Below are positions 1 through 64,000 of a stretch of 64,000 nt of DNA, piece after piece (within the stretch, counting starts at the first letter, position 1; each line of letters begins with the position of its first letter). The stretch is from assembly GCA_050250255.1 (NCBI GenBank), contig JBFWOZ010000012.1, forward strand, positions 11,620 to 75,619, read 5' to 3'. A program made the translations under genes and the position numbers. The notes below the pieces were generated by a model. The model ran no database searches. It saw only the letters and a list, made by a program, of their open reading frames with translations, and was not told where the DNA came from. Origin of the DNA: Bdellovibrionales bacterium (GTDB lineage Bacteria; Bdellovibrionota; Bdellovibrionia; Bdellovibrionales; DASUEL01).

Positions 1-2242
1 GACGAAGGGAAAAGAAACTGTACGTACACGTGGGAAAATGAAAAGTGCAGTCGAGGAAAGAATTGAAGTAAAGTGTAAGCCGGAAGAGGTTCCTAAAGAG
101 GGTGATTGGGAGCAAGTAGGTACATCTGATGATGGCGATCCTATTTGGATGTTGAAGACCAAAAAGAAATCAATCCACAAAGATAAAAAGGGCTCTTACG
201 TATTCAAAGGCAAGGCTCCACCTGTCATGGGAGAAAATGGCTGGCAGATTCCAGAGGGTGGAACTTTAGGTTTTACCGAAATGGCACCTGAAGCCTTATT
301 GTCGACGGCAAGTCCAGAGCACATGGAAGAAAGTGAAAACCGTCCATCGGTAGACTCGGTGGGTGAAGATAGGAAAGAAGGAAGCACTCGACGTACTCGT
401 AGCTCTGACGAAGAAGACGAACCTTCAATGGACGCATATTCCAGTAAAGATGAGGAAGAAGATGAGGGCGGATCTGCCAGGGCTCAGTCTACGGCGCTCC
501 CCAATGGTTTCTCGGAAGAAGAGAGCTCCGAATCAAAAGGCCCGGAAGAAGAGAGCGAAAAAAATCAACAGTTTTCGAAATCTGGTTCGGAAAAAAAACC
601 AAAGCTGAATATCCGAACCTCTGAAGAGGCTAATGAAGAAACTGATGAAGAAAAGAGCGCTCGACAGAGCTCTAAAGAATTATCTAAGAAGGAAAAAGAA
701 GAGCGCCAGCTCACCGTCAAAAAAGAAAAAGAAGAACGCGAAATAAAAAGAAAAGAAGCTGGGCTAAAACGTTTAGAGGAAAAGAAGGCCGCGCTCGATG
801 CACGCGCGAAAGAAAAAGCTGAGGCCGAGGCGTTAAAAAAGCAAGAGGTCGAAAAGACAAGGCAAGCTGAGGAAGAGCGCCAAGCACGAGTTGCAGAAAG
901 AGTTCTCGATAGAGAAAAGAAGAGAAGAGAAGAAGCTGAAGAAAAAGAGGGATCTGAAAAAAGTCGCACGCCTTCAAGCTCAGAAGAAAGCAAACAGAAA
1001 TCAACCTTTGCTACAGGCGTGGAGTCTTCTGAGGAAGACAACTCTAAAGGACATGCCGGAACAATATCCGAAACCAAAGAAAAATCGTCTTTCGAAAGTA
1101 ACCTAGAGGCACAAAAGAAAGAAAATGAAACCCCCTCTCGACAGCAAGCTTTGTCGGAAGAAGGGGGAGCAACTTTAGAGAAAGAGCGCCAAGGCGGATC
1201 TCTAGAGGCAGAAGAAAAAAAGAAGGAGATACTTAAAAGGACGATGCAAGAGAAGACTCGGGCACAACGCGAACAGCTTGAAAGGCTTGAGAAAGAAAAG
1301 CTTGAGCGCGAACAGGTTCAAGCAGCAAAGACACAGAGCGAAAGAGCGCAGGCAGAGGCCCAAGAAATCGAGGCAAAAAAGAAGCGAGATCTAACGGCCG
1401 CTCAAGAGATGGCACCAGCTACCGTCGAGGTTCAGGCACAGGGAGAGGCTATTCAGGCCACGGTTGATCCCAACCATGCGGACATGGTAGCAGAGCAAGG
1501 TAAGGCCAGTGACGGGATGCTTGTTAGGAATAAAACAAAACTTTTTGGCAAACGTGCAGATTCTGTTTTTGCTGAATGTGTTGTGAAAGCTCTTGAATCC
1601 ACCATCATCTCTGGAGTTGAGGGTGAAAAAGTCATTCCTCTTAAGTTGTCTCAGACCATAGATTGCATCCCCATCAACTCAACAAGATTTAAGGGCATAC
1701 TTATTTATTCATCAAGCGGTGAAACTCCGCTCGGCCCAGAATTTACTCGCTCAATGAAGAACTTTCTTTTAGAGCAGATGAATGCACGCGGCGAAGATTT
1801 AAAAGATGAGGGCGAACTCACACTTTCAATCGCGGCCTTTGAGTTTGTGCAAGTCGCCAGTGAATTTGCTGAATTTTTAACTGTGACATCTCATGCTGGT
1901 GCAGAAATTGGTATGGCCTTTATTCAGAGTGAAGGTGTTTTCCCAGCTTTAAAATCTAATGAAGAGGGGATGGTCTCTGTGGAAGTACAGAATGTGGACC
2001 CTGGCGAGCCAGTGGGATTTGATGCTTACATCCATCTACCCTTGAATAAAAAATACGTAAAGTACGTGAAAAAAGGTGGAACCCTAGAGGCCAAGCGCAA
2101 AGACAATTTAGCAGAGTTTTCTTATAAGCACTTTTACGTGAAAGACAATGAAGTAAAAGAGCTCAAGGGCCATTGTGCATCTGCTTTTGTGCAAAGAATG
2201 GTGAGACAATTCACAGGAATGGTTCAGCCAAAGGCGTCTTAG
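1..2242 (+). CDS. Large Glu/Lys-rich low-complexity/coiled-coil protein with a globular C-terminal domain (probably 5'-truncated by the window)
   Basis: The ORF 38..2242 frame is open back to the window start. A long E/K/S-rich linker is followed by a folded C-terminal region (…FDAYIHLPLNKKYVKYVKKGG…). Confidence 0.75.
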   Translation, partial: TKGKETVRTRGKMKSAVEERIEVKCKPEEVPKEGDWEQVGTSDDGDPIWMLKTKKKSIHKDKKGSYVFKGKAPPVMGENGWQIPEGGTLGFTEMAPEALLSTASPEHMEESENRPSVDSVGEDRKEGSTRRTRSSDEEDEPSMDAYSSKDEEEDEGGSARAQSTALPNGFSEEESSESKGPEEESEKNQQFSKSGSEKKPKLNIRTSEEANEETDEEKSARQSSKELSKKEKEERQLTVKKEKEEREIKRKEAGLKRLEEKKAALDARAKEKAEAEALKKQEVEKTRQAEEERQARVAERVLDREKKRREEAEEKEGSEKSRTPSSSEESKQKSTFATGVESSEEDNSKGHAGTISETKEKSSFESNLEAQKKENETPSRQQALSEEGGATLEKERQGGSLEAEEKKKEILKRTMQEKTRAQREQLERLEKEKLEREQVQAAKTQSERAQAEAQEIEAKKKRDLTAAQEMAPATVEVQAQGEAIQATVDPNHADMVAEQGKASDGMLVRNKTKLFGKRADSVFAECVVKALESTIISGVEGEKVIPLKLSQTIDCIPINSTRFKGILIYSSSGETPLGPEFTRSMKNFLLEQMNARGEDLKDEGELTLSIAAFEFVQVASEFAEFLTVTSHAGAEIGMAFIQSEGVFPALKSNEEGMVSVEVQNVDPGEPVGFDAYIHLPLNKKYVKYVKKGGTLEAKRKDNLAEFSYKHFYVKDNEVKELKGHCASAFVQRMVRQFTGMVQPKAS

Positions 2243-2688
2243 TACGCCTTTGTGACCTTCTGAAACAACTTTGTTTCTTCATTAAATTTAAAAACATTCA
2301 AATGTGCCGTAAGATTGTGATCAACAGTAGGGGAGACGATTTCGAGGCGTTGGTCTCCATCAACATCGTCGACCGCTAAATTGGTGAATTGTCCGTTAAT
2401 AGAAAAATAGCTATCGCGGTTTTCGCTTAAGGTGATCGTATCAATAAGAATGCGAGTTCCTGAATGAGTGGGAACATACACTTCTAGGAAGAGTCTATCT
2501 CCAGCTCTGATCTTCACAACTTGCACGGGAGTACCATCACCCAAAATATCACCGACGACGGTGGAAAGAATCTCGCGTTTTTCTGATAAAAATAAACCCT
2601 GAACATGTGCGCGTGATGGTGAGTGGAGAGCAATAAAAATTCCGGTGAAGCTCAAGGCAGAAAGTACGAAGTAAGCAAGTCTTTGCAT
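2239..2688 (-). CDS. Membrane-anchored hypothetical protein with FG-GAP-like repeats
   Basis: N-terminal hydrophobic helix; motifs VVGDILGDG and LAVDDVDGDQRLEIV; SD-like AAGGGGA upstream. Confidence 0.7.
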   Translation of the reverse strand: MQRLAYFVLSALSFTGIFIALHSPSRAHVQGLFLSEKREILSTVVGDILGDGTPVQVVKIRAGDRLFLEVYVPTHSGTRILIDTITLSENRDSYFSINGQFTNLAVDDVDGDQRLEIVSPTVDHNLTAHLNVFKFNEETKLFQKVTKAY

Positions 2689-2962
2689 AGTGTCCCCTTT
2701 TTCTTATTTACATTACAAAAAACGGACCATAATTATTTTGAAAGTTGAAATAAAACTGAGTGTTTTCAGCTATTTACGATGTGTACAGAGTGTCTCTATT
2801 TTGGGCGTTGTAGGGAAAGTGAGTGAGACCGAAAGATTCTCAAAATGAGACTGAGATAACGATTTGAAAAGACAGCTATTTTTCAATTCCTGCAGAGGAA
2901 TACGAGAACATGAGCAGCTGTCAAAAAAGTACCATCTTTTTATGTGAGTGTTATTGTGAGCT

Positions 2963-3841
2963 ATGCCTTATTTGCTTTCTGTAGGTGCGAACCTTTTCTT
3001 TAGTATCGCTTCGATCTACTTCGCCATTTTCTCAAAAAGGACCTCTGTACTTTGGATGAATCTCACCAAAACGGGTGTGGCACTTATCTCTGCGGGACTC
3101 GTCCTTCTGATCTCCCGTCCTGACTGGTGGCCGGGGATCAATCACGCTTCGCCATTTCTTTTGAGTGGGATGATGGGTCTGGGCTTAGGCGACTTTTTTA
3201 TGCTCCTCGCATTTTTCCGCATAGGAGCTTCCCGCACACTTATGCTTTGGGGTTTTCAACCTATTGTTGTGGGGATTGGATGCTATTTTATTTTTGGCGA
3301 CGTGCTGGGCCTTTGGAAGCTGGTCGCGATTCTTTTTATGATGTGTTGTCTGTTCACGTTTAGTTACGAGGGATTTAAAGAAAAAGGTCATTGGGAGTTT
3401 TTGGGTCTTTTGTATGCGCTTATTGGTATGTCTTTAGATGCGAGCTCAGTCGTCCTGACCAAGTGGGCATTTGGTCAGGCGCCTTTGATCGTACCGTTAC
3501 AAGCACAGCTCTTAAGATGTAGCGGTGCTCTTTTTATTTTAGTCGTACTTTATTTTTTAAAATCAGGGCGCTATTGGGCGATGTGGAAAGAAATGCCGGC
3601 GCAAGATCGTGGGCTTATTTTTGCGGCAAGCTTTCTTGGAACTTTTCTTTCCCTTTTTTTATCTCTTACCGCAATTCAAACAGGTCACTTGCCATCAATT
3701 GCTGCGATTGGTGTGACATGTCCTCTTTTTACAGGAATTTTTGAACACTTCTATGAAAAAAAATGGCCCAACGCTACTTTTTTAGCGGCGACACTGTTTT
3801 TTATTGTCGGCTTTGCTATGCTGATGTCAGATCATTATTAG
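2963..3841 (+). CDS. EamA/DMT family transporter
   Basis: About 10 hydrophobic helices in two repeats, 292 aa; LSGMMGLGLGD…RIGASRT pattern. Confidence 0.85.
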   Translation: MPYLLSVGANLFFSIASIYFAIFSKRTSVLWMNLTKTGVALISAGLVLLISRPDWWPGINHASPFLLSGMMGLGLGDFFMLLAFFRIGASRTLMLWGFQPIVVGIGCYFIFGDVLGLWKLVAILFMMCCLFTFSYEGFKEKGHWEFLGLLYALIGMSLDASSVVLTKWAFGQAPLIVPLQAQLLRCSGALFILVVLYFLKSGRYWAMWKEMPAQDRGLIFAASFLGTFLSLFLSLTAIQTGHLPSIAAIGVTCPLFTGIFEHFYEKKWPNATFLAATLFFIVGFAMLMSDHY

Positions 3842-3849
3842 GAGCCGCG

Positions 3850-4443
3850 ATGGATGTTTTTGAAGTCATAGAAAAAAGAAAATCTATTAGAAAATACAAG
3901 AACACGCCTATTCCTTCGGCACTTTTAGAAAAAATTCTGCAAGCAGGTATGCACGCACCCTCTGGAAAAAACAGGCAGAACTGGAGATTTTTCGTCGTTT
4001 CTGGAAAAAAACGAGACGAATATTTAAGGCTTTCGCAAAAATCTTGGCTTGGCATTAAGGATATCCTCGAAAAAAAATTAAAACCTTCTCTTTATCAGTT
4101 TACTGAGCGATTTTTTTATACGCTCGGTGAGGCGCCCGTAATAATATTTTGCTATTCCGTGAACTCCCAAGAGGAACGATATCATACGAGCATCGGATCG
4201 GTTTATATGGCTGTTCAGAATATGATTTTAGCCGCGGTAGCCTCTGGTCTCGGAACCTGTCCGATGGGAGCTCCACTTGAAATCAAAGACGAAGTGGATC
4301 GCTTTCTTAATATAGACCAATACCGAAAAGAAGAAGATGGAGACATGGAGCTTCTATGCGCTTTGGTGCTGGGCTATCCAGATCATGAGCCGCCGAAAGC
4401 GGCTCGACAAACTGACAAAAGAGTCAGGTACATTCAAGATTAA
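3850..4443 (+). CDS. Nitroreductase family protein
   Basis: RKSIRKY, APSGKNRQNWRF and AVQNMILAAVASGLGTC motifs. Start moved to ATG 3850 behind AGGAG. Confidence 0.9.
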   Translation: MDVFEVIEKRKSIRKYKNTPIPSALLEKILQAGMHAPSGKNRQNWRFFVVSGKKRDEYLRLSQKSWLGIKDILEKKLKPSLYQFTERFFYTLGEAPVIIFCYSVNSQEERYHTSIGSVYMAVQNMILAAVASGLGTCPMGAPLEIKDEVDRFLNIDQYRKEEDGDMELLCALVLGYPDHEPPKAARQTDKRVRYIQD

Positions 4444-5132
4444 TTAAGCGAGATAAATGAAATAAGCCTTCCGGTTCCACCCTCTCTTCGAAAAGAAAAA
4501 AAATCGGGATCAGAAAAAGTGTCTTTTTCTAGAGAGAAGAAACTCTTTAAATCCCCACCGTCTTCCACAAACTGATCCTTCACGATTGAAAGTAAATCCA
4601 CATATTTTTTATTAGGATCTGAGTGCGGCAATACAAATTGTTGGCCCCCTGGAGAAGCGAAGGAAAGTCTCTGGGCAACGTCAGCTCCAACTTCAAAAGA
4701 TTTTTTTGAGATATGAGGACCTGAGAAGCACATAACCTCTTTTGTGGAGAGTCCGTGAGTTTTCATCTGCTGAAGGGCGGCATTAAGAATACGAGTTTCA
4801 ACACCTTTCCACCCAGCATGAAGTGCTGCCACGTAACGTGTCGGTGGGTGATAAAGTAAGAGCGGAATACAGTCAGCCGTATGTATGCCAAGAGGAAAAA
4901 GAATCTCTTTTGTCCAATGCCCATCCGCCTCTTGTGGAGCGAATAGGGGAACGGCTTCAACAACCTGCGGCCCATGAACTTGCTTTAGAAAATAAATTGA
5001 AGGGATAGAAAAAATCTCTGAAAGCATTTCTGGTTGAGCTTTTTTGTTACTAAAAAACACAAGGGCGCCCGGGACTTCATACTGCCAGCCAATAACTTCT
5101 TTTTTGAAGTAAATGGTTTTTAGCGGGTACAA
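4440..5132 (-). CDS. pgeF: PgeF/YfiH family (laccase-domain, peptidoglycan editing/purine nucleoside phosphorylase)
   Basis: QVHG, ADG, TADCIP, HAGWKG and FFSFRR motifs; sits after rluD as usual. Confidence 0.92.
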   Translation of the reverse strand: MYPLKTIYFKKEVIGWQYEVPGALVFFSNKKAQPEMLSEIFSIPSIYFLKQVHGPQVVEAVPLFAPQEADGHWTKEILFPLGIHTADCIPLLLYHPPTRYVAALHAGWKGVETRILNAALQQMKTHGLSTKEVMCFSGPHISKKSFEVGADVAQRLSFASPGGQQFVLPHSDPNKKYVDLLSIVKDQFVEDGGDLKSFFSLEKDTFSDPDFFSFRREGGTGRLISFISLN

Positions 5133-5135
5133 GAC

Positions 5136-6092
5136 TTAAGCCCTCTCTGCTAGAGATTTCTGTAAATTTAAAAAGCTTACGGGAGCTACTGCTTTAAATT
5201 GAAGTTCTTTTTTTGTAGTTGGATGAACGAACCCCAATTCACCCGCATGTAACGCAATTCCTTTATAGGTTTCAATTGCTTGGAGAATGTTTTTATAACG
5301 AACCATTCGGTCATAGCGTTGAGGACCGTAAATAGGATCCGAAATGATGGGGTGACCGAGTGAAGACATGTGTACACGAATTTGATGAGTACGACCCGTT
5401 CGCAGCTTCAGTTCAATTAAAGAGGCAAGCGGGGCATAGCTTGTAAGCAGTCGATACTCGGTAGAAGAAAACTTTCCATTTTTCACTACCACTGCAAATT
5501 TCTTACGGTTTCTTGGATCTCTGCCTATGAAAGTTTCAATCTTCATCTTTTGTTCTTTTGGAACTCCCAAGATAAGAGCTTGATAGACTCGATGTACGGT
5601 GTGTTGGCGAAACTGTTCAGATAAAGCTTCGTGGGCCCTATCATTTTTTGCCACTACAAGAAGCCCACTCGTATCTTTATCTAAACGATGTACTATGCCG
5701 GGACGCTTTTCATGGAAACCCATAGAGAGGTTTTTGGTGTGATGAATAAGGGCATTTACTAACGTGTCTTTTTCGTGCCCTTCGGCTGGGTGAACTACAA
5801 GTCCTGCTGGTTTGTTAATAACAATAAGATGTTCGTCCTCGTAATGGATATCGAGAGCTAAGTCTAAAGGAGTAATTTCGGAAGACGATATGGAAATTTG
5901 AATGGTGTAGCTTTCACCAAGGGCAGTTAGTCGAGAAGACTTTACCGCCTTTCCATTCAGAGTAACCCACCCCTGATCAATTAACTTTTGGGCTCGTGAT
6001 CTTGTTCGTATTTCTTCATGCGTGGAAAGCACTTTATCAAGTCGCATGTTAGAAAGCTCTTCGGTGATGGAAAATAAGATGTCAGTAATCAC
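5136..6092 (-). CDS. rluD: RluA-family 23S rRNA pseudouridine synthase (RluD)
   Basis: S4 domain (RLDKVL), NKPAGLVVHP, HRLDKDTSG and TGRTHQIRVH motifs. Confidence 0.93.
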   Translation of the reverse strand: MITDILFSITEELSNMRLDKVLSTHEEIRTRSRAQKLIDQGWVTLNGKAVKSSRLTALGESYTIQISISSSEITPLDLALDIHYEDEHLIVINKPAGLVVHPAEGHEKDTLVNALIHHTKNLSMGFHEKRPGIVHRLDKDTSGLLVVAKNDRAHEALSEQFRQHTVHRVYQALILGVPKEQKMKIETFIGRDPRNRKKFAVVVKNGKFSSTEYRLLTSYAPLASLIELKLRTGRTHQIRVHMSSLGHPIISDPIYGPQRYDRMVRYKNILQAIETYKGIALHAGELGFVHPTTKKELQFKAVAPVSFLNLQKSLAERA

Positions 6093-6772
6093 TTTTCACG
6101 TGATTGCTTAAAAAATTTCATGAAAGAACCAACTACTTGTTTCTCATTAAGGTTGAGTTGACGAGCTATCTGTGCCACAAACCCACGCACAAACACAGAG
6201 GCTGGCAAGGAGTGAAAATCATTTTCTTCGATGGCGACTAAATAGTTTCTGCCTACGCGAGACGCTTTAGAGAGTTGATCTAAATCTACATTCTTATAAA
6301 GACGAACTTTTTGAAGAAACGTCCCATCAAAAACTTGTTGGTTTTTGATTTCATCTTCCATAGCAGGATTAATGGTGTAATGACCAAAAGCAGTTCGATC
6401 AATATTAGGATCTTGCACTCCAGGGTTTTTCTTTTCGTCAGTGCCCTTTTTTTGGTTCTGTGAAGGCGCGTGATTATTATTGGAATCAAGAGTTTGTGCC
6501 GCTGGCTGTGTAGCTCTTAATTTATCGTCGTACTGTCTTCTCTTCAGAGGATTACCCAAAACCGCGTAGGCATCTTCAACGATACGAAGAAGTTCTTCCG
6601 CCTCTTCTTGAGTAAAAATAGAATAAAGGGCCGGGCTGTCAGAAGAATATGTCTGTTTGGCTCTCAGGAAGGCCTGATGAATTTCTTCGTGAGGAGCGTC
6701 AGGTGCAACCTCAAGAACTTCATAAAAATTCTGGGTGAAGCTTTTGATATCAAGAGCGTTGTTCGACTGCAT
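6089..6772 (-). CDS. J-like domain (HPD degenerate) fused to a RodZ-type HTH domain
   Basis: NFYEVLEV…AYAVLGNPLKRRQYD J fold; C-terminal GTFLQKVR…YLVAIEENDFHSLPASVFVRGFV HTH. Confidence 0.8.
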   Translation of the reverse strand: MQSNNALDIKSFTQNFYEVLEVAPDAPHEEIHQAFLRAKQTYSSDSPALYSIFTQEEAEELLRIVEDAYAVLGNPLKRRQYDDKLRATQPAAQTLDSNNNHAPSQNQKKGTDEKKNPGVQDPNIDRTAFGHYTINPAMEDEIKNQQVFDGTFLQKVRLYKNVDLDQLSKASRVGRNYLVAIEENDFHSLPASVFVRGFVAQIARQLNLNEKQVVGSFMKFFKQSREK

Positions 6773-6784
6773 ATTACCAAACCC

Positions 6785-7780
6785 TTAAGACACTTTTTTA
6801 AATTGTTGCCCAGGCATTTCTGCGATGTTGGGCTCAGCAAGCGTTCGTGTCATCTTAAATAAAGCAGAGGTTAAATTACTAAACGGCAAAGCAGACACGA
6901 GAGGTTGCTTCTTTCTTAAAGATTGCCAGGCTGTATTATCAAAGTCAATGGAGCCAGCGTAGTCTAGTTTTACACCAAAGTATTTTAGACAAACACTTTT
7001 CATAGCATTTCCGAGATCACTCTCGTGATGAGAGCGAGTTTGATTCAATATAAGTTTCAAATGAAGTTCGTCGAGCTGTGTTCTAAGCGACTTCCCTTCT
7101 AAAGGATTCACCGAAGAAACGTATTTAATTAAATCCGAAGGAGTCCTGATCCCTAATTTATTTTTTTGATCCATAGCCTCATCGATAATGCTTTGGATAC
7201 TGAGGTTGTCTTCTGCATGACGAAGCTTTCTATAGAACGCCGTTTTAATAAAACGGTAAGCATTCTCAATGGCAGTTGGTTCAGGGGTGGTAACGACAAT
7301 CGACTGATCTGCCGCAATGAAAAAATCCATCGTGGCTTCAGAAGTACCAGCACCCAAATCTAAAAAAATCAGACCGTGAGGTAGAGCGCGGATGGCTTTA
7401 ATGATTTTTTCTTTTGTTAAGCTTGTAAGCTCGGTTACATTAAGGGCATCGTTTGCGCCGCTGATAAAAGAAAGATTTGGAATATTACTCTCAGTAATGA
7501 TGTTTTCGAGATGAGGAATGCGTCCAGAAATAAAATCGCTAAGGCTATGTTTAGGATTTGGACTTCCTAAGCATGTATGCAAATTGGCTCCGCCAAGATC
7601 TAAATCAATGACTACAACCTTATGACCGAGCTGAGCCATGCATACGGCAAGATTAGAGCAGAGAAAACTTTTCCCTATACCGCCCTTTCCGCCTCCGAAC
7701 GCCCAAATGCGGGGAGTACCCGGAGAAAGGTGAGCATTCGGATAATTCAATATTTTGCTCGAAGCCGATGTATTGCGCAC
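6785..7780 (-). CDS. MinD/ParA family ATPase, FlhG/FleN-like
   Basis: Deviant Walker A GGKGGIGKS, DLDLGGANLH, DLGAG and TPEPTAIENAY motifs. Confidence 0.88.
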   Translation of the reverse strand: MRNTSASSKILNYPNAHLSPGTPRIWAFGGGKGGIGKSFLCSNLAVCMAQLGHKVVVIDLDLGGANLHTCLGSPNPKHSLSDFISGRIPHLENIITESNIPNLSFISGANDALNVTELTSLTKEKIIKAIRALPHGLIFLDLGAGTSEATMDFFIAADQSIVVTTPEPTAIENAYRFIKTAFYRKLRHAEDNLSIQSIIDEAMDQKNKLGIRTPSDLIKYVSSVNPLEGKSLRTQLDELHLKLILNQTRSHHESDLGNAMKSVCLKYFGVKLDYAGSIDFDNTAWQSLRKKQPLVSALPFSNLTSALFKMTRTLAEPNIAEMPGQQFKKVS

Positions 7781-7802
7781 AAAGAAGCCCTATATTTTTT
7801 GA

Positions 7803-8570
7803 TCAATTTTTTAAGTTAGGAGTTGCAACTTCTTGCAGGCCCCCAGCTTTCAATTTCTCTTCGGCCTCTGACGCACGTAAATAAAGGGGATTTATGCTTT
7901 TCCAATCAAGAAGTTGCATTGATTTTTCGTTGATATTTACCAACTGGCTTAAGGACGTTGCCGCTGGATAATCGTCCAGATCCTTTCTTCGAAGAAGGAG
8001 GCTTTTAAGGGAAGGTGAGAACAAATCTTTATAAAGTTCATAACCATCACCCAGACAAAGGGTGGGCTCTTTGATGTGTGACTCAATTTGAGATACTTCT
8101 GTACAAAGCGGACCAGTCGTTGGATTAAGGACACCGTTTGAATTTTCAAATTTTTGAAAAAAAACAAGATTCTTTTGTGCATTCACGAGCGCGATGACGG
8201 GAGTTTTTAAAGGAGCCGTTTGTTGGGCTAACACATGCAGTGAATTGAAAACGAGAGCGGGCTTTCCTAAAGAAAAACACAGCGCCTTCACGCAGTTAAT
8301 TGCTACGCGAATTCCAGTAAAACGGCCGGGACCGTGGCTGGTAGCGAACAATTCAATCTGATCTAAATTGATGTGAGCATCTTTTAAGCAAGATTCGATG
8401 GCTGGCAAAAGAAGTTCGCTATGTTGAGTGGCGCCGACAAAGCCTGGTTGTGCGGCTGTGATTTGATGGCCCGGACGAAACGACCAAGTTTTTGAAGCGA
8501 GCACTTGATCGTTTTGTGAAATGATTAAGCTTCCTACCGGAGAACTACATTCGATAGAAAGCGTGCGCAT
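7803..8570 (-). CDS. tsaB: tRNA threonylcarbamoyladenosine biosynthesis protein TsaB
   Basis: HSELLLPAI, GPGRFTGIRV and C-terminal PLYLRASEAE motifs. Confidence 0.93.
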   Translation of the reverse strand: MRTLSIECSSPVGSLIISQNDQVLASKTWSFRPGHQITAAQPGFVGATQHSELLLPAIESCLKDAHINLDQIELFATSHGPGRFTGIRVAINCVKALCFSLGKPALVFNSLHVLAQQTAPLKTPVIALVNAQKNLVFFQKFENSNGVLNPTTGPLCTEVSQIESHIKEPTLCLGDGYELYKDLFSPSLKSLLLRRKDLDDYPAATSLSQLVNINEKSMQLLDWKSINPLYLRASEAEEKLKAGGLQEVATPNLKN

Positions 8571-8576
8571 GAAATC

Positions 8577-10259
8577 CTACAGTCCAATCACGCGGCTGAT
8601 GTCGTTGTAGAGAGCAATAACCATCAATCCTAAAAGCAACACGAGCCCCACTTGCTGAGCCATTTCCATTTTTTGCATACTTAACGGAGCACCTCGTAAA
8701 GCCTCAACGGTGAAGAACACGAGGTGTCCACCATCGAGTACGGGTACTGGCAATAGATTTAAAACGAAAAGGTTAATAGAGATAATCGCCATGATTTTTA
8801 AAAACGGCGAAAGACCAATCTTAAAAGTTTCTTTGGCGAGCTGACCAATCATAATCGGTCCACCGATAGATTTAACGGAGACGCGCGCTTGAAAGAGGCG
8901 CAGGAAACTCAGGCAGATCGTTTTTGTCCATACCCAACTATTTACGGCACCGATAGAAATTGCCTTAATGGGATCTTTTGTATTTTCAAGAAATGTTGAA
9001 GGTGCGGCATTGGCAATTGTTGGTTGAACTCCAATTGCGTAAGACTCTTCTTCTTTTCCGGTAGGAGCCATTTGTTTTACTTTTCTCGGGGCGATTTTAT
9101 AAGAACGCTCTGTTCCATCTCTCAAAACAACGACATTCAGAGGAGCGCTTTCACCGTCCTTGTAAGAACGAACGATACCGACCAACTGAGTCCAATTCAA
9201 AATTTTGGTATCGTTAATGGAGATAATTTTATCCCCTTCACGTAAGCCAGCCTCTGATGCTGCCGAATCGTTCACAACTTTTGAAATGAAAAGATCCGCC
9301 GGCAAGAGCCCAAGTCTCTCGAGAGCGTTTTGTCCAGAAGTGGCAGACTCAATATCTGCCAGTGCAATTTCAACAGTCTTCTTTTCTGTTTTTTCAAAAC
9401 CACGCTCAATTTCAAAGATGAAGCTTTTTTTGTTTTTCTGCTCAAGGATAATGCGCTCTAAATCAATCCAACGTTCTACGGCCGCACCGTTGACGGAAGT
9501 GATAATATCTCCGGTTATAAAGCCCGCAGCACCCGCTAAGCTCGTTGGATCTTGCAAACCGACAACACTCGCTTTTGAATAGTAAACGAGGCCTTCAATG
9601 TCTCCCACAACCTGTTCGCTACTAATCACATTTTTATTTGGAGCAGAGGCTGGAGTCGCCACAACTTTTTCAACATTTCCATTTGGATAACGAGAAATTT
9701 CAAACTCTAAGTTTTTGCCAATAGAAGATTTGATCATTTGATCTACGTCATCCCATTTGGCAACTGGCTGGCCATTGACTTTTAAAATAGAGTCACCAGA
9801 TCGGAAGCCCGCCTGGTGGGCTGCCGTGTTCTCTTCAATATCACCAAGGCGCGGGAGAAGAACCATCTCACCAACAATAGCAATGGCAATAAATAAGAAA
9901 AAAGCGAAAAATAAATTCATGAGTGGACCAGCAAGTACGATACCGATGCGTTGACCCACCGGCTTATGATTGAAAGAAAATTGTTTTTGGTTTTCTTCAA
10001 TGGGAGCTTTCGGATCATCACCGAACATTTTAACATAACCACCAAGCGGAATGATCGAAAGACAATATTCAGTGTCACCGCGACGAAATTTGAAAATCTT
10101 TTTTCCAAATCCTAGGCTGAAAACTTCGACACGAACTCCGAAATATTTTGCGACTGCAAAATGTCCGAGTTCATGCACAAAAATAAGTAGCCCGAGGAGA
10201 ATTACAAGTGGAACAACAAAAGAGACGCCTTCTTGAAGATAACCAGTTAAAATTTCCAT
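8577..10259 (-). CDS. rseP: RIP metalloprotease RseP (three PDZ-like domains)
   Basis: HELGH zinc motif, PLGGYVKM and NLLPVPVLDGGH; three A(G/H/S)xAG(F/L)xxGD PDZ repeats. Confidence 0.95.
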   Translation of the reverse strand: MEILTGYLQEGVSFVVPLVILLGLLIFVHELGHFAVAKYFGVRVEVFSLGFGKKIFKFRRGDTEYCLSIIPLGGYVKMFGDDPKAPIEENQKQFSFNHKPVGQRIGIVLAGPLMNLFFAFFLFIAIAIVGEMVLLPRLGDIEENTAAHQAGFRSGDSILKVNGQPVAKWDDVDQMIKSSIGKNLEFEISRYPNGNVEKVVATPASAPNKNVISSEQVVGDIEGLVYYSKASVVGLQDPTSLAGAAGFITGDIITSVNGAAVERWIDLERIILEQKNKKSFIFEIERGFEKTEKKTVEIALADIESATSGQNALERLGLLPADLFISKVVNDSAASEAGLREGDKIISINDTKILNWTQLVGIVRSYKDGESAPLNVVVLRDGTERSYKIAPRKVKQMAPTGKEEESYAIGVQPTIANAAPSTFLENTKDPIKAISIGAVNSWVWTKTICLSFLRLFQARVSVKSIGGPIMIGQLAKETFKIGLSPFLKIMAIISINLFVLNLLPVPVLDGGHLVFFTVEALRGAPLSMQKMEMAQQVGLVLLLGLMVIALYNDISRVIGL

Positions 10260-10327
10260 AGATTTATTCTATATGGGAGAGGTTCGCGCGGGCTAGCAAT
10301 TTGTCATTGGGAATTACAATTGAAGTA

Positions 10328-11143
10328 TTAATGCGGTGCTTTGATAAGGAGATGCGAAACGAACCAGTAAAAAAATGGAGCAGACCAATAAACACCATCA
10401 AGCCGATCCATAAGTCCGCCATGGCCGGGCATAATTTGCCCACTGTCTTTTACGTGAGAGGCACGCTTCATCAAAGACTCGACCAAGTCTCCCGTCTGGG
10501 CCAGTAGCGAAATAACCACACCAAGAATCAAAAAAGCCACAAGACTTTCAGACAAGTACCAGCCGACGGCAAGGGAGGTGAGTGTTGTTGCAACCAAAGC
10601 AGCGAGAGATCCTTCCAAAGATTTTTTGGGAGAAATCATTTCGACGAGCCGTGTTTTCCCGAACTTCATTCCAAAAAGATAAGCCGCTGTGTCGCCAATA
10701 AATACAAGTGCGAGAAAGAAAACAAACCAAAAAATATCGTCTCCCCAATAAAGAATTTGCATTGCAAAAATGGGGAGCCACACGCAGTAGACAATTCCAA
10801 ACCCCTTTGCGAGAAACTGAAAATACAGCTGTTCGACGGTTACTCTTTGGGTACGAGCTCGATAGAACAGAAAAAGAGTTAACGTAAAAATCGCAAAAAG
10901 AACCGTCAAGGGATTGAGCCAAAATTCAAAATGCATAAAGTAAAGAGCGATGGTTGAAACCGCAAAGAAAGCGACACGATCCACAAAATCTGGAAAATGA
11001 AGCCGACCGTATTCAAAAATTACGCGTAGGACGGCAAGGGCACTGAGCAGAGCAAGACCATTTCGTTCACCTACGTAGTAGACAAGCAAGATAAGTGCGA
11101 TCGCCACGGTGGCCGAGGCAATACGAAGGGGAAGACCTGTCAT
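10328..11143 (-). CDS. cdsA: Phosphatidate cytidylyltransferase
   Basis: DTAAY, ISPKKSLEG and GDLVESLMKR…KDSG…PGHGG…DRLD motifs. Confidence 0.95.
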   Translation of the reverse strand: MTGLPLRIASATVAIALILLVYYVGERNGLALLSALAVLRVIFEYGRLHFPDFVDRVAFFAVSTIALYFMHFEFWLNPLTVLFAIFTLTLFLFYRARTQRVTVEQLYFQFLAKGFGIVYCVWLPIFAMQILYWGDDIFWFVFFLALVFIGDTAAYLFGMKFGKTRLVEMISPKKSLEGSLAALVATTLTSLAVGWYLSESLVAFLILGVVISLLAQTGDLVESLMKRASHVKDSGQIMPGHGGLMDRLDGVYWSAPFFYWFVSHLLIKAPH

Positions 11144-11868
11144 GTCGTCACTTCCAGCTGAACCTGATGCGAAGTTTTTCCATATCTGCGTTCGCGCTTT
11201 TCGTAGGCGCCGAGAGCTTTCTCTAACTCTGTAGAGTCAAATTCGGGCCAATTTTTTTCGGTAATATAAAACTCGCTGTAGGCGGACTGCCAAAGTAAAA
11301 AGTTAGAAATACGAAACTCTCCGCTCGTGCGGATCACCAAATCCGGGTCCGGAAGATAAGAAGAGTTTAAGTGAAAGGCAATCAGGGACTCACTCACGTC
11401 ATCAGAAGAAATTTTTCCGGATCTCACGTTGAGGACAATTTCTTTTACAGCTTCGGTGATCTCTTTTCGACTTCCGTAGTTCACTGCGAAAGTAAGTACC
11501 ATGCCGGTATTTTCTCGGGTGACTTCAATAGACCTTAAGGTTTCACGACGAACACCCTCAGGAAGCTCCTCAACATTACCAATGACTCGAAATTGGATAT
11601 TGTTTTTAATCAGGGTTTCGCGTTCTTTACGGATATTTCGCTCGAGGAGCTTCATTAAAAAGAAAACTTCCTCTTGAGGTCTGAGCCAGTTTTCGGTGCT
11701 AAAAGCATAAAGAGTGAGATACTTAAGTCCACGCTCAGCACAAGCCGTGATGGTAGATCGGGCAACCCGAGCTCCTTTAAGATGTCCATAGTTGCGTGGG
11801 CGATTTTGCTTTTTGGCCCAGCGACCGTTTCCATCCATAATGATGGCAATGTGAGTTGGCATGGACAT
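11140..11868 (-). CDS. uppS: Undecaprenyl diphosphate synthase
   Basis: HIAIIMDGNGRWA, AFSTENW and IRTSGEFRISNFLLWQ motifs. Confidence 0.97.
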   Translation of the reverse strand: MSMPTHIAIIMDGNGRWAKKQNRPRNYGHLKGARVARSTITACAERGLKYLTLYAFSTENWLRPQEEVFFLMKLLERNIRKERETLIKNNIQFRVIGNVEELPEGVRRETLRSIEVTRENTGMVLTFAVNYGSRKEITEAVKEIVLNVRSGKISSDDVSESLIAFHLNSSYLPDPDLVIRTSGEFRISNFLLWQSAYSEFYITEKNWPEFDSTELEKALGAYEKRERRYGKTSHQVQLEVTT

Positions 11869-11881
11869 GCTTCAAGATCCC

Positions 11882-12439
11882 CTAAACGGTCATGATTTCT
11901 TTTTCTTTATCCGCCGAAATCTTATCGATTTTTTTGATGTAATCGTCGGTCATTTTCTGAACGTCTTCAGCGAAACGCTTTTCTTGATCTTCAGAAACTT
12001 TTTTCTCTTTTAAAAGCTTTTTGCCTTCTTCGTTGGCATCACGTCGAGCCATACGAACAGCGACGCGAGCGTCTTCCACTGTTTTTTTCATATTTTTAAC
12101 AAGGTCTTTACGGCGCTCTTCAGTGAGATCGGGAAGTTTTAAGCGAATGACTTTGCCATCGTTGATAGGACTCATGCCGAGATCGCTTTTCACGATAGAT
12201 TGTTCAATTTCTTTCAACATTGGGGCTTCCCATGGAGAAATTAAAAATGAGCGAGCGTCGGGACATGAAAGAGCGGCCACCTGATTCAGTGGAGTCATAT
12301 TACCGTAGTAGTTCACACGAATCGGGTCGAGCATAGCGACTTGCGCACGCCCAGTGCGAACTTTTGAAAGTTGTTGGTTTAAAGATTCAATGGATTTATC
12401 CATTGCCTGTTTTTTTGCGTTCTTCACTTGGTCTAACAT
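11882..12439 (-). CDS. frr: Ribosome recycling factor
   Basis: RTGRA, LTEERRKDL and KEKEIM motifs; synteny. Confidence 0.97.
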   Translation of the reverse strand: MLDQVKNAKKQAMDKSIESLNQQLSKVRTGRAQVAMLDPIRVNYYGNMTPLNQVAALSCPDARSFLISPWEAPMLKEIEQSIVKSDLGMSPINDGKVIRLKLPDLTEERRKDLVKNMKKTVEDARVAVRMARRDANEEGKKLLKEKKVSEDQEKRFAEDVQKMTDDYIKKIDKISADKEKEIMTV

Positions 12440-12441
12440 AG

Positions 12442-13179
<738 letters not shown>

Positions 13180-13836
13180 TTAGTTTTTAACACCTGCTTG
13201 AGCAGCTACTTCTGATGCGAAATCATCTTTTTTCTTTTCGATGCCTTCGCCAAGTTCAAAGCGTACAAAACGACGAATCACGATGTTTTCACCGATCTTC
13301 GCAATTGTCTCATTCAAAAGATCCTTAATAGAGAGATCAGGATTTTTCACAAACGCTTGGCTCATGAGACACTTATCAGAAGACCATTTTTTAATTTGGC
13401 CTTCAACGATACGTTCAATCATCTCTGCTTTTTTGCCAGCTTCCTGAGCTTGTCCAATAAAAATACGACGTTCTTGTTCGACAGCTTCTTGAGGAAGATC
13501 TTCTTGCGAAACGCAAAGTGGATTTGTCGCAGCAATGTGCATGGCGATGTCTTTTGCAAAAGCTTGGAACTGCTCCGTTTTAGCAACGAAGTCAGTTTCC
13601 GAGTTGATTTCTAAAAGAACGCCAATGCGGCCTTCACCGTGAATATAAGAAGTGACAAGGCCTTCCGCAGCTACGCGACCTGCTTTTTTAGCGGCCGCGC
13701 TCAAACCTTTTTTGCGAAGCCATTCTACAGCTTCGTCAAATTTGCCCGCAGTTTCCTGGAGGGCTTTTTTGCAATCCATCATTCCTGCGCCAGTACGCTC
13801 GCGCAGTTCTTTTACTTCAGCTGCACCAAATGACAT
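13180..13836 (-). CDS. tsf: Elongation factor Ts (short form, 218 aa)
   Basis: VKELRERTGAGMMDCKKAL, ETDFVA and RRFVRFELGEG motifs. Confidence 0.97.
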   Translation of the reverse strand: MSFGAAEVKELRERTGAGMMDCKKALQETAGKFDEAVEWLRKKGLSAAAKKAGRVAAEGLVTSYIHGEGRIGVLLEINSETDFVAKTEQFQAFAKDIAMHIAATNPLCVSQEDLPQEAVEQERRIFIGQAQEAGKKAEMIERIVEGQIKKWSSDKCLMSQAFVKNPDLSIKDLLNETIAKIGENIVIRRFVRFELGEGIEKKKDDFASEVAAQAGVKN

Positions 13837-13838
13837 GA

Positions 13839-14780
13839 TTATTCCTCCTCAGTAGCAGGAGTTTCGTCTTCTGGCTTATCAAGTTCGGCAGCGATTTCCA
13901 CTTCTTCTGCCAATCCAGCTGCCACAAGCTTACGAGCTTTCTTAATAACAGTTGGTCCGCCTTCAGCGCGCTGAGGACGTTCTTTCTTTGCGAACTTCTG
14001 TTCTTTTTCAACATCAGATTGTTTGTCTGTGCTTGAACGAAGAGTGAGTTCGTATTCTTTTGCACCTTCAAGGTAGGCCTCAGCAATTAAATTTGCGAAA
14101 AGCTTAATCGAGCGAATCGCATCGTCATTTCCTGGAATTGGGAAATCAATCGCCGAAGGATCTGTGTTTGTATCAGCGATACCAACAACAGGAATTCCAA
14201 GACGTTTGGCTTCTGCAATAGCGATGTGTTCTTTTTTAAGATCCACGACAAACATAGCCGCAGGAGGATCGCGCATTTCGCGGATACCTTCTAGGTACTC
14301 ATTCAATCGGACGTACTCTTTTTCAAGAATCGCGCGCTCACGTTTGTTGAAGTAATTCATTTCGCCCTTTTCTTTCATGATGTCTAATTTCTTAAGGCGA
14401 TCGATGCTCATTTTGATCGTAGAAAAATTTGTGAGTGTTCCGCCGAGCCAACGTTTTGTTACGAAGAACTGGCCAGATTTTTTTGCGGCTTCAAGAACAG
14501 GCTCAACCGCTTGTTTCTTTGTTCCAACAAAAATAAATCGTCCACCTTGAGCGGCGATATTTTTTGTAAACTCAATCGCTCTTTGTGCACCAAAAAGTGA
14601 TTTTTGAAGATCGATAATATGAATACCACTACGAACTCCAAACACATAGTTTTTCATTCGTGGGTTCCAACGTTGAACCTGATGTCCGAAGTGAACTCCG
14701 GCGTCCAACATTTCTTTCATTGTGATCTGGACATTGGATTTCGACGAAGCGTAATCCTGCGTTTCGGTACCTTGTACCAT
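13839..14780 (-). CDS. rpsB: 30S ribosomal protein S2
   Basis: AGVHFGHQ…WNP, RWLGGTLTNF and PGNDDAIRS motifs; AAGGAGG SD. Confidence 0.98.
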   Translation of the reverse strand: MVQGTETQDYASSKSNVQITMKEMLDAGVHFGHQVQRWNPRMKNYVFGVRSGIHIIDLQKSLFGAQRAIEFTKNIAAQGGRFIFVGTKKQAVEPVLEAAKKSGQFFVTKRWLGGTLTNFSTIKMSIDRLKKLDIMKEKGEMNYFNKRERAILEKEYVRLNEYLEGIREMRDPPAAMFVVDLKKEHIAIAEAKRLGIPVVGIADTNTDPSAIDFPIPGNDDAIRSIKLFANLIAEAYLEGAKEYELTLRSSTDKQSDVEKEQKFAKKERPQRAEGGPTVIKKARKLVAAGLAEEVEIAAELDKPEDETPATEEE

Positions 14781-14789
14781 AGGGCCTCC

Positions 14790-14905
14790 TTATTCTGGTT
14801 TTTCCTCCCCCTCGACGATGCGGCTGTCTCACGCTTGCGTTAGGCTTAACCTTACGCTTTGCGCAATACAATCACCAGCGGAGTATCAAGGGGTGTGTAT
14901 TTGGG
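14790..14905 (-). ncRNA. rpsB (S2) autoregulatory leader RNA, t44-like
   Basis: On the minus strand: ATACACAC-CCCCTTGAT … GTCGAGGGG-GAGG. CCCCUUGAU (14885-14893) pairs with GUCGAGGGG (14808-14816), with the ACACAC/GGAGG flanks typical of S2 leaders. Confidence 0.75.
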
Positions 14906-14999
14906 CTTTATGCCCATGTTTGACTGGCAGAGGTAACATGTAGGCCCTCGATCTTCAAGGGTAATTCCCTTGGGAACGCGCTTTTTACCCCTCTCTTGT

Positions 15000-15026
15000 T
15001 AAGTTTCTAGACTGGACCACCGAAAG
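15000..15026 (+). promoter_or_regulatory. Putative sigma28 (FliA)-type promoter
   Basis: TAAG-N15-ACCGAAAG, compared with the consensus TAAA-N15-GCCGATAA; 33 nt upstream of the 15060 ORF. Confidence 0.45.
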
Positions 15027-15059
15027 GCTAGGTAGGAACTCAAAAGGCAGGCATCTTGT

Positions 15060-15893
15060 ATGGCAAAAATAGCGTTCTTTTTGGTCGCCCTTTTTCTCGT
15101 ATTCCCATCCCATGGCCAAATTTTTAATCCCCGCGATACCGCTTTAAGGAAGTCCTTCGAAGAGCCGCTCTCAAAAGCCAAAAAGAAAGAAGATCGCCGC
15201 AAAGAGGTGGAACGTCTTGTGGATTCGTGGACCGATATACGATTTATGGCGTTTTTTATCGTTGGGGCGCCTCATCTCTATTTAAACCCAGAGAATGTGC
15301 ACACAAGCTCTAAGGACTTTCTCGAGTTTCTCCACGATCGCTATAACAAAAACTCCAAGCAAATCTTTGTTCGCAAGCTTCAAAATAATATTTTAAAAGG
15401 CCAGACGGAGGAGCTCGTTTGCCATCTCATCGTGACCGCGAAGAAAAAGTTTCCCGAAATGAAGGTGATGTTGGTTGGCCATAGTTACGGTGGCTCTGGG
15501 GCGGTTCGTATCGCCAATTGTTTAGATCAAAATCGTACCTACCTTGAGGAATTAGTGACGGTGGATACCGTAAAGCGACCTGTGGATATAGGCGTGGATG
15601 TGTGGGATATTCCATGGGCTGTGATTGAAAATTTTCATTTCCACCAGAAACACGGAATTTTTCGAGGACCAAAAGCGAATCATCGTCCTGACGGCTCAAC
15701 AGAAGGTATTGAAAGTTATCGACAATTTATTATGAAGGGTGTTTTCAACCCTCACATGTATACGTTCACGAATCTCGTTCGTTATCAAATTCTCCAAACA
15801 CTCGCGCTTCGTGTTTTTGAACCGAGTGCCGAGCATGATTTTGCTTTTCGAACGACACTTTGGTCTTATCTCGAAAAACATCCGTTAGAATAA
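15060..15893 (+). CDS. Secreted alpha/beta-hydrolase-fold protein
   Basis: Signal peptide; nucleophile elbow GHSYGG; LVTVD strand. Confidence 0.7.
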   Translation: MAKIAFFLVALFLVFPSHGQIFNPRDTALRKSFEEPLSKAKKKEDRRKEVERLVDSWTDIRFMAFFIVGAPHLYLNPENVHTSSKDFLEFLHDRYNKNSKQIFVRKLQNNILKGQTEELVCHLIVTAKKKFPEMKVMLVGHSYGGSGAVRIANCLDQNRTYLEELVTVDTVKRPVDIGVDVWDIPWAVIENFHFHQKHGIFRGPKANHRPDGSTEGIESYRQFIMKGVFNPHMYTFTNLVRYQILQTLALRVFEPSAEHDFAFRTTLWSYLEKHPLE

Positions 15894-17012
15894 TTAAATG
15901 GATAAATCCGCTTGATGGGGGGAGCTTCGTTTCAGCTCTCTCAATGTGGCGAGAGTGACTGTGTGGGCACGAGTGACGGCACCGATCATGTTTGGTACTG
16001 GCTCGAGCATCGAAGAAGCGAGATGGAAATTTTTAACTCCGGTCATTGCCGAATCTGATTCATTTTTCCCACCCAAGGTTCCATGACTTTTTGGAGTGAC
16101 GAGAACTTTTTCCTGTTTGGAATCCAAAGCCGTAGGATAAGATTTCAGAATTAATTTTTTCATTTCACGAAGAGCAGATGCGGTTTCTTCTTCGTCGGCT
16201 TCAAAGCCTGGCGCAAAGGTCAGCCAGTGGGAGTGCTGTGTTCCATCTGCTAATTCATGGAAATGTCCCAGCACCACTCGCGGTTCTTCGCCAGGACCTA
16301 CCAGAACATTTAGTCCTGGTTGAGCCGCGATGGGAGTTGTGTGTCTGAGCTCTAAATTGATCGAAGTCCAAAATTTTGTTTTGGTCAAACGCTGACGAGT
16401 TTTTCCGGGCAAGATGTTAGCGGGAAGTAAAGTTTCGAGAGCCATTGGGTGGCCGGCAAAAATCACACGCTGAACGCGAATTTTTTTGTCACCATTCACG
16501 ATGAGACTTTTGATTTCGTCGTTTTCGACTTCTAGTTTCGTCACGCTTGAGCGAAGGAGCAGTTTTCCCTGCAGACCTTCGAGCAATGAGGCTGGCCATG
16601 TGTGCACAGGCTGGCTGGGACTTAGAAGCTTTGTCTGCAAATAGTAATCGAGCACTTCGCGGTCAGGAGGAGTTTTCTCTCCAAACCCCACGAAAGGTTG
16701 AAAGCTAAAAGAGTCGCCGGACTTACTCCAAGTCATCAGAGAATTTTCTTTTTCTTCAAACTGAATTCCGAGAAGTTGATTCATAATTTGAGTGAAGTCT
16801 TGGGTCTCTTGCTGAGCAATGGCGGGGATTTGTTTTAAGCCGTAGTCACAAAATCCAGCACCTTTTGCGAGTCCGCGTACGGAGCCACCGAAATCGGAAT
16901 GAGCTTCAATCACAACGAAATTCATCATTCCGTTTTTGGCGAGGGTTTGAGCGGCCACACATCCCGCAAGGCCAGAACCAATAATTGCAATATCGTATTC
17001 AAACTCTTTCAT
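15894..17012 (-). CDS. FAD/NAD(P)-binding oxidoreductase-like protein
   Basis: N-terminal Rossmann motif YDIAIIGSGLAG…VIEAHSDFGG. Confidence 0.75.
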   Translation of the reverse strand: MKEFEYDIAIIGSGLAGCVAAQTLAKNGMMNFVVIEAHSDFGGSVRGLAKGAGFCDYGLKQIPAIAQQETQDFTQIMNQLLGIQFEEKENSLMTWSKSGDSFSFQPFVGFGEKTPPDREVLDYYLQTKLLSPSQPVHTWPASLLEGLQGKLLLRSSVTKLEVENDEIKSLIVNGDKKIRVQRVIFAGHPMALETLLPANILPGKTRQRLTKTKFWTSINLELRHTTPIAAQPGLNVLVGPGEEPRVVLGHFHELADGTQHSHWLTFAPGFEADEEETASALREMKKLILKSYPTALDSKQEKVLVTPKSHGTLGGKNESDSAMTGVKNFHLASSMLEPVPNMIGAVTRAHTVTLATLRELKRSSPHQADLSI

Positions 17013-17063
17013 TAAGGGTGCGTCCTTTTGTAAATCAATTGCGCACCCTCAAGAGTCGCGAAC

Positions 17064-17906
17064 TCAGAGGATCTTTTCAAGACAAAATGTGATGACCCTA
17101 AGCATTGTTCGTGCAGGCCGCTTTGAGTTTGGGTTTCGCTGCATCCAAGCTGCGATAGAAGGGGAAATGTCGTAGTATTTTTCGATGAAAGTTTGGCCAA
17201 TTTTATTTTTTGAAAGCCAATCGTCACGAAAACGGCGTAAAAGCTGAACTTCTACAGCCTCGGGACTTTCGAAGGCGGCGGTGGCGATAAAACAGCCTTT
17301 TCTTTGAATCCCAAACTGCTTTTGAAGATTTCTGAAAATTTCCGGATTTCTTGCTTGTTTTGTGTAAGCAATCGCGTTCTTGGAAAGTTGTACGAGAATG
17401 GAGCTGTGAGGTGCGAAAAGAAGAAGTTTCTCAATAGATTTTTGCAGACGGTCTGCATAGTTCCCACCCGAATCATAGATGCGTACGAGGTCCCAGTACA
17501 CGGTAGTAATTACGGTGAGTTCTTTTTGACGGGCTTTGTTTTTAAAAACATCCGGTGTTAATTTCCCTGCCGGAATTTCATAAATTACTTCGAGAAGTTT
17601 GAGATATTTTTCATAGAGAACAGCTGCCTCGGTGTATGACTTATTAGTCATATGCTGTCTGGCTTGTTTAAGAAGGACCACGCGGTTTCGCCACATATTC
17701 ATGCGGTGTTGAGCGCGAGCTTGTTCTTTCGCTCGTAACTGTGCGCCTTGAGAAATGATGCCAGAATAGCTTGAATAGCAATTATTGCAGACGGTGTCGT
17801 GAACGGAGGTTTCTCCTGCTTCACGGAGGCGTTGCTTAAAGCCGCCATCTAAATTCAAGAGAGAATCAAAGTCCCCGCCACAGCTGGGACATTTCTGTTT
17901 GGACAT
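17064..17906 (-). CDS. Zn-ribbon + helical repeat + CFI-box-CTERM domain protein
   Basis: CPSC…CNNC; C-terminal GCFIATAAFES…LRRFRD…YY.ISP. Confidence 0.8.
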   Translation of the reverse strand: MSKQKCPSCGGDFDSLLNLDGGFKQRLREAGETSVHDTVCNNCYSSYSGIISQGAQLRAKEQARAQHRMNMWRNRVVLLKQARQHMTNKSYTEAAVLYEKYLKLLEVIYEIPAGKLTPDVFKNKARQKELTVITTVYWDLVRIYDSGGNYADRLQKSIEKLLLFAPHSSILVQLSKNAIAYTKQARNPEIFRNLQKQFGIQRKGCFIATAAFESPEAVEVQLLRRFRDDWLSKNKIGQTFIEKYYDISPSIAAWMQRNPNSKRPARTMLRVITFCLEKIL

Positions 17907-17973
17907 AGCTTACATTTTAATGTGAGTAGAATGGAATGGGTACACTTATATCTTTGCCCGACTAGACCAAAGC

Positions 17974-20004
17974 CTACAGCATATTGATGGGATCGATATC
18001 TACAGAGATTTTCACACCTTGGAACTTAGGTTCTAAAAGTTTTTCGCACAGAGCATTGAGTGAAGCATGTTGCGAGGATTTGATTAAAATCTGATGGCGA
18101 AACTTACCCTTTAATTTTGAAAAGGGAGATTCCGCTGGGCCCAGCACTTCGATATGTGCGAATCGAGAATCTTTCTGAATCCACCTTTGAGCAAGCTCAA
18201 CGATTTGTTCGCCCGCACGATGGAGGTGTGATTGTTGAGTCGATTGAAGACGCAGACAAGCGATGCGACCGGTAGGTGGATAAAAGAGTTCTTTACGTAG
18301 TGCGAGTTCCTGTTCGGCAAATCCCACGTAGTCATGGTGGAGGGCGTGCTGAACACTCGAATGTTCGCAGTTAAAAGTTTGCAATAAAACTTCGCCGGGA
18401 GATTGATCGGGCTTTGGATGTCGACCGGCACGTCCACCCATTTGCATTAAGAGCTGAAAGCTGCGTTCGGCCGCTCGAAAATCAGGAAGATTAAATCCGA
18501 TATCGGCAACGATGAAACCCACGAGGGTCAGATTTTCGAAGTCGAGCCCCTTTGCAATCATTTGAGTTCCAATAAGGATGTCAATTTGGTTGGACTCCAT
18601 TTTTTGAATGATGTCCTCAAGCTCCTCACGAGACGTGATGTTGTCACGATCGGCGCGTTCAATACGAGCGTCGGGAAAAAGTTTCGCGAGATCTTGCTCG
18701 ATAGATTCGGTACCGATTCCTAAGGCTTTCAGTTCCGAATCTTTACATTCTGGACAAATTCGAGGGAGCGTCTGGCGGTAATCGCAGTAGTGGCAAATAA
18801 GATTCGACTTTCCATGAAGGGTGAGGGCGACAGAACAGTTAGGGCAATCTAAACGTTTTCCACAGTCTCCACACAAAACTGTAGGCGCCATTCCCCGACG
18901 ATTGATAAAGAGGGCTGTTTGTTCGCGTTTTTCGAGGCGCTCTTTGATTTTTTGATACAGCTGTGGACTGAGCCAAGGAGCCGGTTGATCTTCTTTTTTG
19001 TCGCCCGATTGGGCGCTTAATTTTAGCTCCCGAAGATCTACGAGTTCTATCAGTGGCATTGGTCGATGTTCCACCCGATGTTTCATGGTGTGAAGAGAGT
19101 ATTTTTTTTCTTTAGCGTTGTTCCAGCTCTCGAGGCTAGGGGTGGCGGAGCCGAGAACGATCGGGCAACCTTTTGTTTTTGCGAGCATGATGGCGGCATC
19201 ACGCGCGTGATATTTAAAAGTCTCTTCCTGCTTGAAGCTAGGTTCATGTTCTTCATCAATGATAATGAGACCAAGTTTTGGAAGCGGGCAGAAGAGAGCG
19301 GAGCGGGCTCCGATTAAAATCTGTTTTCCTTCTGTCACCATTTCCCACCATTGATTGGTTTTTTCTCGAGGAGTCAGATGAGAGTGGTAGACCGCAATAT
19401 TTTGTCCAAAACGATTCGTAAATCGTTGAATCATTTGTGGAGTGAGAGAGATTTCGGGAACTAACACGATCGCTTGTTCTCCTCTCGCGAGAGTGTCCTT
19501 AAGAAGCTGTAAATACACTTCTGTTTTTCCAGAGCCGGTCACTCCAAACAGCAGATGTACACCAAATCCCGACTTACTTTTAATCTCTTGAAGCACATGA
19601 GCTTGTTCTTCTGTCAGTGTGGGTTCTTGTCTGACTTGAGCTTGCGGAAGGATCTCGCTTTTTCTCGTTTTGCGTGCGCCGATAGAACTTAAGGGGGGAT
19701 AAGCGAGGGAAGTCACTTGTCCCGGAGGATGCATATAGTATTTCGAAAGCCAGAGGAGCCACTCTCGGTAATGCGCAGGGAGTGGCGGATACTCGGTCAA
19801 AACCTCAGAAATATTTTTGATCCCAACACCCTCGGGAGTGACCGGATTCTCAATAAAGTCGATGACGACGCCTTGAGCTTGCCGTGAACCAAGTGGAACT
19901 TTCACGGCGCGACCTAAAAGATCTTCCGTCTGCATGTCGAGAGGCAGGGAGTACGTCAGAACTGATTTTAAGGGAGCCTCAACGGCTACTTGGACAAACT
20001 TCAC
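17974..20004 (-). CDS. priA: Primosomal protein N' (replication restart helicase)
   Basis: GVTGSGKTEVY, DEEHE, SATPS, CxxC zinc motifs, GTQMIAKGLDF and DIDP terminus. Confidence 0.97.
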   Translation of the reverse strand: MKFVQVAVEAPLKSVLTYSLPLDMQTEDLLGRAVKVPLGSRQAQGVVIDFIENPVTPEGVGIKNISEVLTEYPPLPAHYREWLLWLSKYYMHPPGQVTSLAYPPLSSIGARKTRKSEILPQAQVRQEPTLTEEQAHVLQEIKSKSGFGVHLLFGVTGSGKTEVYLQLLKDTLARGEQAIVLVPEISLTPQMIQRFTNRFGQNIAVYHSHLTPREKTNQWWEMVTEGKQILIGARSALFCPLPKLGLIIIDEEHEPSFKQEETFKYHARDAAIMLAKTKGCPIVLGSATPSLESWNNAKEKKYSLHTMKHRVEHRPMPLIELVDLRELKLSAQSGDKKEDQPAPWLSPQLYQKIKERLEKREQTALFINRRGMAPTVLCGDCGKRLDCPNCSVALTLHGKSNLICHYCDYRQTLPRICPECKDSELKALGIGTESIEQDLAKLFPDARIERADRDNITSREELEDIIQKMESNQIDILIGTQMIAKGLDFENLTLVGFIVADIGFNLPDFRAAERSFQLLMQMGGRAGRHPKPDQSPGEVLLQTFNCEHSSVQHALHHDYVGFAEQELALRKELFYPPTGRIACLRLQSTQQSHLHRAGEQIVELAQRWIQKDSRFAHIEVLGPAESPFSKLKGKFRHQILIKSSQHASLNALCEKLLEPKFQGVKISVDIDPINML

Positions 20005-20028
20005 TGTCCTCCAATGTCAGATACCAGC

Positions 20029-20904
20029 CTAACGAAAGCGCGAGTAGAACTCTTTTACGACAGGAAGAATCTCGCCGCTGCTCGCAGTCACTGTGGTTTT
20101 TTTCGAACGTAAATAACTCGGCTGAAGCTTCGCTTTCATATCGGGAGTGGGTGTGATCGGCGTTACCTTCACGGTACGGATCGAAACGCTGTTTTCACCC
20201 CAGCTTACGGAACGAGCCTTAGGAAAAGAAAGTCCTCGTCCGTAATCGGTGTATTCGTCTGCTAAAATTTCTGCGGTCGAAGGAAGGCGCAACCTTTGGA
20301 TATGGAAACGATCTTGTTCAATCCATATTCCCGGAAGAGGAGCGGAATCTGGTGGTGTGGCTTTGCCAATTCCATAAGTCACCGTTCCGTCAGATCTTGC
20401 AAGCCGAATGAAAGGATCGCGGGCTTGAGCGGCTTCTTTTGCATTTTTGACTTTAGGGTCACGGGCTAGAATTTTTTGGGTCACGATATTGTCGCGGATG
20501 AGCTCTTCCGCAAAACTTTCAAGGCTACGATAATGAAAAGTGTCTTCAAAAAAATCGGCAGGAATACGAGTGGCTCTTTCTTGCCCATGTTCATCGATAA
20601 AAAGCTTTTGTCGTCCTTTATAAATAACGAAAGCGGGCGCTCCGGGTCCACGAGCTTCCATAAACATGGATTCCCCATTTTCGATGAGCCAGTTTTCAAT
20701 CACCGAAGTGGTTCCACCGGCCGTTCGGAAAGTGATCTCCATTTGAATGGCGTAGTAACCTCTGCCGTGGTTTTTGGCCGTCTTCTCTAAAACGAAACGA
20801 GTTTTTGGAACGTAAGCGTGAGCGCGTTCATAGAGAGAAAAAAGCGCAAGGACAAAAGAACCAAAAAGAAAAAAGATGAGTCGAAAAAAAGTATAAGGGT
20901 CCAC
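20029..20904 (-). CDS. Exported hypothetical protein (possible LolA-like beta fold)
   Basis: Signal/TM segment ending AHA; beta-rich mature region. Confidence 0.6.
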   Translation of the reverse strand: MDPYTFFRLIFFLFGSFVLALFSLYERAHAYVPKTRFVLEKTAKNHGRGYYAIQMEITFRTAGGTTSVIENWLIENGESMFMEARGPGAPAFVIYKGRQKLFIDEHGQERATRIPADFFEDTFHYRSLESFAEELIRDNIVTQKILARDPKVKNAKEAAQARDPFIRLARSDGTVTYGIGKATPPDSAPLPGIWIEQDRFHIQRLRLPSTAEILADEYTDYGRGLSFPKARSVSWGENSVSIRTVKVTPITPTPDMKAKLQPSYLRSKKTTVTASSGEILPVVKEFYSRFR

Positions 20905-20913
20905 GTCGCTCTC

Positions 20914-21798
20914 CTATAGTCGTTGAGCCAGTTGTTTAATGTAGGCCTTCATATCGTCCGCCAAATCGGGATGCACGAGTGAAAGTTCAATATTGGCCGT
21001 GAGATATCCAAATTTATCGCCCGTATCAAAGCGTTGATCCTTAAAAGGTTGAGCTAAGATGCCTTCTTTTTTCGCAAGCATTCTCATTCCATCCGTCAGT
21101 TGAATCTCGCCACCTTTTCCAGGTTTTGTTTCTGCAAGGGCATCAAAAATTCCTCGGGTAAAAACGTAGCGACCAGGAAGGGCCCACTGACTTGGGGCTT
21201 GTTCCACACTTGGTTTTTCAATCACATCAAGGACTCGTGCGGGAAAGCCTGTCGACTCATTCAAATGATCATCAAATTTCACCATACCATATTTAACGAC
21301 GTCACTCTTGGGAACTTTCATGACGGCCACAGCGGATTGACCGGTGCTTTCGTAAGTGGTTTTGAGATCGTGAGTGACGCCCGGAGTGCCGAGCATGATC
21401 TCATCTCCTAACAAGACGGCAAAGGGCTCATCCCCAACAATGGGACGACCCACCAAAACGGCGTGGCCCAATCCCAGAGCTTCTTTTTGACGAATGCTGA
21501 TGAAGTTCGCCATATCACGGATTTTTACGAGAGTTTCGTAAAGATCCATGCGTCCAGATTTTTTGAGAACCTCTTCAAGTTCGACGGAACGATCAAAAAA
21601 ATCTTCAATCGCGTTTTTCCCGCGGCCCGCAATGATGACAATGTCTTCTATCCCAGCTCGAACCGCTTCCTCTACGTTGTAAAGAAGGGCGGGGCGATCT
21701 ACGATAGGTAACATTTCTTTGGGAATATTTTTGGTGGCAGGTAAAAATCGGGTCCCTAAGCCGGCAGCTGGAATGATGGCTTTTCTGATTGACTTCAT
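20914..21798 (-). CDS. galU: UTP--glucose-1-phosphate uridylyltransferase
   Basis: KAIIPAAGLGTRFLPATKNIPKEMLP, GLGHA and GGEIQLTD motifs. Start moved to MKSIRK at 21798. Confidence 0.96.
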   Translation of the reverse strand: MKSIRKAIIPAAGLGTRFLPATKNIPKEMLPIVDRPALLYNVEEAVRAGIEDIVIIAGRGKNAIEDFFDRSVELEEVLKKSGRMDLYETLVKIRDMANFISIRQKEALGLGHAVLVGRPIVGDEPFAVLLGDEIMLGTPGVTHDLKTTYESTGQSAVAVMKVPKSDVVKYGMVKFDDHLNESTGFPARVLDVIEKPSVEQAPSQWALPGRYVFTRGIFDALAETKPGKGGEIQLTDGMRMLAKKEGILAQPFKDQRFDTGDKFGYLTANIELSLVHPDLADDMKAYIKQLAQRL

Positions 21799-21869
21799 GC
21801 CCCGTAAATAACCATGACCGCGCCCATCTGACAATTGATTTGAACGACCTAACATGGCAAAACGGAGTC

Positions 21870-21886
21870 TTGGCCTAGACTTTGCT
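21870..21886 (+). promoter_or_regulatory. Putative sigma54 (-24/-12) promoter of the opp operon
   Basis: TTGGCCTAGACTTTGCT has the GG-N10-GC spacing with TTGC; it ends 26 nt upstream of the oppA ATG. Confidence 0.6.
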
Positions 21887-21912
21887 CAAACGGCCATCAC
21901 AGGGAGATACAC

Positions 21913-23553
21913 ATGAAAATAACAAACTTATATCGGTCTTTAACAAAAATCAGTGGCAGCTTGACCCTGACCGCTCTTACTTTTCTGGTAGCATTGTGCC
22001 TGGCTTCGCCAGCACTTCACGCCGCGAAAAACTCAACTTTAACTCTCGCGTTAATGGGTGAGCCACCTCAATTGGATCATTCCCGTGCGACAGATGTGGA
22101 AAGCTTTTTCGTTCTTGGTCATGTTTTGGATGGTCTCGTACGCTACGACAAAGCCGGTAAGATCATTCCTGCGGCCGCAGATAAATGGGAACTCAACGAA
22201 AAGGGCGCAAAATTTTTCCTCAAAAAAGGTTTGAAGTGGAGCGATGGCTCACCTTTAACGGCCCATGATTTCGTATTTGCTTGGAGAGTGGCGGTAGATC
22301 CAAAAACCGCGAGCGAATACTCCGGGATTTTCTATCACATCAAAAACGCAGAAGCTGTGAACAAGGGCTCTAAGCCAGTGACGGAGCTGGGTGTAAAAGC
22401 GGTTGACGACACCACACTCGAAGTCGTTTTCGAAAAACCCTGTGGTTACTTCGTGTCTTTGACGGCTTTCGCAACATTCCTACCAATCAAAGAATCTTTC
22501 TATAATGCGCAAAAAGGAAAGTACGGAGCGGATGCCGATAAAATTCTTTATAATGGACCTTACAAAATCACGAACTGGGTTCACGGCGCTTCCATGAAGA
22601 TGGAAAAGAACCCCCACTACTGGAATGCTAAAAACATTCACGTAGATGTAATCGATATTCCTTATATGACTCCGGACGACGGGGCTCGCTTCAACCTGTT
22701 CAAAACGAAAAAAATCGACGTCCTTTACCGTCTTGGAAAAGATGACGTACAAAACGCTCAGAAAGAAAAATTCAAACTTCAAAAGTTTTCTGACGGAACA
22801 CTTTTCTACATGCTCTTCAACTTCCGTGAAGGCCGTGTAACAGCTAATAAAAACTTAAGAAAAGCGATTGCGGCGGTTTTGAACCCTCGGGAATATGTTA
22901 GCAAGGTGGTGACAATCCCAGGAACTCTTCCGGGGACAGGACTCGTGCCGACCTACATGATGGGTGTGAGCCAATCCTTCCGCAAAGAATTTCCCGTACC
23001 TCTTCGTAAGCAAAACATTGCCGAAGCGAAGAAGTATTTAGAGCTCGCGAAACAAGAGCTCAAGATGAAGACTCTTCCAACGATTTCCTGGACGACTTCT
23101 GATACGCCAGTCGCTGTTCGCGAAGCGGAATACTTCCAAAATCTTTTAAAATCGACTCTTGGAATTGATTTGAAGATCGATAAACAGATCTTTAAACAAC
23201 GTCTTGCTAAACAGCAATCTGGCGATTTCGATATCGTTTCTGCTGGTTGGGGTCCTGATTACGCAGATCCGATGACTTTTATCGACCTCTTCGCAAGCTG
23301 GAACAACAACAACAACGGTCGATGGGTGAACAAAGAGTATGATGCCCTTGTTGAGAAAGCGACGATGAACTCAAACCAAAAACAGCGTATGGCCGATATG
23401 GCCAAGGCTGAGAAAATCATGCTGGACGATCTTGCGATCCTTCCGCTTTACGAGCGTACGGTGATGTACACGGCGGATGCAAAAGTACAGGGCATTGTTC
23501 GTCGTGCTGTTGGATATGATCCTGATTATATCAACGTAAAGATTAAGCAGTAA
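21913..23553 (+). CDS. oppA: Oligopeptide ABC transporter substrate-binding protein
   Basis: Family-5 SBP motifs KWSDGSPLTAHDFVFAW, NGPYK and GWGPDYADP; signal peptide. Confidence 0.93.
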   Translation: MKITNLYRSLTKISGSLTLTALTFLVALCLASPALHAAKNSTLTLALMGEPPQLDHSRATDVESFFVLGHVLDGLVRYDKAGKIIPAAADKWELNEKGAKFFLKKGLKWSDGSPLTAHDFVFAWRVAVDPKTASEYSGIFYHIKNAEAVNKGSKPVTELGVKAVDDTTLEVVFEKPCGYFVSLTAFATFLPIKESFYNAQKGKYGADADKILYNGPYKITNWVHGASMKMEKNPHYWNAKNIHVDVIDIPYMTPDDGARFNLFKTKKIDVLYRLGKDDVQNAQKEKFKLQKFSDGTLFYMLFNFREGRVTANKNLRKAIAAVLNPREYVSKVVTIPGTLPGTGLVPTYMMGVSQSFRKEFPVPLRKQNIAEAKKYLELAKQELKMKTLPTISWTTSDTPVAVREAEYFQNLLKSTLGIDLKIDKQIFKQRLAKQQSGDFDIVSAGWGPDYADPMTFIDLFASWNNNNNGRWVNKEYDALVEKATMNSNQKQRMADMAKAEKIMLDDLAILPLYERTVMYTADAKVQGIVRRAVGYDPDYINVKIKQ

Positions 23554-23573
23554 TCAAGTACAAGAAGCTTGTG

Positions 23574-23593
23574 TCGGGGACGAACGTCCTCGA
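23574..23593 (+). promoter_or_regulatory. Stem-loop between oppA and oppB (possible mRNA stabiliser/attenuator)
   Basis: TCGGGGAC-GAAC-GTCCTCGA hairpin without a U-tract. Confidence 0.45.
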
Positions 23594-23633
23594 TGGCGAG
23601 TTGGCGAGGCGCAAGCGCTCGGCGAGGTTGTGA

Positions 23634-24575
23634 ATGGCGAAATATATCCTTCATAGAATTTTGGGTGGAATCGTGACCGTTTTTTTTATGGCCACGTTCA
23701 CTTTTTTTGCTATGCATGCAGTTCCTGGAGATCCTCTCCTAGGGGCAAAAGCCGTGAACGCCCAAGTTCGTCAGAACTTAGAGGCGAAGTATGGTCTTGA
23801 TAAACCGCTTAGCACTCAGTATGTGGTTTTTTTGACAAATATGTTGAAGGGGGATTTTGGAATCTCTTTCACTCAACAAAATCGCGCGGTGAACGACATT
23901 ATTAAAGAACACTTCCCGGTGAGTGCACTTCTCGGAGTGCTCGCGGTGACATTTGCAACTTTGGGTGGAATTTTTTTTGGTGCGCTTACGGCCATCAATC
24001 GCAACGGTTTTTCCGATCGTAGCATCATGTTTTTAGTGATCTTATGTGTGTCCGTTCCAAGCTTTGTAGTTGCGGCTATGGCTCAGTATGTACTTTCTGA
24101 AATTCATAAAAACTTTGGTATTGAAATTCTACCCGTTGCGGGTTGGGGAACAATCCCCCATATGGTTTTACCTTCGGTCGTACTCGGCCTCGCGATCATG
24201 GCATTTCTCACGCGCCTTATGCGCTCTTCAATGTTAGAGGTCGTGAATCAAGACTACATTCGTACGGCAAAAGCGAAGGGACTTCCTACTTCAAGAATTT
24301 TTATTAAACATCAATTAAGAAATGCCGTTCTACCTGTTGTGACTTACTTGGGGCCGAGCATTGCTGCGGTAACAACCGGTGGGTTTGTTGCTGAAGTTGT
24401 GTTTTCTATCCCCGGTCTTGGTCGTTATTTTGTGCAGGCCGTTCAACAGATGGATTACACAGTGATCATGGGGCTCACCGTATTTTACGGCGCCTATCTC
24501 GTTTTTATGGTGATTCTCGTAGATGTGCTCTATGGCTTTATTGATCCTAGAATCAAAGTAACGAAAACGGCGTAG
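23634..24575 (+). CDS. oppB: Oligopeptide ABC permease OppB
   Basis: PGDP, DYIRTAKAKGL EAA loop and DPRI terminus. Confidence 0.93.
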   Translation: MAKYILHRILGGIVTVFFMATFTFFAMHAVPGDPLLGAKAVNAQVRQNLEAKYGLDKPLSTQYVVFLTNMLKGDFGISFTQQNRAVNDIIKEHFPVSALLGVLAVTFATLGGIFFGALTAINRNGFSDRSIMFLVILCVSVPSFVVAAMAQYVLSEIHKNFGIEILPVAGWGTIPHMVLPSVVLGLAIMAFLTRLMRSSMLEVVNQDYIRTAKAKGLPTSRIFIKHQLRNAVLPVVTYLGPSIAAVTTGGFVAEVVFSIPGLGRYFVQAVQQMDYTVIMGLTVFYGAYLVFMVILVDVLYGFIDPRIKVTKTA

Positions 24576-24588
24576 TGGTGGTGGGAAA

Positions 24589-26079
24589 ATGAGCTTTACA
24601 AATCCTGATTCCACACTCTCAGCTTCTGGAGCGAACATGGGTCAGCATATGCCCGGTCAACAGGATACGACAGCCAAAACCGCTCAGCAATTTGATTTAA
24701 AAAATTCTGACTTTTTACCTGCAAAAAAACAAAAAACAGATAACAGCATCTCTCGCCCGTCTTTGTCTTACTGGCAAGATGCGATGAGAAGATTCAAGAA
24801 AAATAAGCAGGCACTTGTAGCAGCTATTCTTGCCGTACTTCTTATGCTTTTTGTTTTCGTAGGACCATCGATCTATCGGATTGATCCCGATGAACAAGAT
24901 CCTAATCAGGCAAACCTTGCGCCCTCTATGGGACAAGATGCGATTGTGATCGCAGAAGAAACAGAAATGTGGGCAGGCATCATCAGCATGGACGCGCCTG
25001 CACTACCTGAAGAAAATGTAGAAAATTTGGCGGCACCTCGGGGTTTTGAAACCACAGGTCCTGTTTCAACTCGATTTGTTCGACTCACTTGGAGACCCGT
25101 AGCAGGTGCTGCGGGATATCAGTTGTACCGAAGTGAAGTACCCACAGAGCCGGGTTCCTTAGGCGTACCGCTCGGTGATACACAAGCGGGAAATCAAATC
25201 TCCTATGAAGATACGGCGAGCCTTGAATCAAAAACTTACTATTATTCTGTCGTAGCGAAAAATTTGGAAGGTACCGAATCTTCTGAGTACACAACCATTC
25301 CAGTAAAAGTACCGCCGGGACTCTACTTAGAAGCGGCTCAGGGGTTAAATCCCAATGCCCAGGTCGGTGGAACTATCCGCTTAAAGGCGGCGCCACTGGG
25401 AACGGATTCTCTCGGGAGAGATCTGCTTGCGCGCTTGATGTTTGGCGGACGCATTTCTCTTTTCATCGGCCTTTTTTGTGCGTTTGCACAAGTCACGATA
25501 GGTGTGATCATTGGTGGCATTTCTGGATATTTTGGAGGTCGAACCGACCAAGTGCTCATGCGCATTTCTGATTTTGTTCTAGGATTACCGTTTCTTCTTT
25601 TCGTTATTCTTTTGAAAGTTGTGTTCTCAACAGGCGCGGGTGACTCGGGTGTCGTGCCCATGATGATTGCCCTCATTATTCTTGCATGGCCAGGTCCCGC
25701 TCGCCTTGTGCGCGGACAGGTTTTACAACTTCGTGAAAGTGAATTTGTGCAAGCCGCTCGTATGATGGGAGCAACTCCTCAATATTTACTGACAAGACAT
25801 CTCTTCCCGAATCTTTTAGGAATCATTCTCGTGTCGCTCACTTTTGGTGTTCCAGTTGCGATTTTTAGCGAAGCCTTTCTCTCGTTTGTTGGTCTCGGAA
25901 TTTCTGCACCGGCCGCTTCGTGGGGAAGCCTGTGTAATGATGCCATTCAATCTATTTTAACTCGACCGCATGAGTTTTTCTTTCCGGCTCTTCTCATCAG
26001 CATCACGGTCTTAGCTTACAATCTTTTGGGGGACGGGCTGCGAGACGCCCTTGATCCAAAGTTGAGGTCTAACGAATGA
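24589..26079 (+). CDS. oppC: Oligopeptide ABC permease OppC with an inserted fibronectin type III domain
   Basis: SYWQDAMRRF, LGTDSLGRD, EFVQAARMMGA and GDGLRDALDP motifs; FN3-like insert VRLTW…GYQLYRS…TYYYSVVA. Confidence 0.9.
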   Translation: MSFTNPDSTLSASGANMGQHMPGQQDTTAKTAQQFDLKNSDFLPAKKQKTDNSISRPSLSYWQDAMRRFKKNKQALVAAILAVLLMLFVFVGPSIYRIDPDEQDPNQANLAPSMGQDAIVIAEETEMWAGIISMDAPALPEENVENLAAPRGFETTGPVSTRFVRLTWRPVAGAAGYQLYRSEVPTEPGSLGVPLGDTQAGNQISYEDTASLESKTYYYSVVAKNLEGTESSEYTTIPVKVPPGLYLEAAQGLNPNAQVGGTIRLKAAPLGTDSLGRDLLARLMFGGRISLFIGLFCAFAQVTIGVIIGGISGYFGGRTDQVLMRISDFVLGLPFLLFVILLKVVFSTGAGDSGVVPMMIALIILAWPGPARLVRGQVLQLRESEFVQAARMMGATPQYLLTRHLFPNLLGIILVSLTFGVPVAIFSEAFLSFVGLGISAPAASWGSLCNDAIQSILTRPHEFFFPALLISITVLAYNLLGDGLRDALDPKLRSNE

Positions 26080-27173
26080 AAAACGATGCACAAATAATTT
26101 TGGATGTAAAAGATTTGCGTGTGGAATTTGACACTTACGGTGGCGTTGTAAAGGCTGTTCGTGGTGTGAACTTTCAAGTTCGTAGCGGCGAAACTCTCGC
26201 CATCGTCGGTGAGTCCGGCTGTGGAAAATCGGTGACGGTTCAGTCTATTTTAGGCTTGATTCCAACACCTCCAGGGCGCATTGCTTCGGGTTCCGCAAAG
26301 CTTTTAGGTAAAGAGCTCATGGGGGTTCCCGTTCGCGAGTTGAACAAAGTTCGTGGTAACGATGTTGGCTTTATTTTTCAAGATCCGATGACCTCTTTAA
26401 ATCCAACGATGACAATTGGTGAGCAAATTTCTGAAGCTCTCTACTTCCATAAAAATATCAGTAAAGCGGCGGCCCGAGAAAAATCCATCGAGCTTCTTAA
26501 AAAAGTTCAAATCCCTGAAGCGCAAACACGTGTTGATCAATATCCTTTTGAGTTTTCCGGCGGCATGAGACAGCGGGTGATGATTGCAATGGCCATTGCC
26601 TGTGAACCAAAACTTCTGATTGCCGATGAACCAACGACAGCACTTGATGTGACGATTCAGTCTCAAATTTTGCAGCTCCTTAAAGAACTCCAAAAACAAA
26701 ACAACATGGCTCTTGTGCTGATCACCCATGACTTAGGTGTTGTGGCTCGTATGGCAGATCGAGTGAATGTGATGTACGCAGGTCAGGTGATCGAGTCTGG
26801 AACTGCGGAAGATGTATTTTATCGTTCTTCACATCCGTACACGGTTGGGCTACGTGCGGCTTTACCCTCTCGAGAAAAAGATAAAACAAAACTTGTTCCT
26901 ATTGAGGGAAGCCCTCCAGATCTTTTTCATCCTCCAAAAGGCTGCGCTTACTACGCGAGATGTCCTTACGCGATGAGTCTCTGTGAAGATAAAATGCCTC
27001 CGGAGTTTTTATCCGGCGCGGATCATATGGCGCGCTGCTGGCTTCACCACGGTATGGCGAAGGGCCGAGCCGTGACAACCCCAGTGTATACAACTCATGG
27101 TGAAGGTTCAGGCACAGTAATGAAAAGCACTCGGCCGACAACCACGTCACGTCCACCCGAATTGACACTGTAG
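26076..27173 (+). CDS. oppD: Oligopeptide ABC ATPase OppD
   Basis: GESGCGKS, SGGMRQR, ADEPTTALD, HPYT and C-terminal Cys cluster. Confidence 0.94.
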   Translation: MKNDAQIILDVKDLRVEFDTYGGVVKAVRGVNFQVRSGETLAIVGESGCGKSVTVQSILGLIPTPPGRIASGSAKLLGKELMGVPVRELNKVRGNDVGFIFQDPMTSLNPTMTIGEQISEALYFHKNISKAAAREKSIELLKKVQIPEAQTRVDQYPFEFSGGMRQRVMIAMAIACEPKLLIADEPTTALDVTIQSQILQLLKELQKQNNMALVLITHDLGVVARMADRVNVMYAGQVIESGTAEDVFYRSSHPYTVGLRAALPSREKDKTKLVPIEGSPPDLFHPPKGCAYYARCPYAMSLCEDKMPPEFLSGADHMARCWLHHGMAKGRAVTTPVYTTHGEGSGTVMKSTRPTTTSRPPELTL

Positions 27174-27182
27174 GAATTGTAA

Positions 27183-28160
27183 ATGGAAACACAAACAACA
27201 AAACCTATTTTGCAAATCAAAGGTCTGAAAAAATACTTTCAGGTCGACAAGAATAAAACTCTGCATGCAGTTGACGGAATAAACTTAGAGATTTTTGAGA
27301 ATGAAATTGTCGGACTTGTTGGTGAGTCCGGTTGTGGAAAATCGACCTTAGGTCGTACGCTTGCAGGTCTTTATGAAAAGACCGGCGGCGAAGTTGTTTT
27401 TCGAGGGGAAACACTCCCTCAAAAATATAAACCAGCCGACTTTGTTCGCCTCTCAAAAGAAATTCAAATGATCTTTCAAGACCCGTACTCCTCTTTGAAC
27501 CCTCGTATGACGGTCAAAGAAATCGTCGCGGAAGGTCCACTTCTTGCGGGCATTTGGAAAAAATCAGAAGTCAATCAAAAGGCCGGCGAATGGCTTTCGC
27601 GAGTAGGACTTGCTCCAGACCACATGTCTCGTTATCCGCACGAATTTTCGGGCGGACAAAGACAGAGAATTGGAATCGCGCGCGCTTTGGCTCTTGAACC
27701 GCGATTTGTAATTTGTGACGAACCGATTTCTGCTCTCGATGTTTCGATCCAAGCGCAAATTGTGAATCTTTTGGGCGAACTCAAAACAAAATTTGGTCTT
27801 ACGCTTCTCTTTATTGCGCATGATCTTTCGATGGTTCGATTTATTTCGGATCGCATGGCCGTGATGTATCTAGGAAGCATGGTAGAGCTCGGGCCTGCTG
27901 ACGAAGTTTATTTTGAACCGCTTCATCCTTATACAAAGCTTCTCGTGAAATCGAATCCCGAACCAGATCCTAAAATTGAGCGCCACCGTTCTGCGGAATT
28001 TTTAAAAGGTGAAATTCCAACACCTGTGAATCTTCGAGATGGTTGCCGTTTTGCTGGTCGCTGTCCTATTGCAGAAGGTCGCTGCCATAACGAAACGCCA
28101 CAGCTTAAAGAGATTAAAAAGAATCATTACGTGGCTTGTCATTTAGTCACCAACGCCTAA
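27183..28160 (+). CDS. oppF: Oligopeptide ABC ATPase OppF
   Basis: GESGCGKST, YPHEFSGGQRQR, CDEPISALD and HYVACH motifs. Confidence 0.94.
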   Translation: METQTTKPILQIKGLKKYFQVDKNKTLHAVDGINLEIFENEIVGLVGESGCGKSTLGRTLAGLYEKTGGEVVFRGETLPQKYKPADFVRLSKEIQMIFQDPYSSLNPRMTVKEIVAEGPLLAGIWKKSEVNQKAGEWLSRVGLAPDHMSRYPHEFSGGQRQRIGIARALALEPRFVICDEPISALDVSIQAQIVNLLGELKTKFGLTLLFIAHDLSMVRFISDRMAVMYLGSMVELGPADEVYFEPLHPYTKLLVKSNPEPDPKIERHRSAEFLKGEIPTPVNLRDGCRFAGRCPIAEGRCHNETPQLKEIKKNHYVACHLVTNA

Positions 28161-28280
28161 AGTATCCCGCTGAAAGCCTATCTACATAGGGGTTTCAAAC
28201 AAACGCCTCGCGTCTTTGAAACATAAGACTACATTTCCCAGGGACGCTGCAGTATGTTCCCTCCCAATTGGAGGTTCTTA

Positions 28281-28961
28281 ATGAGCAAATTCGTACTAAT
28301 TGTTGGTTTATTTTTAAGTCTCAATGCTTCTGCTTCTGATATTAAAAAATTCAGTCAAGCAGAACGTGCACACTTCACAATCTCATCTGTTTCCATCGAG
28401 GAAGAAAAACTTTCTTCTGACTCTTTGTTTTACAACACTTGTCAGCGCATAACAAAACGTGGATTAGGAGAACAATTCGATTGGGAAACCATCGTGAACA
28501 TCGGCCAACAAGTTTGGGACATCATCGTAAAGAACGCGCCAAACGTAAACGTGGAACTTCAGTCGGCAAGTGCTTTGCCTGCAGATACAAAAAGATGGTT
28601 TGATTTAGATTGCTGGCAATGGCCACAAGCAAAAGCTTACCGCGTGAATTACAAAAACGCTTTCGGCATCAATGTCGTCGATTTTACTTACAAAGTGATT
28701 TACACGTACGGTGGCCAACTTGATGGACGTGGACAATATTTGAGTCAGGTGATGATCGTTCCGACAAATCTTAAAGTGGCTTGGGGTTTCACTTTTGATG
28801 CGAAAGCTCGTGTCGACAATGTGGTGAATGCCGGCTCCCGAAGTGCGCCTGTTGGAGCCATTCAAATCTCTATGGATTGGACAATCAAAACTCCGATTAA
28901 GTATGTTCAAGAGCGCGAAACCTACTACGTTCGCGGCGACGGACAGTTTCAGCGACTATAA
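28281..28961 (+). CDS. Secreted hypothetical protein (amphipathic helix + beta-rich domain)
   Basis: GGAGG SD before ATG 28281; signal peptide ending ASA. Confidence 0.75.
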   Translation: MSKFVLIVGLFLSLNASASDIKKFSQAERAHFTISSVSIEEEKLSSDSLFYNTCQRITKRGLGEQFDWETIVNIGQQVWDIIVKNAPNVNVELQSASALPADTKRWFDLDCWQWPQAKAYRVNYKNAFGINVVDFTYKVIYTYGGQLDGRGQYLSQVMIVPTNLKVAWGFTFDAKARVDNVVNAGSRSAPVGAIQISMDWTIKTPIKYVQERETYYVRGDGQFQRL

Positions 28962-29028
28962 GCGAAACGCCATTTTCGACGTTACTTTTACAGTTGATTT
29001 ATAAAAGATTGCCCACAAAGATTAAGGT

Positions 29029-29901
29029 ATGACTTTGTGGGCATTTTTATTTTCAGTTCTCTTTTCTCCATTCACTTACGCAGCAACGCCGATGAGTGTT
29101 CAGGCCACTCCTACGGGCTACTTTGAAGGTCCCGTTGCGACGGCTCTTGGGGGCACGGGTCGCGCCGCCGTTTCGGTGACAGAGGGTGCTCGTCTTAACC
29201 CGGCAACCCTTGCGCATATTGATGGCTACAACATTGGATTTATCTACGCAGCGGAATCTCTTGGTGAGCGTGCGGGCGCAAACAAATATCATCTTGTGGT
29301 TTCTGATTCGGGCGAAGAAGCGATGTTTCCTGGAGCTCTTAGCTATTCCAAAATTTCTATGTTTCAGCAAGGGCGCGACGTCGATTTGCAGGAATTGAGC
29401 GCTTCGCTTGGATGGTCTTTTTCTGAATACTTATCTTGGGGATTGACCGGGAAATATCTCATTCAAGAAGTAAAAGGTGGCGCAAAGGCTAACGACTTTA
29501 ACGGAAGTACGGGCTTTCTTTTTACTCCGCGAGGAGATCTCGGTTTTGCTATTACCTTTGATGACTTCCTGGAAACTCGGGAAATTCCCGCCAATCCTAC
29601 GACGGGCCTTGGAGCAAATTATATCTTTGGAAGAACCCTCATGATTCGAGGCGATGTGGCGCACCCTCAAAAATCCAATCCCGAGCGACGCTTGATTTCT
29701 ATGCTCGGAATCGAAACTATGGCTTTGGGGAATGACTTTAAGCTCCGTTTTGGCCATCGTTGGGACGATTTTATGAGCCGGAGAATGGCCGCAATTGGAT
29801 TTGGCTGGCAGGGCCCTAAACTAGGCGTAAATTATGCCTACGAAAAGAACCTTCAGACCGAGGATTTCCGGCACCTAATTGACATGCTGCTACGCTTCTG
29901 A
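29029..29901 (+). CDS. Outer-membrane beta-barrel protein (PorV/FadL-like)
   Basis: Signal peptide; ALGGTGRA…LNPATL N-terminal motif; alternating strands; terminal Phe. Confidence 0.7.
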   Translation: MTLWAFLFSVLFSPFTYAATPMSVQATPTGYFEGPVATALGGTGRAAVSVTEGARLNPATLAHIDGYNIGFIYAAESLGERAGANKYHLVVSDSGEEAMFPGALSYSKISMFQQGRDVDLQELSASLGWSFSEYLSWGLTGKYLIQEVKGGAKANDFNGSTGFLFTPRGDLGFAITFDDFLETREIPANPTTGLGANYIFGRTLMIRGDVAHPQKSNPERRLISMLGIETMALGNDFKLRFGHRWDDFMSRRMAAIGFGWQGPKLGVNYAYEKNLQTEDFRHLIDMLLRF

Positions 29902-29937
29902 TAACTCCATGATCTGTCTAAATTTGTGAGGTAAATC

Positions 29938-30063
29938 ATGGCATCTAAAACTCGTGCAACTGAACTTCGTCGTGCTAACAAAGTTAAAAGAGGCGCTCGT
30001 AAGCGAAAGGCCAAAGAAAGCCGTCGTTCGACTCCTTCTGCTAAAGAACTTTTCGGCGATTAG
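29938..30063 (+). CDS. Small basic protein, 41 aa (MASKTRATELRRANKVKRGARKRKAKESRRSTPSAKELFGD)
   Basis: GAGGT SD 5 nt before ATG; codons typical of highly expressed genes (CGT, GCT, ACT); hairpin downstream. Not in the ORF track. Confidence 0.8.
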   Translation: MASKTRATELRRANKVKRGARKRKAKESRRSTPSAKELFGD

Positions 30064-30087
30064 TTTTTAACTTTCAAAACATGCTTG

Positions 30088-30155
30088 AGCAGATCTCGTT
30101 GTTTTAACAAACGAGGATCTGCATCACACAAAGGCCTTTCTAAAAGGCCTTTTGT
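30088..30155. terminator. Hairpins between convergent genes (likely bidirectional terminator)
   Basis: GCAGATCTCGTTGTT…AACAAACGAGGATCTGC stem, followed by AAAGGCCTTT-CTA-AAAGGCCTTT. Confidence 0.5.
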
Positions 30156-31354
30156 TTTTCTGGAACTTCGTAAAGGACGCGGATCGCCTCTTTGTCATAG
30201 TCTGTGAGGAGTTCTGAGGTTCGATCCAGATAAGGCCATTCATAATTCATAATACTCTCTTTGTCTGGCTGATGAGCAAGCCCCCAGAAATGACCCATTT
30301 CATGAGCGGTAATAATTGCGACTTGCTTTTGATACAAATCGAAATTGGAAGCATTTATTTTGGCGGCGACGTTATCGACATTTAGAAGAATATTCACATC
30401 ACCGTCGATCAGTCCTTGGGAAGGTGTGCCGGCTAAAGGTGTTGCGTATGCCCCCACATCTTTCATTTTATAGTTTGCTGTCGTTTTGAGAGTGCGAGCA
30501 TTCAAGTCCGAAAATGGGGGGCAAGAAGAGGTGTGTTCGTATTGAAGATCGATTTTTCCTCTTAATTCTTCTTTCCATACATTAAGGCCTTTTTCAATTC
30601 CTTGACGAGTATCGTGGTGAGTGATGTTGCAAACTAACAAGCGAATGGGCTGTTGAAGGGGCCAACGAATACTCAGTTTTTCACCGTAAAGTAATTCGAA
30701 GGGCATGAGCTCCTCTCTGAACTCATGTTTTTCAGAGTGGCTTTTTTGAAAATAGAAAGCTGAGAGGAGTTGATCTTCGCCGGCCTCCTCGTACACGAGA
30801 AGTGAAAAGTTTTTTCCTGACGAATGAAGTGAGTAGTGAAGAGTTTCGACGGAGAAAGCTTTTTTTGGATCATCGTCGAAGCTTTCGCTGTTGTACGATA
30901 CGAGAGAAAGATTCCCTTCTGTATCTTTTGAAAAATAAAATCGGTAGCGATTCACATTTTCACTGGATGCGTTCGCCGGAACAAATCCATACATGTCTTT
31001 TCCATAGGGCTTCCACTTGTAGAGATCGTAATTTACAAGCTCCACTTTTCTGGAGGAACGGCGTTCGTTCACAAGTTCTTTGGCACTTTTCTGCGGCCCC
31101 ACGATAGAGGTTTCACTGATGAATGTTGTTCTTGATTTAAAGTGAAAGTCGGAAAACTGAGAGATGTTCTTCTCGTTAAAGAGCGTTTTTTTATTAAACA
31201 CGTCGTGAGCGACGATGTCTTTAGGATTGCCACTGACAAAAATTACGGTTTCAGGGGTTCCTGGTCCAGAGCTTGATTCTTTTTTTGTACAACCGATAGA
31301 AAGTGCTGAAAAAGAAATAAACAAAAGGACCGAAAGTGTCAGTTGCCGCTTCAT
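30140..31354 (-). CDS. Lipoprotein metzincin (matrixin/M10-like) metalloprotease
   Basis: Lipobox LSIGC; HEMGHFWGLAH zinc motif; Met-turn SIMNY; D..AI..LY. Confidence 0.85.
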   Translation of the reverse strand: MKRQLTLSVLLFISFSALSIGCTKKESSSGPGTPETVIFVSGNPKDIVAHDVFNKKTLFNEKNISQFSDFHFKSRTTFISETSIVGPQKSAKELVNERRSSRKVELVNYDLYKWKPYGKDMYGFVPANASSENVNRYRFYFSKDTEGNLSLVSYNSESFDDDPKKAFSVETLHYSLHSSGKNFSLLVYEEAGEDQLLSAFYFQKSHSEKHEFREELMPFELLYGEKLSIRWPLQQPIRLLVCNITHHDTRQGIEKGLNVWKEELRGKIDLQYEHTSSCPPFSDLNARTLKTTANYKMKDVGAYATPLAGTPSQGLIDGDVNILLNVDNVAAKINASNFDLYQKQVAIITAHEMGHFWGLAHQPDKESIMNYEWPYLDRTSELLTDYDKEAIRVLYEVPEKQKAF

Positions 31355-31389
31355 AAAACGTACCTCACGAGTATTGTCACTCCGAGATA

Positions 31390-31412
31390 CAAAAGGTGCG
31401 CCGCTCCTTTTG
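31390..31412 (-). terminator. Probable terminator hairpin after tonB
   Basis: CAAAAGG-TGCGCCGCT-CCTTTTG inverted repeat. Confidence 0.45.
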
Positions 31413-31462
31413 GTAGCAACATTGCGTTAAGTGCTGGATTCTTTTGAGGTGGGTGTCCGGAT

Positions 31463-32305
31463 TTACTTCTTTTGGTAGGGGACTTCGACGGCTTGGCCTT
31501 TGAGAGAAAAGGTGACTTGTTTTTGGAAAATGCCGGTGCGACCGGGTTCGTATCTCCAATGTTTGTGAGAATTCAGAGCTTCGTTATCAAGAGCTTTGTG
31601 GCCACTTGATTGGTGAAGCCACACTTTGTCGACTTCTCCGTCATCGTTCACGGTGAAGCGGAGAACAACGGTGCCTTGCTCACGCTTCAAACGAGAAAAC
31701 ATGGGGTAATTGGGTTTTGGGTTTCCTTTGCGTGCGACAAGCTCTTTGTCGGAATGAACTTCGCCTGAGGGTGTTCCGGGAGGGGTTCCGCCTCCATCGC
31801 CGTCTTCTTCTGCGTCAGCGCCTTCTTGGGGGAGTGCTTGTGCTATGACCTCGGGTTCTTTTTCCGCCTCGCCAGAGGTTTCGGCTTCGTCAGAACTTTT
31901 TCCATGTGCTTGGCCGTCATCAATGTCGGTCTCTTCAACAGGGAGCCAACCTTTTTTGTCGACTTCAACACTTGGTGCTTCATCAGACGTCTCGGTTTTG
32001 ACGACGGGTTTTGATACGGGCACAGGTACAGGCTTCGCCACTTCTTTTTTAATTTCCTGTGGCGCTTCTTTTTTCTGAGGAGGCGGCTCGACTTTAGGTT
32101 GCGGCACAGGAGTTTCAACGACGTCAACGGGTGTGCCTAGCGAGCCGGGACCTGAATAATCCACTTCTGTATCGAAGACATCACCTTCGGGAACGGCGAG
32201 TTTTACGGTGGCGGTTGCGAGTGCGAAAATCAGCACGCCGTGCACGAATACGGAAAACAAATAACCTTTTGTAGAATTCACTCTGTATAAATCTGAAATC
32301 TTCAT
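31463..32305 (-). CDS. tonB: Energy transducer TonB
   Basis: N-terminal TM helix with SVFVH; Pro/Lys/Glu linker; C-terminal PNYP…EQGTVVLRF…SSGH…LD domain. Confidence 0.9.
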   Translation of the reverse strand: MKISDLYRVNSTKGYLFSVFVHGVLIFALATATVKLAVPEGDVFDTEVDYSGPGSLGTPVDVVETPVPQPKVEPPPQKKEAPQEIKKEVAKPVPVPVSKPVVKTETSDEAPSVEVDKKGWLPVEETDIDDGQAHGKSSDEAETSGEAEKEPEVIAQALPQEGADAEEDGDGGGTPPGTPSGEVHSDKELVARKGNPKPNYPMFSRLKREQGTVVLRFTVNDDGEVDKVWLHQSSGHKALDNEALNSHKHWRYEPGRTGIFQKQVTFSLKGQAVEVPYQKK

Positions 32306-33060
32306 GTGTCGTCTCGCGATGGTTCCTTTAAATGAGCGATGGCCAAAATCTTTGTGCCATCTAAAGGATTATCGGCGAGCTGGGAGCGAAAATGAAAAGC
32401 ACTCTGCAATTTTTCAGAAGCGAGTATGTCTTTGGTCTCCCCCGCCATCAGTCGAGAAAGCTGATGAATCACCCAGGTTTGACTCGTTTTGAATCGAAGG
32501 GCCCAGTTAAAGTCGTGATTGCAGATAATAAACTTTCGGCCGAGTTCGATTTGTTCGTCGATGAGGCCTTTTAATTGAAACTCAAAGTTCCAGTCGAGCG
32601 AGCTTAAGGGTTCATCCATTAAAACCACAGCAGATGGGTGAGCGAGCGTTGCGACGATCATTAGACGTTTCTGCTCACCACTTGAAAGCTGGTTTAGGGG
32701 TTTTGCGAGAAGATTTTGGAGTGCCATTTTTTCAAGCCAAGATTTTTTATACCAGACACTTTTTTGAAAATCAGAAATGTCGAGCACATCCTCACCCGTG
32801 AGGTACTCATCGAAATCAATCGACGTAGGTAAATAAGCGGGGCGGTGATTGGCTTCGGTATGTCGCGAGAGCACGTGACCATCAAACAAAATATTTCCAC
32901 TTTGTGGTGGAAGTAGTCCTGCGAGAGTTTTTAGCAGCGTCGTTTTACCAGAGCCGTTCATACCAAAGAAAAAGCAAAGTGGTGCGGGGTTGAGTACGCC
33001 CGCGAAAGGAGTGCTCTTTTGCGTGGGATAACCAATGGTCATATTTTGAAACTCAAACAT
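32302..33060 (-). CDS. btuD: Cobalamin ABC transporter ATP-binding protein (BtuD-like)
   Basis: GMNGSGKT, LSSGE, MDEP and HD motifs; operon context. Confidence 0.75.
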   Translation of the reverse strand: MFEFQNMTIGYPTQKSTPFAGVLNPAPLCFFFGMNGSGKTTLLKTLAGLLPPQSGNILFDGHVLSRHTEANHRPAYLPTSIDFDEYLTGEDVLDISDFQKSVWYKKSWLEKMALQNLLAKPLNQLSSGEQKRLMIVATLAHPSAVVLMDEPLSSLDWNFEFQLKGLIDEQIELGRKFIICNHDFNWALRFKTSQTWVIHQLSRLMAGETKDILASEKLQSAFHFRSQLADNPLDGTKILAIAHLKEPSRDDT

Positions 33061-34033
33061 GCGTGCCTCTTCGGTGAAGGAGATAAATCAAAAAAGGAGC
33101 GCCGAAGAGGGCAATGAGTCCGCCGGCTGGAAGTTCGCGATCAACAATAAGTACACGTCCGAGCATATCGGCAAAAAGGAGTAGAGTTGCTCCAAAGATG
33201 GAAGAGAGCGGCAGGAAAAGGCGATGACGATGATTGTGTGATGTTAAGAGAGCGATGTGGGGGGCGAGGAGACCGACAAATCCAATGAGTCCTGCAATAG
33301 CGACGGAGGTTGCGCATAAGAGAGCGACGACAACAATCATTTGAATTTGAAATTTCTTAAGTGGAAGCCCACGCGTCTGTGCGACGTCTTCACCTAAAAG
33401 CAAAAGATCAAGATGTTTCGACTGGGTGTAGGCGAACAAAAACAGGAGAATGAAAGTTCCCCACGAGAGAGCCCACCAGGAATCTCGTTCTGTACCGACT
33501 TGCCCCATCATCCAAAAAAGTGCGGATTGAATTTGAAAAGGTTCGAGCCACGTGAGGAGAAGAATCACAAAAGAACCGCAGAAAAGAGAAATCATCACAC
33601 CCGAGAGAATGAGAGTTTTTGAACGCGCACGACTTTGGCGATTAGCACTGAGTACAAAAAGTGTTGCGACCAAACAACCAAGGGTGGCGAAAAACGGAGT
33701 TGCCAGCCATTGCGGTTGGATTTTTAAAAGGATCGAAAGTATGGCGCCTAAAGAGGCCGCGCCTGATAGCCCGAGCGTATAGGGTTCGGCGAGAGGATTA
33801 CGTAATAAGGTTTGTAAAAGGGCGCCTGCGAGACCGAGACTGGCGCCGACGCTAAGGCAAACAAGCGTGCGTGGAAGTCTTAGGCTTTCCAAAATAAAAG
33901 ATTGGGAAGAGTCGATATTTTGCAGTGAGAGCCATTGCAACACGAGAGAAGATTCCACGTGGCCGCTTCCTAAAAAAAGCGACGTAAAAGTTAAAAATAA
34001 AAGAATGAGAAAGGCTATTCCAGAAATCTTCAT
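33053..34033 (-). CDS. btuC: FecCD/BtuC family permease
   Basis: LRLPR, RNPLAEPYTLG and IGFVGLLAPH motifs. Confidence 0.85.
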   Translation of the reverse strand: MKISGIAFLILLFLTFTSLFLGSGHVESSLVLQWLSLQNIDSSQSFILESLRLPRTLVCLSVGASLGLAGALLQTLLRNPLAEPYTLGLSGAASLGAILSILLKIQPQWLATPFFATLGCLVATLFVLSANRQSRARSKTLILSGVMISLFCGSFVILLLTWLEPFQIQSALFWMMGQVGTERDSWWALSWGTFILLFLFAYTQSKHLDLLLLGEDVAQTRGLPLKKFQIQMIVVVALLCATSVAIAGLIGFVGLLAPHIALLTSHNHRHRLFLPLSSIFGATLLLFADMLGRVLIVDRELPAGGLIALFGAPFLIYLLHRRGTHV

Positions 34034-34040
34034 TTCGTCA

Positions 34041-34838
34041 TCACCGTTTGAGCGTTTGACATAACTTCATCGTCTCGAGAGGAAGACGTGGAGTCAAACG
34101 AGAGAGTATGTTGGGGTTCGAAAAGTAAAATTGAGTGCGATATTGTTCCTCGGCCTTTTTCCAAAGGCGAGATTGCCTAGCGATGCTTGCATCCATTTCG
34201 GAAGCGAGAAGTAAAAGCACGTGCCCAGGCTTTTTTTGTAAAACCACCTCTTGAGAAATTTGGGGATATCCCTTTTTTTCCTCAAAGAGATTGGAATAAC
34301 CACAAGAGGATATGAGTTCGGAGAGAAATGTATCTCCTCCGGCAATCGTTAGGGGTTGTTGTTCCACTTGGATAACGAGAGATTTGTTTTGTGAGGGATT
34401 CTCTTTTTTAATCTTTGCCCAATTTTTGTCCCATTCGGTGAGAACTTCTTGGGCTTTTTTATCTTTATCCAGAATTTTACCAAGTAACTTTATTTGCACC
34501 GAAAAATCAGAGAGCGTGTTCGCGCGAATAGTTTGAAAGCGGATGCTGGCGCGTTTTAAAGTTTCTGCAAGCCCTGTGGTGTCGCGCTCCATGTTCAATA
34601 CGAGATCGGGTTTGAGAGAAATGATTTTTTCAACAAGAGGACGACTATCTCCGACGCGAGGAATTTGTTTTGCCTCTTCGGGATAATCAGAAAACTCCGA
34701 AGTGCCGACGATCCAATCCCCAACTCCTAGAGCAAAAATATTCTCTGTGATTGCTGGGTGAAGCGAAACGATACGAAGCTTGGCAAGTGCCTGAGGCGTA
34801 ACGAACAAAATCAAAAGAATTGCGATGAATTTCATCAT
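34041..34838 (-). CDS. btuF: Cobalamin-binding periplasmic protein (BtuF-like)
   Basis: RIVSLHPAITE…GTSEFSDYP…EKIISLKPDLV. Confidence 0.85.
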   Translation of the reverse strand: MMKFIAILLILFVTPQALAKLRIVSLHPAITENIFALGVGDWIVGTSEFSDYPEEAKQIPRVGDSRPLVEKIISLKPDLVLNMERDTTGLAETLKRASIRFQTIRANTLSDFSVQIKLLGKILDKDKKAQEVLTEWDKNWAKIKKENPSQNKSLVIQVEQQPLTIAGGDTFLSELISSCGYSNLFEEKKGYPQISQEVVLQKKPGHVLLLLASEMDASIARQSRLWKKAEEQYRTQFYFSNPNILSRLTPRLPLETMKLCQTLKR

Positions 34839-36676
34839 AAGAGATGCTCAACGCTGACGAAGAAACGTCTTTGCGGCTCGGGGTAACCACGTGTTAGTTC
34901 CACTGGAGTGTCGAGAATATTCAGCACTCCACCCTTCACTGTCCAGTCATTAAGGTCTTTGGTGCGAATGGTGAGATCAAAGGTATTCCAAGAGCCCATT
35001 TCCACAAGGCCTGTTCCGTAACGATCGTAAAACTTGCTCCAGTAGGTATCCGTCACTTCAAAAAGTAAGGTGGCCCAACGATATCCGGCGGTGAGAGACG
35101 CTTGGTGGTTGGGAGTCAAGGGGAGTGACTGCTTGTCGTTGTCTTCGGCCTCCATATAAGAGTAACCGAGATCGAAGCTCCAAAGATCTTTATCAAGGCC
35201 CGCTTGTAGTTCCATTCCATAACCGTTAGCAGAGCCAAGATTCACGGGTTGAGTTTGCCCGCCTGCCAGAGTACGTGTGGAAATAAAATTTTTGTAGTTG
35301 ATACGGAACACACTCGCACCCCAGCGATATTGATCCCAATAAGTTTGGGGAGTGGCGATGAGCCTCTGTTGAAACCCAATTTCGACTTGCTGGGAGGTTT
35401 CGGGCTTGAGTTCGGGGTTAGCGATGCTCGTTCCAAAATTGCTCAATCGCTGCGACAAAGAAGGGTTATGAAAGCCTTCTGAGTAAGTCATCCATCTCTT
35501 TAAACTCTCTGTCTCTTCAAAAAGGCCTGCAGCAGAAACTGCCACTTTATGGGCCCAGAGATAACGAGTTCCAGATTTTAAAATAAAATGATCCCAGATA
35601 GGAATATCGAAGATCACGCCGGTTTCCGTTTCGTCTGTTGTGTAGACACGATCACCAGAGTAAGTGGATTTGTGTTCGTCATGATTGTGATCTACGAAAA
35701 GTTCAGAGTTAAAGGGTGTGCTTGTTTGCCAATCCTGCTTCCAGCTTAAGGAATTTCCCACTCGAGAAGTTTTCGCGAAAGATTCGGAGGTGCTGTCACG
35801 ATATTCGTTATCGCCGACGATACCAAAGATACGGTGATGAAATTCGGTAGAATCTGAAAGCTTAAATCCATTTTGTAACGAAGCAAGTCCTGCAGTATTG
35901 CGAGCCTGAGTGGTTCCTGGTGTGATGACTGAACCAGGTGTGGCGTTCATCTCTTGAGCCCATACTAAATTTTGTCCAAAACTCCAGCGATCGAAATGAT
36001 TTTGTCCCATGTAGGTGTAGCGCTGGAGGTGTCGATTGTTGTCGGCACGAGTGCCAGATGCTCCTGAGGACTTTAAAGTGTAAGGGTAATTTCCATCGAC
36101 GCTTTCGTTAAAAAAGCTTAGTTGGTTTTGATGCCTAGTCGTCGAAAGAAGCGGTGTTGCGATTAAAAGACCACGTTGCCCAAAGCTTCCAACATGTCCT
36201 CGTGCGGTTGGACGATCGAGTTTGCGAGAGAGAAAGTTGACCGCACCTCCCATAGCATCACCACCAAAAAAAAGAGATGCAGGTCCTTTAAAGAGACGAA
36301 CCTCATCGATGGTTTCGTGGGGGATGAGAAGCCGATTGGCGCCACTGCCATCTGCCATGTTGAGCGGAATGGAATTGTAAAGACCAAGAACGCGCGGGAG
36401 TGATTGCGAGCCGCGAATGGAAACTGTCGGTGAACCTTCAAAGCGAGCTTGCACTCCAGGAATTTTTGAAAATGTCTCATAGGGACTAGAAATATCAAGG
36501 TGAGTTTTTTCTGGTGTTACCTTTTGGGAATTCCAGACTCCGCTGCGTTCGCTAAAGATGTCGATCGGTGAGGCCTCTACGACAGTCGGAAGATCTTCAG
36601 TTGGCTGCGCAAAACACCACTGTACAAAGAGAAGGATGATAAGAACGATAATGATTTTTATTGGTCTCTGGTCCAC
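34835..36676 (-). CDS. btuB: TonB-dependent cobalamin receptor (BtuB-like)
   Basis: TonB-box-like TVVEA; plug motifs IRGS and KGPASLFFGGDAMGGAVN; NPELKPE; preceded by a B12 riboswitch. Confidence 0.85.
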   Translation of the reverse strand: MDQRPIKIIIVLIILLFVQWCFAQPTEDLPTVVEASPIDIFSERSGVWNSQKVTPEKTHLDISSPYETFSKIPGVQARFEGSPTVSIRGSQSLPRVLGLYNSIPLNMADGSGANRLLIPHETIDEVRLFKGPASLFFGGDAMGGAVNFLSRKLDRPTARGHVGSFGQRGLLIATPLLSTTRHQNQLSFFNESVDGNYPYTLKSSGASGTRADNNRHLQRYTYMGQNHFDRWSFGQNLVWAQEMNATPGSVITPGTTQARNTAGLASLQNGFKLSDSTEFHHRIFGIVGDNEYRDSTSESFAKTSRVGNSLSWKQDWQTSTPFNSELFVDHNHDEHKSTYSGDRVYTTDETETGVIFDIPIWDHFILKSGTRYLWAHKVAVSAAGLFEETESLKRWMTYSEGFHNPSLSQRLSNFGTSIANPELKPETSQQVEIGFQQRLIATPQTYWDQYRWGASVFRINYKNFISTRTLAGGQTQPVNLGSANGYGMELQAGLDKDLWSFDLGYSYMEAEDNDKQSLPLTPNHQASLTAGYRWATLLFEVTDTYWSKFYDRYGTGLVEMGSWNTFDLTIRTKDLNDWTVKGGVLNILDTPVELTRGYPEPQRRFFVSVEHLL

Positions 36677-36696
36677 GAAGAAACTCCAATATTCTA

Positions 36697-36815
36697 GGGA
36701 GTGTCTGACTTATCTCTTGAGAGTCTGTTTACAACAGACCGAGAGAATTACAGTGGCGGGCACCGTGTGGGATTTCAACCCACTTCCTCCATTGATTTGA
36801 GCTGTTCATACACAA
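36697..36815 (-). ncRNA. Cobalamin (AdoCbl) riboswitch
   Basis: On the minus strand: GGAAGTGGGTTGAAATCCCACACGGTGCCCGCCACTGTAA … AAGTCAGACACT (B12 box), directly upstream of btuB. Confidence 0.92.
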
Positions 36816-36846
36816 TGAGGAAGCGGGAAGACAACCTATATTTTTA

Positions 36847-37965
36847 TTATGTGGCGAGCTCGGGCGGAATGTTCCCGCTTTGGATCGCTTGAGCGAGAAT
36901 TTGATGCTCAGGATGACCAATGAGCTTCGAAGCCTCGGAGAAACTCAAAGGGTCTGGCTGAACGATACGGGTTTTCTTAAGTCTCATGACGCTTTGATAG
37001 CGATCGGCAATCAGATCGGAACTTAGAACTTTTGTTTTAACGGCTTTTTCTACCGCATCGAGTGCCATAGGTGGTTTATCGTGTTCGTTGCAATACAAGA
37101 TAATATCTGCGCCTGCTTTGAGGGCCTGCACCGGAATAAATTCCGCCGGGTAGTATTTTGCCAAAGCTTTCATGTCCAAATCATCGGTGATTACGAGCTG
37201 TCGGTAAGCGAGTTTCTCCCGTAAAATGTCCTTAAGGAACGTTTCACTGAGGGTAACGGGCCATTCAGGATCTACTTTAGTGAATTTCATATGAGCGGTC
37301 ATGATGAGATCAAGTTTCGCGCGAAACGCCTTTTTAAAAGGAACCATTTCCACATCTAAAAGGCGTGCTAAATCGCTTTCCTCTTCGACGGGTAAATCCT
37401 CATGACTATCGATCACCGTGTTGCCATGGCCTGGAAAATGTTTTGCACAAGCAATAACGTTGGATTTTAAATAGCCGCGAACAATGGCAGAGCCGAGCTT
37501 CGCTACGTGCTCGGCGTCGGTTCCGAGAGAGCGATCTCCAATTAAAACGTTTTTTGGATTTGTGAGAATGTCTACGCAAGGAGCAAAATCTAAATTAATG
37601 CCGACGGCTGCGAGCTCGCGTCCCATAGTCTCAGCAAATTTAAAACAAAGAGTCGTAGAGTCTAACTCGCCCAACTTTCCAATGGGGGGCCACACGGTAA
37701 AGGGAGCCTTTAAGCGAGCGACTCTTCCGCCTTCCATGTCGATAGAAATAATAAAGGGAGCTTGCTCAGGAAGCTGCCTCCTTAGCGATTGAATTTCAGA
37801 GCAGAGTGCATGCACTTGTTGCGGACTTTCAATGTTACGAGAGAACAAAATCACGCCGCCGATGTTATTCTCGATGAGAAATTTTTTTTCATCAGGCTCC
37901 AAAGATTTTCCCTTAAGACCCATGATCATGAGCTGACCAATTTGATGTTTTAATGAAAGGCTCAT
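36847..37965 (-). CDS. nagZ: Beta-N-acetylhexosaminidase (GH3)
   Basis: IDMEGGRV, KHFPGHG…DSH and ITDDLDM motifs. Start set at MSLSLK behind GGAG. Confidence 0.93.
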   Translation of the reverse strand: MSLSLKHQIGQLMIMGLKGKSLEPDEKKFLIENNIGGVILFSRNIESPQQVHALCSEIQSLRRQLPEQAPFIISIDMEGGRVARLKAPFTVWPPIGKLGELDSTTLCFKFAETMGRELAAVGINLDFAPCVDILTNPKNVLIGDRSLGTDAEHVAKLGSAIVRGYLKSNVIACAKHFPGHGNTVIDSHEDLPVEEESDLARLLDVEMVPFKKAFRAKLDLIMTAHMKFTKVDPEWPVTLSETFLKDILREKLAYRQLVITDDLDMKALAKYYPAEFIPVQALKAGADIILYCNEHDKPPMALDAVEKAVKTKVLSSDLIADRYQSVMRLKKTRIVQPDPLSFSEASKLIGHPEHQILAQAIQSGNIPPELAT

Positions 37966-37975
37966 ACAGTCTCCG

Positions 37976-38809
37976 TTATTTCTTTTTTTGTGCACTAGGT
38001 ATATTGCCAAATAAGTGAGTGATATTTTTTGTGTCGATCTTTACTTTGCCCGCGGCTTCCTCGGGTGTTTTGGCGGCTTCGGTGGCGATGCTAAGCAGAG
38101 GAGATTTGGTTCCTAAGATTTCTCCTTGAGGAGTAAGATAGCTAATGAATCTAATTTTCTTAAATTCGTTAATTACCTTAAAGGCATCTTGACCGTTAAA
38201 TTTTTCTTCTTCTTTTACGAAGGCCGTTCCTTCAGAAACAGTCGCATCTTCCTCGGCAACTGCATTGTAAGTGTAGTTGTTGCCAGTTTTTAAGCCTTCT
38301 TTGGATTGCAAAATGATGTAGGTCAAAAAACTCGAGAGAAATGTATTTTCAGGTAAGATCTGATCCACCTTGCTCGTTTTCCCATTTTCGGTGATAGAAG
38401 CAACCATGCGTAGAGTTTTCTTTTTGTCTTTTGATTTTTTTCCGCCACCCTTTTCTTCTTTAAAAGCGGCATCGATGATCTTCACTTTTTTTCCAACAGA
38501 AGAAGTGTATTGATACTTCACAGGAAGAATCCATTGGTTGGGTTTGGTGATTTGTAAGGATTCAGCCTTCAGCGCTTCGGTGACATCATTTCCCATCGCA
38601 TTGGATTTCAAAAAAGAAGTTTGAATGAACTTTTTTGTCTTCGAATCGAGCTCATAGCGAATGATGTAGTAGCCAACATGCTGGCCGGCAGAGAGGACTT
38701 TATGCCAGCCTTCATACACAACGTCTGCGCTGACTGTTTGCGGAAGGAAGAAAGCTAGACTAATGAAAAGGCTGAGTATATGGCCTAATGTCGAGTTACG
38801 CATAAGCAA
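37976..38809 (-). CDS. Secreted hypothetical protein
   Basis: Signal peptide ending VSA; beta-rich; apparently co-transcribed with nagZ. Confidence 0.7.
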   Translation of the reverse strand: MLMRNSTLGHILSLFISLAFFLPQTVSADVVYEGWHKVLSAGQHVGYYIIRYELDSKTKKFIQTSFLKSNAMGNDVTEALKAESLQITKPNQWILPVKYQYTSSVGKKVKIIDAAFKEEKGGGKKSKDKKKTLRMVASITENGKTSKVDQILPENTFLSSFLTYIILQSKEGLKTGNNYTYNAVAEEDATVSEGTAFVKEEEKFNGQDAFKVINEFKKIRFISYLTPQGEILGTKSPLLSIATEAAKTPEEAAGKVKIDTKNITHLFGNIPSAQKKK

Positions 38810-38921
38810 TCCTTTGCTAATTAAGGGCGTGTTCCAGATAAAAATCTTAACGAGCTAATTCTCCTCTGTCTACGAGAATACTGTACTCCTTTTTGTGAAG
38901 GATTCTCAGTAAAATAAACGA

Positions 38922-40934
38922 GTGGACAACCCTGATTTTGCATCTCGAAAACCCTCGACCATCCTTGCCAATTCGCGTGGTCAAATGGCCGTTTTTGTTG
39001 CGCTCATTTTTCAAGTGCTCTTTGTTTTCTTTGCGATGGTGATAAACGTCGGACTTTTGGTTCACGATAAAATCAATTTACAAAACTCCGTAGATCTCGC
39101 CGCAATTTATGCTGCTCAACGGCAAGCAGAAATTCTCAACACTATTGCACATTCGAATTATCAGATTCACCAAAGTTGGAAATTACTCGCATGGCGAATC
39201 CGTATTCTCGGCGATGTAGGACGGCTGAGTCATCCATCGAATAACCCCAGCAACCCAGGCCCCTACACTGACGATATTGATGCAACAACTCTTTCTATGC
39301 CTCCGCTAGTTTGTGTCGACAATGGTTTGTGGCTTGGCACGAATCAAAATAGTTGCGAAAAGGCACTTCTCACGACTCCTGCCATCCCTACACTTCAGAT
39401 TGCTCCGGGCTTTACGTTACCGTGGGTAAACACCACCGCTCAGTATACTGCTCAAGCTCAGCAACAATACGGTAGAGATTGTGAGGAATTGGGAACTACA
39501 AATTGGGTAATGGCAGCAAAGTGGTTGGCCGCTTACAAACTTGATATCGCAAACCGAAAAGAAATTATTCGCAACTTAGGGACAAATTTAACTTTACCGC
39601 CGGTTCCACAACCTGGTGGATTCAAAGAACTCTCGGGTGGTTATTGGATTGAGGGAATTGAAAAAACTCTGCGTGCGAACCTTACTCGTGCCAATCGCAA
39701 CGGCCTCGACCCACAAAAAATTCAGGTTTTCAATTCTCTACAGGGAGTTCCGATGGAGCAGTGGCTTCCGGAAATTTTTGTATTTCCTCTCGTTTACTAT
39801 ACGGATTCCTATTTAGATGCTCAGAGGAGATGCCAATTTATACCAGAAATTCTTAATCTTGATGGTGGGGGACGGTTACCCCGCAAATTTATAGCGAGTG
39901 TCGATCCGTTGAAAACATTAGAAGGTGCCCTTTACGAATCCACGGACCCGAATGATCTTATCAAGTCGATTTGGGGCTATGAAAAAAATCCGTGGTATCT
40001 TGTTTACGCTGGTCTTAAAGTAGAGACCGAGCCCATTCATCCTTTTGCTCCTTTTGGAAAAGGTGTAAAGCTTACGGCGAGATCTTTTGCACAACCTTTT
40101 GGCGGACGGATTGGACCGTGGCATAAATCTCAGTGGAATGCTGGTGAGATAAATTCTTCAGGAAACAAAGTTGATGGTTTGGCGCCTGATCGCTATGACG
40201 GAACGGGACTGAGTGCAGATTTTAGAGTGAATGTACCCAATTTCTCTCGTTACCCCGGCGATCCGTTGGGCTTAACAGCGCAAAATACGTTGGCAGAGCT
40301 GAGACCGTTTGTACAGCAAGGGAAAAAAGTAAGTTTTGAAGATTATAATTTAATACCTGGTGATCTTTTTGACCCACAAGGTGATGTCTTAGCTCGAAAT
40401 CCCCAAAACCCCGCTCCGGATATTCGTTTTTACGAAATGTCTGGCCTGTCTCCAGATTTTTTCGATGCTATTTACTATTCGATCGATCCGAATTTTTATC
40501 TCAACTACCTCCAGCTCGCATTCAATCAATATTTTGGAGCAAGCTTTGCTTTAAGACCGGATTTAGGATTCGCTTGGGACGGAATCAAAACTTTTGCGGT
40601 AAGAGATCAAGTCTCCGCAATGCTTGTGACGGATGGACCTAATCAAGCAACATATCGAGTGAGAACCGCTCCAGATCAATTTCTAACGGCCTGGGCTCAG
40701 CCCGCAACTATGGATTACAGTTTTCCCGATACTCTTTTTGGTCAATGTGAGCAACCGGTAGATGCGAATTATGAAAATAAAGGTATATCAATTCCTGGCA
40801 GTTGCATTCGCGGTGGCAGGAACGGCTACTCGGTCAAAACTATTTCCCGTGATTACTTAAACCAATCAAGCTTGGAGCTAGGTGGAAAAGGTATAAAGGG
40901 CGGAATCGCCAATCGACCTCCATCCAATTTTTAA
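38922..40934 (+). CDS. TadG-like Flp/Tad pilus assembly protein (large minor pilin)
   Basis: RGQMAVFVALIF…VGLLVHDKINLQNSVDLAA Tad N-terminal signature. Confidence 0.8.
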   Translation: MDNPDFASRKPSTILANSRGQMAVFVALIFQVLFVFFAMVINVGLLVHDKINLQNSVDLAAIYAAQRQAEILNTIAHSNYQIHQSWKLLAWRIRILGDVGRLSHPSNNPSNPGPYTDDIDATTLSMPPLVCVDNGLWLGTNQNSCEKALLTTPAIPTLQIAPGFTLPWVNTTAQYTAQAQQQYGRDCEELGTTNWVMAAKWLAAYKLDIANRKEIIRNLGTNLTLPPVPQPGGFKELSGGYWIEGIEKTLRANLTRANRNGLDPQKIQVFNSLQGVPMEQWLPEIFVFPLVYYTDSYLDAQRRCQFIPEILNLDGGGRLPRKFIASVDPLKTLEGALYESTDPNDLIKSIWGYEKNPWYLVYAGLKVETEPIHPFAPFGKGVKLTARSFAQPFGGRIGPWHKSQWNAGEINSSGNKVDGLAPDRYDGTGLSADFRVNVPNFSRYPGDPLGLTAQNTLAELRPFVQQGKKVSFEDYNLIPGDLFDPQGDVLARNPQNPAPDIRFYEMSGLSPDFFDAIYYSIDPNFYLNYLQLAFNQYFGASFALRPDLGFAWDGIKTFAVRDQVSAMLVTDGPNQATYRVRTAPDQFLTAWAQPATMDYSFPDTLFGQCEQPVDANYENKGISIPGSCIRGGRNGYSVKTISRDYLNQSSLELGGKGIKGGIANRPPSNF

Positions 40935-42122
40935 ATGAAAATTATTTTTGCACTTCTCTTTATTTCACAGTCTGTGTTTGCCTCGGGTGTTGACCTACAT
41001 TCGCATCTTTTTATGGAAGAGGGGATTCCGCAATGGCTTTATAAAGGCTGCTTTCAATGTCCACTCAAGGCCACCAGTGCAAAAGATTTATTCTCTTCAA
41101 AAATTAATCGTGATGAGCTTTTAAAATCCGATCTCGACATCATGGTGGCTTCGCTCTACGCACACGCTCTGGGAAGATATCAAAAAAGAGAAGCGATTCG
41201 ACATCAGATTCGACTTGCAAAGGATTTTGTCAACGAGTGGCCGCAGTGGGTGCTCGCGACCGATGCCCAGCAGGCGACACGCGCGCTTGCACAAAGGAAA
41301 AAAGTTTTGATTTTATCTCTCGAAGGAGCAGAGGGTGTTCTTGAGACCGAGGCCGATTTTGATGAGTTTGTTGCCTACGGTCCGTTAAGAATCGTCACGC
41401 CTATTCATCTCTCCGACGATGAAGTTGGTGGGGCAGCCCTTTTGCAGCATATCTTCGGCATCATTAATCCTCTGGCTTTTTTCAAATCGTTTGTGAACGG
41501 AAGAAAAGTAGAAAACGTTCGAGTGAATAACAAGGGTCTCACGCCTAAGGGACGCTGGGTGATCCAAAGACTTTTAGATTACCGAGTCTGGATTGATCTC
41601 ACTCATGCCTCGGATATGTCCCAAATGGAAATGATCTCGATGATGAAAAAAGCAAAACAACCACTTCTCTACACGCACACAGTGCTAAGAGAATTTCACG
41701 GCGCGGAACGTGGCTTAGCACAATGGCAAATCGAAGAGTTAAAAGCCACAGGCGGAATGGTGGGCATTCTTCCGAGTCCAAACTATTTGCACCGAGCAGA
41801 ATCCTCCCAAGTTAAAAAATGTGAAAACTGTGATTCCAGCTGCACGACAGGCTTTTACAGTTTTGTTGTGCACTATCAAAAGTTAGCTCGCGAGCTAGGT
41901 CAAGATGCGGTGACCGCGGGCACGGACTTCAATGCGCCTCTGCCACATCTCGTGCCCCAATGCGGTTTTCGAGAGGGGGTGGGTCGAGAAGGTTTCTGGA
42001 AAGCGTCTCAATATAAGAATTTGTGGGAGAGTTTCCCTCTTTTTGAGCAACCTGTACCGCGTGCGGATCTCACAACCCAAAAATTTTTGAAACTTTGGTC
42101 TCAGGTTCAATCCCCACGCTGA
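40935..42122 (+). CDS. Secreted membrane-dipeptidase (M19/amidohydrolase) family protein
   Basis: DLHSH, LSLEG, GLTPKG, IDLTHAS, YTH and GTDFN motifs. Confidence 0.85.
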   Translation: MKIIFALLFISQSVFASGVDLHSHLFMEEGIPQWLYKGCFQCPLKATSAKDLFSSKINRDELLKSDLDIMVASLYAHALGRYQKREAIRHQIRLAKDFVNEWPQWVLATDAQQATRALAQRKKVLILSLEGAEGVLETEADFDEFVAYGPLRIVTPIHLSDDEVGGAALLQHIFGIINPLAFFKSFVNGRKVENVRVNNKGLTPKGRWVIQRLLDYRVWIDLTHASDMSQMEMISMMKKAKQPLLYTHTVLREFHGAERGLAQWQIEELKATGGMVGILPSPNYLHRAESSQVKKCENCDSSCTTGFYSFVVHYQKLARELGQDAVTAGTDFNAPLPHLVPQCGFREGVGREGFWKASQYKNLWESFPLFEQPVPRADLTTQKFLKLWSQVQSPR

Positions 42123-42146
42123 GTTTTCTTCTGATTTCTCCGATAA
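42120..42146 (+). promoter_or_regulatory. Putative sigma28 (FliA)-type promoter
   Basis: TGAG-N15-TCCGATAA. Confidence 0.5.
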
Positions 42147-42326
42147 ATGAGATGTAGGAATGTCACCTTCAAGGATGTCTCACTTTGAGAATCGCAAGGT
42201 GTCGATTTCTTGAGTTGAAGTTAGAAAACTCACTCTGGGTAGCGATTCAGTTGAGAGGCGAAAGAGGAATAGATTCTCTTAGTGGCGCTCAAATTGCTTC
42301 TTAGTAGAGCGGGGACAGGGGGAAAT

Positions 42327-44057
42327 GTGTCGCTGACAATCCAAAAATTGAATAAAAAAACTCTCACCGCTTTGGTGGTTTTGAGTGCGCTCCTCACCCT
42401 CGCTCCTCTTATCTCCCATGCGGGCATTTATGAGGACCACCGTACTTGTTTGAGCCGATATGACCAAGATGCATGTGATTCTGTTTACGATAATTGCATG
42501 AAACTTGGAGATCAAAACGCCTGCAATCAGCTTCAGCAAATGGCTGGTTCGGCACGAGCGCCTTCAGGACAGCAGCAATCAGATGGAGGCAGCTCCTCAT
42601 CGAGCAATGAACCCGTATGTGATGATGGAGATCAAGACCCAAGATGTTTTTCTAATCGCACGGCCCTAGACATCCAGCTTACCGATTGCCAACAGAAAGG
42701 CTGGCCTGATTGCCAAAGATATTATGATAGCTGTAAATCTGGATCGGGTGGATGTGAGGCTTTGAGTAGTCGATCACGAATCGCGAACACCGGACCGTCT
42801 GCAAATCAAAATTCGACGCCCCCTGTATGTGATGATGGAGATCAAGATCCGCAATGTCAGACAAATAATGCACAAGCGGACCAAGCAAAGACTGCGGCAG
42901 CAGTAGCAGCTCAGTGTAACGGAAAAGTAAAAAATGCGGGGAGAGCTTGTGAGCCGCCAGCAGAATTAGGTCAATTGATCCAAACGATTGCGTCGGGATT
43001 TCAGTCCAACAATATCAAAGATGCATGTAAAAACGTTGAGAAACTTTCGAAAATGAGTGCGGCGGCGAGTACAGCTTTTTCGACAATCTGTTTGTCGGCG
43101 GCGAGTTCTTGTGTGAGCACATGTACTGCTGCGGGTACTTATTATCAAGCTCAAGTCGAAACTTGTAAAGAGTATCGCGGGCGATCTTATGAAGGTTTTA
43201 TTTCTGCTGGCCTCAATCTTTATCAGGCAAGGCAGAGTCGTGAGTGTGCCGACGCGTTAGCGAGCGAAAACAACGAGTGCAGTACTCCTGCGCAAATCGC
43301 GAGCAATCAAACTTGTCCGGGTTATTGTAGCGCTCCCGCCAACTATTTGAATAAAGAAAATCCATGTTACTTTTGTAACCTTGCTGAATATGCTTCAACA
43401 CCTTCTTGTAAATGTCAGAAGCCAGAAAATAAAAATTTAACGGAATGTAAGGGTCCAGTAGCGACTCTTCCTCCAAATTTTGTCCCACCAACAATGCCAA
43501 CTCTTCCCACAACAACTCCTACAGCTGCGACGCCAACGTCGTTGCCAACGGGGACATTAAATACCGGAAGACTTTCAGAACCTGAAGATGATGATGATGA
43601 AGCCATGGGTAATGGTTACGTTCCCGGAGAAGCCGGAGCTCCGAAGGCTGTCACTCCGATGGGTAGTGGTGGTGGAACGGGAGGCGGTGCAGCTGGGCTC
43701 TTGGGCGGCGGAAGTTCTCTTGGTGGTATGGGTGGTGGCGGCTCAGGCACCGGCCCTTACAATACCGACATTGAAAAAGGAATGGTCAACGCTGGCGGTG
43801 GTGGCGGTGGATACGGTGGCGGTGGCGGCTACGGCGGTGGCGGGAACATGGGTGCGGGTGGCGGTGGATACGGCGGAAAAGATGATCCTAAGATTGATTG
43901 GAAGTCATTTCTACCTGGCGGAAAAAATGCGGGTCGTGCACCAGCGGGCATATCACCGCAACTTTTTAATAACGGAATTACGGCCGCAAACGGTTTAACA
44001 AATTTTGAAAAAGTGAATCGTAAAATGAAAGAGAAAAGGGAGTACTTGGTTCCATGA
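42327..44057 (+). CDS. Secreted Cys-rich/Gly-rich protein
   Basis: GTG start behind AGGGGG (the ORF is open from 42282); signal peptide ending SHA; duplicated PVCDDGDQDPxC module; Pro/Thr linker; poly-Gly tail. Confidence 0.8.
   Translation: MSLTIQKLNKKTLTALVVLSALLTLAPLISHAGIYEDHRTCLSRYDQDACDSVYDNCMKLGDQNACNQLQQMAGSARAPSGQQQSDGGSSSSSNEPVCDDGDQDPRCFSNRTALDIQLTDCQQKGWPDCQRYYDSCKSGSGGCEALSSRSRIANTGPSANQNSTPPVCDDGDQDPQCQTNNAQADQAKTAAAVAAQCNGKVKNAGRACEPPAELGQLIQTIASGFQSNNIKDACKNVEKLSKMSAAASTAFSTICLSAASSCVSTCTAAGTYYQAQVETCKEYRGRSYEGFISAGLNLYQARQSRECADALASENNECSTPAQIASNQTCPGYCSAPANYLNKENPCYFCNLAEYASTPSCKCQKPENKNLTECKGPVATLPPNFVPPTMPTLPTTTPTAATPTSLPTGTLNTGRLSEPEDDDDEAMGNGYVPGEAGAPKAVTPMGSGGGTGGGAAGLLGGGSSLGGMGGGGSGTGPYNTDIEKGMVNAGGGGGGYGGGGGYGGGGNMGAGGGGYGGKDDPKIDWKSFLPGGKNAGRAPAGISPQLFNNGITAANGLTNFEKVNRKMKEKREYLVP
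42612..42851 (+). repeat. Intragenic direct repeat (PVCDDGDQDP x2, 210 nt apart)
   Basis: GTATGTGATGATGGAGATCAAGA is identical at 42615 and 42825. Confidence 0.9.
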
Positions 44058-45070
44058 GAATAAATATTTTCCTATTTTTCTGTGTATCCTTTTTAGGGTC
44101 CATGGCGAACGCTCAAGGACAAAACTGGATGGCCAACAATATCTCCAAGGGTTTGAGTGGATCAACTCGGAATGCGACTGTTCAATTTGGTAAAGATATT
44201 CCTCTAAATCAAACGAGCGAAAGAACTTTAGAGAGTGCTTGTAGCTCTGGTTGGTCATGCGTTTTGCTTGCTGCCCAATATGTTCAAACGGGGATGTCAG
44301 TTTATTCTCTTTTAAAAAGTGAGGATGCTTCGAACGCAGCCACTTGCCGAGGACTGTCTTGCACCAACCCTAACGGTAGTAGCGGCGTGAATACCAACCC
44401 TTATGTTGGTGCTCCTGGGGCAAGTCCGACAGGCCCCACAGGTTCCGCTACACCGACGACATATACACCATCGACAAAGGTGTCCAGTGTACCACTTTTT
44501 AAAATGCCAACGTCGGGTCAATTGGGTCCGAAAGAAATCCAGCAATTAAAAGCGATTGCCGCCAACTCGCAAGCGCGACTACAAAATCTTATGAATAAAG
44601 GTTTCAATTACGATCCAGCTACGGGTATGGCAACAACTCCGCAAGGAACTGCCCCCTTAAGTTCACTTACCACTGTCGAGGGTTTGAAAAAAGTAGGTGC
44701 GTCTGAGGCAGAAATCTCCAGCATACAAAGCGCTCTCGCTTCCATAGCACAAACGAACAAAAAAATGAGTGCTGAAGCTGCAAAAATGTTAGTGAAAGCC
44801 TCCCCCAATTTCGGAGCAGAAGAAGGTAGCGATGGTGGCTTCGGTGTGGGCGGTGGCAAACCAGATTTAGAAAATGGTTTTGACGTTTATTTAGCCTCTC
44901 TACAAAATTCTATGCGCGGTCCCTCTTCGAAAACCAGTCTTCAAGGTCTTTCGGTGATGGTGCGCGGTGAGCCCGTAGGAATTGCAGGCGGAAATATTTT
45001 CGAGACGATCAACACTCGTTATGATCTTCTTCGTCAACAAGGTGTTGTCGGCGAAATCGCGAAGCCCTAA
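44054..45070 (+). CDS. Secreted Gly/Ser/Thr-rich protein
   Basis: ATGA overlap with the upstream gene; signal peptide ending ANA; C-terminal GNIFETINTRY. Confidence 0.8.
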   Translation: MRINIFLFFCVSFLGSMANAQGQNWMANNISKGLSGSTRNATVQFGKDIPLNQTSERTLESACSSGWSCVLLAAQYVQTGMSVYSLLKSEDASNAATCRGLSCTNPNGSSGVNTNPYVGAPGASPTGPTGSATPTTYTPSTKVSSVPLFKMPTSGQLGPKEIQQLKAIAANSQARLQNLMNKGFNYDPATGMATTPQGTAPLSSLTTVEGLKKVGASEAEISSIQSALASIAQTNKKMSAEAAKMLVKASPNFGAEEGSDGGFGVGGGKPDLENGFDVYLASLQNSMRGPSSKTSLQGLSVMVRGEPVGIAGGNIFETINTRYDLLRQQGVVGEIAKP

Positions 45071-45160
45071 TCCACTCAAAACTTTTCTTTACATGAAAAT
45101 CTTTTGTGCTAAGAATAATGTAAGCAGATCTCATCTGCCGAAGGAGTATTGAAACAAGAA

Positions 45161-46453
45161 ATGGAAAAAAAGAATTTTCTGTTCGTTTCCCTGACTGGAT
45201 TGATCGGTGACATCGCCTGGCAGGTCACTAAAGAAGGTCACAATGTTAAATTTCATATCAATGACAAAGATGAGAAAGATATTGCCGATGGGTTCGTCGA
45301 AAAGGTCGACGACTGGGAATCACATGTCGACTGGGCGGATGTCATCATCTTCGATGATACTCTTGGCCAGGGCGAGAAAGCCCACGAGCTTCGAAAAAAA
45401 GGCAAGCTCGTTGTGGGTGGTACAGCCTACACCGATCGCTTAGAAGATGATCGCTCTTTTGGACAAGAAGAGCTCAAAAGTGCAGGCGTTTCGATCATTC
45501 CCTATAAAGAATTTGATTCTTTCGATAATGCCATCGAATACGTGAAGCAAAATCCAGATCGCTATGTGATAAAGCCCAGTGGCGAAGCTCAAAACGTCAA
45601 GCGTCGCCTTTTTGTTGGTGAAGAAGAAGACGGCAAAGACGTTGTCTGTATGCTCGAAGCTTATAAAAAATCTTTCTCTAAAGAGATTAAGATTTTCCAA
45701 CTCCAAAAACGAGTAGTCGGCGTAGAGGTTGCCGTCGGTGGATTTTTTAACGGCAAAGAGTTTGTGACTCCGATCAACGTCAATTTCGAACATAAAAAAC
45801 TATTTCCTGGAAACATCGGTCCTCCCACGGGTGAGATGGGCACTTCCATGTTTTGGTCTCAGCCCAACAAACTTTTCAACATGACTCTTAAAAAAATGGA
45901 GTCACGTCTGAGTGCCGAAGGTTACGTGGGATATATCGATGTGAATTGCATCGTGAATGGTAACGGCGTATATCCGCTCGAGTTTACAGCTCGTTTTGGT
46001 TATCCAACAATCATGATTCAGCAAAGTGGTTTTGTTACTCCAACAGGACAGTTCTTTTATGAGCTTGCCGCGGGGACAATGACAAAATTTAAAGCGAAGA
46101 GTGGCTTTCAAGTGGGTGTACGCATCGTGATGCCGCCATTCCCATTTGATGATGAGGCAACATTCGACTCCTTCTCAAGAAACGCGACGATCGAATTTAA
46201 AAAACCTGTTGGGGACGAAGCTCACATCGAAGACGTAAAACTCGTCGATGGCAGATGGACTATCGCCGGCACTTCCGGCGTGATCATGGTGATTGTGGGG
46301 ACGGGGCCCACGATGAAGCAGGCGCAAGCTCAAGTGTATTCCAAAGTTCGAAACGTGATGATTCCTAATATGTATTACCGGGATGACATCGGCGAACGCT
46401 GGATTGAAGACTCCGACAAGCTACATACTTGGGGCTACTTAAGAGATTCTTAA
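45161..46453 (+). CDS. Atypical PurD-like ATP-grasp ligase (phosphoribosylamine--glycine ligase-like)
   Basis: LEDDRSFG, YVIKP, EHKKLF…GPPTGEMG, LEFTARFGYP and YRDDIG motifs. The N-terminus lacks the canonical GSGGREHA. Alternative TTG start at 45149. Confidence 0.75.
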   Translation: MEKKNFLFVSLTGLIGDIAWQVTKEGHNVKFHINDKDEKDIADGFVEKVDDWESHVDWADVIIFDDTLGQGEKAHELRKKGKLVVGGTAYTDRLEDDRSFGQEELKSAGVSIIPYKEFDSFDNAIEYVKQNPDRYVIKPSGEAQNVKRRLFVGEEEDGKDVVCMLEAYKKSFSKEIKIFQLQKRVVGVEVAVGGFFNGKEFVTPINVNFEHKKLFPGNIGPPTGEMGTSMFWSQPNKLFNMTLKKMESRLSAEGYVGYIDVNCIVNGNGVYPLEFTARFGYPTIMIQQSGFVTPTGQFFYELAAGTMTKFKAKSGFQVGVRIVMPPFPFDDEATFDSFSRNATIEFKKPVGDEAHIEDVKLVDGRWTIAGTSGVIMVIVGTGPTMKQAQAQVYSKVRNVMIPNMYYRDDIGERWIEDSDKLHTWGYLRDS

Positions 46454-46515
46454 TAGAATGTGACGGCCCCAGCCAAAAACGAATGTTAAAAAACGCGACG
46501 CCTTAAGTGACTTAG

Positions 46516-46535
46516 ACTCCGAAGTAATTCGGAGT
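46516..46535. terminator. Perfect 8-bp hairpin downstream of the PurD-like gene
   Basis: ACTCCGAA-GTAA-TTCGGAGT. Confidence 0.45.
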
Positions 46536-46611
46536 TCGGTTGTCTACATGGTTAAAAATGAAAACTCGGACTTTACCAGCGAGACCTCATTTTGCTAGTT
46601 TCATTTTCTCG

Positions 46612-47079
46612 ATGAAAAAGAAAACACGTGTTTCCTCGAAAACTAAAAAATATTTTTTACGGTACCCCGTGAAATCTGCCGACACTCCAGCGACCTGTGG
46701 AATGCTCTATGAGCTGCGATATGAACTTAAATCGGATATGAAGAGCTTGCAGGCGGACTTACATGGTTTCAGAGCTGAGATGAATGGCAAATTTGAAGGA
46801 ATAAATGGCAAGTTAGCCGGGATAGATGGCAGGTTCGACGCAATAGACGGAAAATTTGCGGAGATAGATGGCAGGTTTGAAGCATTAGACGGTAAATTTA
46901 AAGCCGTTGATAAGCAGTTTGAATCGCTCAGCGCTGAGATGAGGTCGCATTTTCATAATATGAAGCTTCTGATTGAAGAACAAAACGCCCGCAACAAATA
47001 CGTGCTTGATGGTTATACTCAAATTTTTGATCGGCAAAACAAACTAGATAGCCGCGTCTCTTCTTTAGAAAAAAAATAA
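46612..47079 (+). CDS. Heptad-repeat coiled-coil protein
   Basis: F-x-x-I-D-G-(K/R) repeats; ends LIEEQNARN…LDGY. Start uncertain. Confidence 0.7.
   Translation: MKKKTRVSSKTKKYFLRYPVKSADTPATCGMLYELRYELKSDMKSLQADLHGFRAEMNGKFEGINGKLAGIDGRFDAIDGKFAEIDGRFEALDGKFKAVDKQFESLSAEMRSHFHNMKLLIEEQNARNKYVLDGYTQIFDRQNKLDSRVSSLEKK
46792..46917 (+). repeat. Six degenerate 21-nt tandem coding repeats
   Basis: Units encode FEGINGK/LAGIDGR/FDAIDGK/FAEIDGR/FEALDGK/FKAVDKQ; GATAGATGGCAGG recurs at 42-nt spacing. Confidence 0.85.
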
Positions 47080-47080
47080 C

Positions 47081-48298
47081 TTATTTCTTTGTGCCGCAAA
47101 CTTCGGTGGCTTGCTGAAACTTATCTACCCAACGCTCTTGCTTTTGTAGTCGCACAGAAGATGTCGCATTCCTTAAAGCCATATAATAAGATCGGTTGAG
47201 CTCGCAAGCTTTAATAAAAGCCTCGAGAGACTCTTTGTAGTCTCGAGTTTGTAACTTTCCTTGAGCTAGTCCTAAGTAGCACCGGTCGGATTCACGGTCG
47301 GCAGCGATACATCTTTTGTAGTAGTGCGCAGAGGTTTCCCAATTTTTTAATTCATCATTCACAAGGCCTGCCGTAAATTGAGCAAACTCGGACTTGGGAA
47401 AACTTTTAGCAGCTTGCTCGATGATCTTTGTCGCTTGCGCAATTTGTTTGAGGCCTTTGTAGTTCATTCCTAAAAAAACATGATTTTCGGGAATGCGACG
47501 ATCTAGCTCAATCGCTTTCTTGCAGTGTTCAATCGCTTTATCAAAAAAGCTATCTTGAGAGAGAAAGCGGCACATCTTAGTGTGAACTTCTGGTGTGTCT
47601 CCGAATGTCTCGAGCATATCTTGTAAGATCTCTCGCTGCTCGTAAGAGTTTTTTGTGGCGGCAAAGACGGTAAAGAGTCCGTCAAAAGCGGAGCCTCTTT
47701 TTTTATCTAAGGCGAGCGCTTTACGGTAGTGAATCGCGGCCTTCTCCATATTTTTACTTTCAAAATAAGCACGTCCGAGAAGTTCATGGACCTGTGGATC
47801 TTTCGTGTTTTTTTGCTCAAGAACTTCGAGCGTACGGATTTCATTTAAGAAATCCTTATTTTTTCTGTAAGCCTCCGCGAGCATAAACATGTTGGTTTTT
47901 GTAGGATTGATGGCCGCTTCTTTTAAATGTTGAATTGCTTTGTCATATTGCTCTGCCTGCAGATAGAAAAATCCGAGCTGCGAGTGAGTGTCGACATCCT
48001 CAGGATTTTTTTTCAGCAAAGCTTCGAGTTCTTTAATCGATTTCTCGTAATTTTTTGGCTTAGACGATTTTTTTGGAGCATTCTTTTTCGCCACCGGGCT
48101 ACGAATGGTAGCGGGGAGTCCACCGGCCGCGGGATCTACACTCTTCTTTAACTCCGAAGACTCGGCCTCTAATTCGTTCTGGAGAGAGTTGTTACGTGCG
48201 CTCTCCTCGGCCTGGTCTTGTGCGGACGAAACAACACCGACAAACATCAAGCTGAGGACCAGGACAAAGGTCTGAGGATATGATTTGTGTGTGAACAT
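47081..48298 (-). CDS. Exported tetratricopeptide-repeat protein
   Basis: Signal peptide; multiple TPR motifs (e.g. HELLGRAYF…AAIHYRKALALD). Confidence 0.85.
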   Translation of the reverse strand: MFTHKSYPQTFVLVLSLMFVGVVSSAQDQAEESARNNSLQNELEAESSELKKSVDPAAGGLPATIRSPVAKKNAPKKSSKPKNYEKSIKELEALLKKNPEDVDTHSQLGFFYLQAEQYDKAIQHLKEAAINPTKTNMFMLAEAYRKNKDFLNEIRTLEVLEQKNTKDPQVHELLGRAYFESKNMEKAAIHYRKALALDKKRGSAFDGLFTVFAATKNSYEQREILQDMLETFGDTPEVHTKMCRFLSQDSFFDKAIEHCKKAIELDRRIPENHVFLGMNYKGLKQIAQATKIIEQAAKSFPKSEFAQFTAGLVNDELKNWETSAHYYKRCIAADRESDRCYLGLAQGKLQTRDYKESLEAFIKACELNRSYYMALRNATSSVRLQKQERWVDKFQQATEVCGTKK

Positions 48299-48316
48299 AT
48301 ATATAATAGTAACATC

Positions 48317-49225
48317 ATGTTGTTTGCGAGAGCAAATGGAGGACCGTCGTGTCCTCGAAAAAAACAATCAGGACAAGCCCTCATAGAATATATGATGGTG
48401 TTGCTCTTCACGCTGATTATTTGCGGAGGAGCTTTTTACCAATTTAACGATGCGTTCAGGCAGTTTCTCTCTGGATATTTTGGTCAGTATCTTTCCTGTC
48501 TTTTGGAAGCGGGCGAACTTCCCTCGCTAGGATACGATGGACAAAATCAACCCGACATCTGTAACTCCGAATTCCAGCCCTTCTCTTTAGCAAAAGGGCG
48601 TCCACTGATTAAAGATCCAGGTGTGGGAACTCCTCCGAAGGAAATAGGTGGCGTACCTCCAGCAGAAAACATGGTGATGGGTGGAAGACCGATCAAAGAA
48701 CGAGGGGGCGTTGCTCCAGGAAATGTTGAGGCGGCAGGTTCGGGACCTGTGGCTGAGCGAAGTTATGGTGGAAATATTCCGGGGGATGCTGCAACGGCTG
48801 GTGGTGGAGGCGGAGCAGGAGGACAATTTGCTTCCTTTGGACCGCGCTCTTCTCAAAACATTCCTTTGAGTGGAGCTGATGCGGGAGCAAAAAAATCTGG
48901 TCAACGTGGTATGGAAGACGAAACGATTTCGTCTCGCGAACTTTTCGATGACGGCCAGTCAGGCCGAAGAAAAGAAATTCCTCTAGCAAAAAATGAACGT
49001 AAGCCCACTGAACGAGTGAAACAGGATGTTCCTGCAGATGCGAAAGAAGCCACTCCATCGCGCACGATTACCGTAGAGAAACCTGAGAAAAAAATCGAAG
49101 TGCAAGAAGAGGGACTCACATTTTCGGATTTCATTAAGTATCTTCTTATCGCCGCGGTCCTTCTCGCTATGCTTGTTTTCTTCGGTGGCCAAATCTTACA
49201 AATTTCAAAAAGTGGTGAAAAATAA
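48317..49225 (+). CDS. TadE/Flp-pilin-like protein with Gly-rich linker and C-terminal TM helix
   Basis: QSGQALIEYMMVLL prepilin-like motif (G-x4-E); C-terminal hydrophobic helix. Confidence 0.7.
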   Translation: MLFARANGGPSCPRKKQSGQALIEYMMVLLFTLIICGGAFYQFNDAFRQFLSGYFGQYLSCLLEAGELPSLGYDGQNQPDICNSEFQPFSLAKGRPLIKDPGVGTPPKEIGGVPPAENMVMGGRPIKERGGVAPGNVEAAGSGPVAERSYGGNIPGDAATAGGGGGAGGQFASFGPRSSQNIPLSGADAGAKKSGQRGMEDETISSRELFDDGQSGRRKEIPLAKNERKPTERVKQDVPADAKEATPSRTITVEKPEKKIEVQEEGLTFSDFIKYLLIAAVLLAMLVFFGGQILQISKSGEK

Positions 49226-50259
49226 TGAGTCAGCTTGATTTACGTGATTTTTATTCTAACACCATCACTCACTATAAACTGGGCCCCGCAGCGACAAAAT
49301 TGTTTGCACGAATTGTAGCAAATGATGACCAGGGGGAAGCTTACGAAGAGGCTCTTCGGTGCGATCGTTTTTTTACAACCAAGGTGATCTCAGCTGCTTC
49401 CGAGGTTTTGAAAAAAGGTTCAGTGAAATCTCTCACTCACGCAGTGGTTTTGTTTGGAAAAGAAACTGTAAGAAATTTTGTTTTAGGACATACGGTGTTG
49501 CGACAGATCGACACGAGCGCAGATCAAAAATTTGAAGACATGGGTAAATCTAAAAATTTTCTCAAGCGTGGCTTGGAAGCCGAAGAGCTTGCTCTCAAGT
49601 CTAAAAACGAATATCCCGGCTTTGCGCTTGCGGTAGGTTTTATTTACGACATCATTGAAAATAAGATGAACGCAGACCCAAGAATGACTCAACATCTTCC
49701 TTTTTTTGAATCGTGTTGGAAACATGCTTTACGTACGGCCTCACTCGCCTCTGCGATGTGTTCACACGAAAGAATGCTCATTAATCTCAAGAGACTGAGT
49801 TTTGCTGCCGGCCTCACTCATGACCTTGGGCGTCTTCTTTTGTTGGTTTCTTATCCTGAGCGTTACCAAAATCTCATGAAAAAATTTGACGAGGCAAAAT
49901 TAGCAACGCCTAGTGACGATTCGCCCCAAATGGTGATTGAGAAGGAAGAGTTTGGACTCAGCCATGCCGAGCTTGGTGCCTTCTTTTGTTACTCTTTTGG
50001 TTACCTTCAGGAGCTGGAAGAGATTGTAGATTTCCATCACGACTTCGCTGTTTTGAAGACTCGAGATAAGGATCACTTTCTATTAGCTATGATATTGAAT
50101 ATAGCCGACCGCCTGGCGTATTTGATTGAAACTGACCCTAAACTTGAAATCGCGGAAATAAATAAAATTTTGGAGCCACATCGCCAAGCCTTTCCATTGA
50201 GAGCTGATGAAGTTCAAACGCTGGCATTTTTGCTTCGCAGCAAGGTGCTTCTTCCATAA
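49225..50259 (+). CDS. HDOD domain protein
   Basis: VKSLTHAVVLFG, WKHALRTA, AGLTHDLG, EKEEFGLSHAELG and FHH motifs. Confidence 0.88.
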   Translation: MSQLDLRDFYSNTITHYKLGPAATKLFARIVANDDQGEAYEEALRCDRFFTTKVISAASEVLKKGSVKSLTHAVVLFGKETVRNFVLGHTVLRQIDTSADQKFEDMGKSKNFLKRGLEAEELALKSKNEYPGFALAVGFIYDIIENKMNADPRMTQHLPFFESCWKHALRTASLASAMCSHERMLINLKRLSFAAGLTHDLGRLLLLVSYPERYQNLMKKFDEAKLATPSDDSPQMVIEKEEFGLSHAELGAFFCYSFGYLQELEEIVDFHHDFAVLKTRDKDHFLLAMILNIADRLAYLIETDPKLEIAEINKILEPHRQAFPLRADEVQTLAFLLRSKVLLP

Positions 50260-50391
50260 ATTTCTCACCGTTTTTGTTCGTCTTATATGAGATGTAATCA
50301 TTTCATTCACCCGTTAGAGGGGGGTTGCGGGTCTAATTTTATGTTGGACCTGGGGGATATTCCATGGTTCAAACAGAAACGCGGGGGATAA

Positions 50392-50910
50392 ATGGAAAAG
50401 ACGACCGATGGTCATCTCAGTGGGGAGCATGGTCCAGAACAAATGGGCCAAGTCATCGAATTAAATCCCAAAAAAATCTATACCATTTTTGAAGTAGATA
50501 ACATTCTTCCGCTCGTTCGTCGTATCACTCAAGAATACGTGAATCGCGTTCAGGGCCTCATGGGCAAATTTGAACTTGCGAAGAGCGTTCAAGATTCCAA
50601 AATCACAAGCATCGAACGTGAGATCAATGAATGCGTTCAGCTTTGGCAAAATAAAATGGAAAAATTAGGTCTTAAAGCGAAAGGCCTTTGGATTGCCGAT
50701 TTTGACTCTGGTGATGGATATTTTTGTTGGAAGTATCCTGAGGAGCAAGTGAACTATTGGCATCAGTATAACAATGGCTTTGGTGGTCGAGTAAAAATTG
50801 ATCGTGAAAGTTTGAAACAGGGTTTATCACCATCTTCAAAAATCATTCTTCCGGAGCAAGAGCCACAAGCGCCGGCGAATCCGAATCAAGACGCTTCTCC
50901 CTCTCTTTAA
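50392..50910 (+). CDS. DUF2203 family protein
   Basis: YTIFEVDNILPLVR…KGLWIADF…FCWKYPE…WH…GFGGR. Confidence 0.82.
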   Translation: MEKTTDGHLSGEHGPEQMGQVIELNPKKIYTIFEVDNILPLVRRITQEYVNRVQGLMGKFELAKSVQDSKITSIEREINECVQLWQNKMEKLGLKAKGLWIADFDSGDGYFCWKYPEEQVNYWHQYNNGFGGRVKIDRESLKQGLSPSSKIILPEQEPQAPANPNQDASPSL

Positions 50911-50958
50911 CGTTTAAACTCGCGTGACATTTTTCATAGGCTCAACTACATCAGTGGT

Positions 50959-52578
50959 ATGAGAGTCGGCTTAGCACAGATCAATGTCACTTTAGGTGCG
51001 TTTAAAGAAAACGCCGATCTCATTCTTGAACACATCTCGCGCGCAAAACAAAAACATTGTGATCTTGTGGTTTTCCCAGAGCTAGCCCTTTTTGGTTATC
51101 TCCCTGGAGATCTTCTTGAGAGAAAATCCATCTACGATGCCCAGTGGAAAGAATTTCGAAGAATTGAAGCGAAAATGCCAGCAGGGATTTCGGCACTCGT
51201 AGGCCTGGTGACAGACGCGAAAAAGAAACACGGAAAGCCTTATTACAATTCGGCCGCGCTCATTCAAAAAGGTAAAAAAACTCAGTTCTTTCACAAAGAG
51301 CTTCTCCCTAATTACGATGTCTTTGATGATCCGCGCTTTTTTGAACGTGGTTCTGACTCCGAAAATTTTTTTCGACTTAAAGGGAAGAAGGTTCTCGTCA
51401 CTCTTTGTGAAGACATTTGGGGTTGGGGACAAGAGTTAGAAAACGCGAATTACCAAAGAAATCCTCTGAAGGGCCTTAAAAAAACAGGCGTGGATTTAGT
51501 CGTGAATCTTAGCGCTTCTCCATTTTCTATGGGACAAAGAAAAAAACGTTTTGATGTAGTGAAGAAGACGGCACTTCACTTTCAATGTCCTGTGGCCTAC
51601 ACGAATATGGTGGGTGGACAAGATGAGATCATTTTTGATGGGGGCAGTTTTGCTCTTGATAAAAAGGGCCGCCATCTCGCACAGTCGGTATATTTTGAAG
51701 AAGATCTCAACGTCGTAGATCTTGAAAAACAAGAGGGTGGAAAAAGAAACACCTCAAAAGATGAAATTGAACATCTTTATCAAGCGCTCATTCTCGGAAT
51801 CCGTGATTACGCTCGGATTACCGGAATTCCAAAAATTCACTTAGGTCTCAGTGGCGGAATCGACTCTGCGCTCGTCGCCTGTTTGGCAGCAGAAGCCCTT
51901 GGTGCAGGCCAAGTCACTTGTCTCGCAATGCCGGGTCCCTTTAGTGCTCCCGAAAGTTTCACGCTTGCTAAAAAATTGGCAGCCAATCTCAAATGCCGCT
52001 TTCTTGAAGTAGAGATTGGTAAGCACTACGAACTGCTTAAAAAGAGTCTCGATCAAGCTTTTGAGGTGAAAGAGTTTGGCGTGCTCCATGAAAACCTCCA
52101 GGCGAGACTACGTGGAACGATCCTGATGGCGTTCGCTAACAAAAATAGCAGCCTTCTTGTGTCTACGAGTAACAAAAGCGAATTCGCGACTGGTTACGCG
52201 ACACTTTACGGAGATATGTGCGGGGGCTTAGCGCCTCTTGGGGATGTGTTGAAGGGGCAAGTTTATCAGCTCTGCGAGTACATTAACCGAGAGTATGAAC
52301 TCATTCCAAAGCGAATCATTGAGCGGCCGCCAACGGCAGAACTCAAAGCGAACCAAAAAGATCAAGACACTCTGCCGCCCTACAACGAGCTTGATCAATC
52401 GATCCAAAAAATTGTGGTGGAGCGTCGCTCGGCGAAATCTTCTCAAGAAAAATGGCTTCTCGAGACCCTTCATCGTACCGAGTTCAAGCGTTGGCAGGCA
52501 TCTCCGGTGCTACGAGTTTCTCCAAGAGCATTTGGAAGAGGTCGTCGTATGCCGATAGCTCACAAAGGGCTTTTCTAA
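50959..52578 (+). CDS. nadE: Glutamine-dependent NAD+ synthetase
   Basis: Nitrilase domain (FPEL, K, CEDIW) plus SGGIDS, ENLQAR, NKSE…GYATLYGD and EFKRWQ motifs. Confidence 0.96.
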   Translation: MRVGLAQINVTLGAFKENADLILEHISRAKQKHCDLVVFPELALFGYLPGDLLERKSIYDAQWKEFRRIEAKMPAGISALVGLVTDAKKKHGKPYYNSAALIQKGKKTQFFHKELLPNYDVFDDPRFFERGSDSENFFRLKGKKVLVTLCEDIWGWGQELENANYQRNPLKGLKKTGVDLVVNLSASPFSMGQRKKRFDVVKKTALHFQCPVAYTNMVGGQDEIIFDGGSFALDKKGRHLAQSVYFEEDLNVVDLEKQEGGKRNTSKDEIEHLYQALILGIRDYARITGIPKIHLGLSGGIDSALVACLAAEALGAGQVTCLAMPGPFSAPESFTLAKKLAANLKCRFLEVEIGKHYELLKKSLDQAFEVKEFGVLHENLQARLRGTILMAFANKNSSLLVSTSNKSEFATGYATLYGDMCGGLAPLGDVLKGQVYQLCEYINREYELIPKRIIERPPTAELKANQKDQDTLPPYNELDQSIQKIVVERRSAKSSQEKWLLETLHRTEFKRWQASPVLRVSPRAFGRGRRMPIAHKGLF

Positions 52579-52633
52579 ATCTCCTTTTTGCGCTAATCCA
52601 TATTCAGAATATTGTTTTTTCAGGGGGTATGGG

Positions 52634-53611
52634 ATGACTCAAGGGAACGTTTCCAGTTTCATTAAGAAACATTACAAACACTTCAATGCAGCGGCTCTTG
52701 TTGATGCGTCAGAAGCTTACAAAAAACATATCGATCAGGGCGGAAAAATGATGGTCACCCTCGCGGGTGCTATGAGTACGGCGGAACTTGGTTGTTCGCT
52801 TGCGGAAATGATTCGCCAAGATAAGGTTCATATCATTTCTTGCACGGGTGCAAACCTCGAAGAAGATCTCTTTAACCTTGTCGCTCATGATTTTTACGTA
52901 CGTGTTCCTAACTACCGCGATTTGAGCAAGCAAGATGAACAAAAGCTTTACGAAAAACATCTCAATCGTGTGACCGACACTTGTATTCCTGAAGAGGAAG
53001 CGATGAGACGCCTCGAGGTGGCTTTGGTGGAGCAGTGGACGACTGCCGACAAATCTGGAAAACGAATGTTCCCTCACGAATTTCTCTATAAAATCATTCG
53101 TGAGAAAAAATTAGACCAGTACTTTCAAATTGATCCTAAAGACAGCTGGCTTGTTGCTGCTTGTGAAAAAAATCTTCCGATCATCGTTCCAGGATGGGAA
53201 GACTCAACGACGGCAAACTTTTTTGCTGGTCACTGCATTAAAGAAAACGTGAAAAACCCCAACACCGTTCGTGGCGGGATCGAATACATGATCAATCTTG
53301 TGGATTGGTACAAAAAAACCGCGAAGGACAGTTCCATCGGGTTTTTCCAAATCGGTGGAGGAATTGCGGGTGATTTCCCAATCTGTGTTGTGCCGCTGAT
53401 GCATCAGGATTTAGAGTGGGATGACGTACCTCTGTGGGGATACTTTTGCCAGATCAGTGACTCCACAACAAGCTATGGTTCTTACTCAGGAGCTGTACCT
53501 AACGAGAAAATCACTTGGGGTAAGCTCGGTGTGAACACACCATCTTATGTGATCGAATCAGATGCAACCATAGTTGCACCACTTATGTTTGCGAATATCC
53601 TCAGCTGGTAA
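52634..53611 (+). CDS. Deoxyhypusine synthase-like protein (probable homospermidine synthase)
   Basis: AGAMSTAELG, TGANLEED, IGGG, SYSGAVPNEKITWGK and SDATIVAPL motifs. Confidence 0.9.
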   Translation: MTQGNVSSFIKKHYKHFNAAALVDASEAYKKHIDQGGKMMVTLAGAMSTAELGCSLAEMIRQDKVHIISCTGANLEEDLFNLVAHDFYVRVPNYRDLSKQDEQKLYEKHLNRVTDTCIPEEEAMRRLEVALVEQWTTADKSGKRMFPHEFLYKIIREKKLDQYFQIDPKDSWLVAACEKNLPIIVPGWEDSTTANFFAGHCIKENVKNPNTVRGGIEYMINLVDWYKKTAKDSSIGFFQIGGGIAGDFPICVVPLMHQDLEWDDVPLWGYFCQISDSTTSYGSYSGAVPNEKITWGKLGVNTPSYVIESDATIVAPLMFANILSW

Positions 53612-53627
53612 TTGAGAGAACCAAAGA

Positions 53628-54245
53628 TTAGATCAGAGAAAGCAAGTCGAGTTGTTTCGGCTTGCGTTCGATCACTGGAAATCTGAGAGCGACGTTATTC
53701 GAAAGTGCGATCAAGTTCTCGATCGCCGGCACTTCACCTTCACGGAATATTTTTTGAATCATCTTCCAAAAAAGTTCGCCTGCGTATCCCGCATCCTGTT
53801 CGGCTCTATGGAAGTCGCCGGCTGTAATCTGTAAATGTTGTACAAGAGTGCCTAGCTTATAATTCGCAAGACCTGGTAAAACTTTTCGCGCCATTGAAAG
53901 CGTGTCTAAGATCACTCCGGTGGGAGCACGGCTTTCAAACTTCGTGATATCAGCCGTTAAAAATTGAGTATCAAAACCCGCATTGTGTGCGACTAAGATG
54001 TCATCACCACAGAAATCTGCAAAGGGTTCTAAAATGGTATCAATGGTGGGTTTTCCGATGAGCATTTCATCGGTGATACCATTCACGCGAGAGGCAGCCT
54101 CTGGCATAGAGCGGTTGGGATTTACGAGGGTAGAAAATTTCGCATCGGGAACGCCATTAACGAATCGCACGGCGCCTACCTCTACAATTTGATCAACACC
54201 GGGTAAAAAACCGGTCGTTTCTAAGTCAAAAGCAATGAATCTCAT
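53628..54245 (-). CDS. DEDDh 3'-5' exonuclease (DnaQ/PolC-like)
   Basis: FDLETTG, VAHNAGFD and HRAEQDA motifs; C-terminal QLDLL clamp-binding-like motif. Confidence 0.9.
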   Translation of the reverse strand: MRFIAFDLETTGFLPGVDQIVEVGAVRFVNGVPDAKFSTLVNPNRSMPEAASRVNGITDEMLIGKPTIDTILEPFADFCGDDILVAHNAGFDTQFLTADITKFESRAPTGVILDTLSMARKVLPGLANYKLGTLVQHLQITAGDFHRAEQDAGYAGELFWKMIQKIFREGEVPAIENLIALSNNVALRFPVIERKPKQLDLLSLI

Positions 54246-54300
54246 AGATTTAGAAAAATAGCCTAGAGCCCTGAGAGAATTCAAGATTTAATAGAGGATA

Positions 54301-54612
54301 ATGAAGGATAAGAGCGCCTTGTCAAAAATGATTTTTCTACCCTCCAAAAAGAGTATCGAATTTCGAGACGGCGAGAGCGTCCTCGAGCTCGCTATTGCGC
54401 ATAAGGTAAGGCTCGCACATTCTTGTGGCGGTATGGGCTCCTGCGGAACTTGCCGCGTATTTGTTCGAAGTGATTTGAATAAGCTGTCACCTCGCACAGA
54501 CATCGAAGTGGAAATGTCTAAAGATCGTCAGTTCGTCGAAAACGAGCGTTTGGCCTGCCAAACAAAAGCTTTTGACGGTCTCATCGTCGAAGTTCCTAAA
54601 AAGAAAACTTAG
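54301..54612 (+). CDS. 2Fe-2S ferredoxin
   Basis: CGGMGSCGTC…RLAC. Confidence 0.9.
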   Translation: MKDKSALSKMIFLPSKKSIEFRDGESVLELAIAHKVRLAHSCGGMGSCGTCRVFVRSDLNKLSPRTDIEVEMSKDRQFVENERLACQTKAFDGLIVEVPKKKT

Positions 54613-55820
54613 TTTACGTAGAAGGCGTTGGTGTAAATCCAAGGAAACCACTTCTTACCATCAGGCAGTGGGAGAGTGGGAATGAGTCTCACGAGCACGC
54701 GATACACACCGGGACTATGAACATTCATGGTGGTTACTTGCGAATTAGAAGTTACGTAGCGGTTCCCGTCTTTCATAATGACGATCTCGAATGGAACCTG
54801 AGGCTTTTGTGGAAGTTGTACGATGAGCTGTAACCCTGGTGAGTGCTTGATCTCTGATCCCATGGAATAAGTAGTCTTTGCAGTTTTCATGATAGTCAAA
54901 AAACCTTTTGGGTCTGCAAGAAGATCGAGGGAAAAATAAAAACTTCCAGACTTGATGGCGCTCATAATTTTATTACGATCGCTTGTGGTATTACCGGTCA
55001 GTTCGGACGTCAAAAGTACGTGGTTTGAAGAAATTTGAAACGAATCTTGGTAGCTGGGTATTTTTAAATATTGATCAGAAAAGCTCGCCTTTGCCATCGC
55101 GTCAGCACCAGACAGTGCAATCGTGTGTCGTTTTTGACTCAGCTGATCCCATAAGTCGATCTCTTGTTTAGGCTCTTCAAATAATCTGAAGAGTGCGAGG
55201 CGCTGGTTAAAAGGAAAAATCAAAACACTCCAGATGGTGGAAGCTTTAGAAGACAGCCAGGCACGTTCCCACAAACTTAAAAGGTTGATGGCCTCAATAC
55301 CATCGAGACCTGCTGGGTAAGCACTTGTCCATGAGAAACGATGTTTAAAGGGATGAGCTAAAACAACAAATCCAGAATCCGTGGGATTTCGTTTTTGTGA
55401 AAGCAGATCGGTGAATTGGATTTGTGATTGACCAAGGCTTGTTAAAGAAAAATTTTTCGGAGAGTCATAATATAACAAGTGTGAGTCGAGATAACTGTAT
55501 TCGCCGCCTTTAAGGACCAAGAGACGACCGTCATAACCTTCAAATTGTGTTTCTGTTTCAAAATCGTTGAGGTCAGTCATGATAATAAAATCGAGTCCTG
55601 ACTCTTTAGCGGCTGCGAAAACTTCCATAGGGCTTCCGCTGCCTGTACTGCGGTTTGAGTGAATGTGAGTAATCCCTTTGTAATCATAATATCCGGGAGG
55701 ATCTTTGGGCTCTAATTTAAATTCAAAAATAGAAGGATTAAACCACCCTAGGTAAAGGCCATAAAGAAGATACAAAAAAAATGGCAGAGCTAAAAAAATA
55801 ACTTTTCTTAAATCGAGCAT
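54609..55820 (-). CDS. Membrane-anchored PHP-domain phosphoesterase-like protein
   Basis: HIHS, GLDFIIMTD, GGE, LAHP, GIE, SGADA and WIYTN motifs. Confidence 0.75.
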   Translation of the reverse strand: MLDLRKVIFLALPFFLYLLYGLYLGWFNPSIFEFKLEPKDPPGYYDYKGITHIHSNRSTGSGSPMEVFAAAKESGLDFIIMTDLNDFETETQFEGYDGRLLVLKGGEYSYLDSHLLYYDSPKNFSLTSLGQSQIQFTDLLSQKRNPTDSGFVVLAHPFKHRFSWTSAYPAGLDGIEAINLLSLWERAWLSSKASTIWSVLIFPFNQRLALFRLFEEPKQEIDLWDQLSQKRHTIALSGADAMAKASFSDQYLKIPSYQDSFQISSNHVLLTSELTGNTTSDRNKIMSAIKSGSFYFSLDLLADPKGFLTIMKTAKTTYSMGSEIKHSPGLQLIVQLPQKPQVPFEIVIMKDGNRYVTSNSQVTTMNVHSPGVYRVLVRLIPTLPLPDGKKWFPWIYTNAFYVN

Positions 55821-55838
55821 ACATCCTTACGAAACGGT

Positions 55839-57155
55839 TTATTTAGGAGTTAACTCCATGAGTACCATAGGTTCTTCTAACCGGATGATGTTTGTCATGT
55901 TGTAGTTATCAACAGTGGTGCCGAGAAAATTATCCCAAATGTGAGCCGCGAGATAAAACTTTTGGTTCGGGCCTTTAGCTTCAGGTAAAAAATCATAAAA
56001 ATCTTTTCGCCCAACGCCGGCCATTTTATAAACAGGTCGTTTCAGTTTGTACGAAAGCGTAGAGGCCATCTGAAAAGTACTTGCATAAAAAGGCTGATAT
56101 TTTTCGTAGATAGGAATCCAGCCGTCATATCGATAGAACTCGCTGGTTTTAAAACCATCTTTTTGTATGGGAACCCAACGAAAAAAAACCTCAGAAAGAA
56201 CAAGCGCTAAACAAACGGCCCATGTAATTGCAGTTCCTTTGGCCCACTTAATTTGATTGGCTTGAATGACGGCCAAGCTGTAAAGCGTAGGGTAAGCAAG
56301 TATAGGCCAATTCCCTTCAGCACGACCTTTAAAGCTTGAGAAAAAGAAAAACAAAATTGGGAACCATCCAACATAAGCCATCCAAGAAAGCTGAGGCTTG
56401 GGATTTTTTTTAAAGAGAAAATAAAGAGTGGTGGGGAAGAGAAGACCGATTTGCGACAGCACATAGGTGAGAGTCCACTCAAAATGGTATTTCTTAGCAC
56501 CCAGACCGTGCTGGAGTTGAAATTTGAAAGAGATAAAATCGTTTTGATAATTCCAGAGAAGCACCGGAAGACAAAAGAAAAGACCAGATACAATAATGGC
56601 CATGTACTGGCCAAATGGAATGCCCTGCCATTTCTTTTCGTAAAGAAACCACGCTAGCAGCGGGGGAACAATCAAGACAATGTGGTATTTCGATAAAAAG
56701 CCTAAGCCGAGAGCGCTGCCAAAAGCGAAGGCCCAAGAGTATTTTTTTGTTTCGACCCAGCGGACTCCGCAAAGAAGTGAGAGTGACCAGAAAAAAAGTG
56801 CCGGAGTGTCGGGTAAGGCCAAGATAGATCCCCAGCCTGCGAGCGGATTTAGAACCATCAACCAAAACCAAGGAATTTGTTTCTTTTCATCGAGATAGGG
56901 CTTTAAAATTTCAAACCAAACGAGAATAGTCAAGTGACCTAAGAGAACAGTGGGGAAGCGTAAGATTTGATTCCAATCTCCAAGAAGATTTCCGAGAGCA
57001 ATCAAATAGGCAATAGTGGGTGGATGGTCGTAGTAAGAAAGCCGAAGGTGCTGAGACCAAACCCAGTAATAGCTCTCGTCAGATGAAAGGGGTAAAAAGA
57101 GTGCGAGAACAAGTTTGCAGACTAGTGTGAGGAGCCAGAGTCGATATATTTTCAC
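55839..57155 (-). CDS. ArnT/PMT (GT-C) family glycosyltransferase
   Basis: DESYYWVWS…SYYDHPP, PDTP and GLGFLSKY motifs; multiple TM helices. Confidence 0.88.
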   Translation of the reverse strand: MKIYRLWLLTLVCKLVLALFLPLSSDESYYWVWSQHLRLSYYDHPPTIAYLIALGNLLGDWNQILRFPTVLLGHLTILVWFEILKPYLDEKKQIPWFWLMVLNPLAGWGSILALPDTPALFFWSLSLLCGVRWVETKKYSWAFAFGSALGLGFLSKYHIVLIVPPLLAWFLYEKKWQGIPFGQYMAIIVSGLFFCLPVLLWNYQNDFISFKFQLQHGLGAKKYHFEWTLTYVLSQIGLLFPTTLYFLFKKNPKPQLSWMAYVGWFPILFFFFSSFKGRAEGNWPILAYPTLYSLAVIQANQIKWAKGTAITWAVCLALVLSEVFFRWVPIQKDGFKTSEFYRYDGWIPIYEKYQPFYASTFQMASTLSYKLKRPVYKMAGVGRKDFYDFLPEAKGPNQKFYLAAHIWDNFLGTTVDNYNMTNIIRLEEPMVLMELTPK

Positions 57156-57183
57156 GATATGTCTATTTCTCAGGTTTAGCTAT

Positions 57184-58263
57184 TTAGGGAAAACTTAATT
57201 TTATAGGCTGACCCAGATTTCCAGGAACACCTTTGTCTTTTCCGTTATGGTTTACGTTGACGGCACCGCCATCACTCACGTCGATATTTAAATTCTTTTT
57301 GGCGCGTAAGGTGCGTTTTTCTTCAGGCTGAAGTGAAACGCTCTGTAGGGTTCCGCCATCGATTCGAAAGTCCACTTTTACAGAATCAAGAGCTTCGATC
57401 ACAACTTCTTGAGCCGTTTTGTTTTCCACAGGCTTTTCGGGAGGCTTTGCCGCCTCGGGAGGCTTCGGTGTTTCTACAGGTTTTGCGGGTTCCTCTGGTT
57501 TTTCTGCAGGCTTCTCTACAGGTTTTGCAGTTTCTACTTTTTCTTCAGGCTTTTTGGGTTCTACGGGTTTTGGAGGTTCTACTTTTGTAACCTCTGCTTT
57601 CGCGGGCTCTTCATTAGCGTTCGTTTTCGGCTCTACCTTCTGCTCGGCTTTTTGTTCGTCTTCGACTTTTGGTACTGCTTCATCTGTGGCCTTGAGTTCT
57701 TCTGTTTTTTCTTCAGGCTTATTCGCAGGAAGAGCATTGGTATGGACTTCAGCTGGTGGTTGAGGAACCTGAGACTCTTGCTGATATTTTTGAACTAATT
57801 GAAAAACAACATAAATGCTTACGAGAAGAAATACGGCTAATCCACCAAAGATCACCTTGCTGATAGCGGGTCTTTGTCCATTGGCAGCAGCGAGTCCGTC
57901 GTTAGTAAGTGGTCTCTCAGGCACTCCATTGCTTTTTGCAACAAGATTTTCAGTAGCACTGGCGTTAGTCTGAGAGGCTCCGTTTGTGGCTTCCTGCTCG
58001 ATTTCGTTTACAGGTGGAGCATAGCGAGTGGACCCCATTTCGCGATGGAAAACTTCCATAATTTCGTTCTGATCTAATTTTAAAAAATTAGCATATGTTT
58101 GAACGAATCCGCGCAAGAAAGTTTTAGATGGCAGATTTTCTGTGTCTGCTTTTTCTATGGCTTCTAAAAACTTCACATTAATTTTTGTCACCGCAGAAAC
58201 GGCAGCAACACTGACGTTTTGTTTTTCTCTCGCATTTTTTAAAAGCTGTCCTGTTTCTTTCAT
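57184..58263 (-). CDS. rodZ: Cytoskeleton protein RodZ
   Basis: N-terminal HTH (GQLLKNARE…FLRGFVQTYA), TM helix, Pro/Glu/Lys linker and C-terminal beta domain. Confidence 0.85.
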   Translation of the reverse strand: MKETGQLLKNAREKQNVSVAAVSAVTKINVKFLEAIEKADTENLPSKTFLRGFVQTYANFLKLDQNEIMEVFHREMGSTRYAPPVNEIEQEATNGASQTNASATENLVAKSNGVPERPLTNDGLAAANGQRPAISKVIFGGLAVFLLVSIYVVFQLVQKYQQESQVPQPPAEVHTNALPANKPEEKTEELKATDEAVPKVEDEQKAEQKVEPKTNANEEPAKAEVTKVEPPKPVEPKKPEEKVETAKPVEKPAEKPEEPAKPVETPKPPEAAKPPEKPVENKTAQEVVIEALDSVKVDFRIDGGTLQSVSLQPEEKRTLRAKKNLNIDVSDGGAVNVNHNGKDKGVPGNLGQPIKLSFP

Positions 58264-58284
58264 GGGGCTTTCAATTATAGGAGT

Positions 58285-59067
58285 CTATTGCTCCAGTTTC
58301 AGCAGTTGCATTTTTGCTTTTTGGGCGAAGGAACTTTCGGGATAAAGGCTCACGATTTCGTTCATTCGTGCACGGGCCTTTTCTGTTTGTCCCATTCCCA
58401 AATAGGAAAGAGCATTGTAGTAATGTGCCTCGTCGAGATTCTGGCATAACTGTATGGCAGAGTCTAGAGCTGCAGCCGCTTGGTTATACTTCTTTTGAAA
58501 ATAGAGAGTTTGCCCATAGTAATTATGAGCCACGCAATAAGAACGGTTCAGACTCAAAGCTTCTTGAAAGCTTTTTTGTGCCTGAACATATTGGCGCGTT
58601 TTCATGTACGCGAGCCCCAGGTTCACGTGGGCACGCTCTGTCTGGGGATAAGTGATGTCATCCAAAACAATTTTAAGCTCACGAATCGCTTCATTGAATT
58701 GATTCATTTCAATATAAGCGCGCGCTAAATTGTTGCGCGCTTCTGTGTAATCATTTTTTAGCTGAAGTGCTTTTTGAAAATGCTCAATCGACTCTTTCAC
58801 GCGCTTACGAGCAAAGAGGGCAATTGCTAAATTGTTTTGAATGAGCGGATTTTCTGGATCGAGTTGTTCGGCAACGAGGAGTTCGCGAATCGCATCGGGA
58901 TATTGGCCTTTGCTGAGGTGGCCGGTACCAATCTGAAGATGAAGATCGGCCTTGTTTGCATTTTCCTGCGACGTTGCACAACCCGCAAAAATCCAAGAGA
59001 TGAAAATCAATGTTGAAAAGTATTTTGCCACTCTCTTATTTCTATCAAACCCCGCGAAATCAAACAA
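58285..59067 (-). CDS. pilF: Type IV pilus pilotin PilF/Tgl-like TPR lipoprotein
   Basis: Lipobox FAGC; TPRs (EARNNLA, YPQTERAHVNLG); ndk…rodZ synteny. Confidence 0.75.
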   Translation of the reverse strand: MFDFAGFDRNKRVAKYFSTLIFISWIFAGCATSQENANKADLHLQIGTGHLSKGQYPDAIRELLVAEQLDPENPLIQNNLAIALFARKRVKESIEHFQKALQLKNDYTEARNNLARAYIEMNQFNEAIRELKIVLDDITYPQTERAHVNLGLAYMKTRQYVQAQKSFQEALSLNRSYCVAHNYYGQTLYFQKKYNQAAAALDSAIQLCQNLDEAHYYNALSYLGMGQTEKARARMNEIVSLYPESSFAQKAKMQLLKLEQ

Positions 59068-59090
59068 CTTCCCGTCATCTGCGCTAGACC

Positions 59091-60218
59091 CTAACGCAAT
59101 ACGGCAATTAGCTCTACATGGTCTGTCTGAGGGAACATATCGAAGGCCTGTACAGAATGAAGAGAAAAGCGTGGCGCAAGAAGCTTCCAGTCGCGTGCGG
59201 CGGTCGCGGGATGACAGCTGATATAGATAAGTGCTTCAGCGGTTGAGTTTTTTAAGAGGGAAAGCAGCTCTCGGTCGCAGCCCATGCGAGGTGGGTCTAG
59301 GATAACAAGGCCTTCGCCTAAATTTTCTGTTCCTAAATACTTTTTCACGTCTGCGGTATGAAATTGCAAATTACGAAGTCGGAGTTGTGTAACCTTTTTC
59401 TTTGCTTCGATGAGCAGAGAAGCCTCTTTTTCAACGCCGAAGATGGTTTTATCAGGAAAGTTTTGGGCAAGAAAAAGTCCAAAATTCCCGGCTCCGCAGT
59501 AGAGATCATAAATTTTCTTAACAGACGTGTTTTGAATCTCCCTAAGGAGAGATTGTTGTAAGAGGTTGTTGATTTCTACGTTGATTTGTCGAAATGCGGG
59601 GGCTTGGTCACCTAACCAAATTGTGGAAACAGCTCCATCTTCTTCAAGTCGTAGTTCGAATTTTTCAATGTCCTTACTTTGCGAAGCTTCAATGAGCTCT
59701 TGGCGATGAGATTTTAAGTGATTGACGATTTTCTCGTCTGTGATGGCGCAATCATTGATGGGTACAATGTCATGACTTTTTCTCGTTAAGAAACCGAGTT
59801 TTCCTGAGCGTGCATGGAGCTGTATGCGATTGCGATAATTCCAAACTTTAGGGCTTCCAACAATGGGTTTGACGATGGCCTCTGGAGAAATAGAGCGTGC
59901 GAGTCTCTCGACGTGAAGTTGCTTTTGTCGCAATTGTTCTTCGTAAGAAACGTGCTGCCAAACACAGCCGCCACACTGGCCAAAGACGGGACAAGGAGGC
60001 GTGCGTCTCTCAGGACTCTCTTTGAGAACACGCACAACTTCTCCTCGAAGAAAGCTTTTTTTATTTTCGGTAATTTCAACTTCTGCGAGATCGCCCGCAC
60101 AAGAAAAAGGGACAAATACAACTTGTCCCTCATGTCGACCAACGCCATCACCACCGACGGCAAGGCCGGTGATGAGGAGTTCAATTTTTGCCCCAGGTCT
60201 GAGAGGCGAATTAAGCAT
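59091..60218 (-). CDS. rlmD: 23S rRNA m5U methyltransferase (RlmD/TrmA family)
   Basis: TRAM domain, [11 protein letters not shown]e-S motif, DLYCGAG, DPPR, YISCHP and [10 protein letters not shown] motifs. Confidence 0.85.
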
Positions 60219-60636
60219 TTACGATTTCGTGTGCTTCAAAGAACAAAGCGATTTCGCGTTTTGCGCTCACGGGAGAATCGCTTCCGTGAACAGCATTTTC
60301 ACCAACGTTGTCACCAAACTCAGCGCGGATTGTTCCAGGTTCTGCTTTTTTAGGATCCGTTGCGCCCATGATTTTACGATTTTTATCAACGGCACCTTCA
60401 CCAGAAAGAACCATTAAAAGAACGGGACCAGAAGTCATGAAAGAAACGAGTTCGCCAAAGAAAGGGCGCTCTTTGTGTTCCGCGTAGAACTCTTCACATT
60501 TTGATTTTGAAATACGAGTGAGTTTGGCGGCAGCTACTTTAAGGCCATTTTGTTCGAATTTTGCGATGATGGGACCCATCACATTTTTCTTAGTCGCGTT
60601 GGGTTTAATGATGCTGAATGTTTGTTCCTGAGCCAT
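60211..60636 (-). CDS. ndk: Nucleoside diphosphate kinase
   Basis: TFSIIKP, FYAEH, GTIR and NAVHGSDS motifs. Confidence 0.97.
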
Positions 60637-60738
60637 CGGCTACCTCCAGATTGTGGATATTTGCGAATGGCTTACCATGCCCAAGCCTTGCGGTAAAATT
60701 ATTATTGTATAAGCTATGGTTATATTCACGGAGGACCC

Positions 60739-61197
60739 ATGAAATTCACTTTATTAATGCTTTTTGCCTTCCTTCTCTGCCCTGTATGTTACGCCCTCGA
60801 ATCTATAGAAAAAGAGGGTTTTTTGGTGGAAGTGGACTTTCAATATAAAAACCAAAAAATCAGTCTCTCGAAAACGTATACTCAAACTATAGAAAAGGGG
60901 CTGCATTCGTGGATTCCCATCTCAGGAAACTCAAAAGGAGTTACTCTGTTAGGAAAAATGTATGAACATTCTCAGGGTGTTGTGAAATGGGAGTTCATTG
61001 TCTTAGATCAAACTCAAACTGTTCCACTGGTCTCAAATCCTCGAATTATTGTACGAGAAGGACATCGCGCGAGCATCTCGATGACTACTGAGCAAGGAGC
61101 TTCCGCAGAAATTTCGATACAAGTCTCACCAGCAACCGATAAAAAGCATCCGACTGCTTCCTTGGAAGAAGTCGTTAAAGAAATGAAAAAAAAATAA
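60739..61197 (+). CDS. Secreted hypothetical protein
   Basis: GGAGG SD; signal peptide; VSNPRIIVREGHRASI resembles a secretin-type strand motif. Confidence 0.7.
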   Translation: MKFTLLMLFAFLLCPVCYALESIEKEGFLVEVDFQYKNQKISLSKTYTQTIEKGLHSWIPISGNSKGVTLLGKMYEHSQGVVKWEFIVLDQTQTVPLVSNPRIIVREGHRASISMTTEQGASAEISIQVSPATDKKHPTASLEEVVKEMKKK

Positions 61198-61206
61198 GTC
61201 TCGTTG

Positions 61207-61695
61207 TTAGATATCGTCCCCAGCTTCACGATTGTAAGTGCAAACTGAGCGGACGATCGTCTCTTTACTTACACCATTGGTCACAACGTACACATACCAT
61301 TTTTGATCAATTTTAAGTTGGTCGTTTTCAATCGTCCAAGTGCCAGTCGCCATTTCGGTAAATGTATTTCCATTGGTTGAATTGAGAGCTAGGAGAGTGA
61401 ACTTTCGTTCAAGAGCAGTCTTGGTGGCGTTCCAAGCGTAATAATTATTTGTATGAACTTTGTCGTAGCTAGAAAGACTCATCTTGGTGTCGGTGATGGT
61501 TCCAATTGTCAGAGGGCCCGATCCATAATCGATTGAGGCGCATCCATTTTGAGTGAGCTTTAGTTTTCCGTTGCTAGTTGTTCCATTATCCTTCACGCAT
61601 TGGCCGGCCCAATTACCGGTTAAGTTCGCGCAAGCATCCGCATGAATGTTTTGTGCAAAAAATAAAACTACAAAGAAACTAATTGTTTTCATCAT
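61207..61695 (-). CDS. Secreted hypothetical protein (beta-rich, Cys pairs)
   Basis: Signal peptide ending IHA; ACANLTGNWAGQC; AAGGGG SD. Confidence 0.75.
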   Translation of the reverse strand: MMKTISFFVVLFFAQNIHADACANLTGNWAGQCVKDNGTTSNGKLKLTQNGCASIDYGSGPLTIGTITDTKMSLSSYDKVHTNNYYAWNATKTALERKFTLLALNSTNGNTFTEMATGTWTIENDQLKIDQKWYVYVVTNGVSKETIVRSVCTYNREAGDDI

Positions 61696-61803
61696 AACCC
61701 CTTCGAATAAGGGCCACGCTACGATTCTTTATGAAGCGGTACAAGAGAGAAATTTTTGGCACCAGTGATGATGCGAACTGCTGCGAATCGTGTACAAAAC
61801 ACC

Positions 61804-61835
61804 TGTGGCGATGATCTTGCCACACATTGTGGCAA
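61804..61835. promoter_or_regulatory. Operator-like element, copy 1
   Basis: TGTGGC-N8-TGCCAC-AC-ATTGTGGCA, containing the palindrome TTGCCAC-N5-GTGGCAA. Confidence 0.7.
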
Positions 61836-61911
61836 AGTTTCTGGAAAAGCAACTCACCACAGATTAGAACCTGCATCAGATTTAAAGCACAAAACAAATA
61901 AGGAGGCTGCA

Positions 61912-62613
61912 ATGAATCGATTTTTAATTTTTTTATTAACCATTAACACTCTTGGCGGAGTTGCATTTGCTAACACCGCACAAGAACCAACCCAGCTTGA
62001 GGTCAATATCATTGATCCACAAGTAACAGCAGGCTGGTGTAGAGATGTCGCTGCATTATTAAAACGTGCATTTGATATGGGCTCTCACGCAAAGACCTAT
62101 GCTGAGGAAAAAGTTATTTTATCTGACGGCATTAAAAATGCGCTTCAACAAAGTAACGAAAAGTACACGCCGTTTTTAAGATATACGCTCAAGGCGGCTC
62201 TGGATGATCTCGATATCTTTGAACAAGATCTACAGCGGCAAGTGAATCACTTACGCACAGGCATACGCAACGGACTCTCTGATCTCAGATATATAGAGGC
62301 TTATGTTAACAATAAAGCGGATCAAAGAATCTATGTGAGAGAAATTCTCTACAGAACGCTTCTCACGGGAGTTCAATTGCCATTCGATACACAAGAGCTT
62401 GTGGTGCTGACGCGCACGGCACAGCGATCAATCATATTGTTAAATATGAGTGATGGTCGTCGATATGAAAACGTTGTTTGTGCAAAAAGAGATTTGGAGT
62501 TGGCTCTTAAATCTGCAGATGCAACGACGGATATCAAAACCAAAAACGAGTACTTACGTGTGGGCATCAGAGCTGCCTATGACCGCTTATACCGAAATAG
62601 ATATTGCCATTAA
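61912..62613 (+). CDS. Secreted alpha-helical hypothetical protein
   Basis: AGGAGG SD before ATG 61912; signal peptide ending AFA. Confidence 0.78.
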   Translation: MNRFLIFLLTINTLGGVAFANTAQEPTQLEVNIIDPQVTAGWCRDVAALLKRAFDMGSHAKTYAEEKVILSDGIKNALQQSNEKYTPFLRYTLKAALDDLDIFEQDLQRQVNHLRTGIRNGLSDLRYIEAYVNNKADQRIYVREILYRTLLTGVQLPFDTQELVVLTRTAQRSIILLNMSDGRRYENVVCAKRDLELALKSADATTDIKTKNEYLRVGIRAAYDRLYRNRYCH

Positions 62614-62626
62614 TGTAAATAGTACA

Positions 62627-62659
62627 TGTGGCTGTGGGTCTGCCACGTATTGTGGCAGA
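62627..62659. promoter_or_regulatory. Operator-like element, copy 2
   Basis: TGTGGC-N8-TGCCAC-GT-ATTGTGGCA, containing the palindrome TCTGCCAC-N5-GTGGCAGA. Confidence 0.7.
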
Positions 62660-62730
62660 TTATATTGCGCACCGTTCTAACAAATGAGAAAACTTAAACG
62701 TAAATGAAATTATATAAACAGGAGTTATTT

Positions 62731-63270
62731 ATGAAAAAAATCTTTCAACTTATTCAGGTATTAATGTTCGCTACGATAACAAATGCACATGCCAATGAAC
62801 AAGGTGTGGTCGAAGGAACTGGTCGTATCAGTGTGAATCTCGACTATGTTGGTAAAAAAATGAAATGTGAAACGGATTGTGCAGGTTTTGTGTTTGGCAC
62901 ATTTGGTTTGGGTAGCGTGATTGTCCCTTTTAACAAAAAGAAGGTTCAAAAAAACGAAACACTCGATGTTCCCTCGCGAATTTTCGTTTCTCCGTGGGGC
63001 CAAGGTAAGGCCAAGGTGGGCATAACGCTCTCAAAACAAAAGAACTGTGGCGCAACACAAATGAGCTTTACCGGAGTGGAAATGGCGAGTGGTGCTTATG
63101 AACTCTATCCGAATGGCAGTGTTGAGCCTATCGGTGAATTGATCGTGCTAAATAACTCGATCATGACAAAGTTTAACAGGGCACTTAACGCTACAACAAC
63201 GGGTCTTGATGGGAACGCATGTCATTGGAAGGTGGCATCCGATACCTCTGTTGAGTTCACTAAAGAGTAA
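62731..63270 (+). CDS. Secreted hypothetical protein
   Basis: AGGAG SD before ATG 62731; signal peptide ending AHA. Confidence 0.75.
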   Translation: MKKIFQLIQVLMFATITNAHANEQGVVEGTGRISVNLDYVGKKMKCETDCAGFVFGTFGLGSVIVPFNKKKVQKNETLDVPSRIFVSPWGQGKAKVGITLSKQKNCGATQMSFTGVEMASGAYELYPNGSVEPIGELIVLNNSIMTKFNRALNATTTGLDGNACHWKVASDTSVEFTKE

Positions 63271-63273
63271 TCA

Positions 63274-64000
63274 ATGCAACCCACTGTAGAGAGACCTAAG
63301 ATTATGTCCCCCGTTGAGTTTCGTGTAAAATTACAGACGGAATTGACGAATCGTATTGCCAATAATCCCAGGTACTCTCTACGAGCTTTTGCAAGATTTT
63401 TAGAAATTGATCCTTCGACGCTTTCTCAGCTTCTTCGTGGCATGAGGAAGTTTTCAAATGAACAAATTGAAACGATAGGAACTAAAATTGGACTGAGTCC
63501 AAGAGATGTTAAAGCCTTAAAGAATCTCAACCAAAAAAAGGCTTCAGGGGAACAATCGTGGCGCAATGATAACTACGACCTGACCCATGACATGTTTCAA
63601 ATAATTGCGGATTGGTATCACTACGCTATCTTTGAATTAGTCACCATTAAAAATTTTAAAAACGATACAAAGTGGATTGCTTCGAAGCTAGGGATCTCCG
63701 CCTCTGAAGCTGAATTTGCCGTTGAAAGACTTTTGAGATTAGGACTCTTGGTCCGACAAGAGGATGGCGGTCTCGCAAAGGGCAGTCTTAATATCTCGAC
63801 AACGTCATCTCCCTTTACATCTGCGGCCTTTAGAAAAATGCAAGAGCAGCTTCTTCAGAAGGCTATTCAAGCTATGGAGACCGTACCGATGTCCCAAAGA
63901 GACCAATCGTCTATGACCATGGCTATAGATACTTCGCTCATGGATGCCGCTAAAGAAAAAATTAAAAACTTTAGACGCGAGTTATGTGATTTTTTTCAGA
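63274..64000 (+). CDS. TIGR02147/DUF4423 family HTH protein (3'-truncated)
   Basis: Manual translation gives NPRYSLRAFARFLEIDPSTLSQLLRG (HTH), IIADWYHYAIFELV, RLLRLGL and RDQSSMTMAID…AKEKIKNFRREL. Not in the ORF track because it runs off the window end. Confidence 0.88.
   Translation, partial: MQPTVERPKIMSPVEFRVKLQTELTNRIANNPRYSLRAFARFLEIDPSTLSQLLRGMRKFSNEQIETIGTKIGLSPRDVKALKNLNQKKASGEQSWRNDNYDLTHDMFQIIADWYHYAIFELVTIKNFKNDTKWIASKLGISASEAEFAVERLLRLGLLVRQEDGGLAKGSLNISTTSSPFTSAAFRKMQEQLLQKAIQAMETVPMSQRDQSSMTMAIDTSLMDAAKEKIKNFRRELCDFFQ

Follow-up and report, generated by a model that had tools for sequence, protein, structure and literature searches.

Putative three-half-site operators of a TIGR02147-family regulator next to secreted-protein genes in a Bdellovibrionales genome

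The window, a 64,000-nt stretch of DNA from a Bdellovibrionales genome, ends inside the gene of a TIGR02147/DUF4423 helix-turn-helix (HTH) regulator, and a repeated element lies ahead of each of the two genes that precede it (Table 1). Which protein reads this element, and what would it control? A first, sequence-only reading had described a 31-bp element, TGTGGC-N8-TGCCAC-NN-ATTGTGGCA, as the DNA site of an autoregulated cassette composed of this regulator and secreted proteins. Both copies were found where that reading had placed them, ending 77 nt (copy 1) and 73 nt (copy 2) before the ATGs of geneA and geneB, and the gap of 3 nt between the geneB stop and the ATG of the regulator was found as well. 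Copy 1 also lies 108 nt from the start of a divergent signal-peptide ORF, as had been noted. Control of this ORF by copy 1 is no more than possible, since it is located on the side of the first half-site (H1, see below), opposite to the side that carries the family promoters.

The regulator gene continues on a second contig, C64, up to position 213, which gives a protein of about 266 aa; this 3′ end depends on joining C64 to C12, the contig of the window, through the identical overlap of about 139 nt that they share. The gene after the regulator on C64 encodes a predicted secreted protein with a HEAGH motif, and its residues 185–344 resemble residues 42–204 of geneA (23% identity, E 5e-8). The AF2 model of this protein was unusable (pLDDT 45.5), and a search of the ESM Atlas with it and with geneB returned no match at 0.9, with weak metallopeptidase-like structural hits below that bar. 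Secreted cargo, as proposed for this cassette, recurs at the paralogues of the regulator: a signal-peptide-like ORF directly follows the regulator in 17 of the 23 complete paralogue loci, and also in that of the window (on C64). The DNA of the window was also detected in three DNA sequencing runs, all from a single study and labelled landfill metagenome.

In terms of its family the regulator is no different from other members of TIGR02147 (‘Fsuc_second’)/Pfam DUF4423 (PF14394), which are uncharacterised HTH proteins. The 242 aa inside the window score 98.8 bits with the TIGR02147 model, above its curated cut-off of 50, and 129.4 bits with PF14394 (cut-off 30). TIGR02147 is an NCBIfam model of the type ‘paralog’ and is present in multiple copies in this one genome; the expansion claimed before amounts to 25 above-cut-off matches, or 24 genes once C64:4-198 is taken as the tail of the window's gene. 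Members occur in 46 of the 61 genomes of the phylum that were sampled, and the family comprises at least 578 reported relatives. Among 30 relatives we did not find a close orthologue of the window's regulator, the best match having 44–48% identity, and a scan of the genome contigs with this regulator as single query yielded none either. The literature searched, supplements aside, contained no published DNA site, target or function for TIGR02147/DUF4423; a single paper names DUF4423, in a table row on the protein Bd3700.

A better description of the element is a set of three half-sites, GTGGCg/t-N7-TGCCAC-N5-GTGGCA, which we call H1, M and H3. With at most one mismatch the palindrome TGCCAC-N5-GTGGCA is found 2 times in the window, compared with 0.08 expected, and 0 of 100 shuffles reached 2, which excludes chance for the palindrome in this window. 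We also scanned the whole genome (3,094,052 bp) for the palindrome, as the earlier reading had suggested, and found that the palindrome without mismatches, like the complete 31-bp pattern, occurs at these two places only, so that a genome-wide scatter of the motif was not seen. Six further matches in the genome carry one mismatch, and all of them are without the third half-site. One of these six, at C64:3941, falls within sucC and was rejected as a chance match. The proposed regulon is small, with two local sites only in the genome scan. The two copies are identical at 23 of 31 positions of the element versus 50 of 115 alignment columns in the flanks, which points to a conserved motif and not to a recent duplication of the whole region.

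Table 1. Features of the regulator locus. Positions refer to the window unless preceded by C64; core promoters, starts and operators are predicted.
Feature	Position	Strand	Remarks
Divergent ORF	61207–61695	−	162 aa; signal-peptide-like N-terminus; no family
Candidate operator, copy 1	61804–61834	+	genome has just this site and copy 2; layout as in 52/85 family loci; cacct immediately 5′
Copy 1, H1	61805–61810	+	GTGGCG; followed by 7-bp gap
Copy 1, M	61818–61823	+	TGCCAC
Copy 1, spacer	61824–61828	+	ACATT; palindrome centre 61826
Copy 1, H3	61829–61834	+	GTGGCA
Putative core promoter of copy 1	61842–61870	+	−35 slot TGGAAA 61842–61847; −10 slot TAGAAC 61865–61870
Predicted start, copy 1	~61878	+	34-nt leader, SD AAGGAGG; placed by family geometry
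geneA	61912–62613	+	233 aa; signal-peptide-like N-terminus; no Pfam/NCBIfam family
Candidate operator, copy 2	62627–62657	+	begins 14 nt past the stop of geneA; from sequence, shuffle test and genome scan
Copy 2, H1	62628–62633	+	GTGGCT; followed by 7-bp gap
Copy 2, M	62641–62646	+	TGCCAC
Copy 2, spacer	62647–62651	+	GTATT; palindrome centre 62649
Copy 2, H3	62652–62657	+	GTGGCA
Putative core promoter of copy 2	62665–62693	+	−35 slot TTGCGC 62665–62670; −10 slot GAAAAC 62688–62693, poor
Predicted start, copy 2	~62701	+	placed by family geometry
geneB	62731–63270	+	179 aa; signal-peptide-like N-terminus; no family; first gene of the regulator's operon
TIGR02147/DUF4423 regulator	63274–64000	+	cut at the contig/window end after 242 aa
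Recognition helix of regulator	about 63409–63429	+	D46-P-S-T-L-S-Q52; helix 47–54 in AF2 model
Gene after regulator	C64:218-1348		signal-peptide-like N-terminus; no family match

Paralogue-specific palindromes of the same layout, which the sequence-only reading had proposed to look for, were indeed found upstream of most paralogues. In this genome the layout upstream of the 24 paralogues, at about −60 from the ATG, can be written as H – gap – rcH – ACTTT – H, where H differs for each of the 24; across the family, too, the 5-bp spacer between M and H3 is mostly ACTTT. Perfect 6-N5-6 inverted repeats occur in 46 of 85 upstream windows as opposed to 4.0 in shuffles. A three-half-site score of at least 11 of 12 was reached by 52 of 85 loci of this genome and its order (shuffles 0.85), by 15 of 57 phylum-wide loci (shuffles 0.5) and by 30 of 79 named Bdellovibrionota records (shuffles 0.9); the layout is not universal, with scores below 11 in 33, 42 and 49 loci, respectively. 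Loci without an N-terminal tblastn match were left unscored, namely L020, L022, L023 and L024 of the 85-locus set and 9 loci of the phylum-wide set. A fourth half-site upstream of H1 is absent (1.31 matches compared with 1.38 in a permuted control).

Covariation of these sites with the recognition helix had been proposed as a check, and the analysis of 49 regulator/site pairs was positive. The signal maps to the recognition helix: it peaks at window residues 46–52 and 57–58, and 8 of the 10 strongest column–base pairs fall within residues 46–58. In the AF2 model of the regulator (pLDDT 89.2) residues 47–54 form the second helix of the HTH. The top pair combines residue 47 with base 2 of the half-site (z 17.5, 1.53 bits), base 2 tending to be T for P or A, C for S, G for H and A for Q. 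The underlying counts are T with P in 23 and with A in 5 pairs, C with S in 9 and with D in 1, G with H in 6 of 6, and A with Q in 3 and with A in 1. Excluded from this set were L012, L054, L070 and L038, where the picker took a different repeat, and L048, where helix columns are missing, while L030, a near-duplicate of L028, was kept.

The rule for residue 47 was then applied to held-out named records, with 26 right calls, 0 wrong calls and 4 records without a rule, and to a phylum-wide test set, where 9 calls were right, 3 were wrong and 3 cases had no rule; both sets belong mostly to the class of T with P/A, so a constant guess of T also scores well. The three wrong phylum-wide calls had atypical spacers, and two had atypical positions, features noted only post hoc. 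In the held-out data the helix D[PA]S[ST]xSQ was accompanied by an upstream TGCCAC-N5-GTGGCA (at most one mismatch) in 9 of 9 cases, compared with 1 of 70 for other helices (Fisher 4.9e-11, for relatives that are not independent); the sole exception among the 70 combines the helix DSSTLSQ with TGCCGC..GTGGCA. As a control for shared ancestry we used a tree of 78 pairs from which the helix columns were excluded and which requires a minimum of 19 changes of base 2. Of the 6 well-supported, mutually independent pairs for T with P/A, 5.8 went the same way and 0 the opposite way (median p 0.031); the rule of C with S held for 4.6 of 5 such pairs, again with 0 opposite (p 0.0625). Only one of the four rules gave p < 0.05 with these 78 rows, and a first tree of 48 rows was underpowered, with 3, 3, 1 and 2 independent pairs and p values from 0.25 to 1.

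These data bear on the idea that the sites are bound by something else, be it one of the other paralogues or a regulator of no relation, and that their position next to this regulator is accidental. The genome does contain 24 paralogues, and one cross-site was observed, the GTGTCA type of the C8 paralogue recurring beside the C45 paralogue. However, among the 23 paralogues whose helix is visible DPSTLSQ is unique to the window's regulator, and the 9 of 9 association of this helix type with this palindrome comes from other genomes. We regard binding by another factor as improbable. Judged from sequence, the TIGR02147 regulator at 63274 very likely uses the two 31-bp elements as its operator.

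The conserved surroundings of the sites define a promoter geometry. In 48 aligned loci TTG is found at +16 to +18 and TAta at +39 to +42 from the palindrome centre, the family site ending 7 bp before the −35-like TTG. The ATG is located at +51 to +53 in 27 of 45 loci, 7 nt past the −10-like hexamer, and 8 of 10 loci of the GTGGCA type in other genomes show the same geometry. Going by these alignments, canonical family members probably lack a leader, and their palindrome centre is located ~52 bp ahead of the ATG. The window locus departs from this form and is derived: it has two sites, its target genes have leaders, and the regulator comes second in an operon that has a leader. Its predicted promoter slots are weak at both copies (TGGAAA/TAGAAC and TTGCGC/GAAAAC), and a consensus scan of 61650–63320 revealed no plus-strand sigma-70 promoter and no terminator.

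A sigma-54 promoter with an incidental palindrome would be another source of the repeated sequence, as H1 and M together give GG-N10-GC. In both copies GG and GC are 10 nt apart (TGGCgatgatcTTGC and TGGCtgtgggtCTGC), which is the −24/−12 spacing, copy 1 reading TGGC-N7-TTGC and copy 2 TGGC-N7-CTGC, and rpoN is present in the genome. This dinucleotide pair is not conserved, however: other paralogues have different half-sites (GTACCA, GTTACA and GTTTAC, for example), with gaps of 4–9 bp, and since their sites lack GG/GC, its presence here stems from the half-site of the window's paralogue combined with a 7-bp gap. Furthermore, TGGC-N7-[TC]TGC occurs 215 times in the genome, a partial search showed no gene or site for an enhancer-binding protein, and such a promoter would explain neither why the third half-site is conserved nor why the site goes with the helix type. 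A sigma-54 origin of the elements is therefore very improbable in our view.

The inverted repeats could also act as RNA, either through alternative leader hairpins (H1/M versus M/H3) or, in copy 2, as a terminator after geneA. M is able to pair with either H1 or H3, and copy 2, located just past the geneA stop, folds into a moderately stable hairpin (−16.9 kcal/mol, z −2.28). On the other hand, the hairpin of copy 1 is no better than shuffles (z −0.76), a terminator-like T tract was not found, and the mismatches in imperfect sites are C-T, A-G and G-A and not G-U pairs. As the canonical element lies upstream of the −35/−10-like hexamers and of a probably leaderless start, it would not be transcribed there, and an RNA function offers no explanation for the covariation with a protein helix. 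We find this explanation hardly credible and retain the elements as candidate operators of the regulator.

HigA antitoxins bind inverted repeats in their own promoters. No solved structures come closer to the N-terminal HTH of the regulator, a domain of the HTH_3 type, than those of HigA from E. coli (2icp/2ict) and Proteus vulgaris (4mcx/6chv): the profile match to 2icp has an E value of 3.7e-7, with ‘YSLRaFA...pstLS..L.gk’ aligned, 2ict shows 30% identity, and the structures superimpose with Z 7.5 and rmsd 3.8 over 81 residues. The title of entry 9chl (HigA) names ‘operator 2 DNA’. HigA systems pair with a HigB/RelE-type toxin, whereas signal-peptide ORFs without a family match flank the regulator on both sides here. 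In contrast to HigA, the regulator has an additional ArsR/MarR-like winged-helix domain (residues ~96–182) followed by C-terminal helices, and its site is located upstream of the promoter core and not over it. The fold of the middle domain is shared with ArsR/SmtB and MarR regulators (CzrA, CadC, AdcR), with Z 9.0 and rmsd 4.4 over 84 residues for CzrA 1r1u and a profile match at E 7e-4; this is a likeness of fold only at a middling Z, and operator covariation maps to the N-terminal HTH instead. Foldseek gave no match to the whole chain of the regulator model (best E 0.03), VIA-align matched single domains only, and homodimer prediction yielded a score of 0.00 (mark 0.42), which speaks neither for nor against a dimer.

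With regard to the sign of regulation, we lean slightly towards activation, provided that the regulator binds. Repression by the same protein at the same site, as by a classical autorepressor that keeps the cassette off until a signal arrives, is possible but less likely. HigA antitoxins repress their own promoters through palindromes, and they are the nearest solved kin of this HTH; in addition, canonical family promoters look fairly strong by themselves, as they combine TTG, 17-nt spacing and TAtaxT, in many cases together with a TG extension. However, the site stops 7 bp short of the −35 hexamer and leaves both core elements free, which is unusual for steric repression; the distance from the centre to the start is fixed at ~52 bp or five helical turns; and the promoter slots of the window are weak, as expected for activator-dependent promoters. 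Dose-dependent use of both signs seems unlikely.

For this last case the controller (C) proteins of type II restriction-modification systems would serve as working model, with dose-dependent activation followed by repression. C proteins such as C.PvuII, C.AhdI and C.Esp1396I are likewise Xre-type HTH proteins whose palindromic boxes immediately precede the gene that encodes them, and they are likewise co-transcribed with a downstream ‘cargo’ gene; C.AhdI (1y7y) matches the N-terminal domain of the regulator with rmsd 2.9 over 67 residues (Foldseek E 0.12). The mRNA from the C-activated promoter of C.PvuII is leaderless (PMC2175313). C proteins are small and single-domain, though, whereas the regulator of ~266 aa has three parts (HTH, winged helix, C-terminal helices). 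They are also encoded beside restriction endonuclease or methyltransferase genes, which they control, in contrast to the signal-peptide ORFs without Pfam/NCBIfam family found here. C-boxes consist of two adjacent palindromes with four half-sites that overlap the −35 hexamer; the regulator's site has three half-sites and stops short of it.

We propose that the regulator would read the elements through the helix D46–Q52 of its HigA-like HTH, one dimer binding the M/H3 palindrome, with half-site centres 11 bp apart, and a further subunit or dimer binding H1, 13 bp upstream. The palindrome centre would be positioned ~52 bp upstream of the transcription start, with H3 ending 7 bp before the −35 hexamer. 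Two promoters may be controlled in this way, one for geneA and a second for geneB, the regulator itself and the HEAGH-motif protein on the next contig; the locus may thus form a cassette that is autoregulated and insulated. Dimerisation or sensing could be the task of the ArsR/MarR-like middle domain and of the C-terminal helices.

A wider picture, which we offer as speculation and consider rather doubtful as a whole, is that Bdellovibrionota possess two dozen mutually insulated switches per genome. Each would comprise a TIGR02147 regulator and a private three-half-site operator, the specificity of which could be changed through very few residues of the helix or a single one, with residue 47 setting base 2 as described above, and would drive its own, often leaderless, gene plus a private secreted zincin-like or orphan protein; toggling between H1/M and M/H3 through the shared M would make it an autonomous on/off switch for a single component of the secreted arsenal. 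If this were true, the insulated cassettes would constitute a natural library of orthogonal regulator–operator pairs. For TIGR02147/DUF4423 the analysis provides a testable model, comprising an operator layout, its position relative to the promoter and a residue-to-base rule that predicts the site of a paralogue from its sequence. It ties the family to secreted-protein genes of predatory bacteria, about whose control little has been learned so far, and naturally diversified regulator–operator pairs that do not cross-react would be useful for studying the evolution of specificity after gene duplication and as parts of engineered circuits.

The sequence-only reading had placed the same 31-bp element, TGTGGC-N8-TGCCAC-NN-ATTGTGGCA, before two unrelated secreted proteins and an HTH gene directly behind the second of them, and each of these statements held on analysis. 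The element copies end 77 nt (copy 1) and 73 nt (copy 2) before the ATGs of two ORFs, geneA and geneB, that did not match each other in a blastp comparison. Following geneB after a gap of 3 nt, the regulator scores 129.4 bits against PF14394 (cut-off 30) and 98.8 bits against TIGR02147 (cut-off 50). Copy 1 also lies upstream of a divergent signal-peptide ORF, as claimed. The palindrome TGCCAC-N5-GTGGCA, composed of the second and third half-sites (M and H3), matches twice in the window with at most one mismatch versus 0.08 expected, and the proposed genome scan found neither the exact palindrome nor the 31-bp pattern anywhere but at these two sites in the whole 3,094,052-bp assembly. The copies are identical at 23 of 31 element positions but at only 50 of 115 flanking columns, so the conserved unit is the motif. 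The minus-strand genes upstream of the locus (58285-60636) appear to be ordinary housekeeping genes, as read from translations only.

Features at the locus and on other contigs of the same assembly (G000); positions without contig prefix are those of the window, G000:C12:11620-75619
Feature	Coordinates	Strand	Remarks
TPR-like lipoprotein ORF	58285-59067	-	from translation
RNA methyltransferase-like ORF (presumably)	59091-60218	-	375 aa
Nucleoside diphosphate kinase-like ORF	60211-60636	-	from translation
Divergent signal-peptide ORF	61207-61695	-	start 108 nt from copy 1
Element copy 1	61804-61834		
geneA	61912-62613	+	233 aa, signal-peptide-like N-terminus
Element copy 2	62627-62657		
geneB	62731-63270	+	179 aa, signal-peptide-like N-terminus
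Regulator tail (PF14394 match)	C64:4-198		regulator would end at C64:213
Partner ORF behind regulator	C64:218-1348		377 aa, signal peptide, HEAGH at residue 132
Convergent signal-peptide ORF	C64:1427-1861	-	followed by sucD, sucC, mdh
GTGTCA-type element	G000:C45:1791-1820	-	GTGTCAgccttttCGACACacattGTGTCA
Signal-peptide ORF adjoining C45 paralogue	ATG C45:1683	-	104 aa

PF14394 has 25 matches in the genome; one, on contig C64, is the tail of the window regulator itself, to which we assign it because the end of the window's contig (C12) and the start of C64 have ∼139 identical nt in common. We read the 300 nt upstream of every other paralogue in this genome. Most of them carry, ∼60 nt before the ATG, a half-site H, a gap, the reverse complement of H, a 5-bp spacer (usually ACTTT) and H again, with H varying from paralogue to paralogue: examples are GGGGCA..TGCCCCactttGGGGCA, GTTACA..TGTAACactttGTTACA, GTGTCA..TGACACatgttGTGTCA and GTACCA..TGGTACactttGTACCA. 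Upon enlarging the sample by 29 and 40 family loci taken from 30 relatives within this order (85 upstream windows in total), a perfect 6-N5-6 inverted repeat was found in 46 windows versus 4.0 in shuffles, and a three-half-site score of at least 11 of 12 in 52 versus 0.85. Family members differ in the gap between the first half-site (H1) and M, which measures 4–9 bp, and a fourth half-site was not found at the family loci. The layout recurs in two held-out sets: 15 of 57 usable loci in a phylum-wide sample (0.5 in shuffles) and 30 of 79 named records from Bdellovibrionales, Bacteriovoracaceae, Pseudobdellovibrionaceae and Bdellovibrio strains (0.9 in shuffles). The window element fits it exactly, with GTGGCG/GTGGCT (H1), 7 bp, TGCCAC, ACATT/GTATT and GTGGCA. 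At the family loci the base before H1 is a pyrimidine (T 35/48, C 13/48), often within TTACCT, an A-rich stretch lies 5–20 nt upstream of H1, and the ACTTT spacer is oriented toward the gene in every case. The winged-helix domain is a candidate reader of these constant asymmetric parts.

We took 49 regulator/site pairs and calculated the mutual information of each base of the consensus half-site with each column of the protein alignment. Of the ten strongest associations, eight lie within residues 46–58 of the window regulator, which cover the beginning of the second HTH helix and the loop that follows; the AF2 model places a helix at 47–54 (pLDDT 89.2). The expected covariation of paralogue-specific palindromes with the recognition helix was thereby recovered. 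Residue 47 is almost a code for half-site base 2: T goes with P (23) or A (5), C with S (9) or D (1), G with H (6/6) and A with Q (3) or A (1), so that a helix xSTLSQ with x = P, S, H or Q corresponds to G[T/C/G/A]GGCA. Since relatedness could inflate such counts, three controls were run. First, the covariation is confined to the helix region and not spread along the protein. Second, a tree of 78 regulator/site pairs was constructed with the helix columns excluded, and it requires at least 19 changes of base 2; 5.8 of 6 independent well-supported pairs agree for T with P/A (none opposite, median p 0.031) and 4.6 of 5 for C with S (none opposite, p 0.0625). G with H gave three independent pairs, all in the same direction, and A with Q three, 1.5 in the same direction and 1.5 without a residue-47 difference, both too few for a test; on the first 48 rows alone the independent-pair test is underpowered. 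Third, base 2 was predicted from residue 47 in the held-out loci with the layout: among the 30 named records all 26 predictions were right and 4 loci fell under no rule, and among the 15 phylum-wide loci 9 predictions were right, 3 were wrong and 3 loci fell under no rule, both sets being mostly T with P/A and the minor classes weakly tested. The three wrong predictions have atypical spacers, two also atypical positions, which was noticed only after scoring. Among the 79 named records the window palindrome (at most one mismatch, within 200 nt upstream) precedes 9/9 regulators whose helix reads D[PA]S[ST]xSQ and only 1/70 with other helices, the single exception being DSSTLSQ with TGCCGC..GTGGCA, the neighbour predicted by the rule. 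No second paralogue in the genome has the window helix DPSTLSQ among the helices visible. These sequence comparisons argue for the earlier claim that the motif is the DNA site of this paralogue.

In 48 family loci aligned on the palindrome centre, TTG appears at +16 to +18 and TAta at +39 to +42, 17 nt past the −35-like hexamer, and 27 of 45 loci have the ATG at +51 to +53. The pattern resembles a sigma-70 type promoter whose transcript would begin at or next to the ATG as a leaderless mRNA. The element would then be outside the transcript, which favours a DNA site over an RNA structure. The palindrome centre lies ∼52 bp upstream, and 7 bp separate the last half-site from the −35 hexamer. At this fixed distance the regulator would abut the promoter core without overlapping it, a placement that fits activation better than steric repression. 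Yet the HigA proteins, to which the regulator's HTH is most closely related, repress their own promoters, and the C proteins found in restriction-modification systems both activate and repress. We lean slightly toward activation as the sign of control. Among GTGGCA-type loci in other genomes 8/10 have exactly this geometry with a single site each. The window locus is a derived form of the family arrangement: it has two sites, each 82–86 nt ahead of a gene that has a Shine-Dalgarno sequence; its promoter slots are weak, and the regulator comes second in its operon.

When the genome was scanned for each paralogue's palindrome, nearly all were private to their own gene. The one exception is a GTGTCA-type element on contig C45, of the type of the C8:35777 paralogue, which lies 116 nt upstream of a signal-peptide ORF adjoining the C45 paralogue and ∼105 nt from that paralogue's own GTTACA operator. 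It may be targeted in trans or reflect paralogue cross-talk, and it indicates that operators before extra secreted genes, as at copy 1, also occur elsewhere. The overlapping contig ends at G000:C34:116 and G000:C46:22520 show a single-base difference that falls in the C46 paralogue's operator (perfect in the C34 version, GGAAACaaagtGTTTCC; C46 version, GGAAACaaagtTTTTCC), which suggests strain-level operator variation within the sample. G000:C20:39087 and G000:C57:8801 share GGACGGagtccGCGTCC together with its flanks, a repeated element unrelated to the operators.

The proposed pairing of regulator and secreted cargo extends to 17 of 23 complete paralogue loci, where a signal-peptide-like ORF (crude hydrophobicity test) starts within a few nt of the regulator stop. 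Many partner ORFs (17 loci of this genome, L096–L112) have G(N/G)GG(D) after the signal peptide and LxxHExxY/H ∼120 aa later; HExxH occurs in three, on C70, C14 and C64, and eight are weakly alike by blastp. No Pfam or NCBIfam family was found for any of the 18 partner ORFs searched. They may constitute an undescribed zincin-like secreted family; the zincin-like function is only a lead, as Atlas rows were under the bar and the AF2 model failed. G000:C64:1-1861 carries the window on past 64000, and a partner-type gene begins four nt past the predicted regulator end. Residues 42–204 of geneA resemble residues 185–344, the C-terminal half, of its product (23% identity, E 5e-8), so each operator copy would control a member of the same small local protein family. 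The first ∼17 nt of C64 are unlike C12, giving one amino-acid difference that may stem from the assembly or from strain variation.

The window protein is a member of TIGR02147/DUF4423 with a HigA-like N-terminal domain and a middle domain of the ArsR/MarR winged-helix fold (CzrA, Z 9.0); structure searches gave domain-level matches only and no solved chain matching the whole regulator. Closest in mechanism are the C proteins, whose autogenous control works through palindromes immediately ahead of the regulator gene, with a leaderless regulator mRNA and co-transcribed cargo (PMC2175313, in the part consulted), features likewise predicted for the family, but the window regulator differs from them in size, gene context and box structure. 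A full-text literature search found no published DNA site for the family, and DUF4423 in one paper, in the portion seen as a table entry for Bd3700, which is up-regulated in cells growing in prey. Autoregulated HTH factors that act through palindromic operators are a known kind; what would be new in print is a DNA site for TIGR02147/DUF4423.
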